NCBI GenBank assembly: GCA_046597055.1
Contig: JBKJLC010000040.1
Coordinates: 1-62,427 of the forward strand
From: Kofleriaceae bacterium
Lineage (GTDB): Bacteria; Myxococcota_A; Polyangia; Haliangiales; Haliangiaceae
Length of the DNA stretch: 62,427 nucleotides
Direction of reading: 5' to 3'
The notes under the pieces are model-generated. The model was not told where the DNA came from. It did no database searches and saw nothing but the letters and a program-made list of their open reading frames with translations. Position numbers and translations under genes: made by a program. Shown here piece after piece: positions 1 through 62,427 of the stretch (position 1 is the stretch's first letter; each line of letters opens with the position of its first letter).

Positions 1-120
1 CGGGGTGTTTGATGGAACCGTGATCAGCGCAGGGGATGAAAAGGGGAAAGCGGGCGACCATCAGTTTCATTGACCAGAACCGGCCACTTTCCCATCAAAC
101 AAATTGCTCCTGCTGACAAG

Positions 121-382
121 ACAAGTGGCGAGCGAGGTCGACGGCTGGGGCCTCAAGGGCAGCGGCGAGCGGGGTCGACGGCTGGGGCCTCAAGGGCAGC
201 CTCGAGCGGGGTCGCTGGGGCGGGCGTCAAGGCAGGGGCCCGAACGGGGTCGACGGCGGGGGCGTCAAGACAAGTGGCGAGCGGGGTCGACGGGGCGGGC
301 GTCAAGGCAGGGGCCCGAACGGGGTCGACCGGGCGGGCGTCAAGGCAGGGGCCCGAACCGGGTCGGCGGGGCGGGCGTCAAG
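121..382. repeat. Degenerate tandem repeat, 7 units of 37-38 bp
   Basis: TCAAG recurs at 153, 190, 227, 265, 302, 340 and 378. Each unit has a GGTCG(AC) core followed by a G-rich run. Confidence 0.9.
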
Positions 383-822
383 GCCACGGCCCGATGGGGG
401 TCGGTGGGGCGAGTGGGCGAGCAGCCAGAGGGACGTAGATGGCGGGGTGCCAAGGCGGGAGCGAGATGGACATGGATGGCAGGGTGCGAAGGCAGAGGCC
501 GGATGGGCGTCGAGGTGAGGAACGGAGGCCGGCGCGGATGAGGCGAGGGCGAAGGTCGATGGGTGGCGAGGGCGAAGGTGGTTGGGTGTCGAGGTCGCGG
601 CTTTGGCTGGAGGCGCGAAGGGGGGATGAATCGTGCGCCTTGGGCGAGCGTGGAGGGGCGTCGAGGCGAGGCGCGGAGTCCGTGGGGCTCTGGGATTGAG
701 GCTTCTATATCGGGGCGGGTGGGTTGCCGCGGGGCGGGTGGCAATGGCATGCCTGCGAAGGCAATGAGGGACCGAGACCGTGGATGGAGTCACTCGAGGG
801 CAGCGGCGTGAGTGAAGTGAAA

Positions 823-838
823 GGTTCCACGTGGAACA
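823..838. promoter_or_regulatory. parS: parS centromere site (ParB binding)
   Basis: GGTTCCACGTGGAACA, 15/16 match to the palindrome TGTTCCACGTGGAACA; overlaps the bioA ATG. Confidence 0.85.
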
Positions 839-2202
839 TGGGTTGGGCGGAGCGGGACAAGCGGGTCTTGTGGCATCCGTTCACCTCGATGAGGGAATGG
901 GTGGAAGGGACGCCGCTGGTGATCGCCGGTGCTCACGGGAACTACCTGGTTGATAGCGACGGGCGCCGCTATTTCGACGGGGTCAGCTCACTGTGGGTGA
1001 CGGTTCACGGCCACGGACACGCCAGGATCGTCGCAGCGATTGGCCGACAGGCGGCCGAGCTGGATCACTCGACGATGCTCGGGCTCACGCACCCGAAGGC
1101 GATCGAGCTGGCTGAGCGGCTGGTGGCGATCGCACCGGCCGGGCTGACGCGGGTCTTCTATTCGGACAGTGGCTCGACGGCTGTCGAAATTGCCCTGAAG
1201 CAGGCGTTCCAGTACTGGGCTCATCGCGGGAGGCCCGGAAAGCAGCGATTCCTCCATGTGGCGGACGCCTATCATGGCGATACGCTCGGGGCGGTTGGGG
1301 TCGGAGGGATCTCGCTGTTTCACCGAGTATTCGGGCCGCTCATCGTGCAGGGGCTTGCAGTGCCGTCGCCGGCGACTGTGAGGTGCGGAAGTACCGAGTC
1401 GGCTGGTGCCCGGACCATCAGAGCCGGGGTGCGTGAGGAGGAGGCGGTCACGGCACAGGCGCTCGCGGAGGCGCTTGCGGCGGTGGACGAGGTGCTGGCG
1501 AAGCACGCGGGCGAGCTGGCGGCGTTCGTCATCGAGCCGTTGGTGCAGGGGGCGGCCGGGATGCTGGTGCACCCGCCGGGCTACCTGGCTGGGGTCGCGC
1601 GGCGCTGCAAGGACGCGGAGGTGCTGCTGATCGTCGACGAAGTGGCGACGGGCTTCGGGCGAACGGGGACAATGTTCGCGTGCGAGCAGGAAGGGGTCAG
1701 TCCTGACTTCCTGTGCCTTGCGAAGGGGCTGACCGGCGGGACGCTGCCTCTGGCGGCCACACTGGCGACCGAAGAGGTGTTCTCGGCGTTCCTGGCGGCT
1801 CGGGTCGAGGGAAAAACGTTCTTTCACGGGCACACGTACACGGGGAACCCAATCGCCTGTGCGGCAGCGCTGGCGACGCTCGATCTGTTCGAGGCCGAGA
1901 AGACGCTCGAGAACGCGGTGCGAATCGAGGGCTGGATCGACGCGGAGCTCGCGGGGCTTCGGTCGATGCCGGCGGTGGCGAGCACGCGGCAGAAGGGCAC
2001 GATGGCTGGGATCGAGCTGCGCACGTACGCCCCGGAGCTCTTCATGGGCTCGCGCGTGTGCGAAGCGGCCCGTGCGCACGGGGTGATCTTGCGACCGCTC
2101 GGGGACGTGATCGTCTGGATGCCACCGTTGTCGAGCACAGCGGACGAGGTGAAGCTGCTCGCAACGGCGACGCGATGCGCGATCGAGGAGACTTGTGGCT
2201 GA
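838..2202 (+). CDS. bioA: Adenosylmethionine-8-amino-7-oxononanoate (DAPA) aminotransferase
   Basis: WHPFT, SSLWVTVHGH, SGSTAVEIALK, YHGDT, DEVATGFGRTG, PLP lysine in LAKGLTGG, FFHGHTYTGNP. Start ATG 838 (GTG 808 possible). Confidence 0.95.
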   Translation: MGWAERDKRVLWHPFTSMREWVEGTPLVIAGAHGNYLVDSDGRRYFDGVSSLWVTVHGHGHARIVAAIGRQAAELDHSTMLGLTHPKAIELAERLVAIAPAGLTRVFYSDSGSTAVEIALKQAFQYWAHRGRPGKQRFLHVADAYHGDTLGAVGVGGISLFHRVFGPLIVQGLAVPSPATVRCGSTESAGARTIRAGVREEEAVTAQALAEALAAVDEVLAKHAGELAAFVIEPLVQGAAGMLVHPPGYLAGVARRCKDAEVLLIVDEVATGFGRTGTMFACEQEGVSPDFLCLAKGLTGGTLPLAATLATEEVFSAFLAARVEGKTFFHGHTYTGNPIACAAALATLDLFEAEKTLENAVRIEGWIDAELAGLRSMPAVASTRQKGTMAGIELRTYAPELFMGSRVCEAARAHGVILRPLGDVIVWMPPLSSTADEVKLLATATRCAIEETCG

Positions 2203-2857
2203 CGCTCCCAGGCTGGTGCTGGTGACGGGCACCGACACAGGCGTCGGGAAGACGTTCGTCACCGAGCGCTTGATCCGTTGGCTGCGCGCACGTGGGACGG
2301 ATGCGATCGCTCTCAAGCCGGTGGAGACCGGATGGGATCGGGATAGCAGCGATGCGGCCCGGCTCGCGGATGCCAGCGGTCGGACGGTCGAGCAGACGAT
2401 CTGGCAGCACTTCGCGCGGCCGGCGTCGCCACGGAACGCGGCGAGGGCCGAAGGTCGCGCACTCGATCAGGACGAGATGGTGGCCTGGGTGACCCGGGCC
2501 GCGAGCGGCGTCGATCTGTGCCTGGTGGAGGGCGCAGGCGGCTGGCTCGTGCCGTTCGCATCGGACTGGCTGTTTCGCGACGTGGCCGCGCGGCTCGGGG
2601 CACCAGTCCTGATCGTTGCGCGTTCGACACTTGGCACGATCAACCACTCACTGCTCACCGCGGAGTCCGTGGGCCCACGCAATCGGGTGCTCGGCGTGGC
2701 GTTGTCGGTGCTGCCAGCACTCGATCCACAGGTTGCCCACAGCAACCGGGATGAGATTCAAGAGCGGATCGACGCCCCGGTTCTGGTGTTCCCTGAGGAG
2801 CTGGACCGCCTGGGAACCCTGTTCCACGTGGAACTTACGCGGGACGGTACGCGATGA
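2195..2857 (+). CDS. bioD: Dethiobiotin synthase
   Basis: TGTDTGVGKT P-loop, KPVETG, VEGAGG, LGTINH; overlaps the bioA stop. Confidence 0.95.
   Translation: MADAPRLVLVTGTDTGVGKTFVTERLIRWLRARGTDAIALKPVETGWDRDSSDAARLADASGRTVEQTIWQHFARPASPRNAARAEGRALDQDEMVAWVTRAASGVDLCLVEGAGGWLVPFASDWLFRDVAARLGAPVLIVARSTLGTINHSLLTAESVGPRNRVLGVALSVLPALDPQVAHSNRDEIQERIDAPVLVFPEELDRLGTLFHVELTRDGTR
2820..2835. promoter_or_regulatory. parS: parS centromere site (ParB binding)
   Basis: TGTTCCACGTGGAACT, 15/16 match; lies in the bioD 3' end, at the rsmG stop. Confidence 0.85.
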
Positions 2858-3413
2858 CGGCCCGTGTCCGGTCGCCGTGCTGATACGGATGACGAGTCGC
2901 GCCATCGGGAAGGCTGTGGATTTCTCGACCTTCCATGCCGATCACGAGACCGCCGGGTCGGATGACGCTCCGGCCGAGCTCGAGCCACTCGCTGAGGTCG
3001 AACGTCGCACGCGACACGGCGACGTCGAAATCGTGGTGTCGCGCGGGGTCGAGACGCTCGGGCTGCACCAGCATCTCGATGCCGAGCTCACGCGCGGCCG
3101 ATGACTGAAAAGCCGCCTTCTTGTGGACGGGCTCCAGGCTGGTGACGTGCACCTTGCGGCACAGCGCCAGCGGGATGCCGGGCAGGCCACCGCCGCTGCC
3201 AACGTCTATGATCTTTTGACCGTCTTCCACGAATGGAAGGATGGCCAGGCTGTCGATGACATGCACCGCGACCTCGGCGGGTGTGCGGGCGGCCGACAGG
3301 TTGATCTTCTGGTTCCAGCGCACGAAGCGCTCGACGAAGGAGATCAGCCGGCCGCTTGCGGCGCTCGCGCCGTACCCACTTGCCGCGAGCGTCAGATCAT
3401 CCGTCCACGACAT
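2835..3413 (-). CDS. rsmG: 16S rRNA m7G527 methyltransferase (GidB)
   Basis: WNQKINLS, HVIDSL, DVGSGGGLPGIPLA, KKAAF, VSRA. Confidence 0.93.
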   Translation of the reverse strand: MSWTDDLTLAASGYGASAASGRLISFVERFVRWNQKINLSAARTPAEVAVHVIDSLAILPFVEDGQKIIDVGSGGGLPGIPLALCRKVHVTSLEPVHKKAAFQSSAARELGIEMLVQPERLDPARHHDFDVAVSRATFDLSEWLELGRSVIRPGGLVIGMEGREIHSLPDGATRHPYQHGDRTRAVIAYRPA

Positions 3414-4563
3414 CGAGGATCAGCTTGCTCGCGCGCGGCGCTACCAGCAACTCACCGGCGCCGCTGATCGCGTCCGCGAGGGACGGGCACCACGAGGCAT
3501 AGCTCGGTCGAACGGTGGCCTCGTCGAGTGAGGACACCAGCCGGATGCGATGGCCGGGTGGGAGGCGCGGCCGCAGGCCGATGTCGTAGATGGCTCGGTT
3601 GACGACCTCGAGCGGACCGACGCCTTCCGTGCAGGGCGCAACCAGAACGATGGTTCCGTCGGGCGCGAGCAGCGACGCAACGGCCGCGATGCACTTGCTC
3701 GCCTGATACAGGCTGGCGGTCACGGGGAGCCGGTCCGCCACGACGATCCACGACGCCGCACGCGCCCGGGCCTGGACCCCGAACCATGGCGCCGCCAGGT
3801 TTGCGCCATGCCGTAACGCCAGGTCGACATCGCCGGCGACCGCCGCCCGCAAGCGCTCGTCGGGATCGGCGACCCCATCCAGGAGAAACGCGCGGGGTGC
3901 GGCCAGACGACGCGCTTCCTCGAGATCGAGGCGGCATGGGTTGGTATCGACCACGCCCGCGCGCGCATCGGGGTGCACCTTCCACTGATGGTTCTGGCGG
4001 GCGCTCACCGCCGAGGCGAGCCCGGGGAAGATCGCCTTCGCGCCGGCGCCCCAGCCAGCGAAGTAGTGCGGCCGGATGACGCCGGTCGCCACCACCAGGT
4101 CCGCCTCGACCACCGTGCGATGGACGACCACAGCGGTGCCGCGCGTGGTCGTACCGACCTCGAGCAGGTCGCGGGCATCGTGGCCGTCGTGGTCGATGAC
4201 GGTCGCGTCGCCGACGAGCGAGTGCGGCAGCCCGAGCTGGGATAGTCCACCGCTCCGACCGTGGGTACCGGTCGCGACCGCGATCGTCAGCCGTACTGAC
4301 GGGAGGCGGCGCCGGACCGCTGCCACCAGGGCCGCGCGGGGCTCGTCACGGGTCGCGTCGCTGACGATCACGGTCACCCGGTCGCCCGAACGCACCTGCT
4401 CCTCGAGGCGCGGGGCACCGATCGGTGCGTCGAGCGCCCTTTCGAGCAGCGCGGAAACCGAATGCGTCGGCGGCGAGAGGACCGCGGCCTCGAGCCACCG
4501 GAGGTGCGCGGCGGTCGAGACCCTGAGGTGCTCGGGCCCGAACGGCAGCACGAGGTCGGTCAC
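3397..4563 (-). CDS. Lactate racemase (LarA-family) nickel-pincer enzyme
   Basis: ALDAPIG, SDATR, ATGTH, DHD, PHYFAGWGAGAKAIFPG, LYQASK, PCTEGVG. Confidence 0.85.
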   Translation of the reverse strand: MTDLVLPFGPEHLRVSTAAHLRWLEAAVLSPPTHSVSALLERALDAPIGAPRLEEQVRSGDRVTVIVSDATRDEPRAALVAAVRRRLPSVRLTIAVATGTHGRSGGLSQLGLPHSLVGDATVIDHDGHDARDLLEVGTTTRGTAVVVHRTVVEADLVVATGVIRPHYFAGWGAGAKAIFPGLASAVSARQNHQWKVHPDARAGVVDTNPCRLDLEEARRLAAPRAFLLDGVADPDERLRAAVAGDVDLALRHGANLAAPWFGVQARARAASWIVVADRLPVTASLYQASKCIAAVASLLAPDGTIVLVAPCTEGVGPLEVVNRAIYDIGLRPRLPPGHRIRLVSSLDEATVRPSYASWCPSLADAISGAGELLVAPRASKLILDVVDG

Positions 4564-5400
4564 CGGGCCACGGTAGCCGTCGGCTACCCGGCCGTCACGC
4601 GGCGAACGAATGCGGCGGCGGGAAGAGGACGGCGGCAGTGCTCCGGCCCGGACGGCAGCACGCGGTCGGTCACCGGGCCACGGTGGCCGTCGGCTGCCCG
4701 GCCGTCACGCGGCGCACGAATGCGGCGGCGGGGAGAGGACGGCGGCCGATGGGCGGAAGCGGTGGCGGTGTGGCGGTGCTCAGTCCCGAACGGCACCCCG
4801 AGGTCCGGCCCCCGGCCCCGGTGGCCGTTGGCTGCCCGGACGTCCCCCCGCGCACGAATGCGTCGGCGGCGGGATCCCCGTGGTCGCGAGGCCGTCGGGT
4901 ACCCGCGCGTCAAACGGCCACCCGAGGCCAAGCGCCGGCAGCGGGAGGACCGTGGCCGCGAGCACGTGGGTGGCGGTGGCGGCCCGGCGCTGCTCGGGCC
5001 CGGACCGTAGATCGAGGGCGGTCACCGGGCCACGGTAGCCATTCAGTACCGCGCGTTGCGCGGCCACCGCGGACGGCGGCGCCGAGACGACCGAGGCCGC
5101 GCGGGGGCCGGACGTGGGCGCCGGTGGCGATCCTGAGGTCCTCGGGCCCGAACGGCGGCTCGAAGTCGGCCACCGGGCACGGAACTCGTCAGCTACCCGC
5201 GAGGCACGAAGCCACCGCGAGCCTCGGGCGTGATAACCGCGGCGTCGAGGCCGTGGACGGCGATGGCGATGGCGATGGCGATGGCGATGGCGATGGCGAT
5301 GGCGATGGCGATGGCGCCGGCGGCGGTGCTCGGGTGCGACCGGCAGCTCGAGGTCGGCCAAGAGGCGCCGGAAGCCGTCAGCTACCCGCGCGTCGGGAGG
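4459..5400. repeat. Decaying tandem copies (about 6 including the gene copy) of the larA-like 5' end plus promoter
   Basis: CGAATGCG at 4459, 4607, 4717, 4855. GGTCACCGGGCCACGG at 4558, 4668, 5020, with degenerate copies near 4805, 5168 and 5355. Confidence 0.85.
5259..5312. repeat. Microsatellite (GGCGAT)x9
   Basis: Nine perfect hexamer units, intergenic. Confidence 0.95.
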
Positions 5401-5495
5401 CCACCGAATGGCTGACAGGCGCCGAGTCGAGTACCATTGCTCCCGCCCGGGGCGGTGCGGCACCTCGGTGAACGTCCACGCCGCGACCAGCGTAC

Positions 5496-8400
5496 GTGTC
5501 CAAACAGAGCCTCCTTCTCATCGACGGTGACCCGCGGAGCCTCAGGGTTCTCGAGGTCTCGCTCAAGAAGGCGGGCTTCAACGTCACGACCGCGGTCAAC
5601 GGCAAGGATGCGCTCGACAAGGTCGAGCTCGCGCCGCCCGACCTGGTGATCGCCGAGACGCTGCTCGAGGAGATCGACGGCTTCGCGTTCTGCCAGCAGC
5701 TCAAGGCCAACCCGGCCTGGGCCGACATACCGTTTGTATTCCTGACGGCGCAGACCGACATCGAGTCGAAGATCAAGGGACTCGAGCTTGGCGTCGACGA
5801 CTACCTGACCAAGCCGATCTACATCAAAGAGATCGTTGCCCGTGCGCGCATCCTCCTGCAGAAGCGCCAGCGGACCCGCATCGAGGAGCGCCGCGACGGG
5901 CGCACCCGGTTCGCCGGTCGCCTGGCGGACATGCCGGTGGTCGATCTGATCCAGACCGTCGAGATCAGCCGGAAGTCGGGGCTCATCCACTTCACCGGCG
6001 ACGAGGCGAAGCAAGCGGCGATCTACTTTCGTGACGGCAAGGTGATCGACGCCGAGGCTGGGCCGCTCCAGGCCGAGGACGCCGTGTACCGGCTCCTGAC
6101 CTGGAACGACGGTGACTTCGAGGTCGTGTTCCGCACCGTGCGTCGCCGCGATGCGATCACGGTGTCGGCGCAGGCGCTCCTGATGGAGGGCATGCGGCGC
6201 CTCGACGAGTGGGGCCGCCTGTGCGAGCAGCTGCCGCCGCTGGAGACCCGCTTCGAGGTCGATGCGCGCGAGCTGTCGACGCGCCTCGGCGAGATCCCCG
6301 ACGAGCACAACGCGATCTTGCGGCTGTTCGACACCCGCCGGTCGGTGATGGAGGTCGTCGACGCCAGCGACTTCGGCGACCTCGAGTGTCTCGAGGTGAT
6401 CGCGAAGCTTTACTTCGAGGGCCTGCTGCTGGAGCTGGGGCCGCCGCGCGCGCCGGCCACGACCGAGTGGGTGGTCGCGTCGGCGGTGCTCGATCAGACG
6501 CCGGCGCCGAGCGCCGAGATGATGCTGTCGGATCCGTTCGCCGGCATGATGGACGAGCCGGACGAGGTCCCGGGGCCGGCGCCCGACGCCGAACCGGGGC
6601 CCCCGCCCGAGGCCGACGCGGTCGCGGCCGCGGTGCTCGCGCTCGCGGCGGTCGATACCGCGGCGGCGTACCGTCCGCCGATCCGACGCAAGAGCCTGAT
6701 CGAGCGGGCGATCGATGAGTCCGAGCTGATCGGGGTCGGCGACGTCGACACGATCCTCAGGACCGGGCCAACCAAGGCCGCCGACGCGGTGCCCGAGGAG
6801 GTACACGAGCCCGACGACCTCGGGCAGGACCCGCGGCCAGCGATGGACGCGTTCGATGATCCCGACGGGCCGACTCCGTTGCCGCCGCCGTGGGTGCTCG
6901 AGGAGACGGACGACTCGACCGGACCGCGAGTCGTGACGTCGATGGGGGCGGATACCGCGAGCGCGGCGGGTGAGGTCGATCGAGATGATCGACTGTCGTC
7001 CCGGCCGGAGCCGCAGCGCGAGCTCGTCACGATCATTCCCAAGCGGCAGTCGCGGGATCAGCTGGCCGACGCTGTCGAGGACAGCGGGGACCGGGATGCG
7101 GCGGTGTCGGCGGGCGTGGAAGATGGGTCGGCGGGCGCGGTTGCGACGGCGGCGGGGGCAGGCGCAGGTGCAGGTGCAGGTGCAGGTGCAGGTGCAGGTG
7201 CAGGTGCAGGTGCAGGTGCAGGTGCAGGTGCAGGTGCGGCAGGACTGGTGACGGCATCGGGTGCGCAGGCCGCAGCGGCCGCAGCAGCGGCAGCGGCAGC
7301 GGCAGCGGCAGCGGCAGCGGCAGCGGCAGCGGCAGCGGCAGCGGCAGCGGCAGCAGCGGCAGCACCGGCAGCGGCAGCAGCGGCAGCAGCGGCAGCAGCG
7401 GCAGCACCGGCATCGGGTGCGCAGGCCGCCGCAGCAGCGGCAGCGGCGCGGGCCGAAGCGGCGCGGGCTGCCGCGCCGCCGCGGGCTGCCGCCGGCGCGG
7501 GAATGGCTACAACGGCGACTGCGGCGACGACCACGGCCGCTGTGATGGCTACGCCGGCAGCAAAAGTTGGTGCGGGCGCGGCTATGGCGGGCGGCTCGTC
7601 AGAGGCGAGACCGACCGCGGGGGCCGCGCCCCGGCGCATGCCGACCGCGCGGGAGCCGGCCTCGGACGCCGGCGCTTCGGGCGAGGCGGCGGGCACGCGC
7701 GCGCCGGTCGCCGGGGTTGGACGGCCGCGGCGCGCACGCACGCTGCCCCCGCCGCCGACGAAGCCCGAGCCGCCGGGCGTGGCGCCGCTGACCGAGGCGC
7801 CGTCAGAGCCGCGCCGTCCCCAGTGGGGCGCGGTGGCGATCGGCGCGGCGGCGGTCGCGCTGCTGGCGTTCGTGGTCGTTCGCGCGGGACGGGACGGAGG
7901 GCGCGCGCCGCTCGCGCGGGTCGACGCGGGCGTGGCGACGATGGTGGTGGACGCGGGCGAGCCTGACCGGGGCGCGGTCCCAGGCGCGGCGGGCGCGGCG
8001 GACGCATCGGAAGCTTCCGGCGCGGAGGTCGCACACGACGGCGGCGTCGCGACGAGCGCGCCCGACGCCGCGGGCCGCGCGGCCGTGCCCATCGACGCGA
8101 CCGCCGACTACAAGGAGAAGGTCGCGCAGGCCAAGGAGGCGCTGGCCGACGGCGACTACGCGCAGGCGCTGGTCCACGCCGAGGCGTCGGTCAAGCTGCG
8201 CCGGACGGCGCGCGGCTACATCATGAAGGCGGACGCGCTGCGTCGGCTGACGCGCATCGACGAGGCCCTGGCCGCGGCGGACGCGGCGATAAGGTTGCAG
8301 CCGACCTTCGCGCCGGCCTGGGAGACCAAGGGCAAGATCTTGTGGAGCGAGCGGCGGTATGCCGAGGCGCGTCCGGTGTACGAGCGCTTCCTCGAGCTCC

Positions 8401-8501
8401 AGCCGCGCGGCGAAGCCGCCCAGACGGTGCGCGCCCTGCTCGCTCCGAAGCCAACGCGGAACGCGCCGCCAGCACCCGAGGCGCCGTCGCGCGCGCCGTA
8501 G
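5496..8501 (+). CDS. Atypical receiver + DUF4388/PATAN-like domain + low-complexity linker + TM helix + C-terminal TPRs
   Basis: REC fold (PFVFLT, DDYLTKP); DUF4388-like [60 protein letters not shown] helices at the end. Confidence 0.85.
7164..7447 (+). repeat. Coding microsatellites: (GCAGGT)x12 (Ala-Gly), then GCAGCG/GCA poly-Ala tracts
   Basis: 12 perfect units at 7164-7235; poly-Ala from about 7272 to 7447. Confidence 0.93.
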
Positions 8502-8513
8502 TAGGGTTCCACG

Positions 8514-9539
8514 GTGCTCGTGCTCGGACTCGAGAGCTCCTGTGATGAGACTGCCGCGGCGATCGTCGCCGACGGTCGTCGGGTGCTGTCCGACGTGATC
8601 GCGTCGCAGGACGATGTGCACCGACCGTACGGCGGCGTGGTGCCCGAGCTGGCGTCGCGCGCCCACGTCGTCAACGTGATCCCGGTGCTCGGCGCCGCGC
8701 TCGAGCGCGCAGGCGTCGGGCTCGACGCGATCGACGGCATCGCGGTCACCCACGGGCCCGGCCTGGTCGGTGCGCTCCTGGTCGCGGTCCAGACCGCCAA
8801 GGCCCTGGCGTGGGCGCGCGGGCTGCCGCTGGTCGGGGTCCATCATCTCGAGGGCCACCTGGCCGCGATCCAGCTCGAGCCCGATCCGCCGCCGATGCCG
8901 CACCTCGCGCTCATCGTGTCGGGCGGCCATACCTCGCTGGTCCGGGTCGAGGATCACGGCGAGGTCGTCGAGCTCGGGCGAACCCGCGACGACGCCGCCG
9001 GCGAGGCCTTCGACAAGGGCGCCAAGCTGCTCGGGCTCGGATATCCCGGCGGCGCGGTGGTCGACCGGCTGGCCCGCACCGGCGATCCGCGGGCGGTGCT
9101 GTTTCCCCGCGCGATGATGGGCAAGAACTTCGGCGACGACTTCTCGTTCTCGGGGCTGAAGACCGCCCTGCTCCATCACGTGCGGGCCCATGGCGTGCCC
9201 GACGGGCAGGCGCTCGCCGACCTGTGCGCGAGCTACCAGGACGCGATCGTCGAGGCCCTGGTGCGAAAGACCCGACGGGCCGCGGCCCGCGAGGGGCTCA
9301 CCCACGTGCAGGTCTGCGGCGGGGTCGCGGCCAACAGCGCGCTGCGGACGGCGCTGCGCGCGGCCGGCGCGGCCGATGGCTTCACCGTGCACGTGCCCCC
9401 GCCGGGGCGGTGCACCGACAACGCCGCGATGATCGCGGCCGCGGGCTATCACCGCCTGGTGCGAGGCGAGCGCGCGGGCTTCGACCTCAACGCGCACCCG
9501 ACCATGCCGCTGCCGCGCCGGAGCCGGGATGCCGCCTGA
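8514..9539 (+). CDS. tsaD: tRNA threonylcarbamoyltransferase
   Basis: LGLESSCDET, GGVVPELASRAH, HHLEGH, SGGHT, DDAAGEAFDK, SFSGLKT, CTDNAAMIA. Confidence 0.97.
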   Translation: MLVLGLESSCDETAAAIVADGRRVLSDVIASQDDVHRPYGGVVPELASRAHVVNVIPVLGAALERAGVGLDAIDGIAVTHGPGLVGALLVAVQTAKALAWARGLPLVGVHHLEGHLAAIQLEPDPPPMPHLALIVSGGHTSLVRVEDHGEVVELGRTRDDAAGEAFDKGAKLLGLGYPGGAVVDRLARTGDPRAVLFPRAMMGKNFGDDFSFSGLKTALLHHVRAHGVPDGQALADLCASYQDAIVEALVRKTRRAAAREGLTHVQVCGGVAANSALRTALRAAGAADGFTVHVPPPGRCTDNAAMIAAAGYHRLVRGERAGFDLNAHPTMPLPRRSRDAA

Positions 9540-10425
9540 CAAAGTGATCGGCGGCCCCGCGTTCCCCACCGCGGGGGTCTTGCTCGAGCGCCATGGTCTG
9601 CGCGCGAAGAAGCACTTCGGCCAGAACTTCCTCACGTCCGAGCGGGTGTTCCGCGCGATCGTCGACGCCACCGTGCGGAGCGACGACGACTGGATCGTCG
9701 AGGTCGGCGCCGGCCTGGGCACCCTGACCGCGCGGCTCGCCGAGCGGGTGCCCGAGGGCAAGCTGATCGCGCTCGAACGCGATCCCGACATGGTCAAGGT
9801 GCTGCAGACCGAGCTCGGTCACCTCGACAACGTGCAGATCGAGGCGGTCGACGCGCTCCGCTATGATCTGGTCGCGGCGGCCCGCTGGCGCGGCGACCCG
9901 ATCACCGTGTGCGGCAACCTGCCCTATCACATCGCCGCGCCCATCATCTTCCGCGCGTGCGCAGCGCGCGCCCATGTCACCCGCGCGGTGGTGATGGTGC
10001 AGAAGGAGATGGCCGACCGCATCGTCGCCGGACCCGGCAGCAAGACCTACGGCGCGATGGGCGTGATGCTGCAGAGCTTCGCGAAGTGTCGGCTGGTGTG
10101 CAACGCGCCGTCCGGGGCGTTCACCCCGGCGCCCAAGGTCGACTCGGCGGTGGTCCAGCTCGACTTCACCGCGCCGCCCGAGCTCGACCTGCCCGAGGAG
10201 GAGCACTACCGCAGCGTGGTGCACGCCGCGTTCGGGCAGCGCCGCAAGACCTTGCGCAACGCCCTGCGCGCGATCTACGCGGATGAGGCGGTGCTGGCCG
10301 CGCTGGCAACCACGGCGATCGACGGCGGCCGGCGAGGCGAGACCCTCTCGCTGGTCGAGTTCGCGGCGCTCGCCCGCGCGATTCCGCCGGCGGCCCAGGT
10401 CGGCATCGTGGTCGAGGAGCACTGA
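9529..10425 (+). CDS. rsmA: 16S rRNA m6,2A dimethyltransferase (KsgA)
   Basis: KKHFGQNFL, EVGAGLGTLT, GNLPYHI, MVQKEMADR, PAPKVDS, QRRKTLRN. Confidence 0.97.
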   Translation: MPPDKVIGGPAFPTAGVLLERHGLRAKKHFGQNFLTSERVFRAIVDATVRSDDDWIVEVGAGLGTLTARLAERVPEGKLIALERDPDMVKVLQTELGHLDNVQIEAVDALRYDLVAAARWRGDPITVCGNLPYHIAAPIIFRACAARAHVTRAVVMVQKEMADRIVAGPGSKTYGAMGVMLQSFAKCRLVCNAPSGAFTPAPKVDSAVVQLDFTAPPELDLPEEEHYRSVVHAAFGQRRKTLRNALRAIYADEAVLAALATTAIDGGRRGETLSLVEFAALARAIPPAAQVGIVVEEH

Positions 10426-10447
10426 GCGCGTGGCGGAGCGACCGTAG

Positions 10448-11284
10448 ATGCCCGAGCTACCCGAGGTCGAGTCAGTCCGGCGCTCGCTCACGCGGCGCAA
10501 GCTGCGGGGACGCCGCATCGTCCGCGTGCGCTCGAGCGGTAAGCCGCTGCGGTTGGCCCGGGCCCAGCCGCTGCTGGCCCTGCGGCGGGCGGCGCGCGGC
10601 CGGACGATCACGGCGATCCGACGGATCGGCAAGTACCTGCTGCTCGACGTCGACGGGCCGTCGACGATCCTGGTGCACCTCGGCATGAGCGGCAACCTGC
10701 TGGTGGTGCCGCGCAGCACGCCCTGGGTCACCCACACCCACGTGGTCTTCGAGCTCGACGACGGTCGTGACCTGCGCTTCGTCGATCCGCGCCGGTTCGG
10801 GCTGGTCGACGTCATCAACCGCAGCAAGGAGCGTGAGCACCCGTGCCTGGCGGTGCTCGGCCCCGACCCGATCTCCGACCGCATGCCAGCCGACCACCTG
10901 TTCCACCGGGCGAACGGCCGCACCGCGTCGGTGAAGTCGTTCTTGCTCGACCAGGGCGTGCTGGCCGGGGTCGGCAACATCTATGCATCGGAGGCGCTGT
11001 GGCTGGCCCAGGTGTCGCCGTCGCGGCCGGCGGGCCGGCTCGGGCTCGACGGGGCGCGGGCGTTGACGCTCGCGGTCTCGGAGGTGCTGACGTTCGCGAT
11101 CGAGAACGGCGGGACCACGCTGCGCGACTTCGTCGGGGCCGACGGCGAGCCCGGCGAGAATGGCGAATACCTGCTCGTCTATGGCCGCGCCGGCAAGCCG
11201 TGCAGCCGCTGTCGGGCGACCATCAAGCGAAGCGTGATTCAGGGACGCGCTACCTTCTTCTGCCCGACGTGTCAGAGACGTTGA
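10448..11284 (+). CDS. mutM: Formamidopyrimidine-DNA glycosylase
   Basis: MPELPEVE, HLGMSG, DPRRFG, GVGNIYASE, C4 zinc finger CSRC..CPTCQ. Confidence 0.97.
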   Translation: MPELPEVESVRRSLTRRKLRGRRIVRVRSSGKPLRLARAQPLLALRRAARGRTITAIRRIGKYLLLDVDGPSTILVHLGMSGNLLVVPRSTPWVTHTHVVFELDDGRDLRFVDPRRFGLVDVINRSKEREHPCLAVLGPDPISDRMPADHLFHRANGRTASVKSFLLDQGVLAGVGNIYASEALWLAQVSPSRPAGRLGLDGARALTLAVSEVLTFAIENGGTTLRDFVGADGEPGENGEYLLVYGRAGKPCSRCRATIKRSVIQGRATFFCPTCQRR

Positions 11285-11406
11285 CGGTCTAACCGGCATG
11301 CCCCGATGGTGATAGTCTCGAACCTGGTGGCGGGGCCTTCCCCGTCGCGCGCAGGCCGCAACCGACGGGAAGTCCTGCCCGAGCTGAAGGGACGCCGAGC
11401 GCCGCG

Positions 11407-12009
11407 ATGTTGACTGGAGAGGCCGACGAAGACCTGATGGTCAAGTACCAGGCGGGTGAGGTGCGCGCGTTCGAGATCTTGCTCACGCGCCACCGCAGGC
11501 CTGTCTACAACTTCGTGCTGCGCTTCGTCGGCGACAAGGAGACCGCGGAGGACCTGCTCCAGGAAACCTTCATGCGGGTGATCAAGGGCGCCGATGCCTA
11601 CAAGCGTCAGGCGAAGTTCACGACGTGGCTTTACACCATTGCCAGGAACCTGTGCGTTGACCAGACGAGGCGGCGGAAGCATCGCCGGCACGCCTCGCTC
11701 GACGCACCCATGTCAGCCGACGAAGAAAGCGGAACGCTCCTCGACGTGATCCCCTCGAAGGAGATGGGCTCCGATCGCAAGACCGTGAACAAGGAGCTCA
11801 ACGCGCGGATGCAGGGCGCGATCGCCGCGCTCGGCGAGGAGCAGCGCGAGGTGTTCCTCATGCGCGAGTTCCTCGACATGCCGTTCAAGCAGATCGCCGA
11901 TGTGGTCGGCGTGCCCGAGAACACGGTGAAGAGCCGCATGCGCTATGCGCTCGAGAAGCTGCGGCTCGATCTCGAGGAGTACAAGGACCTCGCCAAGGCG
12001 GTCCCGTAG
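11407..12009 (+). CDS. ECF RNA polymerase sigma factor
   Basis: Region 2 AEDLLQETFMRV..FTTWLYTIARNLCVD; region 4 FKQIADVVGVPENTVKSRMRYA. Confidence 0.93.
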   Translation: MLTGEADEDLMVKYQAGEVRAFEILLTRHRRPVYNFVLRFVGDKETAEDLLQETFMRVIKGADAYKRQAKFTTWLYTIARNLCVDQTRRRKHRRHASLDAPMSADEESGTLLDVIPSKEMGSDRKTVNKELNARMQGAIAALGEEQREVFLMREFLDMPFKQIADVVGVPENTVKSRMRYALEKLRLDLEEYKDLAKAVP

Positions 12010-12014
12010 CGGAC

Positions 12015-12998
12015 ATGGACACGCGGGACGCAATCTCGCCGGCCGAGCGTGCCGCGCTCGAGGCGCTTTACGGCGAGACCGAGGACGAGCCGGGCGCCAC
12101 CGCGGGCGCGACCGAGCTGATCGCTGGCTGGCAGCCAGTGCGCGCGGCGGTCGCGATGGCCCGCGACGGGGGCTTCGACGAGGAGCCACCGGCCCGGCTC
12201 GACGCCCTCCTGCTGGCGGCCGCACGCCAGGCCGCGCCCGCACCGCGGCCCGGCTGGGCGGCGCGCCTGCGCGCGTGGCTGGTGCCGGCGTTCGCGCATC
12301 CGGCGCTCGCCGGCGCCGCGGCGCTGGTCGTGGTTGGCGGCACCGCCGGGGTGCTCTACCTGCGCGGTCAGGGGCAGATCGTGCAGCCCCGGCTGGGACG
12401 GGATGGGGAGGCGACGCCGCGTGCGCCAGGCGGCAGCGGGACCGCCACGATCACCCCCGTCGAACCGGGCGCGCTGGCGCCGATGCGGGAGGGCGCGCGG
12501 CCGCCCATCGGTGAGGTGGCGGTGCCAGAGTTGCCGTCCGAGCCCAGCGGCGAACGTCCGGGGCCGCCGTCCCGCCTCCGGCCGCGCAGTGGCGTGGGCT
12601 CCAGCGCGGATCGCGAGGTGAACCTGCCGATCGTGCGCGGCAGCGCGCCTGGCGTCGGTGGATCCGCGGACCTCGAGGAGCGCCGCGGCAGGGTCGAGGT
12701 CCGAGAGACCGCGCCGGCAGATGTGTCGGCCGGCGCTCCGGCGGGGACCCCCGAGGATCCGGCGGCGCCAGTGCCGGACGTGACCGCGACGGCGGGCGTC
12801 GCGGACAAGGTCGCGGACGACGGCCGGCGGCAGGCCCTCGTGCACGTCGAGCAGCTGACGCGCCAGGCCCGGACCGCCGCGGGCAACGGAGACTGCGGGG
12901 CGGTCAAGGTGATCTCGGCGCGGGTGAAGAAGCTCGCGGCCGAGTACCACCGCGACTCGTTCGTCACCGACCCGGCGATCGCGCGCTGTCTGCGCTGA
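12015..12998 (+). CDS. Putative membrane-anchored anti-sigma factor
   Basis: Directly after the ECF sigma; EEPPARLDALLLAAAR, one TM (ALAGAAALVVVGGTAGVLYL), Pro-rich outer part with a C-terminal Cys pair. Confidence 0.7.
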   Translation: MDTRDAISPAERAALEALYGETEDEPGATAGATELIAGWQPVRAAVAMARDGGFDEEPPARLDALLLAAARQAAPAPRPGWAARLRAWLVPAFAHPALAGAAALVVVGGTAGVLYLRGQGQIVQPRLGRDGEATPRAPGGSGTATITPVEPGALAPMREGARPPIGEVAVPELPSEPSGERPGPPSRLRPRSGVGSSADREVNLPIVRGSAPGVGGSADLEERRGRVEVRETAPADVSAGAPAGTPEDPAAPVPDVTATAGVADKVADDGRRQALVHVEQLTRQARTAAGNGDCGAVKVISARVKKLAAEYHRDSFVTDPAIARCLR

Positions 12999-13062
12999 GC
13001 GTCGGCGCGCGCGCGCCTGTGGGGCGCATCGCCTGGCAGTCGGCCCTCAGGATCCCGCCCAT

Positions 13063-13299
13063 CTTTCCCGGGGTCTCTGAGCCAGGGCGAGCGCACGCGA
13101 GCCCGCCGTCGAAGGGCAGCCCGTCGAAGATCACGTGCGGCTCCTTGCCGCTCTGCCCTTCGACGCGGCGCCTTCGGCGCCGACTCAGGGCCACCGGGAA
13201 AGGGTGAGCGCTTCCGATCACATGGAGACTTGTGATCAATCCCGAGGTCGGCACTTCGACACGGCGCCGGCGGCGCCGGCTCAGGGCCACCGGGAAAGG
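13063..13299. repeat. REP-like palindrome cluster (CTTCGAC-hairpin-CTCAGGGCCACCGGGAAAGG)
   Basis: Direct copies at 13156-13203 and 13254-13299, inverted copy at 13063-13117, between convergent genes. Confidence 0.8.
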
Positions 13300-13306
13300 T
13301 GTGCGA

Positions 13307-13957
13307 TCAGATCTCGGTGGACCAGGAGCGGCGGGTCTCGGGCGGCAGGTCGCCGTGTCGTTCGCGGTAGGCGCGGAGGAAGGCGCGGGTCGGCGGGTTG
13401 AGGTAGCCCCCGCCGGCGACGTCGCCAAAGTCGGCGCGCCAGCGGTCGCAGAGGACGGCGAAGCGGCGGTCGCGCTCGTCCTTGGCCACGATCGAGGCGG
13501 CGGCGACGGCGGCATGGCGTGACTCGCCGCGGTCGTAGGCTCGCAGGGCGGGATACTCGGCGCGGAGGGCGCTGAACAGCTTCTGGCCGTCGGCGAAGAT
13601 CCGCTTGCAGTCGGGGGCGCGCTGCAGCATGCGGCGGGCGCACTCGCGCTCGAGGACGTTGAGCTCGCCGTTGGCCACGCGGGCGTCGATCTCGGGGGCC
13701 TCGACGACCTCGATCGCCACGAAGGTCGCGTGAAGGCGGACCATCGCGGCCAGGGTCGCGCGGCGGGCTCGGGCCTCGGGGCCGGTGAACTTCTTGGAGT
13801 CGGTCAGGCCGGCGCGGGTCAGCGCGCGCGATGCCCGAGCGTCGAGGGCGACCGCGGCCAGCACCATCGGTCCCAGAATCGGGCCGCGGCCCGCCTCGTC
13901 GATGCCGAGGGTCAGGGGCGGCGGCGCCGGCAGCGTCGGTGCGGGGATGCCCGGCAT
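13307..13957 (-). CDS. rnhB: Ribonuclease HII
   Basis: GIDEAGRGPILGPMV, TDSKK, VAAASIVAK. Start 13957 (13987 possible). Confidence 0.92.
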   Translation of the reverse strand: MPGIPAPTLPAPPPLTLGIDEAGRGPILGPMVLAAVALDARASRALTRAGLTDSKKFTGPEARARRATLAAMVRLHATFVAIEVVEAPEIDARVANGELNVLERECARRMLQRAPDCKRIFADGQKLFSALRAEYPALRAYDRGESRHAAVAAASIVAKDERDRRFAVLCDRWRADFGDVAGGGYLNPPTRAFLRAYRERHGDLPPETRRSWSTEI

Positions 13958-14045
13958 GCCGAGCTGTTCACGTGAGGTTGGGGGCATGGTCGGGACGCGA
14001 TGCGCGCGGCACGCGGTGCGGACAGGATGCGAGGCGTGCGCACGG

Positions 14046-16885
14046 TCAGGATGCGATGCGGTCGGCGAGCTCGTCGAGGGCGCGGACGAGGCCGACCTCG
14101 AGGTCGAAGCACGCCACGTCCGCCCGCCTCGCGTCAAGGGCGAGCGCGGTCGCTGCGTGACCGAGGGCATCGGTGCCGGCGCGTGCCAGGGGCTCGGCGA
14201 CCAGGCGCTCGAGATCGGGCGCGGCGCGAAACAGCGCGTGGTGCACCACGTCCTGTTCGAGCGAGAGCTTGGGCAGGTCGTTGCGGAAGAAGGCGTCGAC
14301 GGCACCGCCGGCGAGGTAGCCCGACACGTACGCGCGCGCCCGGGTGAGGGGCGCGCATACGGCCGCCATGGTGGCGGTGGCGCTACCGGTGGCCGCGGCG
14401 GCCAGCAGGGGCCGGACCGCCGCAGCCACCTCGGCCTCGGCCTCGCGCAGCATCGCCTCGTAGCCGTCATCGAGGAGGGCGACCAGGTAGTCGCGATCGG
14501 CCGGGGTCGCCGAGTGGCTGCCGAACGGCAGCTGGCGGGGCCGCACCAGCTCGATGACCTCGCGGGCGGCCCGCTGGTAGAGCGCCGCGGCGCGCTCGGC
14601 GATCGTGCGCCGCACCGGCGCCACCACGTCGTCGGCGAAGCGGCCGGCGGCCGAGGCGAGGTCGTCGCGTCGGGCTTCGAGCGCGGTGACCGCGGCCTCG
14701 AAGCGCTCCCGGTCGCGGCCGAGCGCGGTCCGGGCGTCGGTGATCACGGAGGTGAGCCGGCGGGCGCACGCGCCGCGCTTGATCTGGCGGGCCTGGGCGA
14801 AGAAGCGCTCCTCGAGCGCGCCGGCCAGGGCGGCCCAGTTGCCGTCGTCGCCGCCGCGGCTGCCGCCGTTCTTCCACGCGAGCGCGCGCCGGGCCGAGAA
14901 CGGCACCACGACCTCGACCCGGTCCTCGAGCTGGGTGGCGACGTGGGCGATGACCTCGGCGACCTCGCGGTCGCTGAGCTGGTCGCGCTTGTTGAGCACG
15001 CCGAGCACGCGCTTGCCCTGCGCGTGGATCGCGTCGAGCGCCTTGCGCTCGCTGGCCTTGCCGCCCTGACCGGCGGTGAACACCCACACGACCGCGTCGG
15101 CCCGCGCGATGAAGCCGCGGGCGGTGTCCTCGTGCTCGGGGAGGATCGAGTTGAGCCCGGGGGTGTCGACGATGTGCACCTTGGCCAGGTGGTCGAGCGG
15201 CAGGAAGATCTCGACTCGATCGACCTCGCGCGCCTCGTCGGGCGTGAGCGCCCGCAGCCGATCGTGGAGCTGGTCCCACGGGACCTCGGTCGCCGAGCCG
15301 TCGCGGCCGCGCAGGCAGCCGCCGCGCTCGTGGCCGTACTTGACGACGTTGATCGTCGCGGTGGTAGGCGTGATGCCGGTGGCGGCGACGTCAGCGCCGA
15401 TGAACGCGTTGACGAACGACGACTTGCCGCTCGAGAACTCGCCCATGACGGTGACCAGCAGCGGCTGATCGAGCAGCGCGGTGGCGCGGGCGACCTCGCC
15501 GACCATGCCGGCCAGGTCGCTCCGGGTCGCGAGGGTCCGCTCGAGCGCGCCGGCGAGCTGCGCGATGTCGTCGACGTCAGGCACCGGCAGCTGGGCGGTG
15601 CGGGCGGCGGCGAGCGCGGCCCGGGCGTGCGGATCGTCGGGGGCGAGGTCGAGCGCGCGGCGGGCGGCGCGGGCGGCCCGGCCGGCGGCCTCGGGGCCGG
15701 GATCGCGCGCGCGCTCCAGCCGCGACTCCTCGATCGCGAGGTCGACCGACGCGGGTGCGGCGGCGAGCAGGCCGGCGGCGGCGTCGAGCTGGCCGCGGTC
15801 GATCAGCTCGGCGGCGCGGGCGGCCAGCGCGATCGGCGAGGTCGGATCGAGCGCGAGCAGATCGTTGGCCCAGCGGACCGCGCGCTCACGCTCGCCAGCG
15901 CGGTGGGCCATGGTCACCGCCGCGATCAGGAGGGCCGGGGTGGACTCGAGCGCGAGCGCGCGCTCGTAGGACGCCAGCGCGGCATGCGGGTTGCCGAGCT
16001 CGCGGTGGAGCCCGGCCAGGCGGGCGTGGAGGCTCGCGCGGCGGGGCTCGAGCTCGAGCGCCTCGAGGTAGCGCTGGTGGGCGCCGGTGAAGTCGCGGCC
16101 GGCCCCGGCGACGTCGCCGAGCCCGAGCAGCGCGTCGGCGAGCTGGGTCCGCCCGACGGGGCCGTGGCTGGCCAGCGACTGGGTGCGGGCCCGCTCGTAC
16201 AGCTCGGCCGCGACGTGGGCGCGGCCATCGGCGAGCTCGAGGTGGGCGAGCGCGAGCAGCGCGGTGGGCGGGGCCTGCAAGGTCTCGATCGCCCGCTCGA
16301 GGTGGCGGCGGGCCTCGCCCGACGAGGTCCGGGTGTCGGCGAGCAGCGCCTCGCCCAGCGCGGTGCGGGCGTCGGTGTCGTCGGGGGCCTCGGCCACCGC
16401 CTTGCGCAGCTCGCGGATCGCCTTGTCGAGATCGCCGAGCCCGCGCCAGGCGCGCCCGAGCGCCAGGTAGGCCGCCGCCAGCAGCCCGCGATCGCCGCCG
16501 GCGCCGTCGACGCCGCGGCCGAGGTAGCCGACCGCGTCCTCGAGGTGACCGCGGGTGACCTCGACCGTGCCCATGCCGATCAGCGCGTGCGGATCGCCGG
16601 GGCGGGCCACCAGCGCGTGGGTGAACGCTTCGGCGGCGCGATCGTGATGGCCGAGCGCGTGCTCGGCCGCGCCCAGGAGGGTCAGGGCCCCGACGTGATC
16701 GGGGCGGTCGCGGAGCATGACCTCGAGCACCTCGACCGCCGCGGCCGGGTCACCGGCCGCGAGCAGCGCGCGCACCTGGGCGAGCTGGTCACGGAAGCCG
16801 TCGAGGATGATCTCGTTGGCCGCGTCCTCCGCCTTGCGCGCGATCCGCGCCATCCAGCCCCGGATGCTGTCGCCCGGGCCCGCCA

Positions 16886-16886
<1 letters not shown>
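14046..16886 (-). CDS. TPR-repeat protein fused to a dynamin-like GTPase
   Basis: Long TPR array, then GEFSSGKS, GITPTT, DTPG, LNKRD. ATG overlaps the upstream TGA (TGATG). Confidence 0.88.
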
Positions 16887-18742
<1,856 letters not shown>

Positions 18743-18749
18743 GGCTCCC

Positions 18750-19622
18750 TCAGAAGACGCTGAGCAGGTCGGAGACCTGGGCATCGATGTCGGTGGTCGA
18801 GGGCTTCCCGGTCGGGTCGCCGCCGGTGACCTGCGCGTAGAGCGCGCCGGCCGCGAACAGGCGCAGCGCGGCGAGGCGCTTGGGCAGGAGCGGATGAGCG
18901 CGGAACAGCTCGCCGACCTTGGCGCGGGTGGTCGGCTCGGCCGGCACCGCGTTCAGGTAGGCGCGCACGTCGATCTCGGGGCCCACGCCGAGCTCCAGCT
19001 TGACCAGCGCCGCCATGGTGGCGTCGAGGTTGCGGGAGGCGAGCAGCGCGGCGCGGTCGCAGGTGATCTCGGCGCGGCGGGCCCACGCCTTGAGCGCCAT
19101 CATCGCCGGCTGGATCATCCAGCGCACGAAGAAGACCGCCGCGTGCGAGAGGTAATGCTGCGCGGTCACGTAGACGACGTGGCCGTTCTGGATACAGCCG
19201 ATCTCGTGACCGAGCACCGCGACCAGCTCGTCGTCAGTGAGGCCGTCGGCGATGTCCTTGCGCAGGACCACGTAGGGTTGGTCGTCGGTGCCGAGCGAGG
19301 TCGCCGGGGTCGGGAAGCTGGGCGGCGCCAGGTACACCGCCGGGGCGTCGACCCGGAGCGCGGTCGCCGCGCGCTTGGCGGCCGCCCACACCCGGGGTGA
19401 TTCCTCGGCGGCGGTGCGCGCGGTGCCGAGCAGCTCGGCCCGGGCCCGATCGTTCCAGAGCCGGGTGGTGGCCTCGATGGCCATGGTCACCGGGCGAGCC
19501 CCGATGAACGTGCGGCGGAGCTTGCGCTCACCGGCGAAGGCGTAGCTCGCGCCGGTCTGCGCTCGCTCGACCACTTCACCGCGGCGCGCCGCCACGTAGC
19601 GCGCGAAGTCGAAATCGACCAT
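18750..19622 (-). CDS. M48-family zinc peptidase-like protein (HExxC variant)
   Basis: DELVAVLGHEIGC, RRAEITCDRAALL, HPLLPKR. Confidence 0.8.
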   Translation of the reverse strand: MVDFDFARYVAARRGEVVERAQTGASYAFAGERKLRRTFIGARPVTMAIEATTRLWNDRARAELLGTARTAAEESPRVWAAAKRAATALRVDAPAVYLAPPSFPTPATSLGTDDQPYVVLRKDIADGLTDDELVAVLGHEIGCIQNGHVVYVTAQHYLSHAAVFFVRWMIQPAMMALKAWARRAEITCDRAALLASRNLDATMAALVKLELGVGPEIDVRAYLNAVPAEPTTRAKVGELFRAHPLLPKRLAALRLFAAGALYAQVTGGDPTGKPSTTDIDAQVSDLLSVF

Positions 19623-19643
19623 GGGCGCAGTATGCACCGAAAT

Positions 19644-20654
19644 CTATGGAGCGCCCGGCGCCGGCCCGGCGTCCGGATCGTGGGGCGCGTCTGGCACCGC
19701 GGGCTCCACGCCGGCGTCGGGCGCGCGGCGGCGCGCCAGGCCGAGCGCGACGAAGCCGATCGCGACCGCCAGCCACAGCGTGGCCAGCCGGGTCAAGATG
19801 GTCGCCGCGGTCGCGGTCCCGGGATCGACCCCGGACGCGTTCTCGACCAGGAGCAGGGTCATCGCGCCCTCGGTCACGCCGAGCCCGCCGGGCAAGAACG
19901 ACAGCGCGCCGGCGATCGTGGTCGCGGCATAAATGAGCATCGCGAGGCCGAGATCGACGTGGGCGCCCGGGAACGCGTTGACGATCATCGCGAAGCCCAG
20001 GCCCTCGCAGCCCCACGCCGCGATCCCGAGCGCGGTCGACCACGCGACCGGGCGGGGCTGGCCGAGCGCGGTCAGGCTGGCATAGACCTCGTGCAGGCGC
20101 GGTCGTAGCGCGGTGAGCCGGCGCGGTCGGGTCAGCAGCTCGATCGTGCGGGTGCCGAGCCCGCGCCACAGCAGGAAGACGAACGCCAGCGCCACCATGC
20201 CGGCGGTGGCCAGCACGACCTCGAGACCGACGCCGTAGGTGGCGACCCCGATCGTCGCCACCACCAGCAGCGCGAGCAGGTCGTTGACCCGCTCGGTGAT
20301 CACGATCCCGGCCGAGCGCGCCACCGGGATCCCGGCCAGGGTCCGCAGGAGGTAGCTCTTGACCAGCTCGCCGAGCTTGCCGGGCGTCACCGCCATGCTG
20401 AACCCGGCCAGGAACACCAGCGCGCTGGTGCCGACCGGGACGACCAGCGCCTGGTGCCGGAGATACCAGTGCCAGCGCACGAAACGCAGGCCGTAGTTGG
20501 CGAGCGCGAGGCCGATCGCGGCCGCGAACGCCCACCAGCGGAAGCCACCCAGACTATCTCCGACCCCGCGCAGGTCTCCGACCAGCACGAACGCCGCCAG
20601 CACCGCGGCTACCGCGAGCACAAGCGCGAGCACCTGGCGCGGGCGAAGTCGCAC
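19644..20654 (-). CDS. Lysylphosphatidylglycerol synthase TM-domain (UPF0104 flippase-like) protein
   Basis: LRFVRW, TPGKLGELVK, ERVNDL, PGGLGVTEG, TRLATLW; multiple TMs; start approximate. Confidence 0.85.
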   Translation of the reverse strand: MRLRPRQVLALVLAVAAVLAAFVLVGDLRGVGDSLGGFRWWAFAAAIGLALANYGLRFVRWHWYLRHQALVVPVGTSALVFLAGFSMAVTPGKLGELVKSYLLRTLAGIPVARSAGIVITERVNDLLALLVVATIGVATYGVGLEVVLATAGMVALAFVFLLWRGLGTRTIELLTRPRRLTALRPRLHEVYASLTALGQPRPVAWSTALGIAAWGCEGLGFAMIVNAFPGAHVDLGLAMLIYAATTIAGALSFLPGGLGVTEGAMTLLLVENASGVDPGTATAATILTRLATLWLAVAIGFVALGLARRRAPDAGVEPAVPDAPHDPDAGPAPGAP

Positions 20655-20720
20655 CGGGGTCGGTGTATCAGGTTTCCCGTCGCTTGACCGAGGTCGTTGC
20701 CAGGCCCTAGCCTCGCTGAC

Positions 20721-21104
20721 ATGGTGAGCAACGCGAGCAAGGCGAAGACGGTCCTCGTGGTCGACGACGACCCCGAGATCCTCGCGATGCTGTCGGCGCG
20801 CCTGGAGAAGCGCGGATACAAGATCCTCACCGCGGTTGACGGCAACGTCGCCCTCGAGGAGGCCCGGCGCAGCCGGCCCGACCTGATCATCCTCGACGTC
20901 ATGATGCCTGGCAAGACCGGCTGGGAGGTCGCCCGCGCCCTCAAGCAGGACCCGGTGACCGAACCGATCAAGGTCGTGATGTTGACCGCGATTGGCGAGC
21001 AGATGAACGAGATGACGTCGCCGCTGTACGGCGCCGACGCGCACTTCGACAAGCCGTTCGACTTCACCGAGCTCGAAGCGAAGATCGCGCAGCTGCTCGG
21101 GTAG
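20721..21104 (+). CDS. Single-domain response regulator
   Basis: VLVVDDD, IILDVMMPG, MLTA, KPF; preceded by TTGACC-N18-TAGCCT. Confidence 0.93.
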   Translation: MVSNASKAKTVLVVDDDPEILAMLSARLEKRGYKILTAVDGNVALEEARRSRPDLIILDVMMPGKTGWEVARALKQDPVTEPIKVVMLTAIGEQMNEMTSPLYGADAHFDKPFDFTELEAKIAQLLG

Positions 21105-21127
21105 CAGCCGCGGACCTCAGCGGTCGA

Positions 21128-23389
21128 CTACTCGTCGTCGTCGCGGGCCGGGGTCGGCCGCTGGTTGAGGAACTTGTAGGCCTTGCTGTACCAGGGGCTG
21201 TCGGTCGGCACGATCTTGGTGATCTGCCGCATCATGGACCGGGCCTCGTCGGGCTGGCTGACGAGCAGCGCCGTGGCCTTGCCGTGGAGCTCCTGCGCCT
21301 TGCGCTCGAGCGACTGGCGCACGTTGGCGACGGTGGCGTTGGTCCCGGACCCGAAGTTCACCGCGTCGTCGGCGGCGATCTTGGCCATCGGGTAGTTCTG
21401 CTTGGCCATGTAGAGCGCGGCCGCCGCCGGCGCGACCTGCGCGAGCTTCTCGCGGATGACCTGCTGGTGCGTGCCACCCACGCGTCGGTCGGCGGCGAGC
21501 GCCTTCTTCAGGGCGCCGAGCGCGTCGGTCGGCTTGGCCTTCGCCATCGCCGATCCGGCGGTGAGGTTGGTGCCGATCGCCTCGTAGTCCCCGGCAAGCG
21601 CCTTCAGGCGGCGGGTGTCGTCGGCGGCGAGCGCGGCCGCCGCGGCGTCGCGCACGAGCTGCGCCGCGCCCTTGAAGTCCTTGGTCTTGTAGAGCGCGTC
21701 GGCCTTTCTCTCGACCGCCGCGCTCGACTTGAGCGTACGCGGGGGCGCTGGCTCGGGCGTCGGCACCCGCGCGCTGACGACGCGGGTCGGCGGCGCCTTC
21801 ACGATCGCGCGCGGCGGGACCGCCTTGGGCACCACCGGCCGCGGCACCGGCGGACGGCCCGCGACCGGCGCGGTCGGCGGACTCTTCACGATCACGGCCG
21901 CCGGGGCGGGCCGCGGCGTCGGCGCGGGCGGGATCGGAGCCGGGACCGCCGCGCGCTCCACGACCGTGGGCACGACCGCGGGGGGGACGACTGCCACCGA
22001 CGGCGCCACGGTGGTCGGGTCCGGCACCGTGGCCGATCGGTCGGGCACCGCCGCGACCTCCGGCTTCGGCGTCACGCGCGGCCAGGGCGCGGGCTCGCGC
22101 ACGCCCGCGGCCTGCGGCGGCGGGGTGTGCTCGTCGCCGGCGAGCATCGCGGCGAAGCCGATCGCGGCCAGCGCGGTCATGACGCAAGCAGCGATCAGGA
22201 GCGGCTTCTGGCGCCCGCGCTCGGGCACGGCCACGTACGGATACGGCGCGTCGGCGTAGGCGCGGGGCTCGACGTGCGCGGTGATCGTCATCGGCCGGCT
22301 GGACGCGCCGAACGGATCGGGTCGCGCGCCGGGCCCGTCGGCCGGCGCCGCGCTGGCGAGAAACTGCGGCAGCGGCAGCGGCAGCGGCGGGTCGGACTCG
22401 CGGTGGGAGCGGGGCGGGTCGGACTCGCGGTGGGCGCGGGGCGGATCGGACGGGCGTCGCGGCCGCGGCCCCTCGGTCTGCCGGCCCTCGATCGTCGCCG
22501 ACTGGCGCTTGGGTCGCGTGGCGGGTGCGTGCGGCTGGCGCGGCTGGGCCGCGGCGGGCGCGTGCGGCTGGCGCGGCTGCGGCGGCTCGGCGATCGGCAG
22601 CTGCGACGACGCGCGCCCGCCCTTGCCGGCGACGGTCGCGGCCTCGTCGTCCTCCTGGCCCCAGCTCGACAGCGCGGCGGTGGTCGCGCTCGGCGGGTGA
22701 TCGAACCGGAACATCGTGTTGCCGATCTCGATGCGATCGCCGTGACGGAGCTCGCAGCGCCCGTCCTCGATCCGATCGTTGATCAGCGTGCCGTTGCCCG
22801 AGCCGCGGTCGCGCAGGACCCACGCGTCGCCGTCCCACAGCAGATCCAGGTGGCGGCGCGACACCGCGATATCGGTGAGGACGACGTCGTTGTCGACCGC
22901 GCGCCCGACGTGGAGATCCTTGCCGGGGCGCAGATCGAAGCTGCGGCCGAGATCGCTGCCGGCGGTGACATGCAGCTTGGCCGCCGCGCGTGGATCGACC
23001 GCGCCGGTCGCGGTGCCCTGCACCAGCTGGCCCTGCACGAGCTGCAGCGGTGGCAGCAGCCGGCCGTGGTCTTCCACGGTCGGCTCGTCGAGGGTGGCGG
23101 TCAGGCGCTGATCGTCCGATCCGGCGACGGTGGTGCTGCCCTCTCCCCACTGCTCGTCGACCGGCCCGGCGACGCTCGCGGGCGGCGCGTCGTCGGTCGG
23201 CCGCGGCGGATCGGGCTCGATCGCGGTGCGTTCGTCGTCGTCCTCGATCGCGTGCGCGGACGCGTGCGCGACTCCGCCGGGCAGCACGGTCAGATGCGCC
23301 GGTGCTCGCCCGCTGTGGCTCGGACCACGTCCCACGAGCCGAATTCTACGGGCCGCCGCGCCGGGATTCAATGTGGGCCCATGAAGCAC
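21128..23389 (-). CDS. FHA-domain membrane protein with Pro-rich linkers
   Basis: VGRAVDND..SRRH..DRGSGNGT..LRHGDRIEIG; TM LLIAACVMTALAAIGFAAMLAG; helical C-terminus; start uncertain. Confidence 0.85.
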   Translation of the reverse strand: MLHGPTLNPGAAARRIRLVGRGPSHSGRAPAHLTVLPGGVAHASAHAIEDDDERTAIEPDPPRPTDDAPPASVAGPVDEQWGEGSTTVAGSDDQRLTATLDEPTVEDHGRLLPPLQLVQGQLVQGTATGAVDPRAAAKLHVTAGSDLGRSFDLRPGKDLHVGRAVDNDVVLTDIAVSRRHLDLLWDGDAWVLRDRGSGNGTLINDRIEDGRCELRHGDRIEIGNTMFRFDHPPSATTAALSSWGQEDDEAATVAGKGGRASSQLPIAEPPQPRQPHAPAAAQPRQPHAPATRPKRQSATIEGRQTEGPRPRRPSDPPRAHRESDPPRSHRESDPPLPLPLPQFLASAAPADGPGARPDPFGASSRPMTITAHVEPRAYADAPYPYVAVPERGRQKPLLIAACVMTALAAIGFAAMLAGDEHTPPPQAAGVREPAPWPRVTPKPEVAAVPDRSATVPDPTTVAPSVAVVPPAVVPTVVERAAVPAPIPPAPTPRPAPAAVIVKSPPTAPVAGRPPVPRPVVPKAVPPRAIVKAPPTRVVSARVPTPEPAPPRTLKSSAAVERKADALYKTKDFKGAAQLVRDAAAAALAADDTRRLKALAGDYEAIGTNLTAGSAMAKAKPTDALGALKKALAADRRVGGTHQQVIREKLAQVAPAAAALYMAKQNYPMAKIAADDAVNFGSGTNATVANVRQSLERKAQELHGKATALLVSQPDEARSMMRQITKIVPTDSPWYSKAYKFLNQRPTPARDDDE

Positions 23390-23442
23390 ACTTACCTGCG
23401 CCTACTGTGGTGCTGCGACGCGACATGGTACGTCTGACGTCC

Positions 23443-24111
23443 ATGCGCCTGACTCTCGTCCGCGCTCCCGCCGACTCGGTCGTCGAGGAGATCGGGTTCG
23501 CACCGTCGAAGATCGTCGCGATCGGGCAGAACTATCGCGCCCACGCGCTCGAGATGGGCAAGGGCATCCCGGCCGAGCCGCTGCTGTTCCTGAAGCCGCC
23601 GTCGGCGCTGCTCGCAGACGGCGGCGCGATCGAGCGGCCGGCCGGCTTTGCCCGGGTCGACTACGAGGCGGAGCTCGGCGTGGTGATCGGCACCCGCGCC
23701 CGTCGGGTGCGCGCCGAGGACGCCTTGACGCACGTGCTGGGCTACACCTGCGTCAACGATGTCACCGTGCGCGAGCTGCAGGCCAAGGACGGGCAGTGGG
23801 CCCGCGCCAAAGGCTTCGACACCTTCTGTCCGGTCGGACCTCGCATCGTCGCGGGCCTCGACCCGCGCGACCTGCGCATCCTGACCCGCGTCAACGGCGC
23901 GGTGCGCCAGGACTCGCGCACCAGCGATCTCATCTTCGACGTCGCGACCCTGATCGCGTTCGTATCGGCCCACATGACGCTCGAGCCCGGCGATCTGCTG
24001 TCGACCGGCACCCCGGCCGGGGTCGGCAACCTCGATCCGGGCGACGTGGTCGAGGTCGAGATCGAAGGGATCGGCGTGCTCCGCAACCACGTCGTCGCGC
24101 GGGAGTCATGA
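23443..24111 (+). CDS. Fumarylacetoacetate hydrolase family protein
   Basis: KIVAIGQNY, FLKPPS, DYEAEL, NDVTVRE, AKGFDTFCPVGP, TGTPAGVG. Confidence 0.93.
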   Translation: MRLTLVRAPADSVVEEIGFAPSKIVAIGQNYRAHALEMGKGIPAEPLLFLKPPSALLADGGAIERPAGFARVDYEAELGVVIGTRARRVRAEDALTHVLGYTCVNDVTVRELQAKDGQWARAKGFDTFCPVGPRIVAGLDPRDLRILTRVNGAVRQDSRTSDLIFDVATLIAFVSAHMTLEPGDLLSTGTPAGVGNLDPGDVVEVEIEGIGVLRNHVVARES

Positions 24112-24619
24112 CCGCGCTCGAGGCCGACACGATCATCCTGGGCCTCGGCGCCAACGTCGGCGGCGACCCCGCGATCCTGGCCCGGTTCGCCGCGGTCGTC
24201 TCCTCGTTCGAGATGTGGAGCACCATCCGTGCGTCCCGCGTCTATCGCAGCGCGCCGATCGGCCCGGTCCAGACCGACTACCTGAACGCGGCGATCGCGG
24301 TCGAGGCGCCACCAGGCCTGGCCGCCGCGCAGCTCCTGCGCGAGGTCCAGGCGATCGAGCAAGCTTTGGGGCGCCGGCGCGCGGTCGAGACCCGGCTGGG
24401 CCCGCGCACGCTCGATGTCGACGTGCTGCTGTGGGGCGCGCGCACGTTCGATCACGCGCACGGCCAGCTGCTCGTCCCGCACCCGCGGCTACACGAGCGC
24501 GCGTTCGCGCTGACGCCGGCGATCGACCTGGTCGGGCCCGATGCCCGCCACCCGTCCGACGGCCGGACGTTCGGCGAGCTGCTGGCGGCGGCGACCGGGC
24601 AGCGGGTCGACGTGACCGC

Positions 24620-26640
<2,021 letters not shown>

Positions 26641-26644
<4 letters not shown>

Positions 26645-27372
26645 GGCGCGGCCGGCGGTTTCGGCGGCCGCGCGGCCTTCTCGTCGTGGCCGCTGATGCC
26701 GAACCGTCGCCCGAGCTCGCGCCACACGTCCGTGAGCGGCACGTCGCGCGCGACCAGCCCGACCATGACGTGGAACAACAGGTCGGCGGTCTCGTGGACG
26801 ACCTTGCCGGCCGGGCCGGCGCGCAGCTCGACCGCGAGCTCGTCGTGCTCTTCGGCGATCTTCGCGGCGATGTGATCCATGCCGGCGTCGAGCAGCGAGC
26901 GGGTGTAGCTGCGCTTTTCGCCGGGCCCGGTGGGCGGCGCCGCCTTGCGCTGGCGCAGCACCTGCTCCAGGCGGTCGAGCACGTGCTCGTCGTCGTTCTC
27001 CGCACCCGCCACGGAGGCCGGCACGCCGTCGTCGTCGCCGGCCTCGGTGTGGAAGAAGCAGGCGGTGCGACCGGTGTGGCAGGTCGGGCCGGCCGGGGTC
27101 GCGCGCACCAGGATCGCGTCGTCGTCGCAGTCGACCCGCAGCTCGACCACACGCAACACGTTCCCGGAGGTCTCGCCCTTGCGCCACAGGGTCTGGCGCG
27201 CCCGCGAGTAGAAGTGCACCTCGCCGCTGGTGCGGGTCAGCGCCCAGGCCTCGGCGTTCATCCACGCCAGCATCAGCACCGCGCCGGTGGTGGCGTCCTG
27301 CACGATCGCCGGGCACAGGCCGCGCTCGTCCCAGGCCGGCTCGGGCAACGTGGATCCAGCGCGAAGGGCCAT
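26641..27372 (-). CDS. hisIE: Bifunctional phosphoribosyl-AMP cyclohydrolase / PR-ATP pyrophosphatase
   Basis: [39 protein letters not shown]. Confidence 0.95.
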
Positions 27373-27402
27373 GGCCGGTTGTGATCCCGCCGGGCTACCG
27401 TG

Positions 27403-28157
<755 letters not shown>

Positions 28158-28164
<7 letters not shown>

Positions 28165-28886
28165 GGCGCGTCCTCGGCGGCGACCGCCAGCGCCTCGGCG
28201 ACCGTGAACCGGCCGTCGTAGAGCGCGCGGCCGACCACCACCGCGGGCACGCCGGCCGCGGCCAGCGCGCGCAGGTCGTCGAGCCCGTGCACGCCGCCGG
28301 AGGCGATCACGTCGATGCCGACCTCGCGCGCGAGCTGCGCGGTCGCCGCGACGTTGGGGCCGGCGCCGGTGCCGTCGCGGGCGATGTCGGTGTAGAGCAG
28401 CGCGGCGGCGCCCCACGCCGCGGCGCGTCGCCCGAGCTCGATCGCGGTGATCGTCGAGGTCTCGACCCAGCCCTCGACCGCGACCAGCCCGTCGCGCGCA
28501 TCGACCGCGACCACGATCTGGCCGGGCAGGTCGCGGCACAGCGCCTCGACCACCGCCGGGTCCTTGATCGCCGCGGTGCCGAGCACGACAAAGGCGGCGC
28601 CGGCCTCGATCACGGCCCGGGCCGCCGCCACCGTGCGGATGCCGCCGCCGACCTGCACCGGCACCGGCGAGGCCTGACAGATCCGCGCGATCACGTCGGC
28701 GTGGCGACGGTCGCCGCCGAACGCGCCGTCGAGGTCGACCACGTGCAGCCGCTTGACGCCGGCGATGGTCCACTCGGCGACCAGCTCCTCGGGGTGCTCG
28801 CGGTAGACGGTGGCCTGATCGCGGCGGCCCTCCCGCAGGCGCACCGCCTGGCCCCCGAGCAGATCGATCGCGGGAAAAACCTTCAT
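28158..28886 (-). CDS. hisA: ProFAR isomerase
   Basis: [41 protein letters not shown]. Confidence 0.96.
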
Positions 28887-29500
28887 GAATTCACGAACGC
28901 GGCGAGCAGCGCCAGGCCGACCTGCTGGCTCTTCTCGGGGTGGAACTGACAGGCGAACAGGTTGTCGTGCCGGATCGCGGCGCAGAACCGACCGCCGTGG
29001 TCGCTGGTCAGCACGGTGATGCGCGGGTCGGCCGGGACCACGTGGTAGCTGTGCACGAAGTAGACGTGGGCGCGGTCGGGGATCGCGGCCAGCAGCGGAT
29101 CCACCGGCGCCTCGGGGGTCCGCTCGATCTGGTTCCACCCCATGTGCGGCACCTTGAGCGCGTGATCGGCAGGCCGGAACCGGACCACCGCACCCGGGAT
29201 GACGCCGAGGCCGCGGACCGGGCCGTGCTCCTCGCTCTCCTCGAACAGGACCTGGAGCCCGAGGCAGATGCCGAGGTACGGGGTCCCGCGCGCGATCACC
29301 TCGCGCAGCACCGGCTCGAGCCCGCGCTCGGCCAGCCCGCGCGCGAACGCGCCGAACGCGCCCTGCCCCGGCACCACCACCTTGTCCGCCTTCCGGACAA
29401 CGTCGGGATCGTGGGTCACCGTGACCTGGCCGCCGACCGCGACCAGCGCCTTCTCGACCGAGCGCAGGTTGCCGGAGCAGACGTCGACCACCGCGATCAT
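28883..29500 (-). CDS. hisH: Imidazole glycerol phosphate synthase glutaminase subunit
   Basis: GNLRSV, GICLGLQ, PHMGWN, YFVHSY, QFHPEKS. Confidence 0.97.
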
Positions 29501-30102
29501 GTGGTCAGGGTTCCCTTGGTCGACGGCACCGCCCCGCCGGTGCGCGGGTCGATGCGGGTCGCCTGGTCGAGCGCCTTGGCCAGCGCCTTGAAGATGATCT
29601 CGATGACGTGGTGCGGGTTGCCGCCGTGGTGCAGCACCACGTGCAGGTTCATCTCGGCCCGGGTCGCGAACGCCGCGAAGAACTCCTTGGCCAGCTCGCA
29701 GTCGAAGGTGCCGATCCACTTGCCGTCGAGCCCGGCGACCTTCCACACGAACGCGGGCCGACCCGAGAAGTCGACCGCGACCGTGACCAAGGTCTCGTCC
29801 ATCGGCAGCGTCGCCCAGCCATAACGCGCGATCCCGGCGCGGTCGCCGAGCGCCTCGCGAAACGCCTGCCCCAGCACCAGGCCGACGTCCTCGACGGTGT
29901 GGTGGCCGTCGATCTCGATGTCGCCGCGCGCGTGCACGGTCAGATCGAACAGGCCGTGGCGGGCCAGCGCGTCGAGCATGTGGGTCAGGAACGGCAGCGG
30001 CGTGTCGAGCGTGCGGCGGCCGGTGCCGTCGAGCGCGAGGTCGACCGAGATCTGCGTCTCCTTCGTGTTGCGTTCGACGCGGGCGCTGCGGAGGCCGATC
30101 AC
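29497..30102 (-). CDS. hisB: Imidazoleglycerol-phosphate dehydratase
   Basis: RNTKET, FLTHML, HHTVED, PMDE, NPHHVIE, PSTKG. Confidence 0.96.
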   Translation of the reverse strand: MIGLRSARVERNTKETQISVDLALDGTGRRTLDTPLPFLTHMLDALARHGLFDLTVHARGDIEIDGHHTVEDVGLVLGQAFREALGDRAGIARYGWATLPMDETLVTVAVDFSGRPAFVWKVAGLDGKWIGTFDCELAKEFFAAFATRAEMNLHVVLHHGGNPHHVIEIIFKALAKALDQATRIDPRTGGAVPSTKGTLTT

Positions 30103-30301
30103 GCCTCCTTGTAGCACGCACCTTCGCGGGCCCGAAACCAGGCGTTCGCCGAGGCTGATTCGCACGGGTAGCAGCGAGCGAGGCGCCTCGGATGCGAGGC
30201 GGCGGGTGGGGCCCCGACGAGGAGCGATCGTCTGGTCGTGACGAAGTTGGGGGGGGACCGGCAACGAAGCAGACGAGGCCCGCAGCCGCTGCTACCGGCT
30301 G

Positions 30302-32482
30302 CTACCGGCGGAGGCCGGCGAAGCGCGCGCGGGCGGCGTCGACCTCTTCCTGCGACTGCGCGCCGAGCAGGTCGAGGCTGGCGCGCTGCTCCTGGCCGGT
30401 CTCGGCGTCGCGGGCGCGGACCTGGAGCCGTCCCGACGCATCGATCTGGAAGGTGACCTCGATGCTGGTCTTGCCGCGTGGGCGGGGCGGCAGCCCCTCG
30501 AGCACGAGGTCGCCGAGGATCACGTTGTCGTCGATGCGGCGCGACTCGCCCTGGCAGACCCGGATGCGCACGGTCGACTGCTGATCGCGGGAGGTCGAGA
30601 ACATGCGGCGCATCTCGGTCGGCACCCGCGCGTTGCGCCGGATCAGCTCCTCGCAGTAGCCCGACACGGTGCCGATCCCGAGGCTGCGCGGGATCACGTC
30701 GAGCACCTCCGGGCCCGCTGCCGGCGGCGGCCCGAACAGCGGCGGCGCGGCCGCGCCCATGATCGTCGGCATCTGCGACGGGCCGACCCCAGCGGCGTCG
30801 ATCAGGGTCGGCTGGATCGCGATCGCCGCGCCGGCGGGGGCCGGTCCGGGCACGCCGAGGGGGCCGCGGTCGGGGAAGGTCAGGGTCGGCTGGGCCGCGG
30901 GCGCGTATGGATCGTAGGCGCCCGGCCGGGTGGCGTCGCTGGGCAGCCGCTCGTGCGTGATCTCCTCGCGCTCCGTCAGCGTCGGCTCGTCGGGCTCGCT
31001 GTCGGCGGTCGTGACCGGGATCCCGATCATGGTGCGGGCGGCCGGCCCGGCGCGACCCGGGACCGGCGGCGGCGCCGCGGCGCCGCGGTTGGTGATGCGG
31101 CCGAGCGCCTTGGTGCCCGTGCCCGGGGTGGGGTCGGGCTCGTCGAACCGATCGACCGCCTCGCCGCGCGCGACCGGCCGCTCGGTGGTCTGCCGGGTCC
31201 CGGGCGGCCGCATCGACGCGCCCATCGGCGCGGTTTGGCGCTGGCCGGAGCCCGCGGCCTCGTCCATCGCCACCTGCGGCGCGGCCGGGACGCCCGGCGT
31301 CGACGGCATCCGGCTGGTCGGCTTGCGCGCCAGGATGCGCTCGAGCGCCGAGGCCTGCAGCGCGGCCCCGATCGCGACCGCCTCTTCCGGATTGACGTCG
31401 GTGCGCGGCGCGCGCTGGAAGAACTGGGTCACCCGCTCGCGCACGTACGGGATCTTGGTGGTGCCGCCGACCAGCACGACATCCTCGATCGACTCGGCGC
31501 TGAGGCCGGCGAGCCGGAGCGCCTCCTCGCACACCGCGAAGGTCCGCTCGATCGACGGGGTCGCCCGCGCGACCAGCTGCTCACGGCTGATCTCGGTCTG
31601 CAGGTTGATCGGCGCGCCGCCTGGGCCGTACGCGATCTCGTCGACCTTGACGATCGCGCGGGTCCGGCGCGACAGCTCGATCTTGGTCTGCTCGGCGACC
31701 GCGCGCAGGCGCATCACGCCGACCTCGTTCTGGCGGACGTCGACCCGGTGCTGGGCCAGGAACTCGTCGGCCATGTGCTCCATGAGCACCTCGTCGATGT
31801 CGTCGCCGCCGAGGAACGAATCGCCGGCGGTCGCGAGCACCTCGTAGACCTGGTCTTGCAGCCTGAGCAGCGTGACGTCGAAGGTGCCGCCGCCGAAGTC
31901 GTAGACCGCGATCACCCGCGACAGCTGGCGCTGGTGGCCGTAGGCGAGCGCGGCCGCGGTCGGCTCGTTGAGCACCCGCACGACCGTGATGCCGGCGATC
32001 GCGCCGGCGGTGGCGGTCGCCGAGCGCTGGGCGTCGGTGAAGCTGGCCGGCACGGTCACGACCGCGCGCGCGACGTCCTGGCCGGTGACCTTCTTGGCGA
32101 CGTTGCGGACGTAGTCGAGGACGATCGCGGAGATCTCGGGGACCGCGAACTCGCCGCCGCGGGTGACGATCACCGGCTGCTGGTTCTGGCCCTCCTTCAC
32201 CACGTAGGAGACCCGCTGCATGGTCGCCTGGATCTCCCGCGACCGGAACGAGCGCCCGATCAGGCGCTTGGCCGAATAGACCGTGTTGCGCCCGTCGATG
32301 ATGCGGCGCTGCTTGGCGTCGACCCCGACCACGACCGAGCCGTTGGGATGAAACGAGACCACCGACGGGTGAACCTTGGTGCCGCGCTCGTCGGCGAGCA
32401 CGCGCGGTTGGCCCTGGGGGTCGCACAGCGCGATCACCGAGTTCGTCGTGCCGAGGTCGATGCCTACGATCGGGTCAGCCAC
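30302..32482 (-). CDS. Hsp70/DnaK-family paralogue with a Pro-rich insertion and no lid
   Basis: GIDLGTTNS, TVPASF, NEPTAAALAYG, DFGGGTFD, LVGGTTKIP; C-terminal SBD-beta. Confidence 0.92.
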   Translation of the reverse strand: MADPIVGIDLGTTNSVIALCDPQGQPRVLADERGTKVHPSVVSFHPNGSVVVGVDAKQRRIIDGRNTVYSAKRLIGRSFRSREIQATMQRVSYVVKEGQNQQPVIVTRGGEFAVPEISAIVLDYVRNVAKKVTGQDVARAVVTVPASFTDAQRSATATAGAIAGITVVRVLNEPTAAALAYGHQRQLSRVIAVYDFGGGTFDVTLLRLQDQVYEVLATAGDSFLGGDDIDEVLMEHMADEFLAQHRVDVRQNEVGVMRLRAVAEQTKIELSRRTRAIVKVDEIAYGPGGAPINLQTEISREQLVARATPSIERTFAVCEEALRLAGLSAESIEDVVLVGGTTKIPYVRERVTQFFQRAPRTDVNPEEAVAIGAALQASALERILARKPTSRMPSTPGVPAAPQVAMDEAAGSGQRQTAPMGASMRPPGTRQTTERPVARGEAVDRFDEPDPTPGTGTKALGRITNRGAAAPPPVPGRAGPAARTMIGIPVTTADSEPDEPTLTEREEITHERLPSDATRPGAYDPYAPAAQPTLTFPDRGPLGVPGPAPAGAAIAIQPTLIDAAGVGPSQMPTIMGAAAPPLFGPPPAAGPEVLDVIPRSLGIGTVSGYCEELIRRNARVPTEMRRMFSTSRDQQSTVRIRVCQGESRRIDDNVILGDLVLEGLPPRPRGKTSIEVTFQIDASGRLQVRARDAETGQEQRASLDLLGAQSQEEVDAARARFAGLRR

Positions 32483-33048
32483 GGGTCAGGTTCCTTGGAC
32501 GGGGGCGTGGCCGGCAGCGACTCGAGGACACCTTGGTACCAGCGCTCGAGGGCGCCGCGAAACGGCCACATCCACCCATACGACGGTCCGACGAACTGGG
32601 CCAGAATCCGGTCGCGATACGCGTCCGACCGGGGTAACTCGGGGCCGAACACATCGGCGCAGGCGCGGACCGACTCGGCGTAGGCCTCCATCTCGAACCG
32701 CGCGCGGAAATAGGCCAGCCCGAGCGGCAGCGGCAACAGCACGTACAGGATCGCCATGCCCGGCAGGGTCCAGGTCCGGAACTGTCGCAGGTGGACGGCC
32801 TCGTGGCGCAGCGTGCAGTAGCGCTCGTTGGCATCGCGGTCGTCCCAGTCGGCGGTCACGTAGATCGTGTTGCCGATCGTCGTCTGGTAGCAGTCGAGAT
32901 AGTTGTTCATGCCGCCGAAGGTGACGATCCGGAGTGCGTGATGGATCGCGCGGTGCAGGCGTGAATCACACTTCTTGACCAGGCGCATCTTCGGGAACTC
33001 GCCCCGGAGTGCGGCGACGAGGTCACGGTACCGCGCCTCGGGGTTCAT
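32464..33048 (-). CDS. Hypothetical HExxH (zincin-like) protein
   Basis: TTIGNTIYV..LRHEAVHLRQF..FEMEAY; overlaps the Hsp70 start. Confidence 0.75.
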   Translation of the reverse strand: MNPEARYRDLVAALRGEFPKMRLVKKCDSRLHRAIHHALRIVTFGGMNNYLDCYQTTIGNTIYVTADWDDRDANERYCTLRHEAVHLRQFRTWTLPGMAILYVLLPLPLGLAYFRARFEMEAYAESVRACADVFGPELPRSDAYRDRILAQFVGPSYGWMWPFRGALERWYQGVLESLPATPPSKEPDPWLTRS

Positions 33049-33064
33049 CTCGCGAGCATAGCCG

Positions 33065-33093
33065 TTGACCCGGCCCGACGCGATCCGTAGCTT
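33065..33093 (+). promoter_or_regulatory. Sigma70-type promoter, probably giving a leaderless helicase mRNA
   Basis: TTGACC-N17-TAGCTT, 8 nt before the GTG at 33102. Confidence 0.6.
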
Positions 33094-33101
33094 GGGCCGC
33101 C

Positions 33102-35180
33102 GTGGCCGTCGACGTCAGCCGGTTGAACCCACCCCAGCGCGAGGCGGCGATCCACGGTGGCGGGCCGCTGCTGGTGCTCGCCGGCGCCGGGTCCGGGAAG
33201 ACCCGCGTGATCACGTACCGGATCGCGCACCTGCTCGACACCGGCATCCCGCCCGAGGCGATCGCCGCGCTGACGTTCACCAACAAGGCCGCCGAGGAGA
33301 TGCGCGAGCGGGTCGGCTTCCTGCTCGACGACCGGCGCCAGGCCAAGAAGCTGACGATGGGCACCTTCCATGCCCTCGGCCTGCAGATCCTGAAGTCGGA
33401 GCGCAAGGCGCTCGGCTATCCCTCGGGCTTCGCGGTCTACGACCAGGCCGACCAGCTCGGCGTGGTGCGCGAGGTGCTGCGCAGCCTCAAGGACACCTCG
33501 CGCGACGGCGAGCGCCGGTTCGACGTGAAGGCGATCCTCACCCGCATCAGCCTGGCCAAGAACTCGTTCATCGCGCCCGAGGAGTACCAGCCGCGCGACG
33601 CCGACGAGTACGACGTCATCACGGCCGAGGTCTATCCGAAGTACCAGGCCGCGCTGCGCGCCTACGCCGCCTTCGACTTCGACGATCTGATCGTCGAGCC
33701 GGTGCGCCTGATGGAGCGCGACCCGGCGGTGCGCGAGCGCTGGCAGACCCGGTTCCGGTTCGTCATGGTCGACGAGTACCAGGACACCAACCGGGCCCAG
33801 ATCCGGCTGATCGAGGAGCTGGTGGCGCGCCACAACAACCTGACCGTGGTCGGCGACGACGATCAGTCGATCTACGCGTGGCGGGGCGCCGATCCGTCGA
33901 ACATCCTGCGCTTCGACGAGATGTTCGCGGGCGCGAAGATCGTCAAGCTCGAGCAGAACTACCGGTCGACCAAGACCATCCTCGACGCGGCCAACGCGGT
34001 GATCGCGCACAACGCGCTCCGCCACGGCAAGGTGCTGTGGTCCGATCACGGCGCCGGCGAGGCGATCGTCCACGCGGTCGCCGAGGACGTCGAGCAGGAG
34101 GCCCGGTGGGTCGCCCAGGAGATCCGGCGCCTGCACGAGGCCGGGCGGCGCTGGGAGGACATCGCGATTCTCTACCGTTCGAACCTGCAGGCCAAGGGCC
34201 TCGAGGACGAGCTGCGCGAGCTCGACATTCCATACCGGATGTTCGGCGGCCAGGAGTTCTACGAACGCAAGGAGGTGAAGGACGTCATCGCCTACCTGCG
34301 GGTCGCGCTCAATCCGCGCGACGAGCTGTCGCTGCGGCGGATCGTGAACTATCCGCCGCGCGGGATCGGGACCACGACCATCGAGCGGGTGGCCGCGCTG
34401 GCCCGCACCCGCCACCAGTCGATGTGGGACGTGCTGCGCTCGATCGCGACCGCGGCCGACGACCCCGCGCTCGACGAGGCCGGCCTGCGGCCCAACGTGC
34501 GCAAGACCATCGGCGGGCTGGTCGCGACCCTCGAGCGGATCGGCAACGGCCTGCGCGACGGCCACGGCCCGGTCGCGATCACGCGCGGGCTGATCGACGA
34601 GATCGAGCTGCACGCCGACCTGCGCGACGCCGCGCCCAGCGCGTCGGCGGCCCAGCGCCGGATCGACAACGTCGAGGGCCTGTTCACCTCGCTCACCAAG
34701 TTCGAGACCAAGCACGCCGGCGCCGACGCGCTGGCCGAGCACCTGCGCCGGCTGACCCTGGCGTCGAAGGACGAAGAAGAGGCCGGCGGCGACCGCATCG
34801 TCATGACGACCCTGCACGGCTCCAAGGGCCTCGAGTTCCCGGTCGTCTTCATGGTCGGCCTCGAGGAGGAGCTGCTGCCCCACGCGCGCACGCTCAACCC
34901 GCAAGCGACCGACATCATGGACGCCGACCACGCGTCCGACGTCAGCGAGGAGCGCCGGCTCTGCTACGTCGGGATCACGCGGGCGCAGCGCAAGCTGTAC
35001 CTGACCCGCGCTTGCGTCCGGGTGAGCCGCGGGCGCGCGATGCCGCGGACCCCGTCGCGGTTCCTGCTCGAGATCCCGGACGAGCTGCTCGACGTCAAGG
35101 ACCTGCCGTCGGAGGCACGCGAGAAGGTGCCGCCAACCGAAGTTCGCTCGTTCTTCGCCAGCTTCCGGCTCGACGACTGA
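33102..35180 (+). CDS. UvrD/Rep/PcrA-family DNA helicase
   Basis: [55 protein letters not shown]. Confidence 0.96.
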
Positions 35181-35232
35181 AGAATTCGGATCCTCCCGGC
35201 GCGGCCTGGGCGTACGCTCGAGGGACCCATCC

Positions 35233-36617
<1,385 letters not shown>

Positions 36618-36618
<1 letters not shown>

Positions 36619-36920
36619 TGTCGATCGGCGACTGGACCCTGTCTGTCACCGGCGAGATCGTCCGCGTTGACCGCGAGGACATCGACAAGTCGGGCAAGAA
36701 TCCGAAATTCAACATCTCGTTCGTGCTGAGGCCGAGCGCGGTCGAGGGTGTGCCCGCCGGGGCGATCGTCCCGGACGAGATCCCGATTCGGGTGCGCGAC
36801 CGCGAGCTGAGCGCGATGACCAAGGCGACGCTCGAGGTGGGCGACTGCGTGGTCATGCAGGCGAAGACGAACGGCCCCAAGCCCAGCGTCTTCAACATGA
36901 CGGCCGTCGAGAAGGCCTGA
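36618..36920 (+). CDS. Small hypothetical protein, possible immunity/partner
   Basis: TGATG overlap with the DUF4157 gene; high GC3; predicted beta-rich. Confidence 0.75.
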
Positions 36921-36937
36921 GCCTCGCGAAGCGAGGC
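36921..36937 (+). terminator. GC hairpin after the stop codon
   Basis: GCCTCGC-GAA-GCGAGGC; no U-tract. Confidence 0.4.
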
Positions 36938-37238
36938 GGCGCTGGGTCCGCACCGATCGGGCGCGGCTCCAGGCGCGGCCGATCGATCGAAAGAGAGGCC
37001 GGGATTCGAGAGAATCACAGCCCCTGAGGCGCCGCGGGCTGACGCGGCGGCCCGTGGGTCGCGTCGCCTGAAAAAGCGAGCCGGGCACAGTCCCAGGCAG
37101 TCGCAGGTGTCGCAGCCCTGAAACTATGTAACCCGCAGTAGTCAGTGCGCTATTCGGGCGGCGGGCTGGCCAGATCGTGTCAGCGCGGCGGGGCTCTTTG
37201 CCGAGCCGGCCGAACCGAATTCTGGTATTGCGCCAGCC

Positions 37239-39512
37239 ATGAAGCGGAATGCGATCCTTTGCACGCTACTCCTCGCCGCCGCGTGCGGCGGTGGCAAGAA
37301 GACCGACGCGAACGTTGGCGGCACCGGCGGCGCCGGCGCGACCGGCCCCGGCCCCGGCGGCGGTGGCCCGACCGGCGACACCGCCCTCGACGCCCGCAAG
37401 GCCTTCACCAACCCGGGCGGCATGTGGACGCCCAAGCAGATGGAGCTGCCGCAGCACGCCGCCGAGCTGAAGGCGATGGGCGTCGCGCTGCCGGCCAAGA
37501 ACCTCAGTGACCCGCTGGCCGAGCCGCTCAATGCGGTGGTCTCGCTGGGCGGATGCACCGCCTCGTTCGTCTCGCCCGAGGGCCTGGTGATCACCAATCA
37601 CCACTGCGTGCAGGGCGCGCTGCAGATCAACTCGACCCCGGAGTCGAACCTGGTCGAGAACGGCTTCCTCGCCAGGACTCAGACCGAGGAGAAGTCGGCC
37701 GGCCCGGCCCAGAAGGTCATGGTCGCCCAGGCGTTCACGGACGTGTCGGCGAAGATGACCGGCGGCCTCGCCGACATCGCCGATCCGGTCAAGCGCAAGG
37801 ACGAGCTCGAGAAGCGCGAGAAGGCGCTGCTCGCCGCCTGCGAGAAGGATCGCCCCGGCATCCGCTGCGACGTGAAGAGCTTTTTCCGCGGCGCCGAGCA
37901 CACGCTCATCGAGTACCTCGAGATCCGCGACGTCCGCCTGGTCTACGTGCCGGCGCGCGCGGTCGGCAACTACGGCGGCGAGATCGACAACTGGGCGTGG
38001 CCGCGCCACACCGGTGACTTCTCGTTCTACCGCGCGTACGTCGGCAAGGACGGCAAGCCGGCCGACTACGCGGCCGACAACGTTCCGTTCAAGCCCAAGC
38101 ACTGGCTCAAGGTCGACCAGGACGGCATCCGCCAGCACGACTTCGTGATGGTGACCGGCTACCCGGGCAAGACCAACCGCGTGACCACCGCCGACGAGGT
38201 CCAGTTCTCGGTCGACGAGCAGCTGCCGTACCTGATCGAGCACCTCGAGCAGCGGTACGCGCTGCTCGAAGGCCTGATCAAGCAGGGCGGCGAGACCGCG
38301 ATCAAGGCCGGCGTCGGCAAGCAGGGCGTCCAGAACGCCCTCGAGAAGAACCAGGGCGTGCTGGCCGGTCTGAAGAAGGGCGACATGCTCGCCCAGAAAA
38401 AGGCGACCGACGTCAAGGTGCGCACCTGGGCCGCCGAGCCCGGCCGCGAGGCGTACGCGACCGCGATCGGCAAGCTCGACGCCATGCTGGTCGAGACCAA
38501 GAAGACCGCCCGCGCCGATTACGACTTCGGCGCGGCGCTGGGCTCGGGTCACCTCAGGAACGCGCTCCTCCTGGTGCGGCTCGCCGACGAGCGCACCAAG
38601 CCCGATGCGGAGCGCCGCGCCGGCTACCAGGAGCGCGACATGCCGCGCATCGAGGCCGGCCAGAAGACGTTCGTGCGCCAGTTCGACGCGACCATCGACC
38701 GCGCGATGTGGCGCCTCGGCCTGGTCCGCGCGCTGGCGCTGCCCGAGGCCGAGCGGCCGTGGCTGGCGGTGCTGGTCGGCGCCAAGAAGGGCCAGAAGGT
38801 CGCCGAGCCGATGATCGACAAGGCGCTCGACGGCTACTACGCGAAGACCACGCTGCTCGCCGACAAGGTGCGGCTGCCCCTGGTCACCAAGGCCACCCTG
38901 GTGCAGCTGAAGGCGTCCAAGGATCCATTCATCAAGGTGGCGCTGGCCCTGTGGCCGACCATCAAGAGCAAGGAGAAGATCGACGACGCCAAGTACGGCG
39001 AGTCGATCGTGGCGGCGCCGCAGTATGCGACCGCGATGCGCGAGGCGCTCGGCGGCTTCGTGTCGCCCGACGCCAACCTGACGCTGCGCATCACCTACGG
39101 CACGATCCGGCCGTTCGAGGTCGGGGGCAAGGCGTTCACGGTGGTGTCCGAGATCCCGGCCAAGGACAAGGGCGAGGAGCCGTTCGACGCACCCAAGAAG
39201 CTGCTCGAGGCGATCAAGGCCAAGAACTTCGGCCCATACGCCGACGCGACGCTCGGTGAGGTCCCGGTCAACTTCATCGCTGACCTCGACATCACCGGCG
39301 GCAACTCGGGCTCGCCCGTGCTCGACGGCCAGGGCGAGCTGGTCGGGCTCGCGTTCGACGGCAACCTCGAGGGCGTCGCGTCCGACGTGGTGTTCAACCA
39401 CGCGACCACGCGCACCATCATGGTCGACGCCCGCTACATGCTGTGGGTGATGGACCTGGTCGACGGCGCCGACAACGTGCTCGAAGAGCTGGGCGTCAAG
39501 CCGTCGCTCTGA
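37239..39512 (+). CDS. S46-family dipeptidyl peptidase lipoprotein (copy 1)
   Basis: Lipobox AAAC, GMW, TNHHC, WPRHTGDF, GGNSGSPV, AFDGN. Confidence 0.93.
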   Translation: MKRNAILCTLLLAAACGGGKKTDANVGGTGGAGATGPGPGGGGPTGDTALDARKAFTNPGGMWTPKQMELPQHAAELKAMGVALPAKNLSDPLAEPLNAVVSLGGCTASFVSPEGLVITNHHCVQGALQINSTPESNLVENGFLARTQTEEKSAGPAQKVMVAQAFTDVSAKMTGGLADIADPVKRKDELEKREKALLAACEKDRPGIRCDVKSFFRGAEHTLIEYLEIRDVRLVYVPARAVGNYGGEIDNWAWPRHTGDFSFYRAYVGKDGKPADYAADNVPFKPKHWLKVDQDGIRQHDFVMVTGYPGKTNRVTTADEVQFSVDEQLPYLIEHLEQRYALLEGLIKQGGETAIKAGVGKQGVQNALEKNQGVLAGLKKGDMLAQKKATDVKVRTWAAEPGREAYATAIGKLDAMLVETKKTARADYDFGAALGSGHLRNALLLVRLADERTKPDAERRAGYQERDMPRIEAGQKTFVRQFDATIDRAMWRLGLVRALALPEAERPWLAVLVGAKKGQKVAEPMIDKALDGYYAKTTLLADKVRLPLVTKATLVQLKASKDPFIKVALALWPTIKSKEKIDDAKYGESIVAAPQYATAMREALGGFVSPDANLTLRITYGTIRPFEVGGKAFTVVSEIPAKDKGEEPFDAPKKLLEAIKAKNFGPYADATLGEVPVNFIADLDITGGNSGSPVLDGQGELVGLAFDGNLEGVASDVVFNHATTRTIMVDARYMLWVMDLVDGADNVLEELGVKPSL

Positions 39513-39548
39513 TCACGCCGGCGGGGCCCGGCCCGCGCGACCGATGAT

Positions 39549-40457
39549 TCAGGAAGCCCTGGCCTTGCGCCGGGGCTTCGCGGTTTCGGCCACCGGCGGT
39601 GCGGCCAGGCGCTCGCGGGTCATGCCCACGAAGCGCGGATCGGCGTCGCCGCACAGCCAGCGCCGGCCGAGCCGCGCCGCGACCACCGCGGTCGTGCCCG
39701 AGCCGACGAACGGATCGATCACGAGGTCGCCCGGCTGCGACGACGCGAGGATGAGCTTCTCGATCAGCGCCTCGGGCTTCTGGGTCAGGTGGGCCGTCTT
39801 CTCGCCCATGCCGTTGCACAGGACCGGGATCTCGAAGACGTCGCGCGGCTTGGCGCCGAGCGGGTTGGGCTGCCAGGTGTCGCGCCGCTTGCCGCCGCCG
39901 TACTGCGAGGTCACCGCCTGCACGCGCTCGGGGTAGCGCGTGGTGTGGGCGTTGTACGGGATGCGCACCGCGTCGACGTCGATGCCGCCGCCCCGGCTCG
40001 CGCGCAGGTGCAGGATCGACTCGTGCGAGCGGCCCCAGTCGCGACCGAGGTTGGCCTTGTTGCGGTAGTACCAGACCAGCCACCGGCACTCGGCAAACCG
40101 CCTGGCCGAGCGCACCTTGACCTCGGCCAGGATCTCCGAGAAGCCGCACACGTAGGCGGTGCCGGTCGGCGCGAGGACCCGGCGGACCTCGGTCAGCCAG
40201 CCGTCGCACCAGTCGACGTAGGTGTCGAGGGACGCGAACTGGTCCCAGTCGTCCTTGCCGATCGCATAGGGCGGGTCGGAGACCACCAGGGCGGCGGAGC
40301 CGGTCGGCACCCGGGCCAGGAGCTCGTGGACATCGGCCCGCCACAGCGTGCCCCCCGCCGCCGCCAGCGCGCACACCGGCCCCGGGCCGCGCAGGTCGGG
40401 GGGGACTGGCGGCGGCGCGTGCAGCCGGGGCGGACGCTTGGGCACGACGCGGCACAC
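39549..40457 (-). CDS. Orphan N4-C/N6-A DNA methyltransferase (beta class)
   Basis: DPPY precedes HLTQKP and DPFVGSGTT. Confidence 0.9.
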   Translation of the reverse strand: MCRVVPKRPPRLHAPPPVPPDLRGPGPVCALAAAGGTLWRADVHELLARVPTGSAALVVSDPPYAIGKDDWDQFASLDTYVDWCDGWLTEVRRVLAPTGTAYVCGFSEILAEVKVRSARRFAECRWLVWYYRNKANLGRDWGRSHESILHLRASRGGGIDVDAVRIPYNAHTTRYPERVQAVTSQYGGGKRRDTWQPNPLGAKPRDVFEIPVLCNGMGEKTAHLTQKPEALIEKLILASSQPGDLVIDPFVGSGTTAVVAARLGRRWLCGDADPRFVGMTRERLAAPPVAETAKPRRKARAS

Positions 40458-40598
40458 TAGCCGAGACCCCCGACACCGGAGCCTGCTGCTCGGCGGGTGA
40501 CGCCGGTGACATCAGGCGCGCCTCACCGCTGTCAGGCATGGCCAGTCGGGAACCAGGGTCGTCGGGAACAGCCCGGCCGCGCGTGTTATTGAGCCTCG

Positions 40599-42863
<2,265 letters not shown>

Positions 42864-42924
42864 TCGGCGCGGTCGCCGCGCGGTGAGGTCCGTTCCGGCG
42901 CCCGATCGGCTATGTTTCCGGGCC

Positions 42925-43515
42925 ATGTCCGAGGAGCAGGCTGACGCCCCGATGATTCACCCGACCGCGGTCGTCGATCGCGGCGCGCAGATCGGGGCCG
43001 GGACCAAGATCTGGCACTTCGCGCACGTCACCTCGTCGGCCACGATCGGCGCCAACTGCGTGGTCGGCCACGCGTGCTTCATCGGCGACGTCACGATCGG
43101 AGACGGCTGCCGGATCCAGAACCACGTGTCGCTGTTCGAGGGCGTCTTCCTCGAGGGTGACGTGCTGCTCGGGCCCTCGTGCGTGTTCACCAACGTGAAG
43201 CACCCGCGCGCCCACGTGTCGCGGCGGGGCGAGTTCGAGCCGACCCGGGTCGGACGCGGCGCGACCATCGGCGCCAACGCGACCGTCGTGTGCGGCGTGA
43301 CGATCGGCGCCTACGCGTTCGTCGGGGCTGGCGCCGCGGTCGCCGCCGACGTCATGCCGCACGCGGTCGTGGTCGGCGTGCCGGCGCGGTGGATCGGCTG
43401 GGCCTGCCGCTGCGGCGAGCGCCTGCCGGGCTTCGACGGCACCGGCACCACGCTGTGCGCGCGCTGCGGCGACCGCTACCGCAGCGCCGGCGCGGGCATC
43501 GAGCTCGCGGCCTAG
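42925..43515 (+). CDS. Hexapeptide-repeat sugar N-acetyltransferase (WbpD-like)
   Basis: IHPTAVVD, KIWHF, RIQNHVS, VFTNV, GVPARWIGW; C-terminal CxCG..CxxC. Confidence 0.88.
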   Translation: MSEEQADAPMIHPTAVVDRGAQIGAGTKIWHFAHVTSSATIGANCVVGHACFIGDVTIGDGCRIQNHVSLFEGVFLEGDVLLGPSCVFTNVKHPRAHVSRRGEFEPTRVGRGATIGANATVVCGVTIGAYAFVGAGAAVAADVMPHAVVVGVPARWIGWACRCGERLPGFDGTGTTLCARCGDRYRSAGAGIELAA

Positions 43516-43658
43516 CGGGTCGGGGCCACCGCTGCCGCGGGCGTGTCCGCGAATCCCTGGCCGGCGCGCACACCGTGTCAGGAGGGCGCGCGGCGCGGCG
43601 CTAACCTGGCGCGCTCGCATCGGGCCCGCTGGCCTGATTCCCGCATGGAATCGAGCAC

Positions 43659-44180
43659 ATGCATCGCTTGTCCACGATCGTTTCTCTCCTCGCCGCGCTT
43701 GGCGGGCTGGCCGCGTGCAACAAGAAGGAGGACAAGGCGCAGCGCGCCGAGGCCCCCATCGAGGCACGTAGCGGCAGCACGGCGACCGGCACCGGCGTCT
43801 TCGTCGAGACCTCCGAGGGCGTGCAGGCCACCATCACCGTCAGCGGGGTCGGCCCGGGGCAGCACGGCCTGCACCTGCACGAGCAGGGCGACTGCAGCGC
43901 GCCCGATGCCGAGTCGGCGGGGCCGCACTGGAACCCCGACGGCGCGGCGCACGGCGCGCCCGGGAAGCCGGCGCACGCCGGCGACTTCGGCAACATCACG
44001 GTCGGCGCGGACGGCAACGGCCGCCTCGACATCCTGCTGTCGCGCATGACGGTGCGGCCGGGGCCGCACGCGGTGGTCGGGCGCGCGCTGGTGCTGCACG
44101 AGGGCCCCGACGATCTGATGACGCAGCCGTCGGGCAACTCCGGCGCCCGGATCGGCTGCGGCGTGGTCGCCGCGAAGTAG
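43659..44180 (+). CDS. sodC: Cu/Zn superoxide dismutase lipoprotein
   Basis: LAAC lipobox, HGLHLHE, SAGPHWNP, HAGDFGN, GRALVLH, GARIGCG. Confidence 0.93.
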   Translation: MHRLSTIVSLLAALGGLAACNKKEDKAQRAEAPIEARSGSTATGTGVFVETSEGVQATITVSGVGPGQHGLHLHEQGDCSAPDAESAGPHWNPDGAAHGAPGKPAHAGDFGNITVGADGNGRLDILLSRMTVRPGPHAVVGRALVLHEGPDDLMTQPSGNSGARIGCGVVAAK

Positions 44181-44183
44181 CGG

Positions 44184-45215
44184 TCAGGCGGCCGGGCGGC
44201 GCGGCGCGTAGAACTGGCGCAGGGCCAGCCACAGCTCGATCGGATCGAAGCCGAGCAGCGCGAACGGGCTGGCGCCCGACTCCTTCATCGCGGTGCGGGC
44301 GCGATCGGCCAGCCCGACCGCGCGGTCGCGAACGCCCTGCGGCAGGAGCGCGGCGAGGCCCATCGCGCCCCGCTGCGCGAAGGCCATCGCGGTGGCGCCG
44401 CCCAACAGGCCGAGCAGCCAGGCCGGCGCCGGATCGATCACCAGGCGGCGGGCGTTGAGCTCGCGGCCGAGGGTGTCGGTGGGGCCGAGCAGGATCTTGT
44501 CGACGGTGGCGCGCTCGAGGAAGACCCCGACGCACGGCCGGGCGAAGCGCTCGCCGATCGCCCGGGTCACCCGCTTGTGGGCGGTCTGCCAGTCGCGGGC
44601 GAGCTCGGCCTCCGGGATCGCGTCCTCGATCGCGCGGTGGGTGGTGACCAGCGCGATGTCGCCCTTGCGCTTGACCGCGATGACCGACGCGGCAATCGAC
44701 CGGCGGTCGTCGTCGATCACGTAGGCGCACAGCGCGGTGTCGTCGGGCACCAGCAGATCGAACGTGCGCTGCAGTCCTTCGTAGCCGGGCGTGGGCAGCA
44801 GGTCGAGCAGCGGCGGCTCGCTCCAGACGCCCTTGCCGCTGCGTTGCTTGAGCGCGCGCAGGGCAACCAGGCCCTGTGCGGCGAGGTCTTGATCCATGCT
44901 CAGGCCGCGCTCGATCTCGGCGGTGAGCTGGGTGGCCGCGCTGGCCTCGATCACCAGCACCGCGCCGACGCCGAGCCGCCGCGCGCACGCCTGGAGGTTG
45001 GCCGGGGTCGGCGGGAGCGTGAGCTGGGTCGGGTCGACCGCGCCGCGGGCCTCGTGACCAGCGACGATCAGCCGCTCGACCTGCGCCGGTGTGCCGGTGA
45101 TCACGGCCAGCGCCCAGCGCGGCCGATCGCGCACCGCAGGAGGGATCAGCAGCTCGAGCCAGCCCGACCAGTGCCGGGCGTCGAGCTCGGTGAGTAGCAC
45201 GTCACGTGAGAGCAC
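44184..45215 (-). CDS. Hypothetical protein
   Basis: 343-codon ORF with high GC3 and globular composition; no motif recognised. Confidence 0.75.
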   Translation of the reverse strand: MLSRDVLLTELDARHWSGWLELLIPPAVRDRPRWALAVITGTPAQVERLIVAGHEARGAVDPTQLTLPPTPANLQACARRLGVGAVLVIEASAATQLTAEIERGLSMDQDLAAQGLVALRALKQRSGKGVWSEPPLLDLLPTPGYEGLQRTFDLLVPDDTALCAYVIDDDRRSIAASVIAVKRKGDIALVTTHRAIEDAIPEAELARDWQTAHKRVTRAIGERFARPCVGVFLERATVDKILLGPTDTLGRELNARRLVIDPAPAWLLGLLGGATAMAFAQRGAMGLAALLPQGVRDRAVGLADRARTAMKESGASPFALLGFDPIELWLALRQFYAPRRPAA

Positions 45216-45279
45216 CTCGGTAGGCTAGCGGGACGGCCGATAACTTGAAAGTGGCCCGGACCCGGGCCACCCTGCGCGC

Positions 45280-45780
45280 ATGAACAAGAACCTGATGCTG
45301 CTGAGTGGGGCTGTTGCCCTGGTGCTGGGAGCCGGAACCGCGCTCGCGGGCGGCTCGGAAGGCTCGATCGGCGTGGGCGCCGAGGCCCAGCTCAACGGGC
45401 TGCAGGGCCTCTCGATGAACTACGACGCGGGCCCGTTTCATGTCGGCGGCTTCCTCGCGTTCAGCGACACGGACGCCGATGACAACACCGACATCGCGGT
45501 CGGCGGCCGATTCTACTACCACCTGCATGCCACCTCGATGGCCGACTTCGGCATCGGCGGCTCGATCGGCGTCGGGCTCTTCGGGGACGAGAACCCGAAC
45601 ACTGACAACGACCAGACGTTCATGTTCATCGAGCCCGGCTTCCAGATCCGCGCGTTCCTCGCGTCGAACGTGGCGCTGTCGTTCACCGGCGGTCTCAGCC
45701 TCGGCGTGGCCGACGCGTCGGGCGTCGGGGTCAACGGCCAGCTCAACGGCGCGGCCGGTGTCCACTATTACTTCTACTGA
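45280..45780 (+). CDS. Small outer-membrane beta-barrel protein
   Basis: Signal peptide ending ALA, alternating beta-strands, aromatic C-terminus VHYYFY. Confidence 0.8.
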   Translation: MNKNLMLLSGAVALVLGAGTALAGGSEGSIGVGAEAQLNGLQGLSMNYDAGPFHVGGFLAFSDTDADDNTDIAVGGRFYYHLHATSMADFGIGGSIGVGLFGDENPNTDNDQTFMFIEPGFQIRAFLASNVALSFTGGLSLGVADASGVGVNGQLNGAAGVHYYFY

Positions 45781-46111
45781 TCGGCTGCGCGCGGCGATCG
45801 CGCCGGGCAGCTCGCTGTCGACCGCCCTCCGGGCCGGGCTCGCGCTCGACCCGGCCTGGTCGGTCGTCGACGTGATCATCCAGGACGAGTTCACCCACGA
45901 CGTCGTGATGCAGGCGGCGCCGGACGGGCCCGCGCTCGTGCTCGACTGCACGTGACTGGGGCGCGTCGACGCGGTCTCCGTGTGGGACCATCGCCCGAGC
46001 GCTGACGAGCTGCTCACGACGCGGGTCACGGCGGGGTGGACGCCGACGCCGACCTCGACCGTCGATGGCGACGTGGTGATGGGTTTCGCGTGCAAGCTGC
46101 CGCGGCCCTGA
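45758..46111 (+). CDS. Candidate selenoprotein, 117 aa, in-frame TGA at 45953-45955
   Basis: ..DVIIQDEFTHDVV..LVLDCT-UGA-LGRVDAVSVWDHRPSADELL..; 47 of 51 post-UGA codons end in G/C; SECIS-like hairpin follows. GTG start is tentative. Confidence 0.7.
45956..45999 (+). promoter_or_regulatory. Bacterial SECIS-like stem-loop
   Basis: Lower stem CTGGGGCG/CGCCCGAG; upper stem GGTCTC/GGGACC; loop CGTGT begins 23 nt after the UGA. Confidence 0.6.
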
Positions 46112-46116
46112 CCGGG

Positions 46117-48054
46117 CTACTCGACGATCAGCATGCGCGCGTCGTGGGGACCGACCGGGATCGCCACGATTCCGGGTTCGCCCTCGTCGCTGAAGCGGGC
46201 CTGATCGAGCACGTCGCGCAGCCGGGTGCCGGTCGGCACCACCAGGCGCGCGATGTGGCGGCGATCGGCGGGGTGGACCAGGAAGACCGCGCGCACCGCG
46301 CCGTCGCCCGGCTGCGCGAACGCGTGGGCGTGGACGCTGCTCGGGCGCTCGACGAACCAGGCCTCCGGCGGGGCCAGCGCGGCCAGGTCCGCGGCGAGCC
46401 CGGCCAGATCGTCGAGCGAGCCCGGCTGCATCAGGCCGGCCTTGCGCGGCGGCGGCAGGTCGTCGCCGAGCGGCTGGCCCAGCTCGTCGACGGTCGGCAT
46501 CTCCGGGCCGAGGACGATCACGCGGCGGGCGTCGGCGGCCTGCTTGAGCGTGCGCCACAGCGTGCGGTCGACCCGGGCCTGGGTCGGCACGACGATCGCG
46601 CGCGCGGCCAGGAACCGGTCGAGCCCGGCGCTCTCGTCGACGATCACGTAGGGCACCCGGGCCAGGTCGAGCGCGGCCGCGACCGCGGCGAACCAGCGGC
46701 GGTGGGTGATCGCGGCCGGGTCACGCCCGAGCTCGGCCGAGCCGGCCGGTCCGAGCCCGAGCAACTCGCCGACGATCGGCGGCAACGGGTCGAGCAGCGA
46801 CGAGGCCAGCCCGTGGCGGACGTCGGCGCGCGAGCACACCAGCGCGACCGGGGCGACCCGGCGCAGGCGGGTCCAGTCGAGCGCCGCCAGCGCGGCGAGG
46901 ATCGGCGCGATCCAGCGCGCGGCCGGCAGCGGGTTGCCGCTGGCGTCGAGCGCGCCGCCGACCCAGCGATCCCGGTTCACGCCCATGTAGAACGACAGGC
47001 CGCGGACGCCGGCGGCGAGCAGGGTCAGCGTGACCGCGCGCTGGTCGTCGTCCTCGAACGGCAGGAGATACGGGACGAAGCCGGTGCCGAGCTCGGGCAC
47101 CAGCGGCACCGACGCGGTCGAGCCGACCAGGTGCAGGCCCCGCCGGCGCACGGTGTCGAGCCCGGCGGCCGAGGCGTACACGTCGATGCCGACCGGGCCG
47201 CCGACCGCGCGCTCGAGCCCGGCCAGATCGGCGAACCACGGCTCGCCCGGCGGCAGGTTGCCGAAGTGCGCGACCCCACCGAGGCCGGCGACGTCGAGCG
47301 CGACCGCGAACCGGCCCAGCGCGTGGGCGAGGTACGCGTCCTTGAACCGCACCCAGGCCGCGCACACCGCGGCGGTCTCGGCGGTCCAGGTGCGGGGCGG
47401 CGGCGCCTCGTGGCGCAGGTGCCACCAGGCGATCGCGTCGGGGTGGTAGTCGTGATCGAAGGCGCCGAGGCGGAAGAACATCTGCGCCTCGTTGTCGATC
47501 TGCAGCGCGACCACCGGGCCATCGGGCCACAGCCGTGGCCGCACGATCTCGGCGAGCGCGCCGAACCAGCCCTCGACCTCGTCGTGGAACTTCTCGCTCG
47601 CGTACGACGGCACCGGGAACCCGCGCGGCGGCGCCGGCAGCCACACCGGCCCGCCGTGGTTGCCGCGGGCCTGGATCTCGGGATCGCGCAGCACCCGCTC
47701 GGGGAAACCGAAGAAGGTCAGCTCGGCATTGATGTGGGGGCCGGGCCGCAGCGCCGCGACCAGCCCGGCGGCGGCGACCGCGTCGAGCCAGGCGCCCAGA
47801 TCGCGATCGCCGGTCCAGTCGTACGAGCGATCCGCGCGCTCGTGCACCGACCACGGCACGTACGACTCGACCACGGTGACCCCGAGCCGCGCCAGCCCGT
47901 CGAGGCAGCGCCGCCACGCCGCGCGCGGCGTGCGCCAGTAGTGCATCGCGGCGCCGTAGAACGGCACGTGCCGCGGCGCCGCGCCGGCTTCGCCCGGCGG
48001 CCCGGCGAGGACTAGGCCGTCGTCGTCGAACCAGGTGCGGCGATGTTCTTCCAC
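46117..48054 (-). CDS. Beta-galactosidase-like glycoside hydrolase (GH35-type)
   Basis: AMHYWR, YVPWSVHE, LRPGPHINAE, QIDNE. Confidence 0.8.
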   Translation of the reverse strand: MEEHRRTWFDDDGLVLAGPPGEAGAAPRHVPFYGAAMHYWRTPRAAWRRCLDGLARLGVTVVESYVPWSVHERADRSYDWTGDRDLGAWLDAVAAAGLVAALRPGPHINAELTFFGFPERVLRDPEIQARGNHGGPVWLPAPPRGFPVPSYASEKFHDEVEGWFGALAEIVRPRLWPDGPVVALQIDNEAQMFFRLGAFDHDYHPDAIAWWHLRHEAPPPRTWTAETAAVCAAWVRFKDAYLAHALGRFAVALDVAGLGGVAHFGNLPPGEPWFADLAGLERAVGGPVGIDVYASAAGLDTVRRRGLHLVGSTASVPLVPELGTGFVPYLLPFEDDDQRAVTLTLLAAGVRGLSFYMGVNRDRWVGGALDASGNPLPAARWIAPILAALAALDWTRLRRVAPVALVCSRADVRHGLASSLLDPLPPIVGELLGLGPAGSAELGRDPAAITHRRWFAAVAAALDLARVPYVIVDESAGLDRFLAARAIVVPTQARVDRTLWRTLKQAADARRVIVLGPEMPTVDELGQPLGDDLPPPRKAGLMQPGSLDDLAGLAADLAALAPPEAWFVERPSSVHAHAFAQPGDGAVRAVFLVHPADRRHIARLVVPTGTRLRDVLDQARFSDEGEPGIVAIPVGPHDARMLIVE

Positions 48055-48830
48055 GTGCGGTCCTCGAGAATGAAGCGGCTGGGGCCCACCGCCAGCGGAT
48101 GATCGGCGGGCATCGGGGCGAGATCGCCGGTCCCCGCGGTGACGTACTCGGGGTCCCACGGCAGCAGCAGCGCGAAGCCGCCCGCGGGCAGCGGCGCCAT
48201 GCGCGGCATGATCGGATGCGGCGCCCGGCTCCGCTCGGCGGCGAGCGCGACCACCTCGTCGACGGTCCGCGCGCCGGACAGCTCGGCCAGGGTGCGGATC
48301 TGCGGCGGCGGCAGCGCCAGCTCGCCGGCGCGGGCGAGCGCCGCGGCCGGGGTCAGCCAGGCCTCGTCGACCGTCTCGTGCGAGTCGAACGACGGCGCCT
48401 GGTCGGCGGGAAGGACCGCGACGTAGAAGCGCGCGCTGAACCGCTTGCCCTCGGCGCTCGGCGTGATCCAGTGGCTGTAGTAGGCGAGCTGGCCGGGATC
48501 GAGCACCAGGCCGGCCTCGGCGAGCAAGGCGGCCAGCGGCTCGCCGGCCAGGGCCCGCAGGCGCAGCGCCGCGGCCAGGTCGCGGTCGACCGCGGTGGTG
48601 GCCAGCAGCACGCCGGCCTCCTCGAACAGCTCGCGCGCGGCGGTGAGGCGCAGATCGTCCTCGCCGGCGTCGACCGCGCCACCGGGAAAGACGTAGGCGC
48701 CGCCCATGAACGACGCGCTCTTGCGCCGGCGCAGCAGGAACACCTCGAAGCCGGCGGCGCGGTCGAGGTCCGGGCTCGGCGCCGCGCGGAGCAGGATCAC
48801 GGTCGCGGCGTCGCGCGGCGTCGAGAACAC
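48012..48830 (-). CDS. NUDIX hydrolase
   Basis: AATVILLR, FPGGAVD..AARELFEEAGV, HWITP, RFSARFY. Confidence 0.88.
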   Translation of the reverse strand: MFSTPRDAATVILLRAAPSPDLDRAAGFEVFLLRRRKSASFMGGAYVFPGGAVDAGEDDLRLTAARELFEEAGVLLATTAVDRDLAAALRLRALAGEPLAALLAEAGLVLDPGQLAYYSHWITPSAEGKRFSARFYVAVLPADQAPSFDSHETVDEAWLTPAAALARAGELALPPPQIRTLAELSGARTVDEVVALAAERSRAPHPIMPRMAPLPAGGFALLLPWDPEYVTAGTGDLAPMPADHPLAVGPSRFILEDRTWKNIAAPGSTTTA

Positions 48831-48907
48831 GGCTGGTGGTAGCACTGCGTCCGGGTCGGGCGCAATCGGCTCGCATGGCCGGGCCCGGCCGTGCTAACCG
48901 AGTCTCC

Positions 48908-50107
48908 GTGCGTCGAGTCGCGCGAATCGTGTTCGCCGCCGCGCTGAGCGTCGGGGTCGCCGCGGTCGCGGCCGGGTGCCGCGGCCGCGACCGGACTGCC
49001 GCGGGCAGCGGTGCACCCGCGGCGTTGCCGCGCGATGCGGGCGGGGCCGACGAGCTCGGGTTCGTGGGGGGCTCGGTGTGGATCGCCGAGCAGCGCGATG
49101 GCCACGTGCGGCCGGCGCGGCTGGATACCCGGACGGCGGCATGGGTCGCCCACGGCGGCGGCGCCCTCGACCTGTACCCGACCGAGCTGGTTCGCAAGGG
49201 TGACCTGGTCGCGATCGCGACCGAGGGCGAGACCGAGGCGGACCACGCCGAGCAGCTCGCGCTGGTGCGCGGCGGGGTGGTCTCGTTCTTCGGCCCGCGC
49301 GCCCAGGCGGTGCGCAACCCGTCGTCGTCGCGCGACGGCACGGTGGTGGTGGTCGAGGCCAGCGCCGACGGCTTCCGCGATCTGTACCGGCTCGACCTCG
49401 ACGGCAAGGTCACCCGGCTCACCGCCAATCGCGAGGGCAACTTCGAGCCGGCGGTGGCGCCCGACGGCAGCGCGCTCGCGTTCGTGTCGTCGCGCGACGG
49501 CCAGGCCGAGATCTACCGGATGACGCCGACGGGCGGCGACGCGACCCGGCTGACCAGCTTCCACAAGGACGACTGGTCGCCGGCGTGGGCGAGCGACGGC
49601 CGCATGCTCGCGTTCCTGTCCGACCGCGAGGGCGCGGCCCGGGTGTTCCTGATGGCGCCCGACGGCACCGGTCAGCGCCGGCTCACCGCCGAGGCTGATC
49701 CCGCGGTGGTCGAGGACCGCCCGCGCTGGTCGCTCGACAGCCCGGCGCTCGCCTTTCTGCGCACCGCGCGCGGGCGCTCGACCTTGGTCGTGGTCGACCC
49801 CACCAGCGGCGCGGCGCGCACGCTCACCCCCGACGGCTTCGTCGATCGCGACTTCGCCTGGGGCCCCGGCGGCACCCACGTCGCGGTCGTCCGTCACCCC
49901 GACGGTGCCACCGGCGGCGCGGCGGGCGCGGCGGGCGCGGGCACGGCGGGCGCGGCGGGTGCGGGCACGGCGAGCGGCGGCGCGGGCGCGGCGAGCGGCG
50001 TCATGTTTGTCCGGGTCTCGGACGGCGCGGTCGTGGCCCGGGCGGCCCCGGCGACGCCGCTGGCGCTGCGTTGGCTGCCGGCGACCGCGCCCGTGCTGGG
50101 CCGCTGA
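48908..50107 (+). CDS. TolB-like PD40 beta-propeller lipoprotein
   Basis: Lipobox AAGC; repeats PAVAPDG..LAFVSSRDG..EIY and PAWASDG..LAFLSDREG. Confidence 0.82.
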   Translation: MRRVARIVFAAALSVGVAAVAAGCRGRDRTAAGSGAPAALPRDAGGADELGFVGGSVWIAEQRDGHVRPARLDTRTAAWVAHGGGALDLYPTELVRKGDLVAIATEGETEADHAEQLALVRGGVVSFFGPRAQAVRNPSSSRDGTVVVVEASADGFRDLYRLDLDGKVTRLTANREGNFEPAVAPDGSALAFVSSRDGQAEIYRMTPTGGDATRLTSFHKDDWSPAWASDGRMLAFLSDREGAARVFLMAPDGTGQRRLTAEADPAVVEDRPRWSLDSPALAFLRTARGRSTLVVVDPTSGAARTLTPDGFVDRDFAWGPGGTHVAVVRHPDGATGGAAGAAGAGTAGAAGAGTASGGAGAASGVMFVRVSDGAVVARAAPATPLALRWLPATAPVLGR

Positions 50108-50193
50108 TCCGCGCGCAGGTCCGGGGCCGGTCTCGCCGGTTCGTCCCGAGCGGAGGTTGATGCCGAGACCGCCAGGGGATCCCGAGCAGCCGG

Positions 50194-51567
50194 TCAGCCG
50201 AGGGTGACCGATTCCTTGAGGTCGGGTACGTAGGTCTTGGCGCCGAACCGATCGGCGAGCAGGCGGGCGTAGTCGGCGCGGGCATCGTCGTCGCCGTGGG
50301 TGATGAAGGTGGTCGCGCCGGTCTTGCGCGGCAGGTGGCCGTGCCAGCCGGCGAGCCCGTCCTGGTCGGCGTGCGCGGAGAAGCCCGACAGGCGGGTGAT
50401 CCGGGCGCGCACCGCGACCTCGCCGCCGTCGAGAAAGACGGTGGTGGCGCCATCCTCGAGCTCGCGGCCGAGCGTGCGCGCGCCCTGGTAGCCGACCAGG
50501 AGCACGTCGGTGCGTGGGTCGGGCAGGTGGCGCGCGAGGTGGCCGCGGATGCGCCCGCCGTTGCACATCCCGGAGCCCGCGATCACGATCGCCGGGCCGC
50601 GCTCGGCGCCGAGCCGGGCCGAGGCGCGGCCGTCGCGCGCCTCGAGCACGCTGTCCATGTCGAGCGGATGATCCCCGGCGGCAACCAGCTCCAGCGCAGC
50701 CTCGTCGTACAGGCCCTTGTGGCGCCGGTAGATCTCGGTCGCGGTCACGGACAGCGGGCCGTCGACGATCACCGGAATGGATCCGACGACGCCGGCGGCG
50801 GTGAGCTGGTGGAGCTCGTACAGGATCTCCTGGGTGCGGCCGATCGCGAACGCCGGGATCAGCACCTTGCCGCCGTCCTCGAGCGCCCGGCGGATCACCT
50901 CGCCCAGCTTGGCGCGCGCGGTCGCTCGGTCGGGGTGGCGACGGTTGCCGTAGGTCGACTCGGTGACGACCCAGTCGACCGCGTCGGCCTCGTCCCACTG
51001 GGTCGTGGGATCGCGGAGGATCGGGGTCCCGGCGATGCCGATGTCGCCGGAGAACAGGATGGCGCGGTCGGTGCCGCGGTCGGTCCACGACACCCGCACG
51101 TGCCCGGAGCCGAGGATGTGGCCGGCGTCGAACAGCTCGACGGTGAACGGTCCGATCGGGTGCGGCATCCGATAGCCGGCCAGCTTCTTCATGCGGGCGC
51201 GGGTATCGTCGACGTCGGCGCGGTCGTAGAGCGGCGGGCCGTCGGCGTGCGCGGCGATCTTCGCGCTGTCCTCCATCACCATCGTCGCGATGTCGAGCGT
51301 CGCCGGATGGCCCCACACCGGCCCGGTGTAGCCGCGGCGCCCGAGCAGCGGCACCCGGCCGACGTGATCGAGGTGGCCGTGGGTGAGCACCACCGCGGTC
51401 AGCGCGCGCAGGTCGAACGGGAAGGCCTCGTGGTTGAGCCCCTCGGCGTAGGACCCGCCCTGGAAGACGCCGCAGTCGATCACCAGCGCGGCATCCTCGA
51501 AGGCGAGGTGATAGCAGCTGCCGGTCACCCCGCCGGCCGCGCCACAGAACGTGAGGGTCGCTGACAT
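50194..51567 (-). CDS. MBL-fold beta-CASP ribonuclease-family protein
   Basis: VTGSC, THGHLDH, AGHILGS, FSGD, ESTYG, SGMCNGGR, FSAHAD, HG. Confidence 0.92.
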   Translation of the reverse strand: MSATLTFCGAAGGVTGSCYHLAFEDAALVIDCGVFQGGSYAEGLNHEAFPFDLRALTAVVLTHGHLDHVGRVPLLGRRGYTGPVWGHPATLDIATMVMEDSAKIAAHADGPPLYDRADVDDTRARMKKLAGYRMPHPIGPFTVELFDAGHILGSGHVRVSWTDRGTDRAILFSGDIGIAGTPILRDPTTQWDEADAVDWVVTESTYGNRRHPDRATARAKLGEVIRRALEDGGKVLIPAFAIGRTQEILYELHQLTAAGVVGSIPVIVDGPLSVTATEIYRRHKGLYDEAALELVAAGDHPLDMDSVLEARDGRASARLGAERGPAIVIAGSGMCNGGRIRGHLARHLPDPRTDVLLVGYQGARTLGRELEDGATTVFLDGGEVAVRARITRLSGFSAHADQDGLAGWHGHLPRKTGATTFITHGDDDARADYARLLADRFGAKTYVPDLKESVTLG

Positions 51568-51846
51568 CTCGTCATCGTACGCCCGGCGGCGAGCGGTACC
51601 GGCCCGACCGGCGCATGCGCGACTGCCCTCTGTCGGTGGCAGTCGGGACCGTGGTCCCCGGCCCGTGTGCAAACGATGGTGCGCAACCGCGTGGCGCTGC
51701 GAGCCGGAGGACGCGCCAAGCGCGCGAACCCGCTGGTGAGTTCATCGCCCTACATGGCGGGCCAACGTGGGTGGCACGGTGGCTGCTCTAGTAGCCACTC
51801 GCGTCGGTCGCCGCCCGCCTGCGCCCAGCCCTGCGAGGAGCCCATC

Positions 51847-53403
51847 ATGGACCGTTGTCTCGTCACGCCCGCCGTCTGCGTACTCGCGCTGCTCTCTGCC
51901 TGCACCACCGACGTGCTCGTCGAGGATGGCATCAGCCCGGTCGTGGTCACCGCCCTCGATCGCGCCTTCGAGGAGGCCGGCCGCGAGACCGGCGTGCCCG
52001 CCGATCTCATCGAGGCGATCGGCCACGTCGAGACCCGCTGGCAGATGGTCGCCGGCGAGGAGGAGCACGACGGCGCACCCGCCGGCATCGGCGTCATGGC
52101 GCTGCGCCCGGACGCGGTCACCCGCGGCGCGGCGCTCGCCGGCCTCTCGGTCGAGGAGGTCCGCGAGGACGCCACGTCCAACATCCGCGCCGCGGCCTTC
52201 CTGCTCGCCTCGGAAGCGCGCGTCCAGGGGGTCACCGGCGACGACCTGGCGGCGTGGGCCCCGGTGGTCGCGGCCTGGAGCGGCATCGTCGACCCGGAAG
52301 CGGTCGATCAGTACGTCCACGACGAGGTCTTCCGGGTGCTCGCCGCTGGCGCCGAGGAGCGCACCGAGTCGGGCGAGCTGATCGCGTCGCTGCCGCGTCG
52401 GCCCGCGCTCGCCCGCGTGGCGGCCGCGCGGCCGCTCGCCGGCACCGCCGACTATCCGGCCGCGGTGTGGCGGCCGTCGCCCAACTTCGGTTCGCGTGCG
52501 GGCGCGGTCAGCCACGTGGTCATCCACACCTGCGAGGGCAGCTACGCCGGCTGCTGGGGCTGGCTGCGCAACCCCGCCGCCGGCGCCAGCGCCCATTACG
52601 TCGTCAACGCGTCGGGTTCGGAGATCACCCAGCTCGTGCGCGAGGCCAGCCGCGCCTGGCACGTCGGCGCCAGCTACGCGTGCAGTCGCAACGGCAACAC
52701 GGACTGCGGCAAGAACGGCGTGTCGGTGAACAACTTCTCGGTCGGCATCGAGCACGCCGGCTTCGGCTCGCAGGCGTCGTGGGCGTCGGGCCTGATCGAG
52801 GCCTCGGCCAAGCTCACCTGCGACATCACCCGCAGCCACGGCATCCCGCGCGACCGCTTCCACGTCGTCGGCCACGGCCAGCTCCAGCCGGCCGACCGGA
52901 CCGACCCGGGACCCAACTGGCCGTGGGCGCACTACCTCGACCGCGTGCGCGTCCACTGTGGCGATGGCGGCACCGGCGGTCCGACGGTGATCGTCGACTC
53001 GAACAACGCCAACAACGATGCCGCGGTCGCTCGGATCGAGCTGACCGGCACCTGGAGCTCCGCGACCTCGACGCCCGGCTACTACGGCAGCGGCTACTAC
53101 TACGCGGCGACCGCGGCCGCGTCGGCCCCGGCGACCTTCTGGTTCTACCTGCCGACCGCGCAGACCCGCTCGATCGACGCGTGGTGGACCACGAGCACCA
53201 ACCGCAGCACCGCCGCGACCTTCGTCGCGCGCAACGCCTCCGACGTCGAGGTCGGGCGCGCCACGCGCAACCAGCAGACCGCAGGCAGCCGGTGGGTGTC
53301 GCTCGGGACCTGGCGCTTCAGCGCCGGCTGGAACCGGGTCGTGCTGTCGCGCTGGGCCGCCGAGGGCAAGGTCGTCGTCGCCGACGCGGTCCGCGTCCGC
53401 TGA
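51847..53403 (+). CDS. Secreted N-acetylmuramoyl-L-alanine amidase with a lysozyme-like N-domain and a C-terminal beta-sandwich
   Basis: RBS GAGGAG, LSAC lipobox, VVIHTCEG, SAHY, AWHVG, GIEH, GH..DPG, terminal ADAVR. Confidence 0.88.
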   Translation: MDRCLVTPAVCVLALLSACTTDVLVEDGISPVVVTALDRAFEEAGRETGVPADLIEAIGHVETRWQMVAGEEEHDGAPAGIGVMALRPDAVTRGAALAGLSVEEVREDATSNIRAAAFLLASEARVQGVTGDDLAAWAPVVAAWSGIVDPEAVDQYVHDEVFRVLAAGAEERTESGELIASLPRRPALARVAAARPLAGTADYPAAVWRPSPNFGSRAGAVSHVVIHTCEGSYAGCWGWLRNPAAGASAHYVVNASGSEITQLVREASRAWHVGASYACSRNGNTDCGKNGVSVNNFSVGIEHAGFGSQASWASGLIEASAKLTCDITRSHGIPRDRFHVVGHGQLQPADRTDPGPNWPWAHYLDRVRVHCGDGGTGGPTVIVDSNNANNDAAVARIELTGTWSSATSTPGYYGSGYYYAATAAASAPATFWFYLPTAQTRSIDAWWTTSTNRSTAATFVARNASDVEVGRATRNQQTAGSRWVSLGTWRFSAGWNRVVLSRWAAEGKVVVADAVRVR

Positions 53404-53487
53404 CGTCCGCGTGGTAGCCCGCGTCCGCGCTCGGGCGCGCGGCGCGGCCCGCTACCCGGTGCGCGCGCTCTACAGGGCGCGGTTCGT

Positions 53488-53793
53488 CCTTCGACTCCGC
53501 GCTTCGCGCTGCGCTCAGGACGAACGGGGGAGACAGGTCATCTCTCGAAGTGACTCGTCGCTCACCGCGATCGGCTGCCCTTTTTCCTTGCGGCTCCGGT
53601 CTTCGGTCTCCGGTCTCCGCGCTCAGGATCCCGCACATCGTTCCGGTGTCCCTGAGCGAAGGGCTCGTTGCGAGCCCGGAGTCGAAGGGCCAGCCTCTGC
53701 CCGCTGATCTGACACGGCGCCTTGCGCCGGCTCGGGCCACCGGCAAAGGCGAGCGCTTGCCGTCACATCGAGCGAAGTGATCAATCGCCGAGG
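53488..53793. repeat. REP-like palindrome cluster related to 13063-13299
   Basis: CCTTCGAC..GCTCAGGAC (53488-53521); inverted CCTGAGC..GTCGAAGGGC (about 53648-53690); 53711-53793 aligns by eye to 13162-13247. Confidence 0.8.
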
Positions 53794-53841
53794 GCGACCT
53801 GTCAGCGACCGCCATTCCGGCGGTGAGACACGGGTGCAGGG

Positions 53842-55086
53842 TCAGGCGCCGACGACGTGGACGTGGCGGACCAGCTCGCTGGCGAGATCGTAGCCGTCCC
53901 AGAAGCGGGCCATCTGCAGGGCCTGGCCGACCGGCACCACCCGGTCGAGGCCGCGGCCGCCGAGGCGCTCGACCAGCGCGACCAGCTCGGCGCGCGGCAG
54001 GCCGGCGTGGGTCAGGGTCTGATCCTTGCGATCGAGCCAGCCGTCGAGCGCGTCGAGCGACGGGGCGACCGCCTCGAACAGCAGGCCGGCGCCGGGATGG
54101 TCGCGGCGCAGCGCGCTCAGCCGGTCGATGCGGAGGACCGCGAGCGCCGGGCCGTAGTCGGTGCGGCCGACCACCGGGCCGTCGAGCACGGCGCGGTGGA
54201 TGAAGAGCTCGCGGCCGAGCCGGGCGGCGACGTCGGGGCGGTAGCCGCGGCGCGCGACCACCGCCGCGACCGCCGGCCACAGCCGGTTGCGCGCGGCCTC
54301 GATCGTGGCCGGCTCGCCCACCCACAGGCACAGTCGCGGCGACGAGCAGGCCAGTTGATCGAACCAGAACAGGTCGTTGTAGATGCGGTCGGCGAGCTCG
54401 TGCACGCGGTCGTCGCCCATGGCGACCAGCGCGGCTGCGCCCAGCGCGAGCAGCGACCACCGGTCTGCGAAGGTGAGATCGCGGCCGAACGCCGACAGCG
54501 GCGCGCGCCGGATCGCCGCGATGCTGGCGTCGCCGCCCCACAGGACGCGGAGCGCCGCGCGCGCCGAGATCGCGGCGGTGATCGCGTCGTCGTGGCCGTA
54601 CTGGACCATCGCGACCCGGCTGCGCAGGCCAGCGTGCTCGGGGCGATCGAGCACCGCCGCGAGCAGCCCGCACAGGTGATCGACCACCGGCGAGCCCCGC
54701 GACGATAGCCGCACGAGGTTGGCGTTGCCGGCGACCACCGACAGCAGCCACGAGTACATGAAGATCGTGTCGACGTTGGCCGGCGGCACGTGGAAGACCA
54801 GGCCCTGCGGGACCCGCACCACGTCGGCGCGGCCGGTGGTCTCGAAGTCGCGCCGCATGCGCACGAGCTCGGCCTTGCGCATGAAGAACCCGAGCGTCAT
54901 GAGCTCGGGGTGGACGTGCGCGACCGGGTCGGCCATCAACCGTTGCGAGAACTGGCTGGCGAGCTCGATCACGTCGTCGGCGAACGGCCGCCCTGGCGTG
55001 GGGGCGGTCAACCCGTCGAGCAGCGGGGCGAGCGCGACCTCGCCGCGCGTGGGCACCCGGCACACCACCCTCATCGCATCCGTCAT
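53842..55086 (-). CDS. LuxC-like acyl-CoA reductase
   Basis: GLVFHVPPANV, WGGD, catalytic FDQLACSSP, WDGYDL. Confidence 0.88.
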   Translation of the reverse strand: MTDAMRVVCRVPTRGEVALAPLLDGLTAPTPGRPFADDVIELASQFSQRLMADPVAHVHPELMTLGFFMRKAELVRMRRDFETTGRADVVRVPQGLVFHVPPANVDTIFMYSWLLSVVAGNANLVRLSSRGSPVVDHLCGLLAAVLDRPEHAGLRSRVAMVQYGHDDAITAAISARAALRVLWGGDASIAAIRRAPLSAFGRDLTFADRWSLLALGAAALVAMGDDRVHELADRIYNDLFWFDQLACSSPRLCLWVGEPATIEAARNRLWPAVAAVVARRGYRPDVAARLGRELFIHRAVLDGPVVGRTDYGPALAVLRIDRLSALRRDHPGAGLLFEAVAPSLDALDGWLDRKDQTLTHAGLPRAELVALVERLGGRGLDRVVPVGQALQMARFWDGYDLASELVRHVHVVGA

Positions 55087-56183
55087 CGGGCCTCGACCTC
55101 GGCGGCGTGAGTGTCGCTGCAGCCGCGCAGCTCGGCGTGCGGCACCCGGCCGATCACACGGAACCCCTTGCCCATCCGTCCGCACCGGTCCTGATCGACG
55201 TGCTCGACCACGCCGAGGTCCTCGGTCAGGAGCGAGTGGCCGGGGTAGCTGGTCGGCAGCGTGCTCACGGTCTGGATCAGGCCGGCGGTGCCGACCGGCA
55301 CCTCCTCGAACGTCATCGGGTCGCGCATGATCACGTCGCCGAACGCCGGTGGGTACAGCAGGCCGTCCTCGCCTTCGAGGAAGACCGAGCCGACCTGCTC
55401 GACCATGCCGTAGAAGTTGTAGATGCGCTCAAGCCCGGTGGCCGCGGCCAGACGCGCCTTGAACGCGGCGTTGTCGACCGCGCGCTCGGCCAGCTTCTTC
55501 CAGCCGCCCGAGTGGATCAGCACGCCCTGGCGCAGGTCGAGCCCGGCGTCCTTCACCTGCTCGTAGAAGTAGGCCCACACCATGTACGTGAAGCCGAACA
55601 CCAGGAAGGGTCGCTTGCCGTGCCTGGCGAGGAACGCCTCCAGGCCGTGCCAGTCGAGCGTCATGTCGGGATCGAGCGCGAAGAACGGCTGGGCGCCGAA
55701 GTTCATCATCCCGAGCACGCCGGCGCCACGCGCCGAGAACGCGGTGCGGTCCCGCAACAGATCTTTGGTGTCGATGACGAGCATCGGCAGCCGGCGCGGC
55801 AGCACGTGCGTCATGATCCGCGCCAGCGCGCGGACCTGGCGACGCGCGGTGTCGTTGTCGAGGTAGATGCGGCTCGGGACCTGGCCAGTGGTGCCGCTGG
55901 AGGTCAGCACGGTCGCGATCTCGTCGTCGGGGACCGACACCAGGCGGTGGCTCTTGAACAGGCCGACCGGCAACCACGGCACCTCGGCCAGACGGCGGGG
56001 CGCGCGCGCGCCGCCCGCGAGCACGTCGGTGAGCCGGCGGTATGGCGCGCAGCCGGCGCGGTGGTGGGCGGTGAGCTGGGCGAGCGCCGCGGTGAGCCGC
56101 GCCTCCTTGTCGGGTTGCGTCAGCCCGTAGAGCGGCGCCTCGAGCAGCTCGTCGATGGTCGCGCCGGGCAGCGTGGCGGTCAC
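55083..56183 (-). CDS. LuxE-like acyl-protein synthetase
   Basis: TSSGTTG, HSGGWKK, YGMVEQ, SYPGHSLLTED, RGCSD. Confidence 0.9.
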   Translation of the reverse strand: MTATLPGATIDELLEAPLYGLTQPDKEARLTAALAQLTAHHRAGCAPYRRLTDVLAGGARAPRRLAEVPWLPVGLFKSHRLVSVPDDEIATVLTSSGTTGQVPSRIYLDNDTARRQVRALARIMTHVLPRRLPMLVIDTKDLLRDRTAFSARGAGVLGMMNFGAQPFFALDPDMTLDWHGLEAFLARHGKRPFLVFGFTYMVWAYFYEQVKDAGLDLRQGVLIHSGGWKKLAERAVDNAAFKARLAAATGLERIYNFYGMVEQVGSVFLEGEDGLLYPPAFGDVIMRDPMTFEEVPVGTAGLIQTVSTLPTSYPGHSLLTEDLGVVEHVDQDRCGRMGKGFRVIGRVPHAELRGCSDTHAAEVEAR

Positions 56184-57535
56184 GTGCGCTCCAGGGCGCG
56201 GTAGTCGACCTTGCCGCTCGGCAGGCGCGGCAGCTGCGACAGCGTGGTCACCACGAACCCGGCCGGGTTGATCCCGGTCCGCTCGCTCGCCGTCTGGCGC
56301 AGGCGGGGGGCCAGCGCGGGGTCGTCGCTCTCGACGAAGATCGCGACCCGATCGTCCCCAGCGATCGCCGCGAGGGGCGCGTCGGTCGCGCTGCCGGCGA
56401 CGTGCAGCAGCGCCTCGAGCTCGTCGAGGTTCACGCGCAGGCCGAACACCTTGGCGCTGCGCCGGGCCCGGCCGGTGATCCAGAGGTGGCCGTCGTCGTC
56501 GAGGTAGCCGAGGTCGCCGGTCGCCAGCTCGCCGCCCAGGTCGTCGCCGCGGGCGAGGTCGTCGCGGTGCTCGGCGTAGCCCATCATCACGCCCGGCCCG
56601 CGGTAGACGATCTCGCCGCGGGTGCCCGGCCCGACCTCGCGGCCGTCGTCGACGATGCGGAGCTCGCCCCCGGGCACCGCGCGCCCGACCGCGCCGGCGC
56701 GCGCCGGCAGCTCACCCGGCGGCAGGATCGCGATCCGCGCGGTCGCCTCGGTCTGGCCGTACATCACGTACAGCCGGCCATCGCGGGCGTGGGCGCGCTC
56801 GTGGGCCTGGCGGATCAGCGCGGGGTCCATGCGCCCGCCGGCCTGGGTGAACGTGCGCAGCGACCGCGGCGCGATCCGGTCGAGATCGAGCCGGCGCAGC
56901 AGCTGGTACGAGTGCGGCACGCCGGCCAGCGAGGTCACGCCGTGGTCGCGGCACGCGCGCCAGAAGCCGTCGGACAGGAGGCCGTCCTCGGTGAGCACCA
57001 CGGTGGCGCCGGCGATCAGGTGGCTGTTGAGCACCGACAGCCCGTACGCGTACGGCAGCGGCAGCGAGGTCGGCGCGACCTCGCCGGGGCCGATCGCCAG
57101 CACCTGCGCGATCGCGCGGGCGTTGGCCTCCAGCGCGGCCCGGCTCAGGCGGACCAGCTTGGGGCTCCCGGTCGAGCCCGAGGTCGACAGCAGCACCGCC
57201 AGGTCGGGATGCGGCGCGGTCCCGCCGGCGGGGCCGGCGTACGCGCGGCCAAGGACGACCTCGGGCCGGTAGCGCGCGAGCAGCGGTCCGGCGAGCGCGT
57301 CGTCGAGCCGCCGGTCGAGCAGCACGATCGGGACGCCGGCCGCGAGCGCGCCGAGATAGTCGAGGACGCTGGCGAGGTCGTTGCCGACGAAGCCGACCGC
57401 GATCCCGGCGGGCCCGGCCGCCGCACGCAGGCGCGCGCTCGCAGCGACCACCCGCGCGCCGAGCTCGCGATAGGTCAGGCCCTCGCCGGTGGCGGCGTCG
57501 ATCAGCGCCACCTCGCCGCGGGTCGGATCGAACAT
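56180..57535 (-). CDS. AMP-binding acyl-CoA/ACP ligase
   Basis: STSGSTGSPK, YGQTEAT, TGD, SGKVDY. Confidence 0.9.
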   Translation of the reverse strand: MFDPTRGEVALIDAATGEGLTYRELGARVVAASARLRAAAGPAGIAVGFVGNDLASVLDYLGALAAGVPIVLLDRRLDDALAGPLLARYRPEVVLGRAYAGPAGGTAPHPDLAVLLSTSGSTGSPKLVRLSRAALEANARAIAQVLAIGPGEVAPTSLPLPYAYGLSVLNSHLIAGATVVLTEDGLLSDGFWRACRDHGVTSLAGVPHSYQLLRRLDLDRIAPRSLRTFTQAGGRMDPALIRQAHERAHARDGRLYVMYGQTEATARIAILPPGELPARAGAVGRAVPGGELRIVDDGREVGPGTRGEIVYRGPGVMMGYAEHRDDLARGDDLGGELATGDLGYLDDDGHLWITGRARRSAKVFGLRVNLDELEALLHVAGSATDAPLAAIAGDDRVAIFVESDDPALAPRLRQTASERTGINPAGFVVTTLSQLPRLPSGKVDYRALERT

Positions 57536-58299
57536 CAGATCTGCATGCCTCCGTCGACGCCCAGCGCCTGGCCGGTGACGTAGCTCGACAGCTCCGACGC
57601 CAGGAACAGCACCACGCGCGCGACGTCGTCCGCGGTCCCGATCCGGCCGAGCCCGATCTGCGCCAGCGTCGCGGCGTGGCGGTCGGCCGGCATCGCGCGG
57701 ATCAGGTCGGTGTCGATGAAGCCGGGCTCGACCAGGTTGACCCGGATGCCCTGCGGCGCGAGCTCGCGGGCCGCCGACCGAGTCAGCCCGGACAGCGCCG
57801 CCTTGCTCGCCGCGTAGACCGCCTGGCCCGCGCTGCCCTGGCGCCCGACGATCGAGCCCACGTTGACGATCGATCCGCGCCGGTGCCGGGTCATGAGCCG
57901 GGCCGCGCCCTGCAGATTGTAGATCGCGCCCTTGGTGTTCACGTCGATCACGCGATCGACCAGGGCCGCGTCGATCATGCCGAGCGGCGCGTTCTCGAGC
58001 ACGCCGGCGTTGTTGACCAGCACGTCGAGCCGCTTCCAGGCCCGGAAGATCGCCTGGTAGAAGCCGGTCACCGCGGCCGGATCGGCGACGTCACCGGCCA
58101 GCGCCAGCGTGCGCCCGCCGTGCTCCGCCGCCAGCGCGGCCGCCTGCGCGTCGACCGTGACCGGGTCGCGGCCGTTGACCGCCACGTCCGCGCCATGGGC
58201 GGCCAGGGTGCGCGCGATCTCCCAGCCGATGCCCCGCGTGCCGCCGGTGACGAACGCCGTCAGGCCGGCGAGCAGCGGACCGTCAGATCGCCACACCAT
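57535..58299 (-). CDS. FabG-like short-chain dehydrogenase/reductase
   Basis: TGGTRGIG, NNAG, YAASK, PGFIDT, VDGG. Confidence 0.92.
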   Translation of the reverse strand: MVWRSDGPLLAGLTAFVTGGTRGIGWEIARTLAAHGADVAVNGRDPVTVDAQAAALAAEHGGRTLALAGDVADPAAVTGFYQAIFRAWKRLDVLVNNAGVLENAPLGMIDAALVDRVIDVNTKGAIYNLQGAARLMTRHRRGSIVNVGSIVGRQGSAGQAVYAASKAALSGLTRSAARELAPQGIRVNLVEPGFIDTDLIRAMPADRHAATLAQIGLGRIGTADDVARVVLFLASELSSYVTGQALGVDGGMQI

Positions 58300-58525
58300 A
58301 TTTGCCGACGATCTCGCGCGCCTTCGGATAGCTCGACATCCCGATCACGTCGTCGGTCTCGAGCATGACGTCGAACGCGGTCTCGATCGCGGCGATCAGC
58401 TGCATGTGCGCGACCGAGTCCCACTGCTTGATGCCGCGGTAGGTCAGCGCCTCGAAGTCGACCTCGGCCGGCAGGCCGCGCGCCTCGCGAAACGCGGCCC
58501 GCAGCGTGTCTTCGGTCGCACTCAT
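58283..58525 (-). CDS. Acyl carrier protein
   Basis: 80 aa, acidic; phosphopantetheine Ser in WDSVAHM. Confidence 0.9.
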   Translation of the reverse strand: MSATEDTLRAAFREARGLPAEVDFEALTYRGIKQWDSVAHMQLIAAIETAFDVMLETDDVIGMSSYPKAREIVGKYGVAI

Positions 58526-58562
58526 GGCAGGCCCGCAACCTTAGGAGCTGGGGCCGGTGGGG

Positions 58563-59003
58563 TCAATGCCGGCCACGGGCCAGCACGCGCGCGGCGGCGA
58601 CGGCGAGCCGCGCGCCCGCCCGGGCCCGGCTCGCGAGCGACGGCCGCCGGCGCGCGACCGCCGCGAGCCCGACGATCTGGGCGGCGTGCACCAGCCCCAG
58701 CTGCGGCGCCGCCTGGTTGTCGCCCTCGTGGACCCACCACCCGCACGGGCCGCGGGAGACCAGCCGGTGCAGCTCGAGCTCGCCGCCGCGGGTGACGAAG
58801 GCCGCGACCGCACCCAGGCAAGGCGTCGTCACCTGGATCGCGATCCGCTCGCCGAGGGCGATCGCCGGCTCCATCGAGCATCCGCCACAGGTCACGACCA
58901 GCGCGCCGGCGCGGGCGCGCTCGCGCATGAGCGCGACCCGGGCGCGCACCGACCGAGGCAGGCCGAGGGCGGGAAAGATCGCATCACGCCAGCGCGCAGT
59001 CAT
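58563..59003 (-). CDS. S24/S26-type (signal-peptidase-like) serine peptidase
   Basis: GCSMEP, HRLV, EGDN motifs in order; no TM anchor. Confidence 0.78.
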   Translation of the reverse strand: MTARWRDAIFPALGLPRSVRARVALMRERARAGALVVTCGGCSMEPAIALGERIAIQVTTPCLGAVAAFVTRGGELELHRLVSRGPCGWWVHEGDNQAAPQLGLVHAAQIVGLAAVARRRPSLASRARAGARLAVAAARVLARGRH

Positions 59004-59021
59004 CTCAGGCTCCGAGCTCCG

Positions 59022-59054
59022 AAAACGACGCCGGCGCCCGTGTGGCGCCGGTCG
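59022..59054 (-). terminator. Intrinsic terminator/stabilising hairpin after the small peptide gene
   Basis: On the minus strand CCGGCGCC-ACACG-GGCGCCGG followed by CGTCGTTTT. Confidence 0.6.
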
Positions 59055-59075
59055 GGGTCGCAGCGCGCGGTCGGC

Positions 59076-59231
59076 TTACGACCGGTCCGGGTTGCCACCC
59101 GGGCACACGAAGCGGTTGTCCTTCGCACACGACAGCGCCAGGGTCTCGAAGACCTCGTCGGAGATCACCGCCGGGGGCTGGTACGGCTTGCGCGGGCGCT
59201 CGGCCTGCGGGTCCTTCTTGCCTTCGCTCAT
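59076..59231 (-). CDS. RiPP-precursor-like peptide, 51 aa (not in ORF track)
   Basis: MSEGKKDPQAERPRKPYQPPAVISDEVFETLALSCAKDNRFVCPGGNPDRS; GAGGA RBS; high GC3; KPYxxP leader motif. Confidence 0.8.
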   Translation of the reverse strand: MSEGKKDPQAERPRKPYQPPAVISDEVFETLALSCAKDNRFVCPGGNPDRS

Positions 59232-59300
59232 GAGTTCCTCACGGTAGCAGATCACCCAGGCCGGGCCAACGCCTGTTCCTGGGTGGTTCTGCTGGGTTGT

Positions 59301-62300
59301 CTAGTTGCCGTCGTCCCACAACATCTGGAAACCGCCATCGCGGTCGGCGCTCATGGTGTCAGCCCAACAGATGTCCTCGAGGCCGTCGGCGTTCACGTCG
59401 CCGGCCCAGATCGCGGTGACCGGGCTGCCGCCGTTCGGCACGGCGGCGCCCTCCCAGCTGGCCGGTCCGCTGATGACATGGTCGGCGGCTTCCAGCGCGC
59501 CCGCCGCGATCGGCCCGAACCAGACGTTCAGGACCACCCGTGGGCCAGCCGCGCGGCCGACCACGACCAGGTCCTCGAGCCCGTCGCCATCGACGTCGGG
59601 GGCCAGCGCTGCTGCGTTGTTGAGCACGGCCATGCCGAGCTTGGCCTGGACCGCGCTGGGCTGCGCGATGGAGGTGAGTCCGATACCGGGGTCGGCGACC
59701 GCCGCGACCCCGGCCGTGCCCACGGTGTCTCCGTCGACGACGTAGACCGCGCCGACGTCGTTGCCAGTGCGGAAATCTCCGATGACCAGGTCGCGGGCGC
59801 CGTCGCCGTTCTGATCCTGGATCGAGCCGACCGCGGAGCCCCACTCGAGGGTGGCGTCGGCCAGGGTCTGCTGGAGCCGCACGTCGCGGCCGACCACGAA
59901 CGGCTCGCGGGTGACGCCGGCGCTGGCCGGCCGACCGACACCACGGAGCACGAGCAGCTCGGCCCCGGCCAGGTTGTCCTCGACGAAGCCCACGGCGAGG
60001 TCGCCGGTCGCGTCGGTGGGGCCGCCGGTGCGGCCGACCGCGTGCAGGTAGAAGCCGAACAGATTCGGACCAGGCTGCTCGTACATGCGTGCGACCACGG
60101 TCCCGCTGGCCATCGCGGTCGTATCCGAGATCCGGACAAGCCCGAGCGGCACCGTGCGGCCGTAGAAGACTACCGCCGCACCCGAGGTGCCGCCCGCGCC
60201 GAAGACCGCGCTCGTCACCAGGTCGTCGGTGCCATCGCCGTCATGATCGGTGGTCGCGAGCTGCCAGCCGAGCGCGCTGCCCGAGAACCAGTTGGCGGTG
60301 GTGTTGACCCGGAGCTGGCGCGCGGCTGCGGTCGGGGCCGTCACCCCGGTCGGCAGCGCCGCACCGCCAGCGAACACGTAGATCGCGCCGCTGCCGCCGT
60401 CGGCGCCGGGCTCGCCGATCACGAGGTCGTCGCGCTCCGCGGCGCTCCACCGGATCCGCGCCAGGGACGAGCCCAGGGCGCCATCCCGGGTCGCGCCGCG
60501 GATCGTCAGCGCCGGCATGGTCGCCAGGCCGACCGCCGAGCCCAGGTAGACGTAGACCTCGCCCGCGCCGATCACGCCCGCGCTGGTGACGCCGGGCGCG
60601 GCGATCGCGATGTCGTCGAACGCGTCGTCGTTGAAGCGACCGCGCGCCATCGCCAGCCCCAGCCGGGCCTCGCCGGTGAGGTCGGGCGCGCTGGTCACGG
60701 CGCTCTGGTCGAACGCCGGGGTGAGCGGCCCGGCGATCTGGGCGACCGAGCGATTGCCGGCGCCATCGACCGCCGCGATCCCGACCCAGTAGGGCGTGCC
60801 GGCGCGCAGCGGGCTGACCCGCACGGTCTGCGCGGTGCCGGGCGCGGCCGGCGCCGGGCCGCTGATCGCGACGCCGGTCGTGTCGAAGTTGGCATCGGTC
60901 AGCACGGTGGTCGCGTAGCGGATCTCGTAGCTCGCCGCGGCCACGCCGTCGTCGCTGCTGGCGGTGAACGACAGCCGGATCGAGCGCCGGGTGTCAGCCA
61001 CCGCGCCCAGTCCGGCGACCGGCGTCGGCCCGGACAGGTCGACGGTGAGCGCCAGCGAGGCGATGCCGGCCCGAGCACCCTGGGTCGCGGTCGCGACGAT
61101 CGCGTACGGCATCGCGCGGGCCGCGAGCGTGATCTGCAGGCTCCAGCTGGTGCCGACCACGGTCGCGGCCAGCGGAGCGCCGCCATCCACCGTGATCGCG
61201 ACGCTCGAGCCAGTCGCGGAGACGGTGCCGGTCAGCGTGAAGGTCAGGCTGGTGCCGGAGACGGTGCCATCGGCCCCGCCGACCGTGCCGTCAGCGGCCG
61301 AGCCGGTGAAGGCGACCGCGATGTCGGCCAGCGTGACCCGGCAGGCCGGGGTCATCGCGGTGTTGCCGACCGCGTCGGTGGCGACGCCGACGAAGTCGTT
61401 GCTGCCGTTGGCCAGCGTCACCACGACCTCACCACCCGCGGCGTTGGCGTCGAGCGTCGCGGTCCCGCTCGCGTTGGTGACGCGTAGCCGCCGGTCCTCG
61501 GCGAGCGGCGACGACACCCGCATGCGGACCTGGATCCCGGCAAGGGCGGCATCGATGTCCTGCGCCGGCACCACGGTGCCCCCGCAGCTCACGCCCGCCG
61601 GCGCGGCGACCTGGACCGCCACGTTGGGCGCCTGGTTGTCGAACCGGAGCGCGACCCCGGCGGTGGTCTCGATGCCGTCGCTGCTGGTGACGCGGACGGT
61701 GCAGGTCTCCGCCGACTCGCACGGCAGGCCGTCGCAGACCGTTGCGCGCAGGGTCGCAGCGCCGCCGGCGCCGATCGTGGCGCCGGGATTATTGGCGCCG
61801 CAGTCCGACGTGATCGCGCGGCCGATGCACGCGTCGGCCACGTCGAGGACGATGTCGACCTGGGCCCCGTTGGCGGGGTTTCCGTCGACGTCGATCGTGG
61901 CGGTGCCGGTCGGCTGGATGACCGCGATCGCGCAGCCATCGTAGACGACCCGGTAGGTGTACATGGCCGAGCAGGCGTTATCGGCGTGGTCGGCGGTCGC
62001 GAAGCGGACCCCGTAATCGGCCGGGGTGGTCGGTGGCGCAAAGGTCACGTCGGCGGTCGAGTCGCCGGCCGCGTCGATGGCGGTGCCGGCCGCGGTCACG
62101 GCCACCCCGCCGGCCGGGGTGAGCACGAAGCTGGCGGCCTCGCCGGCGACATCGGTACCGCTGGCGTGGCCGACCAGCTCGAGCTGGACGCCGTTGCTGC
62201 GCATCCCGTCCGCGTCGAGCGCAAGCGTGATGCTGGTGGTCGGCACCGGGCTGGTCACCGCGCACGTCGGCGTCACCGTGTCGACCCACACCGAGGTGAG

Positions 62301-62426
62301 GCCAGTCGAGCGAGTGCCGAGGTTGCCGGGGCCGGCGCACTGGGCGCGCAGGCTGTCCTGGCCCTCGGGCAGGTTGACCGCGAGCCGGACCTCGCCCTCG
62401 GCGTTGGCGGTGCCGCTTCCGACCTG
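59301..62426 (-). CDS. Large secreted/surface protein with Ig-like repeats, an FN3-like domain and an FG-GAP beta-propeller (5' end outside window)
   Basis: Frame open to the window edge; FNDDAFDD, DHDGDGTDD, DQNGDGARD, DVDGDGLED, DVNADGLED Ca-binding loops. Confidence 0.88.
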   Translation of the reverse strand, partial: QVGSGTANAEGEVRLAVNLPEGQDSLRAQCAGPGNLGTRSTGLTSVWVDTVTPTCAVTSPVPTTSITLALDADGMRSNGVQLELVGHASGTDVAGEAASFVLTPAGGVAVTAAGTAIDAAGDSTADVTFAPPTTPADYGVRFATADHADNACSAMYTYRVVYDGCAIAVIQPTGTATIDVDGNPANGAQVDIVLDVADACIGRAITSDCGANNPGATIGAGGAATLRATVCDGLPCESAETCTVRVTSSDGIETTAGVALRFDNQAPNVAVQVAAPAGVSCGGTVVPAQDIDAALAGIQVRMRVSSPLAEDRRLRVTNASGTATLDANAAGGEVVVTLANGSNDFVGVATDAVGNTAMTPACRVTLADIAVAFTGSAADGTVGGADGTVSGTSLTFTLTGTVSATGSSVAITVDGGAPLAATVVGTSWSLQITLAARAMPYAIVATATQGARAGIASLALTVDLSGPTPVAGLGAVADTRRSIRLSFTASSDDGVAAASYEIRYATTVLTDANFDTTGVAISGPAPAAPGTAQTVRVSPLRAGTPYWVGIAAVDGAGNRSVAQIAGPLTPAFDQSAVTSAPDLTGEARLGLAMARGRFNDDAFDDIAIAAPGVTSAGVIGAGEVYVYLGSAVGLATMPALTIRGATRDGALGSSLARIRWSAAERDDLVIGEPGADGGSGAIYVFAGGAALPTGVTAPTAAARQLRVNTTANWFSGSALGWQLATTDHDGDGTDDLVTSAVFGAGGTSGAAVVFYGRTVPLGLVRISDTTAMASGTVVARMYEQPGPNLFGFYLHAVGRTGGPTDATGDLAVGFVEDNLAGAELLVLRGVGRPASAGVTREPFVVGRDVRLQQTLADATLEWGSAVGSIQDQNGDGARDLVIGDFRTGNDVGAVYVVDGDTVGTAGVAAVADPGIGLTSIAQPSAVQAKLGMAVLNNAAALAPDVDGDGLEDLVVVGRAAGPRVVLNVWFGPIAAGALEAADHVISGPASWEGAAVPNGGSPVTAIWAGDVNADGLEDICWADTMSADRDGGFQMLWDDGN

Positions 62427-62427
62427 G

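Follow-up and report, generated by a model that had tools for sequence, protein, structure and literature searches.

A TGA-interrupted gene and its surroundings

The window, by which we mean the entire 62,427-nucleotide stretch of Kofleriaceae DNA analyzed here, carries on its forward strand a gene at 45758..46111 (117 codons plus stop) whose frame runs through an in-frame TGA at 45953..45955, the putative selenocysteine (Sec) codon, U66. The TGA is preceded by the segment DEFTHDVV...LVLDCT and followed by 51 open codons up to a terminal TGA at 46109-46111, with G or C in the third position of all 57 codons before it (45782-45952) and of 47 of the 51 after it. Only 5 nt separate the frame from a convergent ORF ending at 46117. 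An initial annotation of the region had proposed a hidden selenoprotein; its placement of the TGA, its counts for the 51 codons that follow and its 5-nt gap were all recovered in the window. Three further features lie on the same strand within the gene, namely the invariant Asp43-Glu44 pair (45884..45889) in the turn that joins predicted strands 1 and 2, U66 itself lying in the one that joins strands 3 and 4; a SECIS-like upper stem-loop, GGUCUC-CGUGU-GGGACC (45973..45989, loop at 45979-45983); and Cys112 (46091..46093), a candidate resolving cysteine in a C-terminal G-[HFY]-A-(A)-C motif.

The genome has one copy of this gene, and by inspection the read-through product has neither a signal peptide nor a membrane segment. 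A start at GTG 45758 entails a 23-nt overlap with the upstream gene and gives an N-terminal length equal to that of close homologues; CTG 45785 offers an alternative start codon, and the choice of GTG is uncertain. The product of about 117 residues proposed earlier agrees with the homology across the TGA and with the 117 codons counted from GTG 45758, and shares the uncertainty of the start codon. Gene callers use the same start and report a 65-aa N-terminal half (P0002 cluster), and the Myxococcus xanthus copy stands in RefSeq as a 72-aa hypothetical protein (WP_140865220.1 / WP_171441911.1).

Immediately upstream, at 45280..45780 of the forward strand, lies a gene for a small outer-membrane-barrel-like protein of 166 aa, whose N-terminus resembles a signal peptide and which carries YYFY at its C-terminus. 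This protein matched no family in Pfam, NCBIfam or PHROGs. The initial annotation regarded the two genes as co-transcribed. This is possible locally; the barrel gene is however adjacent to the family just in the window and in 2 of the 68 other genome loci (L007 and L046), which argues against a functional link, and it is probably not part of the system. In those two loci it is also accompanied by the gene for a family-less 343-aa protein (44184-45215, reverse strand). The remaining flanking genes, encoding a Cu/Zn superoxide dismutase (43659-44180, forward strand), a GH35-like protein (46117-48012, reverse strand) and a NUDIX hydrolase (48012-48845, reverse strand), do not recur beside the family elsewhere. 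On the whole, clustering of the flanking ORFs of 69 genome loci and a Pfam search with 113 of 121 picked neighbours recovered no recurring partner, and a scan of 45150-46250 detected neither a sigma-70 promoter nor an intrinsic terminator pattern.

RNA reads are available for the M. xanthus orthologue (L016) from three raw-read runs of one study on a related strain, and cover both sides of its TGA. In one run, reads whose mate orientation fits the sense strand are 26-41 deep over 2961-3317 as against 7-17 just outside, and the ends of the molecule fall near 2970 and 3339, close to the gene limits of 2950-3330. Strand separation is poor in the other two runs, whose reads extend over the flanks too. 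On this basis transcription is modestly supported; for read-through the reads offer no support.

Conservation of the TGA column and its substitutes

A scan of genome contigs recovered 51 loci from Myxococcota, Acidobacteriota, Planctomycetota and a few records labelled otherwise. All 49 true homologues with a readable column have TGA in it, with homology on both sides. One of the other two (L051) was rejected as spurious (E 4e-4; a TGT followed by an immediate stop), and L046 is corrupt at the relevant place and has no readable column. In the latter, the 5' half of the orthologue is replaced over 2640-2995 by low-complexity G/C sequence, probably an artefact of assembly polishing. We combined the genome-contig loci with those that a profile search across the phylum had yielded and with the 80 best of 537 metagenome matches, to give a set of 150 loci. 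The window's own locus is among them, as are some duplicates; of 148 downstream sequences, 141 are distinct. The column is TGA in 149 of the 150 loci, the remaining locus lacks the column, and neither TAA nor TAG occurs in any, whereas the terminal stops of the 149 are distributed over TGA (98), TAG (36) and TAA (12), with 3 frames left open. The conservation on both sides of the TGA that the initial annotation had proposed as a check is present in these loci, and the expected TGA or Cys is seen in the column, two close orthologues (L203 and L204) having TGC and TGT.

The conserved context of the TGA is T-U-x-G, with Thr at position -1 in 143 of the 149 loci. Position -2 is occupied by Thr in 82, Cys in 37, Ser in 14, Ala in 11 and other residues in 5, so that the CxU motif which the initial annotation had read in the window's copy is a lineage-specific feature, and the conserved Cys two residues before Sec that would define a CxU redox motif is absent from the family as a whole (37/149). 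A Cys in the C-terminal stretch is kept in 129 of the 145 TGA loci long enough to score and is missing in 16, including several members from Planctomycetota and Acidobacteriota.

Gene prediction pipelines have in effect adopted a different reading, in which translation truly ends at the TGA to give a product of 65 residues, and the downstream conservation reflects an RNA element or a separate small gene. Both RefSeq and metagenome gene callers annotate the gene in this way, and TGA is the commonest stop in these genomes, closing 4353 of 6053 long ORFs in that of the window. Several observations nevertheless render this reading highly improbable. TAA and TAG never replace TGA in the column across the 149 loci, and codon +1 is no conserved start, being Leu in 128 loci (including CTC and CTT), Asn in 8, Phe in 7, Gln in 3, Met in 2 and His in 1. 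The triplet periodicity continues past the hairpin: among 565 close pairs, changes beyond the hairpin fall on codon positions 1, 2 and 3 in the proportion 1981/1448/4478, and single-base changes comprise 3276 synonymous against 1148 non-synonymous ones. This third-position variation and synonymous excess indicate that the downstream part is protein-coding. Furthermore, the Cys orthologues are single ORFs, and the predicted sheet needs both halves.

These Cys orthologues come from a sample of 151 genomes of a second phylum (that of genome G028), where ten genomes carry the family, eight with TGA and two without a stop in the column, L203 with TGC and L204 with TGT. A broader survey started from 928 representatives obtained by profile search, of which the best 150 were sorted by halves: 62 are N-terminal halves (61 of them ending at the column), 61 are C-terminal halves and 27 cross the column. 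The latter are by construction the non-TGA minority, being database proteins whose residues were read at the protein level; by eye, they have Cys in 12, Trp in 4, Ser in 4, Arg in 2, Gly in 1 and an ambiguous residue in 4, i.e. in 15 of the 27 the column is neither Cys nor Sec, or is ambiguous. Trp or Arg at this position had been named at the outset as evidence against Sec; the two occur in a minority of database proteins (4 Trp and 2 Arg of 27). The Trp forms derive from short contigs of 510-4327 nt and may represent TGA translated by the gene caller under code 4. In a quick tree, 21 of the 27 are scattered among the TGA forms, mostly on long end branches, with many forks left open.

A more distant family, which first surfaced as weak matches in the phylum search, carries T-N-C-N-G-G with TGC or TGT in the column. 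In a profile alignment it matches the Sec family with a probability of 97.7%, with U set against C. Its members, of about 145 aa (loci L084-L094 and L175-L201), are strongly conserved and are typified by the motif H-W-x-Q-G-E-F-H-H-D ... T-N-C-N-G-G, three near-invariant Cys and a C-terminal R-Q-x-G-G-G-W; Glu44 of the Asp43-Glu44 pair is invariant here as well. This sister family comprises at least 2435 proteins, all of those whose names were shown being 'hypothetical', and has no match in Pfam or NCBIfam. Its 1.5-kb flanks yielded no recurring partner, and none of the six longer proteins inspected for fusions was informative.

The downstream hairpin and the selenocysteine machinery

In the window, the loop CGUGU occupies +24..+28, with a 23-nt spacer from the UGA; the stem, loop and spacing of the two-stem hairpin are as the initial annotation had described them. 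Its further statement that the geometry fits a bacterial SECIS is borne out: both registers seen in the family (see below) agree with the bSECIS model (PMC13188914, section 5 and Fig. 2 legend) and the upper stem covaries. The minimum-energy fold of the window differs, however. ViennaRNA prefers a competing hairpin with a UCU loop at -23.1 kcal/mol, in which the proposed loop is buried, and the best fold retaining the described stem reaches -19.7 kcal/mol, 3.4 above the minimum, with pair probabilities of about 0.01. The UCU-loop hairpin was rejected as a conserved structure, being 84% paired without any compensatory change among the 88 homologues that share the window's register.

The distinct sequences divide by codon +8 into an Ala type (51) and a Ser type (88, including the window), the two that remain showing a GGUC-loop hairpin by inspection. 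The loop lies at +18..21 in the Ala type, typically as an E. coli-like GGUC, and at +24..28 in the Ser type, typically as CGUGU. Covariation was tested for the upper stem. In the Ala type, +12..17 pairs with +22..27 around a loop of GGUC (48) or AGUU (3), and this stem is 98.6% paired with 31 compensatory cells; none of 500 shuffles scored as high and slid controls were far lower. The Ser-type upper stem, with loops CGUGU (79), CGGGU (6) and GGUCU (3), is 98.5% paired and has compensatory changes in 3 pairs, some of which alter amino acids; again 0 of 500 shuffles were as high, with the signal being thinner at 6 cells and two slid controls reaching a similar covariation score. The first and fourth loop bases covary as a pair in the Ser type (C-G in 85, G-C in 3) and are complementary in both types. 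The hairpin pattern is present in 133 of 139 family members as compared to 56 of the 4353 long ORFs ending in TGA and 12 of the 1520 ending in TAG in the window's genome, a contrast that is inflated because the pattern was defined after the family had been seen. In the two Cys orthologues the loop signature has degenerated to AGUA and AAUC. No Rfam family was matched at the gathering score.

The genome of the window encodes selA, tRNA-Sec, selB and a TGA-containing selD, all scoring over the cut-offs, so that the check for selABCD proposed in the initial annotation came out in its favour. The bin has a contamination of 7.55%, and hence these contigs are not proven to originate from the same cell; selA is found in 6 of 6 genomes of the same taxonomic family. 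Across 50 carrier genomes, most of them incomplete assemblies, selA is present in all 50 (49 over the cut-off), selB in 45 and tRNA-Sec in 43. In a sample of 401 genomes of the same phylum, 247 are selA-positive and all 21 carriers (20 with the TGA form and one fragment) are among them; the search scored 10 candidates per genome and may have missed copies. The sister family shows the complementary pattern, occurring in 23 of the 401 genomes, of which 6 are selA-positive and none has the TGA form. The naive Fisher p values, 3e-5 for carriers versus selA and 6e-4 for the sister family, overstate these associations since related genomes are not independent. In the second phylum selA is found in 10 of 10 carriers, a weak test as 121 of the 151 genomes have selA anyway, a base rate that counts one genome flagged as unpublished (G474). 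The sister family probably does the same job as the Sec family, mostly in genomes without selA.

Several observations on other loci of the same genome may be recorded here. On contig C260, a TGA at 45990 of the reverse strand completes a CxxU motif (N-E-C-E-F-U) and is followed by a GGUC-loop hairpin at +18; the product is presumably an AhpD-type selenoprotein. On contig C83, a TGA at 20567 of the forward strand starts a UxxC motif (H-F-G-U-L-F-C) in what we take to be a peroxiredoxin-like protein, with an AGUU-loop hairpin at +26. The selD gene likewise has a GGUC loop by inspection, and a Sec-type formate dehydrogenase was not found in this genome. Contig C145 bears an array of tRNA genes, about 19 in a stretch of 6.6 kb (~67800-74400) and all on the same strand, an arrangement known from phages or integrated elements. 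ARAGORN also reported a second tRNA with a TCA anticodon, c[10901,10993], which is absent from the list of the tRNA-Sec model and is probably a false call.

A reading in which UGA is translated as Trp, Cys or some other amino acid instead of Sec, through a near-cognate tRNA or a changed code, draws on the Trp seen in 4 of the 27 full-length database relatives. It appears very unlikely in view of the use of TGA as the most frequent stop both at the end of these genes and across the genome, the predominance of Cys among the substitutes, the confinement of carriers to selA-positive genomes in the samples, and the loss of the hairpin signature where the codon is Cys. From comparative sequence evidence of this kind, selenium is almost certainly inserted at the UGA. 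We favor, with a probability of roughly 0.9, the reading that the gene encodes one protein in which UGA is read as Sec by the ordinary bacterial route. SelB would bind the hairpin just 3' of the UGA and deliver Sec-tRNA, to yield one cytoplasmic protein of about 110-130 residues.

Predicted fold, possible function and comparison with known selenoproteins

AlphaFold2 predicts a single compact domain (mean pLDDT 94) with two helices, a meander of four antiparallel strands, a further helix, and a short C-terminal hairpin and helix. This meander topology would place U66 and Asp43-Glu44 on the same edge of the sheet. The window protein had no family match in Pfam, NCBIfam (June 2026 release), PADLOC, PHROGs or PDB sequences, and 35 members searched against family HMMs gave scattered weak matches, the best being to a Nif11 leader model (E 0.00066, 3 members). 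Foldseek with the model of the Sec family returned nothing at E 0.001 or better against PDB and viral models. VIA-align ranks OsmE highest (Z 6.8, rmsd 3.1, 80 aligned), then a BLIP-like protein at Z 6.2 and the immunity protein BtiO at Z 5.7, all below the threshold of 8, under which the tool speaks of a common arrangement. A search of the ESM Atlas with a close Cys homologue gave no usable match. The missing fold match does not show that the fold is new. The sister family is likewise confidently predicted, with the same core topology; its model has no Foldseek match at E 0.001 or better and a best VIA-align Z of 4.7, with BLIP/BamE/OsmE-like folds at Z 3.8-4.2 and not ranked first, while the ESM Atlas lists weak SUKH/SMI1 look-alikes (0.90-0.91) that serve as a lead only.

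The gene moves alone and keeps Sec, the preceding Thr, Asp-Glu and a second Cys, which points to a stand-alone enzyme. As the function of the protein, we rank a selenol enzyme with a C-terminal resolving Cys first among the readings considered, at somewhat short of an even chance. The U66 selenol would act as the nucleophile in the β-hairpin turn after the conserved Thr, with the invariant Asp-Glu in the neighboring turn, and the C-terminal Cys would resolve the selenenyl-sulfide; on this basis we propose that its substrate is a small oxidised or electrophilic molecule, which the protein would reduce or detoxify. Neither a conserved neighbour, an informative fusion in the sister family, nor a fold match above Z 6.8 lends support to a redox function.

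Two other functions of a selenoprotein deserve consideration. In the first, ranked behind the enzyme and rather unlikely, the protein would serve to bind or transfer a soft metal or a metalloid (Cu, Hg, As or Zn) through U66, Asp43, Glu44, His47 and the C-terminal His or Cys, and would not be a redox catalyst. The conserved residues are all possible ligands, the sister family retains three Cys and three His, and for about 20% of the known families PMC13188914 gives a predicted binding of atoms or chemical groups, with metals making up about 70% of those cases. Against this, no metal-resistance or transport gene recurs among the 113 neighbours, and MerB-like or other metal-binding selenoprotein models are not matched. 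In the second, which we consider improbable, it would act on another protein, either as a binding module or as a covalent trap, akin to the small BLIP, BamE and immunity-protein scaffolds, to which it bears a faint resemblance. The identity of the best structural neighbours, OsmE, the BLIP-like protein and BtiO, and the SUKH/SMI1 look-alikes of the sister family are in line with such a role; however, all Z scores are below 8, the Atlas matches have fewer than 140 of 256 features in common, toxin genes do not recur beside the family, and these scaffolds are not the first-ranked neighbours of the sister-family model (best Z 4.7).

The initial annotation had assigned the protein to a selenoprotein family that it did not recognise, and this is borne out by the conservation across the TGA, the TGA or Cys in the column, the Sec machinery and the lack of a match in Pfam and NCBIfam. 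Table 1 of PMC13188914 (119 families), as far as its rows give a motif or description, has no entry corresponding to the family; rows defined by cd or PTHR identifiers alone were compared by name and motif and not by sequence. The families of Haft and Tolstoy 2025 appear in that table, going by its available part. The family is not named in the available text on deep-Sep (PMC12013277) or BSepDB (PMC13326102). Our literature search found no description, and Haft and Tolstoy 2025, Table S2 of BSepDB and the candidates of Deng et al. 2026 could contain one. The family is absent from the catalogues checked.

It stands at about even odds that the family founds a selenoenzyme class of its own, with a scaffold related neither to thioredoxin nor to the catalogued selenoproteins, in which Sec dominates and has reverted to Cys several times, the Cys sister serves as a replacement where the Sec machinery is missing, and the SECIS loop has moved by two codons through an Ala-to-Ser change. 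Most of the hosts belong to lineages known to be aerobic. If the above is correct, the protein would be among the few for which largely aerobic soil and sludge bacteria like Myxococcus keep the Sec machinery. PMC13188914 describes the selenoproteins of bacteria as thioredoxin-like for the most part, commoner in anaerobes and much less numerous than their Cys homologues, with Sec-to-Cys reversion being rare; the present family contrasts with that account in its predicted fold, in its largely aerobic hosts, in the dominance of Sec among close homologues and in its scattered Cys forms. It would represent a widespread selenoprotein family of myxobacteria, acidobacteria and planctomycetes that annotation pipelines have split in two, would supply two naturally occurring SECIS registers for one and the same coding sequence, and would offer a handle on the unnamed Cys family. 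As it occurs in the genetically tractable M. xanthus, these proposals are testable at once.

Among known systems, the CxU selenoproteins, namely rhodanese form 3 (NF041203), the UshA-like proteins (NF041198), ferredoxin-thioredoxin reductase (NF041072) and thioredoxin-like Sec.1 (PF13192), resemble the window's copy in its C-T-U, whereas the family matches none of their models and its predicted fold is neither that of thioredoxin nor of rhodanese. The UxxC, CxxU and UxxT motifs of the thioredoxin fold are likewise absent, the topology differs, and no thioredoxin is among the best rows of the fold searches, beyond which one may still lie. The MerB-like organometallic lyase SaoL (NF040728) was not matched by any of 35 members, and has CU where the present family has T-U-x-G, the latter also being without a conserved operon. 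The sister family shares the homologous core, the predicted topology and the column, with Cys in place of Sec, but differs in its C-terminal third, resides mostly in selA-negative genomes and is itself uncharacterised. The closest parallel in decoding is Sec insertion of the Escherichia coli fdhF type, with an in-frame UGA, a hairpin in the coding region directly downstream, selABCD in the genome and a G-U in a small apical loop, here 17 or 23 nt from the UGA; this G-U corresponds to the G23/U24 described for E. coli in the available text of PMC8659212. In contrast to that system, no conserved bulged U comparable to U17 of E. coli has been established in these hairpins, and two loop registers six bases apart coexist within one family. 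The decoding is canonical; the unusual features of the family are its scaffold, the range of its hosts, the complementary family with Cys and the presence of two SECIS registers.
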